A DNA stretch of 24,000 nt from Geoalkalibacter sp. (GCF_030605225.1 NZ_JAUWAV010000002.1:47365-71364); one strand, 5' to 3'. Positions 1 to 24,000 are shown, counted from the stretch's first letter. Numbers and translations: made by a program. The notes: generated by a model not told the origin, from the sequence alone.

Positions 1-692
1 AGGCCTTTCAGGGTGAGGGCGAGTGGCAAGGGCGGCCCCAGGCCAAGCTGCGCTCCATGTTCGCTCTGCATCCCGAGGCGGTGACGATTCTCGCGGCGGT
101 GGACTCCAACATCGAGCGCGTCGCCGATCTGGCGGGCAAGGTGGTCAATATCGGCGCCCCCGGCACCGGCCAGCGGGTCAACGCCCTGGATCTGTTCGCC
201 GCGGCCGGCATCGATCCCAACGCCGATCTGCGCGCCGAGGGTATTCGCCCCGCCGAGTCGGCGAGCATGCTGCAGGACGGCCGCATCGACGCTTTCTTCT
301 ATACCGTGGGCCATCCCAACGGCTCGGTCAAGGAAGCGGTGGCGGGAACGCGCAAGGTGCGTTTCGTGCCGGTGGACGCCGAGCTGATCGACAAGCTGGT
401 GAGCCGGCAGCCCTATTACGCCCCGGCGCTCATCCCCGTGGCGCCCTATCCCGGCGTGGCCAACAGCGAACCGGTGCCGACCTTCGGCGTCAAGGCCACC
501 ATCTGCACCTCCGCCGACGTGCCTGAGGATGTGGTCTATACCATCACCCGCGAGGTGTTTGAGAATCTGGACACCCTGCGCACCCTGCACCCGGCCCTGG
601 AAGTCCTGACCGCGCAAAACATGCTGGAAGGGCTGGCCGCGCCCCTGCATCCGGGCGCGGAGAGATATTTCCGCGAGAAGGGCCTGCTGTAG
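1..692 (+). CDS. TAXI-family TRAP transporter solute-binding receptor, C-terminal part (5' end lies upstream of the window)
   Basis: Frame 3 is open from nt 3 with no start needed. The translation ...KLRSMFALHPEAVTILAAVDSNIERVADLAGKVVNIGAPGTGQR...GRIDAFFYTVGHPNGSVKEA...HPGAERYFREKGLL fits the TAXI receptor pattern. The stop is at 690-692 and a fused TRAP permease follows directly. Confidence 0.85.
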   Translation, partial: AFQGEGEWQGRPQAKLRSMFALHPEAVTILAAVDSNIERVADLAGKVVNIGAPGTGQRVNALDLFAAAGIDPNADLRAEGIRPAESASMLQDGRIDAFFYTVGHPNGSVKEAVAGTRKVRFVPVDAELIDKLVSRQPYYAPALIPVAPYPGVANSEPVPTFGVKATICTSADVPEDVVYTITREVFENLDTLRTLHPALEVLTAQNMLEGLAAPLHPGAERYFREKGLL

Positions 693-766
693 TCGCCTTG
701 CCGCGCGCGGGAGGGAGACATCCGGATCACCTTCCCGCGCGGTCCCAGGCACTGAGGGGGTATTTC

Positions 767-2833
767 ATGGCGAAGGATCTGCCGGCAAACCACGAGGGTT
801 TCGATACCGCGCAGCGCCTCAAGGAGGAGGAAGAACTCGGCCTGCGCCGCCCCCAGGGCTGGCAGCTCTGGCTGGTGCCGAGCATCGCCCTCTGTTGGTC
901 GCTGTTCCAGCTGTCCCTGGCCAGTTGGCTGCTGCTCGACACCACCTACGTGCGCGCCATCCATCTGGCCTTTGCCCTGCTCATCGTGTTTCTCTCCTAT
1001 CCGACCCTGCGCCGCGACGTGCGCCTGCCCGGGCTGCGCTGGCTGGGGGAGAAGCACAAGATCCCGCTGATGGACATGCTGCTCGCGCTGCTCGCGACCC
1101 TGGCCGCGCTCTACATCGTCATTGATTACGCGGGCATCGCGGGGCGGGTGGGGCGCCCCAGCCAACTGGATCTGGTGGTGGGCATCTTTCTCGTGGTGGT
1201 GCTGCTCGAAGCGGCGCGGCGCGTCATCGGCCCGGCCCTGCCGGTGATTGCCGCGGCCTTTACCGGCTATGCCTTCTTCGGGCCCTATATGCCCGATTTT
1301 CTGGCTTTCAAGGGCGTGAGTCTGGCGCGTTACGTCAGTCAGATCTCGCTGACGACCGAGGGCATTTACGGCATCCCCCTGGGGGTGTCGGCGCGCATCG
1401 TGTTTCTCTTCGTGCTGTTCGGCGCGCTGCTCGACAAGGCCGGCGCCGGAAAGTTCTTCATCGATCTGGCCATGAGTCTGCTCGGGCGCTACAGGGGCGG
1501 CCCGGCAAAGGCGGCGGTGCTGGCGAGCGGGCTGACGGGCATGGTGTCGGGCTCCTCCATCGCCAACGTGGTGACCACCGGCACCTTCACCATCCCCCTC
1601 ATGAAAAAAGTCGGCTATCCGGCCAAGAAGGCCGCGGCCATCGAGGTGGCGGTGTCCACCAACGGCCAGCTTATGCCGCCCATCATGGGCGCGGCGGCCT
1701 TCATCATCGCCGAATACGTCAACGTCTCCTATCTGGAGGTGGTCAAGGCGGCGGCCATCCCCGCCTTCGCCAGCTATTTCGCCCTGTTCTTCCTGACCCA
1801 CCTGGAAGCCTCGAAACTCGGCATGCGCGGCCTGACCAAGGCGGAGCTGCCCCAGTTCTTCGCCATCCTGCGCGGCGGCTTTCATTTTGTCGTGCCGATT
1901 CTGGTGCTGCTCTATGAGCTGATCATTCCGCGCCACTCGCCGGATCTGGCTGCCTACCGCGCCATTCTGGTGCTGGCGGCGATCATGCTGGTGCAGCATG
2001 CCGTCAAGGCCCTGATGTTCGGCGGCAATGCGCTCCAGGGGGTCAAGCAGGGTGTGTTCGATATTCTCAACGGGCTGATTTCCGGGGGGCGCAACATGGT
2101 GGCGGTGGCGGTGGCCACGGCGGCCGCGGGCATCATCGTCGGCGTGGTGACCCTGGGGCTGGGCGGTCTGATCACCAACATCATCGACACCCTGAGTCGC
2201 GGCAACATTTTCCTGATGTTGCTGATTACCGCCATGGCCAGTCTGATTCTCGGCATGGGCCTGCCGACCACCGCCAATTACATCGTCATGGCCTCGCTCA
2301 CCGCGCCTGCGCTGGTGACCATCGCCGGATGGCAGGGGTTTGAGGTTCCGCTCATCGCCGCGCACCTCTTCGTGTTCTACTTCGGAATTCTCGCCGACGA
2401 CACGCCGCCCGTGGGTCTGGCGGCCTACGCCGCGAGCGCAATCGCTCGTTCCGATCCCATCGCCACGGGCTTGCAGGCCTTCATGTATGACATCCGCACG
2501 GCGGTGCTGCCCTTCATGTTCATCTTCAACACCGATATGCTGCTGGTGGGGGTCGAGGGCTACCTGCTGCCCCTCTACATCTTCGCCATGACCTGTGTTG
2601 GCGCCTTCGCCTTTGTCTCGGCGACCCAGGCCTGGTTTCTAATGCGTACCCGCTGGTATGAGCTGCTGCTGCTGCTTGGCGTGGCGCTGATCATGTTCCG
2701 CCCGGGTTTCTTCGCCCATTTCGTCGGCATCGACAACCACTATCTGAGCTATCTGGTCGGTCTGGCCCTGTATCTGGTGGTGTTCGCCTTGCAGAGGCTG
2801 CGCGCGGGAAAACCCGGCGCCGCAGCCGCCTGA
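767..2833 (+). CDS. TRAP transporter fused permease (4TM/12TM DctQ-DctM type, TAXI-associated)
   Basis: About 688 aa and highly hydrophobic, with many TM segments (e.g. GSSIANVVTTGTFTIPLMKK, ANYIVMASLTAPAL, FYFGILADDTPPVGLAAYAA). It lies adjacent to the TAXI receptor. I chose ATG 767 over the track's TTG 698 because GAGGGGG sits at 754-760, 6 nt upstream of 767. Confidence 0.85.
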   Translation: MAKDLPANHEGFDTAQRLKEEEELGLRRPQGWQLWLVPSIALCWSLFQLSLASWLLLDTTYVRAIHLAFALLIVFLSYPTLRRDVRLPGLRWLGEKHKIPLMDMLLALLATLAALYIVIDYAGIAGRVGRPSQLDLVVGIFLVVVLLEAARRVIGPALPVIAAAFTGYAFFGPYMPDFLAFKGVSLARYVSQISLTTEGIYGIPLGVSARIVFLFVLFGALLDKAGAGKFFIDLAMSLLGRYRGGPAKAAVLASGLTGMVSGSSIANVVTTGTFTIPLMKKVGYPAKKAAAIEVAVSTNGQLMPPIMGAAAFIIAEYVNVSYLEVVKAAAIPAFASYFALFFLTHLEASKLGMRGLTKAELPQFFAILRGGFHFVVPILVLLYELIIPRHSPDLAAYRAILVLAAIMLVQHAVKALMFGGNALQGVKQGVFDILNGLISGGRNMVAVAVATAAAGIIVGVVTLGLGGLITNIIDTLSRGNIFLMLLITAMASLILGMGLPTTANYIVMASLTAPALVTIAGWQGFEVPLIAAHLFVFYFGILADDTPPVGLAAYAASAIARSDPIATGLQAFMYDIRTAVLPFMFIFNTDMLLVGVEGYLLPLYIFAMTCVGAFAFVSATQAWFLMRTRWYELLLLLGVALIMFRPGFFAHFVGIDNHYLSYLVGLALYLVVFALQRLRAGKPGAAAA

Positions 2834-2850
2834 GCCCGAGGAGACCCTAC

Positions 2851-3336
2851 ATGCTGCCTGTCTATCGCACGATCCTCTATGCCACGGATCTTTCCGCAAA
2901 CGCCGCCCACGCCTTTCGCCACGCCATGGCCCTGGCGCGCAGCTTCGACGCGCGCCTGTGTCTTTTGCACGTGCTGCCCGAGGTGGAACCGGCGGTGCTC
3001 AATTATGTGGCGACGGTGATGGGCGAGGAGCGGCTGGCGGACATGGAACTCGGGCACAAGGCCGAGGTGCGCGAGGAAATCGCGCGGCGCATCGAGGCCT
3101 TCGCCCACGAGGAGCTGGCGGATCATCCCGAGGATCGGGCGCGCCTGGCCGAGATCCGCGTGCGTCACGGCAATCCCGCGGCGCGCATCCTCGGCGAAGC
3201 CGACGATCTGGGCGCCGATCTCATCGTGCTCGGCAGCCACGGCAAGGGGCGGCTGCATTACACCTTCCTCGGCAGCGTCGCGGAAAAAGTCTTGCATCGC
3301 GCCAAGCGGCCGGTGCTGGTGGTGCCGCTGGGATAG
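2851..3336 (+). CDS. Universal stress protein (UspA family)
   Basis: 161 aa. It starts with YRTILYATDLS and ends with the Usp ATP-binding signature DLIVLGSHGKGRLHYTFLGSVAEKVLHRAKRPVLVVP. A GAGGAG-like RBS (gaggagaccc) lies upstream of the ATG. Confidence 0.85.
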   Translation: MLPVYRTILYATDLSANAAHAFRHAMALARSFDARLCLLHVLPEVEPAVLNYVATVMGEERLADMELGHKAEVREEIARRIEAFAHEELADHPEDRARLAEIRVRHGNPAARILGEADDLGADLIVLGSHGKGRLHYTFLGSVAEKVLHRAKRPVLVVPLG

Positions 3337-3347
3337 GACGGTGGCGA

Positions 3348-5054
3348 TTAGTCGAGCGGCCGGGTTGCGGGTAGCTTGAAGCGCTCCATGAGTTCGCGCA
3401 ACAGCCGGGATTGCCCGGCGAGCTGTTCCGCGGCGGCCGCGCTTTGCTCGGCGTTGGCCGTGTTGCCTTGCGTGACCTGGTCGATCTGCCCCAGCCCGAG
3501 ATTGACCTGGCCGATGCCCTCGGCTTGCTCGCCGGTCGCGGAGGCGATTTCGGCGACCAGGTGGGTGACGCTTTCAATGCCGCCGACAATGGCGGCGAAG
3601 GATTCCTGGGTCTCGCGGGCGATGTCGGCGCCCGCCTCGGCCTTGCCTACCGCGTCGGCGATGAGCTGCGAAGTTTCCTGGGCGGCCTTGGTGCAGCGGC
3701 CGGCCAGGGTGCGGACTTCTTCCGCGACCACCGCGAAGCCGCGGCCGTGCTGCCCGGCGCGCGCCGCCTCCACGGCGGCGTTGAGGGCCAGCAGGTTGGT
3801 CTGGAAGGCGATTTCATCGATGGTCTTGATGATTTTTTCAATGTTGTGCCCGGCCTGATTGATGTTGGCCATGGCCTGGGTCATCTCGCCCATGCGCCTT
3901 TGTCCCTGCCCCGCCGCATCCTGCACTCCGCGAATCAGGCCGCTGGCCCCCGCTGCATGGTCCGCCCCCTGGCGGGTCTGGTTGCCGATTTCCTGCATGG
4001 ACGCGGAAATTTCCTGCAGTGACGCCGCCTGGTCGGTGGCGCCCTTGGAGAGGCTTTGGCTCGAAGCGGCGACCTGGTTGGCTCCGGTGGCGATCTGGTC
4101 GGCGGTTTGATGGATTTGCGCGATGATCCCCTGCAGGTCGCCGGAGAGTTTTTTCAGGGCGCCGCGCACCAGGTCGTCGGGGCCGCGTGGGCGCACCGCG
4201 CATGAGAGATCCCCCTCGGCCAGCCGGGTCAGGGTCTGGACCACCTCGGTTTGCAAGCTCTCCGCCAGTTCGTCCATGGCCCGCGCCGTGTCGCCGATTT
4301 CGTCCTGCCGGCTCATGTCCAGACGATTGACCAGACGGCCTGCGGCAAGATCCCGCATCATTGCGCGCAGGCGCAGCACCGGGGTGCGCACCAAGCGGCC
4401 CAGCAGCAGGTGAATGCAGATCAGCGCCGCCAGCAGGCCGCCCGCTCCGGTGGCGATGCCGGTTTGCATGCTGCTGCTGCGGGCCTGGTCGGCGGTTGCC
4501 GCCATGAGCCCGGCGGCCTCCTGGACATCCTTCATGCTGTAGCGCAGATAAAGCACGCCCGATAGGTCGTTGAGCTTGGCATTGACATGGCAGCGCAGGC
4601 AGTCGGCGCTCAGGTAATGGCCGCGCGCCAGAAACAGGGCATCGTCCTGTTCTCTCTGCCATAGCTCATGACCCGCGGCGACGCTGGCGCGGAAATCCTC
4701 TTCATCGAGTTGCTGGCGCAACCGCTCGCCGCGATTGGAGTAAACAATCCGGCCCTGGGGATCGGTCAGCCCGATTTCCTCGACCCCCGCGATCTTGCCC
4801 AGGTCTTGGAGCAGTTCGCGAAAGATGTCCATTTCCCCGCGCTCCAGGGAGCCGGCCGCCCCGGTCTCGAAGCTGTCAAAGACGTTGCGGGCGCGGTCGC
4901 GGCCGGCCTTGTCCAGGGCCGCAAGAGCCTGGTTGGAGAGGTCGCGCAGCAGACTCTGCATCTGGGTGGTGGCGAGGACCAGGCTGGCGCCGAAGGCGGT
5001 CAGCAAGACCAGGCCCAGCAGGCCGCCGATCTTCCATTGGATATTCAAGCGCAT
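3348..5054 (-). CDS. Methyl-accepting chemotaxis protein with periplasmic CxxCH (haem-c type) sensor domain
   Basis: 568 aa. Layout: TM1 (about res 8-30), a roughly 165-aa periplasmic loop containing CLRCH (res 152-156), TM2 (about res 200-218), a HAMP-like segment, then the canonical MCP signalling hairpin [44 protein letters not shown] lies 8 nt upstream of ATG 5054. The hydrogenase small-subunit stop is only 28 nt upstream. Confidence 0.9.
4587..4601 (-). other. CxxCH haem-c attachment motif (C152-L-R-C-H156) in the MCP periplasmic domain
   Basis: The reverse complement of 4587-4601 is TGC CTG CGC TGC CAT. It lies between the two predicted TM helices, so on the periplasmic side where cytochrome c maturation acts. 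Confidence 0.7.
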
Positions 5055-5082
5055 CGTTCAGGCTCCCGAAAGCGGTTTCGCG

Positions 5083-6003
5083 TCAATAGAGGTCGTTTTC
5101 GTTGAGGCGGAAGAAGGCGAACTGGGGATCCAGGGCAAACTCGGGACGCGCGCAGCCGATGCAGATGCTGCGCCCGCGAACGCACCAGTTGACTCCGCCG
5201 TTCCAGCCGCGCAAGGAGCAATCCGCCTGGGTCACCACGCCCTGGCAACCCATCTTGAACAGGCAACCTTCCTCGCCCAGGGCCTGGGCGAAGTGCTTTT
5301 TCTGATACTGGGCGAACAGCGGGCATTGCTCATGCAGCAAATGGCCGTAAAAACGCGTGGGACGCTGCTGGTCGTCGAGGTCGGGGAGGCCGCTTTTGAG
5401 CACCTGCATCAGGGTGCCGACCAGCCAGGCGGGATGGGTGGGGCAGCCGGGCAGGTTGATCAGGGGCCGCGCGAGTCCCGCCTGCTTCAGGGCGGCGCCG
5501 ACCCCGGCGGCGCCGGTCAGGTTGGGTGGCGCGGCGGGGACGCCGCCGAAGGCCGCGCAGGTGCCGGTGCAGACCACCGCCTGGGCCGCACGCGCGGCGC
5601 GCAGCAGTTGCTCGCTGAAATTTTCATCGGCGAACTTGCAGGCCTCCTTGATGCCGAGGGGGACCGCCCCTTCCACCACCAGGATGTAGCCGCCCTTGGC
5701 GATGGCGGTCTCGACCGCGTCCTTGGCGGCCGCTCCGGTGGCCGCCGAGAGGGTCTGGTGGAAGTAGAGCGACAGGTAGCGGGTGATGAGATCCGCGGGC
5801 CCCGGACTCTCGGAATTGAGCAGGCTGACGGAGCAGCCGGAGCAGGAAAGTCCTTGCAACCACAGAATGGGGGCGCGGCCGCCGGCCATGTCCTCGAGGG
5901 CGTCGGCCATGCGCGGCAGCAGACTGGGCTCCAACCCCAGGGAGGCCAGCAGCAGGCCGGCATCCTTGAGAAAGGTTCGACGGGTGAGTTTCATCGTGGA
6001 CAT
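5083..6003 (-). CDS. [NiFe] hydrogenase small subunit with twin-arginine (Tat) signal motif; no C-terminal membrane anchor
   Basis: 306 aa. The N-terminus reads MKLTRRTFLKDAGLLLASLGL. Proximal-cluster Cys motifs are LSCSGCS, GTCAAFGG and PGCP. Distal/medial ligands are HEQC...C-x5-C-x8-C...C-x6-CIGC. The true start may be ATG 5994 (MKLTRR...), which has AAGGA 7 nt upstream. Confidence 0.9.
   Translation of the reverse strand: MSTMKLTRRTFLKDAGLLLASLGLEPSLLPRMADALEDMAGGRAPILWLQGLSCSGCSVSLLNSESPGPADLITRYLSLYFHQTLSAATGAAAKDAVETAIAKGGYILVVEGAVPLGIKEACKFADENFSEQLLRAARAAQAVVCTGTCAAFGGVPAAPPNLTGAAGVGAALKQAGLARPLINLPGCPTHPAWLVGTLMQVLKSGLPDLDDQQRPTRFYGHLLHEQCPLFAQYQKKHFAQALGEEGCLFKMGCQGVVTQADCSLRGWNGGVNWCVRGRSICIGCARPEFALDPQFAFFRLNENDLY
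5965..5982 (-). other. Twin-arginine motif RRTFLK of the small subunit
   Basis: The reverse complement of 5965-5982 is CGT CGA ACC TTT CTC AAG (R R T F L K). A hydrophobic stretch AGLLLASLGL follows. Confidence 0.7.
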
Positions 6004-6021
6004 CCTTGTCGGTGCGGGTTG

Positions 6022-7530
6022 CTAGTGGACAGCACAGGCGATGCAGGGATCGAAGGAACGAACCACGCGCGCCACCTCAAGGCCCTTGAAGTCGGGATTG
6101 ATCGGTGTTCCCAGGAGCGCCGCCTCGACGGGTCCCGGATCCTGGCCCTGGCCGCGCGGTGAGAAGTTCCAGGTGCTGGGGACCACGCACTGGTAGCTGC
6201 CGATGCGCCCCGCGGCCAGGGTGATCCAATGGCCGAGGGCGCCGCGGGGAGCCTCGACCAGCCCTACTCCGGTGCCGGTCATGCGGTTTTGGTGAGGGGC
6301 GATGGCCGGAGCGGCCGGATCGACCTGGTCCAGCCAGTGCTCCATGCGCTCGGCGATGAGTTGTGCCTCCAAGGCCCGGGCCGCGTGACGACCCAGGGTG
6401 CTGGGTAGTTGGTGCTCGGCCAGGCCGGCTTCGCGAAGAAAGGCCGCCAGGGCCTGGGCGATGGGGCGGTGACCCGCGGCCGCCGCGACCTTCAGGCGCG
6501 CCAGGGGGCCGACCTCGTAGCTCAGGCCGTCGTAGCGTGGCGCCTTAAGCCAGGAATAGGCACCCGGCTTGTCCGGCTGGGGTACCGGCGCGGCGGCGCC
6601 TTGCGGCGGCTCCTGGCTATTGCCGCGATAAAAGCTGGCATGGGTTTCCTCGCGGATGAGGGAGAGATCCAGAGGCGCGTAGCCGTCTTGCTTGACCACG
6701 CCCGCGGGCATCCAGACCGCGTCGGCCTCGTCGAAGGCGCCGTAGGACAGATAGCGCTCCACGCCGCGCCCCGTTTCGGCGTAGGCGGGGAACAGGCGCG
6801 CCACGCGCAGGAGGTCGGGGATGTAGCAGTTTTCGATGAAGCGCTTGACGCGGCGCAGGCGGGTGCGGAAATCCTCGAGCACCGCTGCCTCGGGGAGCAG
6901 GGTCAGGCCGCCGGGCACCAGGGTCGCGGTGTGCGGAATCTTGCCCCCGAGCAGCGCCGCCATGCGGTGCGCTTCCTGGCGAATGTCCAGGGCTTCCACG
7001 TAATGGCCGAGGGCGCCGAGGTTCCACTCCGGGTTGCCGGGGTAATCCCCGGGAAGTTTGGGCAGAAACGGCGCGACGGGAAGAACGCGATTACTGTTGA
7101 GTTCTCCTCGTGCCCAATGGCGCAGATCGAGCAGCACCGGATCGCGGCCCGAGTAGTCCAGCAGCGCCTCGACCTGGACGAAATCCAGGGCCGACAGGTG
7201 ATAGAAATGCAGAATATGGCTCTGCAGGTAGTTGGCGGATAGCACCAGGGTGCGCAGCAGGCGTCCGTTGGCCGGAACCCGGAGGTCGTTGGCCGCCTCG
7301 ATGGCCTTGCAGGAGGCGATGGCATGGCTGACGGGGCACACTCCGCAGATGCGTTGGGTGATGACCGGGGCATCGAGGGGGTCGCGCCCCTTGAGCAGGG
7401 CTTCGAAGCCGCGAAACATCTCGCCCTTGCTCCAGGCTTCGATCACTTGGCCATTGTCCACGCGGGTGTCGATGCGCAGGTGACCTTCGATACGGGTGAC
7501 GGGATCGAGGATGATTTTCTGGGTCACCAT
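6022..7530 (-). CDS. [NiFe] hydrogenase large subunit (502 aa), ending at the C-terminal DPCxxCxxH motif
   Basis: Starts MVTQKIILDPVTRIEGHLRID. The N-terminal Ni-site motif is RICGVCPVSH, HFYHLSALDFV is present, and the C-terminus is SFDPCIACAVH followed directly by TAG (6022-6024). I chose ATG 7530 rather than the track's 7665 because AAGGAGAGA lies directly upstream and the homology begins there. Confidence 0.9.
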   Translation of the reverse strand: MVTQKIILDPVTRIEGHLRIDTRVDNGQVIEAWSKGEMFRGFEALLKGRDPLDAPVITQRICGVCPVSHAIASCKAIEAANDLRVPANGRLLRTLVLSANYLQSHILHFYHLSALDFVQVEALLDYSGRDPVLLDLRHWARGELNSNRVLPVAPFLPKLPGDYPGNPEWNLGALGHYVEALDIRQEAHRMAALLGGKIPHTATLVPGGLTLLPEAAVLEDFRTRLRRVKRFIENCYIPDLLRVARLFPAYAETGRGVERYLSYGAFDEADAVWMPAGVVKQDGYAPLDLSLIREETHASFYRGNSQEPPQGAAAPVPQPDKPGAYSWLKAPRYDGLSYEVGPLARLKVAAAAGHRPIAQALAAFLREAGLAEHQLPSTLGRHAARALEAQLIAERMEHWLDQVDPAAPAIAPHQNRMTGTGVGLVEAPRGALGHWITLAAGRIGSYQCVVPSTWNFSPRGQGQDPGPVEAALLGTPINPDFKGLEVARVVRSFDPCIACAVH

Positions 7531-7648
7531 TCTCTCCTTGGGTTGTTGGGGGGCGGCGGAGTCAGGGCAGGCGCGCACCTTGATGTCTACTCTTTGTGCA
7601 ATGCTTTTTGCCGATCTTGTAAAATCGCGCATACCGGCTGGAGTGTAG

Positions 7649-7664
7649 AGCAAAAAAGCTGCCA
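7649..7664 (-). promoter_or_regulatory. Candidate sigma-54 (RpoN) -24/-12 promoter for the hydrogenase-MCP operon
   Basis: The minus strand reads TGGCAG-CTTTT-TTGCT, against the consensus TGGCAC-N5-TTGCW. The GG-N10-GC spacing is exact and there is one mismatch. The predicted transcription start is near 7638, about 108 nt upstream of ATG 7530. Confidence 0.45.
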
Positions 7665-7874
7665 AGGTTAATTTTGTTTCATTTTATTTGCGCATCTGCC
7701 TGATTGATTGAATACAAAGCTGCGGCGTGTTTATTTTGGGGGTGGGGTGGGCATCAGGTTTCGTGGGGCGGATATTTTGTCAAAACACCGTTTGTTCAGC
7801 CGTCAAATAACGGTCTCTTATGTGGCAATGATTTGACAGGGTCCGACGGGGACGACCACCTCTGTCCGGCCTGC

Positions 7875-7904
7875 TTGACTTTCCCGCTTGGCCTCTCCTA
7901 ACAT
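7875..7904 (+). promoter_or_regulatory. Weak candidate sigma-70 promoter for exeA
   Basis: TTGACT (7875-7880), an 18-nt spacer, then TAACAT (7899-7904), about 45 nt upstream of ATG 7949. This is pattern match only. Confidence 0.2.
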
Positions 7905-7948
7905 AACGGCCAACCTTTGAACCCGTCGTCACTTTTTCCGTGAGTCCC

Positions 7949-9595
7949 ATGTATCTCGATTATTTCGGATTGCAGGAAGCGCCCTTTTCCATCGCGCCCG
8001 ATCCCCGTTATCTGTTCATGAGCGAGCACCACCGCGAGGCGCTGGCCCATCTGGTGTACGGGATTCGCAGCGAGGGCGGCTTCGTGCTGCTCACCGGCGA
8101 GGTCGGCACGGGCAAGACCACCGTGTGCCGCTGTCTGCTCGAACAACTGCCGGACAACTGCGAGGTGGCCTTCGTCCTCAATCCCAAGGTCACCAGCCGC
8201 GAATTGCTGGCGACCATCTGCGACGAGCTGGGGATCGCCTATCCCGAGGGCAACCAGAGCGTCAAGGTGTTCGTCGACCGCATCAACGCCTACCTGCTGG
8301 CCAATCACGCCGCCGGACGGCGCACCGTGGTGATCATCGACGAAGCACAGAATCTGGGACCCGCGGTCCTCGAGCAACTGCGCCTGTTGACCAACCTCGA
8401 AACCAACCGCGAAAAGCTTCTGCAGGTCATTCTTCTCGGTCAGCCCGAATTTCGCGAGATGCTCGCGCGCCAGGAGCTGCGCCAGCTCTCCCAGCGCATC
8501 ACGGCGCGCTACCATCTCACGCCCTTGTCCTTCCCCGATATGCAGGCCTACGTGCGCCACCGCCTGCAGGTCGCAGGGCTTGCGCCCGCGGCCTGCGCTA
8601 AACTCTTTCCACAGCGGGTGCTGCGTCGGCTTTTTCGTCTGAGCGGCGGGGTGCCGCGTCTGGTCAACCTGCTCTGTGATCGGGCGCTGCTCGGGGTGTT
8701 CGCCAACGAAGAGCACCGCGTGTCGCTGAAGATTCTCAAGCAAGCGGCCCATGAGGTGTTTGGCCCGCGGCTCGCCGACGGGCGTTCCCGACCCTGGCTG
8801 TGGGGAGGCGCCGCGGCGGCGGCTTGTGGGCTGGTGCTCGCGGGGATTCTGTGGAACTTCGGCGGGGAGCCGGGAGCCGAGCGGGTGCAGGCCTCCCTGC
8901 CCGAAACGGCGCGGCAGAAGATCGCTCCGCCGCCGGAGGAAAACGTCGAAACCGCTCCCGCCGCGCCTTCGGCCGGCTTGTCCTGGCCCGCGCAGGTGCC
9001 GCGCGCGCAAGGCGAGCGCCTGGCTTTCGAGGGGTTGCTGGCACGCTGGGACATTACCGAGCTTCCCGCCGCCGAGAGCGATCTGTGTCGTTTCGTCGGT
9101 GAACTGGGGCTGCAATGCCTACGGGATCGCGGAACCCTGCGCACGCTGGAGGTGCTCGATCGCCCCGCCGTGCTGTCTTTGTTCGATGAGGACAATCAGC
9201 CTTTTTTCGCCACGCTGATCGGGCTGGAGCCGGGCATGGCGACCCTGCTGGTGGGCGGCGAGGAGCGCCGGGTGGCCCGCGCCGAGATCGAAGCGCGCTG
9301 GCTCGGGGAGTACACCCTGGTGTGGCGGGTGCCTCCGGAATATACCGGAAATCTGCACCCCGGCGCCCGTGATCCCTTTGTGCTCTGGCTCGCCGCGCGG
9401 CTGGCCGGCCTTGAGGGGCGCGAGGCCGAGCCGCGCACCAGCCTGGACTATGACCGCGCCCTGGTGCAGGATGTGCGCCGTTTCCAACTCTCCCACGGCC
9501 TGCAGCCCGACGGCATCGTCGGCAGCAAGACCCTGATCCGCATGGGCGGCGCCCTGGGCGGCGTCGAGCCGCGCCTGAGCGGCGCCGGGAGCTGA
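7949..9595 (+). CDS. gspA: ExeA/GspA-type AAA ATPase with C-terminal peptidoglycan-binding domain (type II secretion/secretin-assembly accessory)
   Basis: Starts MYLDYFGLQEAPFSIAPDPRYLFMSEHHREAL. Walker A is GEVGTGKT and Walker B is VVIIDEAQNL. A central TM segment reads WLWGGAAAAACGLVLAGILW. The C-terminus DYDRALVQDVRRFQLSHGLQPDGIVGSKTL looks like PG_binding_1. ATG 7949 is preferred over GTG 7940. Confidence 0.85.
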   Translation: MYLDYFGLQEAPFSIAPDPRYLFMSEHHREALAHLVYGIRSEGGFVLLTGEVGTGKTTVCRCLLEQLPDNCEVAFVLNPKVTSRELLATICDELGIAYPEGNQSVKVFVDRINAYLLANHAAGRRTVVIIDEAQNLGPAVLEQLRLLTNLETNREKLLQVILLGQPEFREMLARQELRQLSQRITARYHLTPLSFPDMQAYVRHRLQVAGLAPAACAKLFPQRVLRRLFRLSGGVPRLVNLLCDRALLGVFANEEHRVSLKILKQAAHEVFGPRLADGRSRPWLWGGAAAAACGLVLAGILWNFGGEPGAERVQASLPETARQKIAPPPEENVETAPAAPSAGLSWPAQVPRAQGERLAFEGLLARWDITELPAAESDLCRFVGELGLQCLRDRGTLRTLEVLDRPAVLSLFDEDNQPFFATLIGLEPGMATLLVGGEERRVARAEIEARWLGEYTLVWRVPPEYTGNLHPGARDPFVLWLAARLAGLEGREAEPRTSLDYDRALVQDVRRFQLSHGLQPDGIVGSKTLIRMGGALGGVEPRLSGAGS

Positions 9596-9601
9596 GCCGC
9601 C

Positions 9602-10342
9602 ATGTCCTTTATCCTTGACGCCCTGCGCAAATCCGACAAAAAGCGTCCCGCCGGCGCGGTGCCCGACCTGCAGACCGAACATCTGGGGCCGCCGCCTGCG
9701 CCGCGGCGCAAAATGCCCCTGGCCCTGATCCTCGTCGCCCTGGCTTTGCTGATCAACGCGGGGCTGCTGCTCTGGTGGCTCAAGCCCTGGCAGCCGCCCG
9801 CTTCTGAACAGACCGCGCTTCCGGCGAGCGAGACGCCGCCGTCCGCGCCGCCCGCCGTTGCATCCGTGCCCGAACCCCTCGCGCCCCTGACGGCCGCGCC
9901 CGCCGCGCCAACGCCTTCCGCCCCCGCTCCTGTCGCGGTGGCGCCCCCGGCACCGCCCGCGCCGCCGACCGTCGCGCCGCCGCCCCCCATGCCCGTTGCG
10001 CCGCAGGCGAGCATGTTCGCTCCGGCCGAGGAGCCCGCGCCCGCCGCCGTACCCGACGCCTGGTTGGCGGCACTGGCCCAGCCGCAGGAGGCCGACCTGG
10101 CGCGGACCTTGCCGGGCCTGCCGCTGCTCAAGGACCTGCCGGGCGAGGTGCGCGCCGCTCTGCCGGAATTTTCCTTCTCCCTGCATTACTTTACGACCAG
10201 TCCGGCGGAGCGCCTGGTACGCATCAACGGGCGTCTGCTGCGCGAGGGGCAATCCCTGGCGGAGGGCCTGGTGTTGGAGGAAATCACCGAGGGCGGCGCG
10301 GTCTTTGATTATCGCGGCCGGTTGTTCGAGGTGCTGCGCTAG
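9602..10342 (+). CDS. gspB: GspB/ExeB-like general secretion pathway protein B
   Basis: Starts MSFILDALRKSDKKR, followed by a single TM (LALILVALALLINAGLLLWWL), a long Pro/Ala-rich linker and a C-terminal T2SSB-like block HYFTTSPAERLVRINGRLLREGQSLAEGLVLEEITEGGAVFDYRGRLFEV. It begins 6 nt after the exeA stop. Confidence 0.7.
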   Translation: MSFILDALRKSDKKRPAGAVPDLQTEHLGPPPAPRRKMPLALILVALALLINAGLLLWWLKPWQPPASEQTALPASETPPSAPPAVASVPEPLAPLTAAPAAPTPSAPAPVAVAPPAPPAPPTVAPPPPMPVAPQASMFAPAEEPAPAAVPDAWLAALAQPQEADLARTLPGLPLLKDLPGEVRAALPEFSFSLHYFTTSPAERLVRINGRLLREGQSLAEGLVLEEITEGGAVFDYRGRLFEVLR

Positions 10343-10773
10343 TGCTCCACGAGAGGCAACGATTTTCCCCGGCGCGGCGCCGCATCGCCCAGCTTCTGCC
10401 CCTGGCGCTGATGTTGCTGATTTTTGGCCTGTCGTCCATCTCCATTGATCTGACGGCGCCCAAGGCGGGCGCCCTTGGCTGGGTGCCGCCCCGCCTGCAA
10501 AACTTTCTGCATATTCCCCTCTACGGCCTGCTGACCTTTCTCTGGTTCGGCGCCCTGGCCGCCTGGGGGATAGGCGCGCGCCGGCGGCTGCCGCTCGCCG
10601 CCCTGATCGCCCTGGGCTACGGGCTGTTCGACGAATGGTACCAGCTGTCGGTACCCGGGCGCTTCGGTTCCCTGACCGACGTGGCGCTCAATGTGGTGGG
10701 GATTCTGCTGGCGCTTCTCTTCTGTCACTGGTTTCAGCAACGCTTTTGGTCGTCATCCACCAAGACCGAATGA
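10342..10773 (+). CDS. VanZ-like family membrane protein
   Basis: 143 aa with 4 predicted TM segments. It carries the VanZ-type motif GLFDEWYQLSVPGRFGSLTDVALNVVGI. The GTG start overlaps the gspB stop by 1 nt (TAGTG). Confidence 0.65.
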   Translation: MLHERQRFSPARRRIAQLLPLALMLLIFGLSSISIDLTAPKAGALGWVPPRLQNFLHIPLYGLLTFLWFGALAAWGIGARRRLPLAALIALGYGLFDEWYQLSVPGRFGSLTDVALNVVGILLALLFCHWFQQRFWSSSTKTE

Positions 10774-10786
10774 GGAGAATCCACCC

Positions 10787-11260
10787 ATGATTTTTATTTT
10801 TGCCCAGCCGCCGCTGCTGCCGGCCATCCGCTCCCTACTCGCGGACAGCGGCCTGTTCCATGGGGATCTCGACGGCGAGAGGATCAAGGACTTTCTCATT
10901 TGTCGCGCCGAGGGCCGGCTGGCAGGGGTCGTCGGGATGGAGGTGCGCGGCGCGGTCGGCCTGCTGCGTTCCCTGGCGGTGGAGCCTTCCTTTCGCGGCC
11001 GAGGCATCGCCTCGCTGCTGCTGGTGCGCATCGAGCGCTTCGCCGCCTTGCAGGGGGTGCGCCGCTTTTTTCTGCTGACCCTGGAGGCACCGGAATATTT
11101 CATCGACAGGGGCTACGCCGCGCTGCCCGCCGCCGAACTGCCCGAGGAGTTGCGTACCGGCGCCCTGGCGCAAGACCTTCTGGCACGCGGCGGCCTCTGC
11201 TTGGTCAAGCCGTTGACCGCGCGCAAAGTGCCCGAAGCGCGCCGCGAAATGGTAAACTAG
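10787..11260 (+). CDS. GNAT-family N-acetyltransferase (ArsN2/amino-acid N-acetyltransferase-like)
   Basis: 157 aa from ATG 10787, with GAGGAG at 10773-10778 overlapping the vanZ stop. The acetyl-CoA motif is LAVEPSFRGRGIASLLL. The upstream extension in the track (from 10691) overlaps vanZ and has no RBS. Confidence 0.75.
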   Translation: MIFIFAQPPLLPAIRSLLADSGLFHGDLDGERIKDFLICRAEGRLAGVVGMEVRGAVGLLRSLAVEPSFRGRGIASLLLVRIERFAALQGVRRFFLLTLEAPEYFIDRGYAALPAAELPEELRTGALAQDLLARGGLCLVKPLTARKVPEARREMVN

Positions 11261-11324
11261 CAGTAAAAAGGCCTGGGAGGATGGTCCTTGAGCGGCATCG
11301 AGCCAGGCAGTCAGGAGACCGAAG

Positions 11325-11795
11325 ATGAAAAAGCTGCTCGCTATTTTGCTCGTCCTGGTTTTGACCCTGGCCGGTTGCGCGACGGCTCCGGGCCCCAAGG
11401 AAACCGGGGGAACCCTCATCGGCGCCGCAGGCGGCGGCCTGCTTGGCGCTCAGGTCGGCAAGGGGCGCGGACAACTGATCGCGGTGGCGGTGGGCACCCT
11501 GGCCGGAGCCCTGATCGGCCAGGAAGTCGGTCGCTCCCTGGATCGCGCCGATCAGATGTGGATGGAGCGCAACGCCCAGCAGGCGCTGGAATACAACCGC
11601 AGCCAACAGGCCAGCACCTGGCACAATCCCGACAGCGGCAATTCGGGATCCTTCACTCCCATTCGCACCTACCAGACCGCCCAGGGGCAGAACTGCCGGG
11701 AATATGTGCAGACGGTCAATATCGGCGGCCAGCCGCAGCAGGCCTACGGCACGGCCTGCCGCCAGCCCGACGGCACCTGGCTGATCGTGCGCTGA
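11325..11795 (+). CDS. Lipoprotein with glycine-zipper region and 17-kDa-surface-antigen-like C-terminal domain
   Basis: Signal peptide plus lipobox: MKKLLAILLVLVLTLAG-C (Cys18). The glycine zipper is GAAGGGLLGAQVGKG...AVAVGTLAGALIG. The C-terminal region has two Cys residues (NCREY...TACRQPDGTW). AGGAGA lies 6 nt upstream of the ATG. Confidence 0.75.
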   Translation: MKKLLAILLVLVLTLAGCATAPGPKETGGTLIGAAGGGLLGAQVGKGRGQLIAVAVGTLAGALIGQEVGRSLDRADQMWMERNAQQALEYNRSQQASTWHNPDSGNSGSFTPIRTYQTAQGQNCREYVQTVNIGGQPQQAYGTACRQPDGTWLIVR

Positions 11796-11818
11796 GAGCA
11801 CGAGCCGACGCGGGCGCG

Positions 11819-11896
11819 AAGGCGCCGTTCATTGCGTGCGAAGGGCGGGATGCTATACTTTGTCCCGTCGCGCGCGCAGGAAACGGCGCCTTTTTT
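11819..11896 (+). terminator. Long compound hairpin followed by T6, read as an intrinsic terminator of the lipoprotein gene
   Basis: Three stem segments: AAGGCGCCGTT (11819-11829) pairs with AACGGCGCCTT (11882-11892); GCGTGCG (11834-11840) pairs with CGCGCGC (11871-11877, one G:U); GGCGGGA (11844-11850) pairs with TCCCGTC (11863-11869, one G:U). The loop is 12 nt and TTTTTT follows at 11891-11896. Confidence 0.5.
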
Positions 11897-11925
11897 ATGA
11901 CCCTTTCGCGGATTGCTCGGACCCC

Positions 11926-14646
<2,721 letters not shown>

Positions 14647-14777
14647 GCACGAATTTCTGGTGTTCTTGAGGCGTGACCGGTTTTTCATGCATGGTCGGCC
14701 GCTGCGGCATCCTGGTCGGTGAAAAAGCGTCTTCATAGTTTATTCGTGTGGATTCATGGCTATAAAAAGGAGTGGTC

Positions 14778-15941
14778 ATGGAGATTAAAGTTCCCGAGGT
14801 GGGGGAGTCGGTGTTCGAGGCGCAAATCGCCCAATGGCATAAAAAGGATGGCGAAAAGGTGCGCGAGGGCGATCTGCTCTGCGAACTGGAGACCGACAAG
14901 GTGTCCTTGGAGCTCAACGCCGATGGCGACGGCATCCTGCGCATCGGCGCCAAGGAGGGCGAGACGGTCAAGGTCGGCGCCGTCATCGGCACCATCGAGG
15001 AAAGCGAGGAGGCGGCTTCGGGCGAGTCGGAGCCGAAGGAAGAGCCCAAGAGGGAAGAAGGGAAGAAGGAAGAACAACCCGCAGCCAAGGCCGCCCTGGC
15101 GCCCGCGCCCGAGAAGACGCGGGCCGAGAAGGCCGAACCTGAGAAAGCCGAGACAAAAGTGACGCGGGAACAGCCGCGGGCCGAAGCGGCCGCCGCGGAA
15201 AGCGCCGAGAAACCGGCCGCGTCCGCAAAGACGAAGGATGATGAGCGCGTCACCCGCCGGCCCATGAGCCCGATTCGCAAGCGCATCGCCGAGCGCCTGC
15301 TCGCCGCGCGTCAGCAGACCGCCATGCTCACCACCTTCAACGAGGCCGACATGAGCCGCGTGCTGGCCCTGCGTCAGAAGCACCAGGAGAGCTTCGTCAA
15401 GCGCCACGGCGTCAAGCTCGGCCTCATGTCCTTTTTCGTCAAGGCGAGCGTCGAGGCCCTCAAGGAATTTCCCGAGGTCAATGCCCAGATCGACGGCGAC
15501 GATCTCGTTTATCACCATTACTACGACATCGGCATCGCCGTGGGCGCCGAAAAAGGCCTGGTGGTGCCGGTGCTGCGCGGCTGCGAGGGGCTGAGCTTCG
15601 CCGAGATCGAGCAGCAGCTTGCCGCCTACGTCGAGAAGATCAAGAACAACAAGCTCGCCTTGGCCGATCTCGAAGGGGGCACCTTCACCATCACCAACGG
15701 CGGCGTCTACGGTTCCATCAATTCCACGCCGATTCTCAACCCACCGCAAAGCGCGGTGCTGGGCCTGCACGCCATTCAGGAGCGCCCCGTGGCGCGCGCC
15801 GGAGAAATCCTCATCCGCCCCATGATGAACCTGGCCCTCTCCTACGATCATCGCATCATCGACGGTCGCCAGGCGGTGGGCTTTCTCAAGCGCATCAAGG
15901 ATTTGGTGGAAGAGCCCGAAGAGATGCTGCTGGAGATGTGA
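14778..15941 (+). CDS. sucB: Dihydrolipoyllysine-residue succinyltransferase, E2 of 2-oxoglutarate dehydrogenase
   Basis: 387 aa from ATG 14778, with AAAGGAG 5 nt upstream. The lipoyl domain is MEIKVPEVGESV...LCELETDKVSLEL. The catalytic domain contains MSPIRKRIAERL...FTITNGGVYGS...LSYDHRIIDGRQAV. Confidence 0.93.
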   Translation: MEIKVPEVGESVFEAQIAQWHKKDGEKVREGDLLCELETDKVSLELNADGDGILRIGAKEGETVKVGAVIGTIEESEEAASGESEPKEEPKREEGKKEEQPAAKAALAPAPEKTRAEKAEPEKAETKVTREQPRAEAAAAESAEKPAASAKTKDDERVTRRPMSPIRKRIAERLLAARQQTAMLTTFNEADMSRVLALRQKHQESFVKRHGVKLGLMSFFVKASVEALKEFPEVNAQIDGDDLVYHHYYDIGIAVGAEKGLVVPVLRGCEGLSFAEIEQQLAAYVEKIKNNKLALADLEGGTFTITNGGVYGSINSTPILNPPQSAVLGLHAIQERPVARAGEILIRPMMNLALSYDHRIIDGRQAVGFLKRIKDLVEEPEEMLLEM

Positions 15942-15942
15942 C

Positions 15943-16335
15943 ATGGATACCCACAGCAAGGTCATCGGCTATGTTCTGTGGATTTTCGGCTTCATGGGCG
16001 CGCACCGCTTCTATTATGGGCGGCCCATCAGCGGCACGATTTATTTCTTCACCCTGGGCCTGTTGTTCATCGGCTGGATCATCGACCTGTTTCTCATCCC
16101 GTCCATGGACCGCAGCGCCGATCTGCGCTTTACCCCGGGGCCGGTGGATTACAACGTCGCCTGGGTGCTGCTCACCTTCCTGGGTATTTTCGGCATCCAC
16201 CGCTTTTATCTCGGCAAGTGGCCGACCGGTTTGCTCTATCTACTCACGGGCGGGCTGTTTCTGCTCGGCATCATCTATGACTACTGGACCCTCAACACCC
16301 AGATCAGCGAGGTGAACGGCGGCGCGTCCCGTTGA
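15943..16335 (+). CDS. TM2 domain-containing membrane protein (two TM2 repeats)
   Basis: 130 aa. It has two copies of the W(I/V)..G..G.HRFY.G pattern: LWIFGFMGAHRFYYGR and LTFLGIFGIHRFYLGK. It starts 1 nt after the sucB stop. Confidence 0.7.
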   Translation: MDTHSKVIGYVLWIFGFMGAHRFYYGRPISGTIYFFTLGLLFIGWIIDLFLIPSMDRSADLRFTPGPVDYNVAWVLLTFLGIFGIHRFYLGKWPTGLLYLLTGGLFLLGIIYDYWTLNTQISEVNGGASR

Positions 16336-16370
16336 GGCGCGGCGCCGGCAGCCTCGCGGGAGAGCCCGCC

Positions 16371-16949
16371 ATGAATCTTGTCTGTCTGCTCGGCAGTCCC
16401 CGGCCCCGGGGCAACAGCACCAGCCTGGCCCGTCATCTCTGCGAGAGCGCAGAGCATCTCGGCGCCGACGTGCGGGTGTTCGCCCTCAACGAGCTCGATT
16501 ATCGCGGCTGCCAGGCCTGCTATGCTTGCAAGCGCAAGCTCGATCACTGCCTTCTCGACGATGATCTGCGCGAAGTGCTGGCCGCGGTCCTGGCCGCCGA
16601 TGCCCTGGTGCTCTCCTCGCCCATCTATTTCGGCGACATCAGCGCCCAGCTCAAGGGCTTCATCGACCGCACCTTCAGCTATCTGGTGCCCGACTACTAC
16701 GCCAATCCCCAGCCGAGCCGCCTGCCGCCGGACAAAAAACTCGTCATGATCCTCACCCAGGGCGTGGCCGACGAGCAGGTGTTCGCCGATGTGTTTCCGC
16801 GCTACGAAGGTTTTCTCAAGTGGGAAGGCTTTGCCGAGAGCCGTCTGATTCGTGCCTGCGGCGTGACGCCCGCCACCCGGCCGGACAAGCTTGGGCCCTG
16901 GCTGGAGCAGGCGCAGGCGGCCGCGCGCTGGTTGATGGGCGCGCCCTAG
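16371..16949 (+). CDS. Flavodoxin-like fold NAD(P)H-dependent FMN reductase / iron-sulfur flavoprotein-like protein
   Basis: 192 aa from ATG 16371. Starts MNLVCLLGSPRPRGNSTSLARHL. It carries a Cys cluster (CQACYACKRKLDHC) and SSPIYFGDISAQLKGFIDR. GGGAGAG lies upstream. Confidence 0.7.
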   Translation: MNLVCLLGSPRPRGNSTSLARHLCESAEHLGADVRVFALNELDYRGCQACYACKRKLDHCLLDDDLREVLAAVLAADALVLSSPIYFGDISAQLKGFIDRTFSYLVPDYYANPQPSRLPPDKKLVMILTQGVADEQVFADVFPRYEGFLKWEGFAESRLIRACGVTPATRPDKLGPWLEQAQAAARWLMGAP

Positions 16950-16996
16950 CCGAATCCGGCGTTGCTTACACCCCTGTCTTGATACGGACAGCCCTG

Positions 16997-19285
16997 ATGC
17001 GGATATGTCTATTTTCGGCGGCGCTGGTTTTTTGGCTCGCGCTTGCGTGGAGTCTGGCGCCCGCTCCGGCGCGCGGCGCGAAGCCCGAGGCCCTTGCGCC
17101 CCTGGTGTTGCAGCTCAAGTGGTCCCATCAATTTCAGTTCGCCGGTTATTACGCGGCTCTTGAACAAGGCTATTACCGAGAAGCCGGGCTGGAGGTTGAG
17201 TTGCGCGAGGCGCAGCCCGGCCTGGATCTCGTCGCCGAACTGGTCGAAGGACGGGCCGATTATCTGGTGAGCGGTCCCAACGCCTTGCTGGCCCGCGCCA
17301 GGCAGCAGCCGGTGGTGGCTCTGGCCGCCATTTTCCAGCACTCTCCCCTGGTCCTGGTGGCCCGCCGGGACGCGCGGATTCTCTCGCCGGCCGATCTGGT
17401 CGGCCGCCGCGTCATGTTCATCCCCGAAAGCGATTCGGAGTTTCTCGCCATGTGCCGCAACGAGGGCGTCGCCCTCGACGGTCTGATTGCGGTGGCGCAC
17501 AGCTGGGATATCCGGGATCTGGCCGATGGCCGAGTCGACGCCATGAGCGCCTATCTCACCGATGTCCCTTTCCTGCTGCAACAAGAAGGGGTGCCCTTCA
17601 CCATCCTGCGTCCGCAGACCTACGGCATCGACTTTTACGGCGACGGCCTCTTCACCACGGAACGGGAAATCGCCAGACATCCCGCGCGCGTCAAGGCGTT
17701 TCGCGAGGCCAGCCTGCGCGGCTGGGACTACGCCCTGCGGCATCCCGAGGAAATCGTCGACCTGATTCTCGCCAAATACTCCCGGCGCCTGTCCCGCGAA
17801 GCCCTGCTCTTCGAGGCGCAGGCCACGCGCGAGCTGATCCTGCCCCATCTGGTCGAGATCGGGCACATGAATCCCGGGCGCTGGCGGCATATCGCCGACA
17901 CCTACGCGGCTTTGGAGATGATTCCGCGGGGGTTCTCCCTGGACGGGTTTCTCCATGAGGATCGGGCGCCGCAGTTCTGGACCCCGCAGCGGCTCCATTG
18001 GCTGTGGGTCACGGTTTTTCTTTCCCTGCTGGCGGCGGCGGTGCTGCTGTATTTCAACCGGCGTCTGCGTCTGGCGGTTCAGGAGCGCACCCGCGACCTG
18101 TCCCTGACCAATACCGAGCTGACCATCGAGATCGCCGAGCGGCGCAAAAGCAATGAGGCCCTGCAACAAAGTGAGCGGCGCTTCCGGGCCCTGGTCGACA
18201 ATATCCCCGGCGCGGTCTATCGCTGCGCCCTGGACGGCGACTGGACCATGGATTTCGTCAGCGATGCGGTCGAGGATCTCACCGGGTATCCCGCCGCGGA
18301 TTTTGCCGTCCAGCGCACCCGATCCCTGGCCGGCCTCATCGAGACCGAGGAGCGCGCGGCTCTGGATGAGCGGCTTCGCGACCATCTGGGACGACAGGCG
18401 CCCTGCACCCTGGAGTATCGCATCCGCCATGCCGACGGCGGCATCCGCTGGGTGCATGATAAAAGCGTGGGTGTGGTGGGAGATGATGGGCTCGGCTATC
18501 GCGAAGGGTTGATGCTGGACATCACCGACCGCAAGCAGGCCGAGGAATTGATGCTCAAGCTCGATCGCATGAAAAGCGAGTTTATTTCCATCGCCGCCCA
18601 TGAATTGCGCACGCCCCTGACGTCCATCATCGGCTATGCCGAGTGCCTGCTCGACCCGGCGATCGCCGCCGGCCTTGCCCAAGAACAACGGCGGGAATTT
18701 CTTCAGGAGATCCGGGCCAAGGGGGAGGCCCTGGCCGCCATCATCGACGATCTGCTCGACATCAGCCGCATCGAGCGGGGCGAGCCGCTGCGCATGCAGA
18801 TCGCGCCCTGCGATCTGTCCCTGCTGATCGCCAAGGTGGTGCGCGCCTTCGAAATGCATGCCCCGCGTCACCGCTTCGAGGTACGCCTGGATGCCGTCGC
18901 GCCCTCTGTTCTGCGCGTGGACCACAACCGCATGGTTCAGGTGTTTGAAAATCTTCTCAGCAACGCGGTGAAATATTCGCCGCAAGGCGGGCGGATTCTG
19001 GTCGAGGGCCAGTTGGTCGGAGATGCTTATCGGACCGTCGTGAGCGATGAGGGCATCGGCATGTCCGCGGAACAGGCCCGCCGGATCTTCGACAAGTTCT
19101 ATCGGGCCGACACCTCCAGCACGGCCGTCGGCGGCCTGGGGCTGGGCATGAGCATCGTCCAGCAGATCGTCAAGGCCCACGCGGGCACCATCGAGGTGCA
19201 AAGCGCCCCCGGCCGGGGAACCCGGGTCGCCGTGGTCCTGCCCTTGAGCCATGCGGAGGAGGCCGCAAATCCCGCGCCGGGGTGA
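16997..19285 (+). CDS. Sensor histidine kinase: signal/TM, periplasmic NMT1/NitT-TauT-like solute-binding domain, TM, PAS, HisKA, HATPase_c
   Basis: 762 aa from ATG 16997. The periplasmic block is LVLQLKWSHQFQFAGYYAALEQGYYREAGLEVELRE. The second TM is LHWLWVTVFLSLLAAAVLLYF. A coiled coil is followed by a PAS region (FRALVDNIPGAVYRC...IRWVHDK). The H-box is FISIAAHELRTPLTSI, the N-box is LLSNAVKYSP, and the G-boxes are DEGIGM and GGLGLGMSIV. Confidence 0.88.
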   Translation: MRICLFSAALVFWLALAWSLAPAPARGAKPEALAPLVLQLKWSHQFQFAGYYAALEQGYYREAGLEVELREAQPGLDLVAELVEGRADYLVSGPNALLARARQQPVVALAAIFQHSPLVLVARRDARILSPADLVGRRVMFIPESDSEFLAMCRNEGVALDGLIAVAHSWDIRDLADGRVDAMSAYLTDVPFLLQQEGVPFTILRPQTYGIDFYGDGLFTTEREIARHPARVKAFREASLRGWDYALRHPEEIVDLILAKYSRRLSREALLFEAQATRELILPHLVEIGHMNPGRWRHIADTYAALEMIPRGFSLDGFLHEDRAPQFWTPQRLHWLWVTVFLSLLAAAVLLYFNRRLRLAVQERTRDLSLTNTELTIEIAERRKSNEALQQSERRFRALVDNIPGAVYRCALDGDWTMDFVSDAVEDLTGYPAADFAVQRTRSLAGLIETEERAALDERLRDHLGRQAPCTLEYRIRHADGGIRWVHDKSVGVVGDDGLGYREGLMLDITDRKQAEELMLKLDRMKSEFISIAAHELRTPLTSIIGYAECLLDPAIAAGLAQEQRREFLQEIRAKGEALAAIIDDLLDISRIERGEPLRMQIAPCDLSLLIAKVVRAFEMHAPRHRFEVRLDAVAPSVLRVDHNRMVQVFENLLSNAVKYSPQGGRILVEGQLVGDAYRTVVSDEGIGMSAEQARRIFDKFYRADTSSTAVGGLGLGMSIVQQIVKAHAGTIEVQSAPGRGTRVAVVLPLSHAEEAANPAPG

Positions 19286-19298
19286 ACGACCACCCGGT

Positions 19299-22151
19299 TC
19301 AGATCCTTTCCTCCCGTTCGCGCTGCTCTTTTTCTTCGTCCAGATCCGGCTCTCCGCAATGCTCCAGAATGGCCCGACGCGCCCGTCGGCGCAGGTCGAG
19401 GGCCTGGCTCCAGGTGTCGGCCGCGCCCCGTTCGGTTTTCGCGTTCAGGGCTTCCAGCACCTGGACGCGCAGGGCCCCTCGGCGGGGAAACCAGGAGCCG
19501 TCGCGCAGCACCGAGCGACTGCCGCTGATGGCGATGGGGATGAGCGGCGTTTCGCCTGCGGCAGCGGTGACGAAAGCGCCCAAGCGGAAGGGGCGCAGGC
19601 CGGGAGCGCGGGTGAAGGTGCCTTCGGCGAAAAACACCAGGTTGCGGCCCGCCCGGGCGAGGGCGCCGAAGCGGCGCGCGTCCTCGGCGCCCCGGCGCGC
19701 GTCGAAACGATCGACGAACTCGGTGCCGATGCGCCGCAGCAGGAAGCGTAGGACCGGGCGTTGCCGCAATTCGGCCTTGGCCACGAAATTCAAGGGGATG
19801 GGCAGGGCCGCCGCGAGCAGATAGGGATCGAGGTAGCTGGCATGGTTGGCGACCAGCACGCAGTTGCCCGAGGGCGGCAGGTGCTCGACACCCTCCACGC
19901 GCAGGGGCAGGCCCGAGAGCCGCAGGGCGATCCGGGCGAGGTGATGCAGGGCACGCAAGCGCCAGGCGGCGCGCGGCAGCAGCAGGATCGCCAGGGTGCC
20001 CAGGGCGGCCGCCAGGCCGAACAGGCCCCACAAAAAGCCCGCGTAGGCCAGGCCGGTGGCGGTGCGCGCCGCGTCGCGGCATCGGTCGCCGAGGGAGGCG
20101 AGGGCCAGGCGCAGCAACGGCCGCCAACTGGCCTCGCTCTTGCCCAGGCGCCCCTGCTCGTGGAGTTCGCGGCACGCGGCCCGGCGGATCTTGCCGCTCG
20201 AAGTCTTGAGGATGCTGTGGGGGGGGACGAGCAGCAGCTCGTCCGGCGGTGTGCCGAGCAGATCCACCGCCAGTCCCTGAATGTCGCGGCTCAGGCGCTC
20301 GCGCGTCTGCGCGTCGGTTTCACGGGTTTCGGCCACCACCACCAGCCGCTCGCTGCCCGTGGCCGGATCGGGTCTGCCGAAGACCACGACGTTGCCCTTG
20401 CGGATGCCGGGCAGGGCGCCCACCGCTTCTTCGAGTTCCTGGGGATGGAGGTTGCGCCCGCCAATGATAATGAGGTCCTTGACGCGACCGGTGAGAAAGA
20501 GATCGCCTCCCGCCAGGTAGCCGAGATCGCCGGTGTTGTACCAGTCGCCGTCGCGCAGGCGGCGGGTCTCCTCGGGGTTGCGGAAGTAGCCGCCGCAGGC
20601 CGAGGGTCCGCGAAACTGCACGCGTCCCTGGGTGCGCTCGGGCAATTCCCGGCCCGCGGCGTCGACGATGCGGATTTCATGGCCGTCGAGGGGGCGGCCG
20701 CAGGCCACCAGGCGCAGGGCGGTTGGGTCATCGGCGGCGGCGGGCTCGGCACGGCCCGTGCGGGCCAGGGTCTCGCGCGACACCCGCTCGATGAGGGGCG
20801 GGCGCCCCAGGGGCGGAAAAGCCAGGCCCACGGTGCATTCGGCGAGGCCGTAGACCGGCATCAGGGCCTCGAGGCGCAGACCGTGCGGGGCAAAACGCGC
20901 GGCAAAGCGCTCCAAGGTGGCTGCGCTGACCGGTTCGGCGCCGTTGAAGGCGCCGCGCCAGGAGCTGAGATCCAGGCCGGTCAGTTCCTCGTCGCCGACC
21001 TTGGTCAGACAGATTTCGTAGGCAAAATTGGGTGCCGGCGAGAGGGTGCCGCCGTAGCGATGCAAGGCCCACAGCCAGCGGCGCGGACGGCTGAGAAAGT
21101 CCAGGGGCGAGAGCAGCACCACGGGCGTGCCGAAATAGAGTCCGGCCAGGCAGGTGCCGATCAGCCCCATGTCGTGATAGAGGGGCAGCCAGCTGACGAT
21201 GACGTCCGACGGCCGTACCGCGACCGCCTTGCCGAGGGCGCGGATATTGGCGAGCAGATTGGCGTGGGACAGCACGACCCCCTTGGGCGTGCCGGTGCTG
21301 CCCGAGGTGTACTGCAGAAAGGCCGTGTCCTCGGGTCCGATGGCGGGTACCCTGGGGGTCGCGCCGGAGGCGGCGAGTTCCTCCGCCGTGACCAGGCTCT
21401 TGAGGGAGGGCAGACGCGCCTTGAGAAGACGGGCGAAGGGCAGGGCCTCGGGCAGGGTGATGAGGGTAAAGGCGCCGCAGTTGTCAAGAATCGCCTGCTG
21501 ACGCCGCAGGTGGCTTTCCAGCTGGGCGCGGCGCACCGGCGGGTAAAGGGGCACCGGCACTCCGCCGGCGAGCAGCACGCCCCAGAAGGAAAAGAGGTAG
21601 TCGGCGCTGGTCGGCAGCATGATCGCCACCGCGGTTCCCTGGGGCAAGCCGCGCTCCTGCAGGCCGGCGGCGATGGCGCGGGCGCCCTGCGCCAGCCGCC
21701 GGTAGGAGAGCACCTCGCCTTCGCCCTCATCGGCATAGAAACGGGTCTGGGGTCGCTCGGGGTGCTGCTCCAGGTGCCAGGCGAGCGCCTCCGTCAGGGT
21801 GCGGGCCTCACGGGGGAACTCCTCGGTGCTCTCGGCGCCGCTCGCCGCGATTCGCCGCCCGGCGTCAAAGGTCGGGACCGCATCGGCCCCGGCGAGGGCG
21901 CGCAGCAGATCGCGCGGCGTTTCGGCCTCGGCCAATACCTGTTCCGCTAGGGTGATGCCGAAATGTTTCTCCAGGCGGTTGAGAAGTTCCATGCGCGCCA
22001 GGCTGTCGAAGCCCAGATCGCGGTCGAGGGAACTCTCAAGGTTCACGCGGGGCGTGCGGTTCGGGTGCAGGTCGGCGGCCAAATCCTGAATCACTCGCAG
22101 CAATCCGGCGGCATGTTCCTGAGAGGCTGGGGATCGTTCCTGCGCGGTCAT
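19299..22151 (-). CDS. Fusion protein: phosphopantetheine carrier domain, fatty acyl-AMP ligase-like adenylation domain, TM segment, PlsC-type lysophospholipid acyltransferase
   Basis: 950 aa. The carrier motif is DLGFDSLARMELL (Ser50). Adenylation motifs are LQYTSGSTGTPKGVVLSH, WYNTGDLGYL, LFLTGRVKDLIIIGGRNLHP and KTSSGKIRR. The TM segment is about res 700-726 (LAYAGFLWGLFGLAAALGTLAILLL). Acyltransferase motifs are VANHASYLD (HX4D, res 770-775), FFAEGTFTR and PLIPIAISGS. Confidence 0.85.
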   Translation of the reverse strand: MTAQERSPASQEHAAGLLRVIQDLAADLHPNRTPRVNLESSLDRDLGFDSLARMELLNRLEKHFGITLAEQVLAEAETPRDLLRALAGADAVPTFDAGRRIAASGAESTEEFPREARTLTEALAWHLEQHPERPQTRFYADEGEGEVLSYRRLAQGARAIAAGLQERGLPQGTAVAIMLPTSADYLFSFWGVLLAGGVPVPLYPPVRRAQLESHLRRQQAILDNCGAFTLITLPEALPFARLLKARLPSLKSLVTAEELAASGATPRVPAIGPEDTAFLQYTSGSTGTPKGVVLSHANLLANIRALGKAVAVRPSDVIVSWLPLYHDMGLIGTCLAGLYFGTPVVLLSPLDFLSRPRRWLWALHRYGGTLSPAPNFAYEICLTKVGDEELTGLDLSSWRGAFNGAEPVSAATLERFAARFAPHGLRLEALMPVYGLAECTVGLAFPPLGRPPLIERVSRETLARTGRAEPAAADDPTALRLVACGRPLDGHEIRIVDAAGRELPERTQGRVQFRGPSACGGYFRNPEETRRLRDGDWYNTGDLGYLAGGDLFLTGRVKDLIIIGGRNLHPQELEEAVGALPGIRKGNVVVFGRPDPATGSERLVVVAETRETDAQTRERLSRDIQGLAVDLLGTPPDELLLVPPHSILKTSSGKIRRAACRELHEQGRLGKSEASWRPLLRLALASLGDRCRDAARTATGLAYAGFLWGLFGLAAALGTLAILLLPRAAWRLRALHHLARIALRLSGLPLRVEGVEHLPPSGNCVLVANHASYLDPYLLAAALPIPLNFVAKAELRQRPVLRFLLRRIGTEFVDRFDARRGAEDARRFGALARAGRNLVFFAEGTFTRAPGLRPFRLGAFVTAAAGETPLIPIAISGSRSVLRDGSWFPRRGALRVQVLEALNAKTERGAADTWSQALDLRRRARRAILEHCGEPDLDEEKEQREREERI

Positions 22152-22222
22152 CCTGACCCCTTTCCCCGCCGGATCCGGCCCGGCAAGGTCCGTGCGAAAC
22201 CCTGGTTCCGTTGATGACTTCG

Positions 22223-22228
22223 ATTATA
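22223..22228 (-). promoter_or_regulatory. Perfect TATAAT -10 hexamer upstream of the fusion gene (weak candidate promoter; poor -35)
   Basis: The minus strand reads ...caggaTATAATcgaag..., 72 nt upstream of ATG 22151. The -35 position reads CCACGC, which does not match consensus. Confidence 0.2.
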
Positions 22229-22295
22229 TCCTGATTTGAGTCCCTGCGTGGTCCGAAGAGGTGGGCAAGAGCAGAAACAGGGGCGGCGCGAGCCG

Positions 22296-22790
22296 TCAGC
22301 CGCCGGCAAAGAGGCGCACGGTGAGAAACAGGCCGATCATGGCGAAGGCGAGGGCGGTTTTAGCGGCCACGCCGAGCACCAGGCCGATCAGGGTGCCGAT
22401 GCCCGCGCGCCCGGCGGCGCGCAGATCGCTGCGCGCCGTGAGTTCTCCGGCCACGGCGCCCAGGAAGGGGCCGAGCAGGATGCCGATGACGCCGAAGAAC
22501 AACCCGACCAGGGCGCCCAGCGCCGCGCCGATGGCGGCGCGATGGGTGGCGCCGAAATGCCGGGCGCCGAAGGCCCCGGCGACGAAATCGGCGAGCACGG
22601 CGAGCAGCATCAGCCCGCCCAAAGCGCTCAGGGTGCGCCAGCCGACAAAGGTGAAATCCTCGGCCCAGGCGGCGACCAGCAGTCCGGCGAAGACCAGGGG
22701 CGCCGCCGGCAGGGCCGGCAGCACCAGGCCGGCCAGGCCGAGGACGACGAGCAGGGTGGCGAGGAACAGCAGCAGGAGGGTCGTGGTCAT
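22296..22790 (-). CDS. DUF456-like small integral membrane protein
   Basis: 164 aa, very hydrophobic and Gly/Ala/Leu-rich. Segments include LGLAGLVLPALPAAPLVFAGLL...AEDF and GAFGARHFGAT...GLFFGVIGILLGPFLGAVAGE, as in the DUF456 family. The family call is from memory of its pattern. Confidence 0.6.
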   Translation of the reverse strand: MTTTLLLLFLATLLVVLGLAGLVLPALPAAPLVFAGLLVAAWAEDFTFVGWRTLSALGGLMLLAVLADFVAGAFGARHFGATHRAAIGAALGALVGLFFGVIGILLGPFLGAVAGELTARSDLRAAGRAGIGTLIGLVLGVAAKTALAFAMIGLFLTVRLFAGG

Positions 22791-22885
22791 GGCGTGTCCC
22801 GGCGGTTGTGAGATCCTTGTTGCTCTCCTTCGATCAGCGTGTAATTATACCTGTTTTGGCAGAATAACCCAGCGCGAGGTTGACC

Positions 22886-24000
22886 ATGATCGTTCCCGTG
22901 ATTTTGTCCGGCGGCGCCGGTACGCGGCTCTGGCCCCTGTCCCGCGAACTCTATCCCAAGCAGTTGCTGCCCCTGGCGGGAAGCCACACGATGCTGCAGG
23001 AAACCGCGCGGCGCCTGGAGGGCTTGAAGGCTCTGGGCGCGCCGCTCGTGGTGTGCAACGAAGCGCATCGCTTCATGGTCGCCGAGCAGTTGCGCCAGAT
23101 CGGGCGGACGCCCGCGGCCATCATCCTTGAGCCCCTGGGACGCAACACCGCGCCGGCGGTGGCCGTCGCGGCCCTGCAGGCCCTGGCCGGCGGCGAGGAT
23201 CCCTTGCTGCTGGTGTTGCCCGCCGATCATGTGATCCGGCAGCCCGAGGCCCTGCGCGCCGCGGTGGAAGCGGGCGCGCCCCTGGCGCGCGACGGGCGGC
23301 TGATGACCTTCGGCATCGTGCCGACGGCGCCGGAAACGGGCTATGGGTATATACGCGCTGATCGCGCTTGTCCTTTGTCCTTGGTCCCTGGTCCTTTGTC
23401 GACAACCAAGGATCAAGGGTCGGGGAGCGGCGACGCCACGGCGTTCGCGGTGGCCGAATTCGTCGAAAAGCCCGACCTGGCAACGGCGCAAAGGTATCTG
23501 GCGTCCGGCGATTACTTCTGGAACAGCGGCATGTTTTTGTTCAAGGCGTCGCGCTATCTGGAGGAACTCGAACGCCTGGCGCCCGAGATGCTGCGCTGGA
23601 GCCGCGCGGCCCTGGACAAGGCGGCGCGTGATCTTGATTTCACGCGTCTTGACGCCGAGGCTTTCGCCGCCTGCCCGAGCGATTCCATCGACTACGCGGT
23701 GATGGAAAAAACCGCCGCCGCCGGGGTGATTCCCCTGGCCGCGGGGTGGAACGACGTGGGCTCCTGGTCGGCCCTGTGGGAGATCGGCGAGCGCGACGGA
23801 GACGGCAACGTCTGTCGCGGCGACGTGCTGACCACCGCCAGCCGCAACTGCTATCTTCATGCCGAGCGGCGCCTGATCGCCGCGGTGGGCCTCGAGGATC
23901 ATATCGTCGTCGAGACCGCCGACGCCGTGCTGGTGGCGCGCCGCGACCGGGTGCAGGAGGTCAAGGAGATCGTGCGCCGGCTCAAGGAGCAGGGCCGCGA
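22886..24000 (+). CDS. manC: Mannose-1-phosphate guanylyltransferase (ManC/CpsB/XanB type), N-terminal part; runs off the window end
   Basis: This ORF is not in the supplied track because it has no stop in the window. My own translation from ATG 22886 (GAGGT RBS upstream) gives MIVPVILSGGAGTRLWPLSRELYPKQLLPL...CNEAHRFMVAEQL...EPLGRNTAPA...LPADHVI...FGIVPTAPETGYGYI...FVEKPDLATAQRYLASGDYFWNSGMFLFKAS...DYAVMEKT...GWNDVGSWSALWE. The frame stays open to nt 24000. Confidence 0.9.
   Translation, partial: MIVPVILSGGAGTRLWPLSRELYPKQLLPLAGSHTMLQETARRLEGLKALGAPLVVCNEAHRFMVAEQLRQIGRTPAAIILEPLGRNTAPAVAVAALQALAGGEDPLLLVLPADHVIRQPEALRAAVEAGAPLARDGRLMTFGIVPTAPETGYGYIRADRACPLSLVPGPLSTTKDQGSGSGDATAFAVAEFVEKPDLATAQRYLASGDYFWNSGMFLFKASRYLEELERLAPEMLRWSRAALDKAARDLDFTRLDAEAFAACPSDSIDYAVMEKTAAAGVIPLAAGWNDVGSWSALWEIGERDGDGNVCRGDVLTTASRNCYLHAERRLIAAVGLEDHIVVETADAVLVARRDRVQEVKEIVRRLKEQGR
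23370..23404 (+). repeat. Imperfect tandem heptanucleotide repeat (GTCCTTN x4 plus a degenerate fifth copy) inside manC
   Basis: The copies are gtccttt / gtccttg / gtccctg / gtccttt / gtcgaca at 23370, 23377, 23384, 23391 and 23398. The repeat overlaps an 8-bp inverted repeat, TCCTTGGT (23378-23385) and ACCAAGGA (23405-23412). The stretch is locally GC-poor compared with the rest of the gene. Confidence 0.6.

Follow-up and report, generated by a model that had tools for sequence, protein, structure and literature searches.

The closest described relatives of the enzyme considered here are periplasmic enzymes of Desulfovibrio, namely [NiFe] and [NiFeSe] hydrogenases of group 1a/1b (among them D. 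fructosovorans HynAB and D. vulgaris HysAB), which carry a twin-arginine (Tat) signal on the small subunit (S), are soluble without a membrane anchor, have a His-ligated distal cluster and a standard Val/Leu gas channel, and are encoded S first and large subunit (L) second. A hydrogenase dedicated to a transducer, with adjacent genes, is known from group 2b (HoxBC and the kinase HoxJ in Cupriavidus necator, HupUV and HupT in Rhodobacter); these enzymes are cytoplasmic, lack a Tat signal, partner with a cytoplasmic PAS kinase and, as in HoxC, show a narrowed gas channel (Ile/Phe for Val/Leu) and altered active-site neighbours. The sensory classes of HydDB are [NiFe] 2b, [NiFe] 2c and [FeFe] C2, as the original prediction had it, and the last of these, entered as 'chemotactic (putative)', is linked to methyl-accepting chemotaxis proteins (MCPs) and is a proposed H2 sensor (PMC5037454). 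Group C2 is itself uncharacterised. On the receptor side, GSU0582 and GSU0935 of Geobacter and DcrA of D. vulgaris are MCPs with a periplasmic PDC/sCache-type domain of about 130–165 residues and one CxxCH. In GSU0935 a Met forms a redox-linked on/off switch, with potentials of -156 and -251 mV; Met binding and release coupled to reduction has its precedent in both Geobacter proteins, which take up CO in the reduced state and NO in either state, with displacement of the Met ligand (PMC8396549). The sCache_haem/DUF3365 domains (Tll0287-like, PF11845) are likewise extracytoplasmic Cache-type folds of signalling proteins, with covalent c-type haem; the roles reported for them are NO sensing or that of a free-standing redox module, and not a hydrogenase-linked one (PMC12889525).

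The window, by which we mean the whole 24,000-nucleotide stretch of Geoalkalibacter sp. DNA that was analysed, contains three minus-strand ORFs where the original prediction had placed them, together with an export signal:

6022-7530, minus strand: L, [NiFe] hydrogenase large subunit, 502 aa (Pfam NiFeSe_Hases, 1.8e-137)
5083-6003, minus strand: S, hydrogenase small subunit, 306 aa, or 303 aa from Met4 (Pfam Oxidored_q6 and NiFe_hyd_SSU_C)
5899-6003, minus strand: Tat signal peptide of S, MSTMKLTRRTFLKDAGLLLASLGLEPSLLPRMADA, with an A-x-A cleavage motif (8 homologues)
3348-5054, minus strand: MCP, 568 aa (Pfam HAMP and MCPsignal)

All five Pfam models match, and the motifs RIEGH, RICGVCPVSH, DPCIACAVH, RRTFLK and CLRCH are read directly in the sequence. 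The spacers measure 18 nt (6004-6021) and 28 nt (5055-5082), as first described, and neither holds a terminator-like site (the four detected all lie inside genes, and shuffled sequence gives 4.2). The gene usp is convergent on the plus strand (2851-3336), and no cytochrome, hyp or endopeptidase gene was found across the whole 24-kb window, again in keeping with the earlier reading. The L ORF spans 6022-7665 if opened at an upstream TTG; its true start is ATG 7530, with AAGGAGAG just before it, giving 502 aa, and public gene calls begin one codon later (501 aa). For S, with its ORF of 306 aa, homologues and public gene calls make Met4 (5994, 303 aa) a more likely start than 6003, in which case the L-S spacer would be 27 nt. 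Over 46 loci, the median gap between the end of S and the beginning of the sensor gene is about 4 nt (values from -10 to 40, and a single one of 360), and it is fairly probable that the three genes form one operon coding for a periplasmic H2-input chemoreceptor.

L and S have the RICGVC and DPCIAC motifs and the three Pfam families of a [NiFe] pair, and their best matches are the Desulfovibrio enzymes (E of 4e-107 for L and 3e-66 for S). Every FeS ligand position of S aligns with the D. vulgaris [NiFeSe] small subunit and is invariant in eight homologues, and the alignment with D. vulgaris HysB takes in the signal peptide. A His ligates the distal cluster, which is conserved in homologues; four Cys (C262, C274, C281 and C284) ligate the medial cluster, a trait in common with the [NiFeSe] enzymes, which have three [4Fe-4S] clusters, whereas the active site carries Cys and not the Sec of [NiFeSe]. 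In the Tat signal RR, F, L and A33 are invariant among the eight homologues, either A or S occupies position 35, and RRxF is present in all sensor-linked loci. S has no hydrophobic 19-residue window, which bears out the claim that it lacks a membrane anchor.

Unlike its Desulfovibrio relatives, the window enzyme is encoded L then S, has no C-terminal extension and so needs no endopeptidase step, and has at its locus a following haem-sensor transducer gene without a cytochrome c3-type partner. L terminates exactly at the His of DPCIACAVH, which accounts for the missing endopeptidase gene. Both traits are general, since every one of about 50 sensor-linked loci with a complete L has the order L then S and an L that ends at DPCxxCxxH without a protease-cleaved extension. 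The absent extension, overlooked in the original prediction, is the single trait examined here in which the enzyme agrees with the cytoplasmic regulatory hydrogenases. In contrast to group 2b, however, the Tat signal is conserved, the partner is the periplasmic haem-c sCache domain of an MCP, and the gas channel and active-site surroundings are standard (Val in CGVC, Leu in FYHL and His in RIEGH and RICGVCPVSH, aligned to D. fructosovorans). These catalytic and gas-channel residues match high-turnover uptake enzymes and differ from those of regulatory hydrogenases, which counts against an H2-input role. Among the marks of group 1, the Tat signal on S is present, the extension on L, which in that group a specific endopeptidase cuts off ahead of export, is missing from the window and from all sensor-linked homologues, and no respiratory partner (cytochrome b, cytochrome c3, HybA or Isp) occurs in the 24-kb window or in the annotated related loci. 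NCBIfam NF033181, whose cut-off is 600 bits, scores 569, and the nearest PDB and NCBIfam matches are enzymes of the group 1a/1b type. Judged by sequence, the enzyme probably belongs with group 1 rather than with group 2b.

The third gene resembles the Geobacter receptors in the general build of its product, for which three features matter:

4464-4961, minus strand: periplasmic sensor domain, residues 32-197, with a predicted haem-c sCache/PDC-type fold (AlphaFold2 and Foldseek)
4830-4853, minus strand: GSLERGEM motif with Met75, a candidate distal haem ligand (family conservation)
4587-4601, minus strand: CLRCH haem-c attachment motif, Cys152, Cys155 and His156 (family conservation)

Hydrophobic segments at about residues 8-31 and 198-227 flank this domain and are followed by HAMP (residues 217-268, 1.2e-10) and by MCPsignal (residues 378-528, 1.6e-47), in which the conserved hairpin motif of 17 residues is present. 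The CLRCH is indeed single, its two Cys being the only ones in the periplasmic loop. Among 118 full-length family members G73, M75, C155 and H156 never vary, and conservation of C152 is at least 90%; of 139 family hits, 136 have a CxxCH in the matching position, and two of the remaining three are short fragments. Such conservation suggests that the domain binds haem. The AlphaFold2 model (pLDDT 92.3) matches WalK, CitA, DctB, DcuS and GSU0935/GSU0582 in Foldseek, with E values of 1.3e-4 for GSU0935 (3b42) and 2.2e-3 for GSU0582 (3b47), and the domain is thus predicted to adopt an sCache/PDC fold resembling that of GSU0935. The ligand layout also agrees: Met75, Cys152, Cys155 and His156 of the window correspond in order to Met60, Cys140, Cys143 and His144 of GSU0935, and the Met-to-CxxCH spacing is 81 residues against 84 (PMC8396549). 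In GSU0935 this Met, about 80 residues upstream of CxxCH, is a redox-switchable ligand, for which Met75 is the candidate here. The comparison with GSU0582 and GSU0935 made in the original prediction therefore holds for fold and for ligand layout (Met...CxxCH), and the similarity is limited to these, which counts against the H2-input interpretation: 3b42 and 3b47 are not listed at E ≤ 10 in PDB profile searches built from 7 or 28 sequences. The window's family also has a signature of its own, GSLERGEM...DCxRCH. The domain has no sequence match in Pfam or the PDB, and its family comprises about 259 clusters among 1.84e9 representative proteins. An identity with sCache_haem/Tll0287-like domains was considered and rejected, as PF11845 gives no hit to the window domain at E ≤ 10 (one homologue reaches E = 0.13). 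As to output, 111 of 117 full-length members are MCPs and three are hybrid kinases; at one locus (L009) the order L-S-sensor is kept and the sensor is fused to a histidine kinase, the type of output also found in group 2b.

Synteny in relatives, one of the points on which the original prediction was to stand or fall, came out in favour of linkage in looked-up relatives, genomes and metagenomes. The order L-S-sensor is kept in six of seven looked-up relatives, with unrelated flanks and down to 50% identity in L. In a metagenome scan, all 25 evaluable hydrogenases of the L-then-S, extension-less type adjoin a sensor gene, against none of 36 conventional relatives (44-50% identity) that are encoded S then L and carry a 14-16 aa extension on L. 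Of 75 evaluable genome loci found through the sensor domain, 42 have S (and L) directly upstream, and these 42 belong to Desulfuromonadales, Deferrisomatales, Desulfobacterales, Syntrophobacteraceae and Verrucomicrobiota. The trio recurs in dozens of unrelated genomic contexts, and the arrangement is more than chance. Hydrogenase and sensor also co-evolve, the pairwise distances of L correlating with those of the sensor at r = 0.89 and with those of S at r = 0.90. On the other hand, about 30 of the 33 sensors without an adjacent S belong to one clade (Desulfuromusa/Geopsychrobacteraceae/Pelovirga/Trichloromonas) that keeps the sensor-MCP and its CxxCH with no hydrogenase beside it; linkage is lost in this Desulfuromusa/Geopsychrobacteraceae lineage, and the sensor would accordingly be a haem redox sensor able to work without a co-encoded hydrogenase. 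This counts against an H2 input, as do Malonomonas rubra, in which L-S is present and the MCP absent, and a crude NJ tree in which the sensor-linked hydrogenases are not resolved as one clade, two sensor-linked groups and the conventional enzymes meeting at a near-trifurcation. For GSU0582 and GSU0935, the Geobacter papers examined make no mention of a hydrogenase link, and their genes presumably do not adjoin hydrogenase genes. Comparative genomics supports the H2-input interpretation.

A working model would run as follows. L and S would assemble in the cytoplasm, no endopeptidase step being needed since L has no C-terminal extension, and the dimer would be exported by the Tat pathway through the signal peptide of S and remain soluble in the periplasm. 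There the hydrogenase would oxidise H2 and pass electrons through its three FeS clusters directly to the single c-type haem of the MCP sensor domain. On reduction of the haem, Met75 may bind as its sixth ligand, on the face opposite to His156, and on oxidation it may be released. The resulting movement of the N-terminal helices would then reach the signalling domain by way of TM2 and HAMP, changing CheA activity and hence swimming, presumably up or down an H2 gradient. As [NiFe] enzymes catalyse their reaction in both directions, the haem may do no more than come to equilibrium with the local H2/H+ couple, so that the receptor would read H2 partial pressure. We hold this explanation as a whole, from operon and export to haem reduction, ligand switch and CheA output, with moderate confidence.

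The main competitor is an ordinary energy-conserving periplasmic uptake hydrogenase, whose true acceptor would be a periplasmic multihaem cytochrome encoded elsewhere, while the MCP would be a co-expressed general redox/energy-taxis sensor that reads the cytochrome pool and is coupled to the enzyme indirectly. Such an enzyme would be expected to show the active-site and gas-channel residues found here and to have the Desulfovibrio respiratory enzymes as nearest solved relatives; a whole lineage with the sensor-MCP alone and Malonomonas with L-S alone also fit, and periplasmic cytochromes are abundant in Desulfuromonadales (established knowledge). It accounts poorly for an association that is complete in the L-then-S type and absent from conventional relatives, for near-overlapping genes across phyla, for L-sensor covariation as tight as that of L and S, and for a histidine-kinase variant that retains the gene order. 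Additionally, genes for cytochrome c3, HybA and cytochrome b are absent from every locus examined, and the loss of the extension and the inverted gene order separate this type from respiratory group 1 enzymes. We consider this account unlikely, although it keeps appreciable weight.

A less probable alternative still, to which we would give only a small share, is that what the receptor haem responds to is a diatomic gas (NO, CO or O2) and that the hydrogenase is only a dedicated H2-driven reductase holding or returning the haem to its ferrous, ligand-competent state. In its favour, the periplasm is without NAD(P)H-type reductants, as is well established. CO and NO binding by GSU0582 and GSU0935 (PMC8396549) and the NO sensors reported among the unrelated sCache_haem (DUF3365) proteins (PMC12889525) point the same way. 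Yet CO and O2 inhibit standard [NiFe] enzymes too, so that the reductase would fail just when needed; no gas-metabolism or detoxification genes lie beside the module at any annotated locus, and a strictly conserved Met together with a dedicated three-cluster hydrogenase would be a costly supply of one electron. That the adjacency has no functional meaning, through chance or hitch-hiking within one lineage, draws on the flanks (usp, DctM, T2SS-B and AAA) common to the window and Geoalkalibacter ferrihydriticus, for which reason that pair alone proves nothing. The trio, however, is spread over at least five orders and two phyla, where its flanks are wholly different, and class specificity is perfect in the metagenome control; for practical purposes these refute it, and its probability is negligible.

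Returning to the H2-input chemoreceptor, the searchable literature holds no description of a periplasmic [NiFe] hydrogenase-haem-MCP arrangement. Its metal centre and protein family, its periplasmic location and its haem receptor all set it apart from the cytoplasmic [FeFe] group C2, with which it has the MCP link and the proposed H2 sensing in common. As the trio is found in several bacterial phyla, L-S-MCP is probably an undescribed device for sensing H2 gas and swimming in response, and would count as a new form of H2-sensing hydrogenase. A stronger version is possible but slightly doubtful: a new functional class of periplasmic, Tat-exported, extension-less 'chemotactic' [NiFe] H2 sensors, whose sole job would be to bring the c-type haem of a dedicated sCache receptor (in most cases an MCP, in some a kinase) into equilibrium with the H2/H+ couple of the surroundings. 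If true, this would give Desulfobacterota, Verrucomicrobiota and others a genuine H2 chemoreceptor, the first to be molecularly defined in bacteria.

Two candidate regulatory elements lie upstream of L:

7649-7664, minus strand: candidate promoter of the sigma-54 type, TGGCAG-N5-TTGCT, some 120 nt ahead of the start of L
7774-7813, minus strand: conserved upstream block, CCGTTATTTGACGG...GTGTTTTGACAAAAT, a candidate enhancer-binding-protein site

The promoter candidate is the sole match in the window, where 0.13 are expected. It is missing from 58 more distant loci and kept upstream of L in four (L011, L001, L092 and L093), and it is tentatively regarded as lineage-specific. The block is near-invariant in the window, in L011 and in G. 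ferrihydriticus (L001), the rest of the intergenic region having diverged, and it may serve to bind an enhancer-binding protein.

The three minus-strand genes of the module encode a [NiFe] hydrogenase large subunit (L), a Tat-signal small subunit (S) and a methyl-accepting chemotaxis protein (MCP). The tight packing described in the original prediction was borne out by both the open reading frames and a terminator search: the spacers measure 18 nt and 28 nt and neither contains a terminator-like hairpin (four such sites were found, all intragenic, matching the shuffle expectation). The features of the module and of its upstream region are the following:

7774-7813, minus strand: strongly conserved block CCGTTATTTGACGG…GTGTTTTGACAAAAT, farther upstream than the promoter candidate
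7649-7664, minus strand: sigma-54-type promoter candidate TGGCAG-N5-TTGCT, ~120 nt before the start of the hydrogenase gene
ATG at 7530, stop at 6022-6024, minus strand: [NiFe] large subunit L, 502 aa, with AAGGAGAG preceding the ATG; Pfam NiFeSe_Hases
6003-5083, minus strand: small subunit S; Pfam Oxidored_q6 and NiFe_hyd_SSU_C
5054-3348, minus strand: MCP, 568 aa; Pfam HAMP and MCPsignal

The start of L at ATG 7530 and its Pfam match agree with the 502-aa large subunit originally called; a longer reading frame opening at TTG 7665 was considered and rejected. For S the reading frame holds, but its length is more likely 303 aa than the predicted 306, since homologues and public gene calls place the start at Met4. 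The 568-aa MCP with a lone CLRCH motif in its periplasmic loop was recovered as predicted, and so was its convergent neighbor, whose product matches Pfam Usp. The reported lack of cytochrome, hyp and endopeptidase genes beside the module extends to the whole 24 kb, and the missing endopeptidase gene can be attributed to the lack of a C-terminal extension in L. The window belongs to a Geoalkalibacter-like member of the Desulfuromonadales: a Geoalkalibacter MAG (locus L011) is 94-97% identical to it over the module, and Geoalkalibacter ferrihydriticus harbors an L 76% identical to that of the window, with the same flanks. The hydrogenase and receptor genes are inherited together, and their joint transcription is almost certain. 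The promoter candidate and the upstream block are both common to the window and its Geoalkalibacter relatives, and the block looks like a site for an enhancer-binding protein. A sigma-54 promoter as a module-wide trait was rejected, the motif being present in 5 of 63 related loci, all of them the closest relatives. Further genes of the window are unrelated to the module: one for a TRAP-type DctM protein fused to an NMT1_3 binding protein (57-2833), those for the E1/E2 components of 2-oxoglutarate dehydrogenase (11836-15941), and a plus-strand gene (16820-19285) for a sensor histidine kinase that combines PAS, HisKA and HATPase with a periplasmic-binding domain of the NMT1/THI5 type.

Hydrophobic segments at approximately residues 8-31 and 198-227 of the MCP enclose a loop, hereafter the sensor (residues 32-197), whose only cysteines are the two of CLRCH. 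No sequence match to this loop was found in Pfam (a permissive scan included) or in the PDB (two profile searches), nor when the sensor domain by itself served as the query of a word-indexed homology search; a 7-sequence profile made the homology search work, with matches that were mainly fragments. HMMER, run over the complete set of 1.84 billion representative proteins (E<=1e-3), delimited a sensor family of 259 clusters, in which the domain is N-terminal in every case and the position of CxxCH is constant in nearly all members. Among 118 full-length members no variation is seen at G73, M75, C155 or H156, and C152 is kept in at least 90%; the family signature is GSLERGEM…DCxRCH. The output of 117 full-length members is an MCP in 111 and a hybrid histidine kinase with PAS, receiver and Hpt domains in three. 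The AlphaFold2 model, confident at pLDDT 92.3 and built from a 22-sequence alignment, has a long helix at the N terminus, another that starts at the invariant Met, and a five-stranded sheet, with CxxCH on a short helix preceding the last strand. In Foldseek searches the model groups with extracytoplasmic PDC/sCache domains such as those of WalK, CitA, DctB and DcuS, with further matches to the haem-c domains of the Geobacter MCPs GSU0935 (E 1.3e-4) and GSU0582 (E 2.2e-3). In GSU0935 the haem is held by Cys140, Cys143 and His144, and its distal ligand is Met60, which binds when the haem is reduced and leaves once it is oxidised; the midpoint potentials are -251 mV for GSU0935 and -156 mV for GSU0582 (PMC8396549). 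Met75, Cys152, Cys155 and His156 of the window MCP follow the same order with nearly equal spacing. The comparison with these two sensors in the original prediction was upheld by the fold and the Met/CxxCH layout but not by PDB profile searches, and it is through fold comparison only, not sequence, that GSU0935, GSU0582 and the Cache families are tied to the sensor. In sequence and in predicted fold, the periplasmic domain of the receptor bears all the marks of haem-c redox sensors with His/Met ligation. The family (~259 clusters), which lies outside Pfam, could join the catalogue of haem-based sensors.

Both hydrogenase subunits are closest to the soluble periplasmic [NiFe] and [NiFeSe] enzymes of Desulfovibrio, and S aligns with D. 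vulgaris HysB starting at the twin-arginine signal. The RR-x-F-L motif and the A-x-A cleavage motif are kept in all relatives, S has no hydrophobic anchor, and its ligands correspond to three clusters: a proximal one with four Cys, a medial one also with four Cys, as in [NiFeSe] enzymes, and a distal one with one His and three Cys. The encoded product is an exported, soluble, three-cluster [NiFe] enzyme. L carries the residues standard in uptake enzymes (the Val of CGVC, the Leu of FYHL and the His of RIEGH and RICGVCPVSH). A disguised regulatory hydrogenase was rejected, since the gas-channel residues and active-site neighbors of L are of the standard uptake type; L is therefore built unlike the cytoplasmic regulatory hydrogenases. 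By its sequence affinities the enzyme belongs to the periplasmic lineage of group 1, and it lacks two features usual in that group: the extension with its endopeptidase, and the respiratory partner. L ends exactly at DPCIACAVH with no C-terminal extension, an extension is likewise missing from all sensor-linked homologues whose L gene is complete, and L precedes S in the module. Both the gene order and the extension-less L are unusual in a Tat-exported enzyme, and the latter bears on the proof-reading of cofactor insertion before export. In crude neighbor-joining trees two groups and the conventional enzymes meet at a near-trifurcation, a single clade of sensor-linked hydrogenases not being recovered.

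Synteny of this hydrogenase clade with MCP genes, which the original prediction set as a test, was supported. The L-S-MCP order is present in 6 of 7 relatives, down to 50% identity and in unrelated genomic contexts, the one without the MCP being Malonomonas rubra. A metagenome scan with an L profile yielded relatives of three kinds at similar identity (44-67%): the sensor gene adjoins the hydrogenase in 25/25 class A loci with enough flanking DNA (extension-less, L then S), in 0/36 of class B (extension of 14-16 aa, S then L) and in 0/5 of class C (extension-less, Tat-less, S then L). A sensor-based scan limited to a single genome per species gave 147 loci. Eighty were kept and 75 were evaluable; S (and L) lies directly upstream of the sensor gene in 42 of these 75. 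Linked carriers belong to the Desulfuromonadales, Deferrisomatales, Desulfobacterales, Syntrophobacteraceae and Verrucomicrobiota, and the gap from S to the sensor gene has a median of ~4 nt (46 loci). Pairwise distances of L and the sensor correlate at r=0.89 versus r=0.90 for the obligate partners L and S, shared ancestry adding to both values. In one locus (L009, 1-3124), the gene after L and S encodes the same sensor domain joined to a histidine kinase (HisKA motif) in place of an MCP. The linkage also survives altered gene order: in L082 (6001-10121) and L115 (2940-5997) the sensor-MCP comes first, then L (then S).

Other changes were seen around the module in individual loci. In L010 (1611-9863) it is inactivated by two insertion sequences, with a DDE transposase in L and a second transposase in the MCP gene. 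In the Malonomonas-like lineage a conserved protein of 382 aa that matches no Pfam family is encoded after the module (L003, 6620-7768; L005, 11375-12523), with a CheW-receiver gene just past it in L005; in M. rubra (L003) the MCP between S and the gene for this protein was lost, leaving a gap of ~300 nt.

About 30 of the 33 unlinked sensor loci form one clade (Desulfuromusa, Geopsychrobacteraceae, Pelovirga and Trichloromonas), which adjoins the hydrogenase-linked sensors of the Desulfuromonadales in a neighbor-joining tree of the sensors. Its sensor-MCP genes (e.g., L028, 5830-7656, and L054, 5908-7656, with ~30 others among L023-L055 and L081) are flanked on one side by miaA and a CCA/polyA-polymerase gene and on the other by a second MCP (CZB plus hemerythrin) or cheA. 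One member (L027) keeps a large-subunit fragment upstream of the sensor-MCP, and the clade is read as a secondary uncoupling from the hydrogenase.

In the proposed mechanism, the distal cluster of the hydrogenase would reduce the receptor haem, haem reduction would drive Met75 onto the iron, and helix movement would be relayed via TM2 and HAMP to CheA. Since [NiFe] catalysis is reversible and the known haem-c sensors titrate at about -150 to -250 mV, the receptor haem could come to equilibrium with the H2/H+ couple and thereby gauge the partial pressure of H2, no separate oxidant being needed. The chief alternative is that the coupling is indirect: a respiratory hydrogenase would supply the cytochrome pool, and the MCP would read that pool; the standard catalytic residues of L and the existence of the uncoupled sensor clade would suit such a scheme, but the association is class-specific (25/25 vs 0/36), L is missing its C-terminal extension, the gene order is inverted and a histidine-kinase variant exists, all of which argue against it. 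A third possibility is that the MCP is a gas (NO/CO) sensor whose haem is kept ferrous by an H2-driven reductase. The interpretation of the module as an H2-input receptor is supported, on purely computational evidence, as far as comparative genomics goes.

To our knowledge, sensory hydrogenases, known or proposed, are cytoplasmic and bind their transducer directly. The enzyme of the module would work as the regulatory hydrogenases do, but in another compartment and with a different kind of partner; its H2 signal would be inter-protein electron transfer in the periplasm, a new signaling route. The sensory classes named in the original prediction match the HydDB listing, namely [NiFe] 2b (kinase-linked), [NiFe] 2c (diguanylate-cyclase-linked, putative) and [FeFe] C2 (chemotactic, putative); neither a chemotactic nor a periplasmic sensory class of [NiFe] enzymes is in that listing (PMC5037454). 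A 2025 neighborhood survey has an MCPsignal cluster of 87 genes in its table of [NiFe]-hydrogenase neighbors and does not discuss it (PMC12727194), and no description of the arrangement was found in searches of the open-access literature on H2 taxis, on haem chemoreceptors with hydrogenase and on Geoalkalibacter. Metagenome hydrogenases of this type have probably been tallied as respiratory uptake enzymes. Anaerobic communities rely on H2 as a central currency, and no H2 receptor is known in bacteria. In the sole H2-taxis paper found, on the archaeon Methanococcus maripaludis, the receptor was not identified (PMC3817446). The module represents a concrete, testable candidate receptor for H2 taxis, and it occurs in named Geoalkalibacter species, including G. 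ferrihydriticus (L001), which offer tractable organisms.

A separate group-1-like [NiFe] hydrogenase with ~45% identity in L was observed in L151 (3611-8908), L167 (157-4277), L162, L163 and L169; it is extension-less like the window enzyme but Tat-less, with S preceding L. Its genes are part of Wood-Ljungdahl clusters, together with those for ACS/CODH beta and delta subunits and a pterin-binding protein, and lie immediately upstream of MetV/MetF methylene-THF reductase; this location of a Tat-less enzyme suggests a cytoplasmic hydrogenase coupled to methylene-THF reductase.
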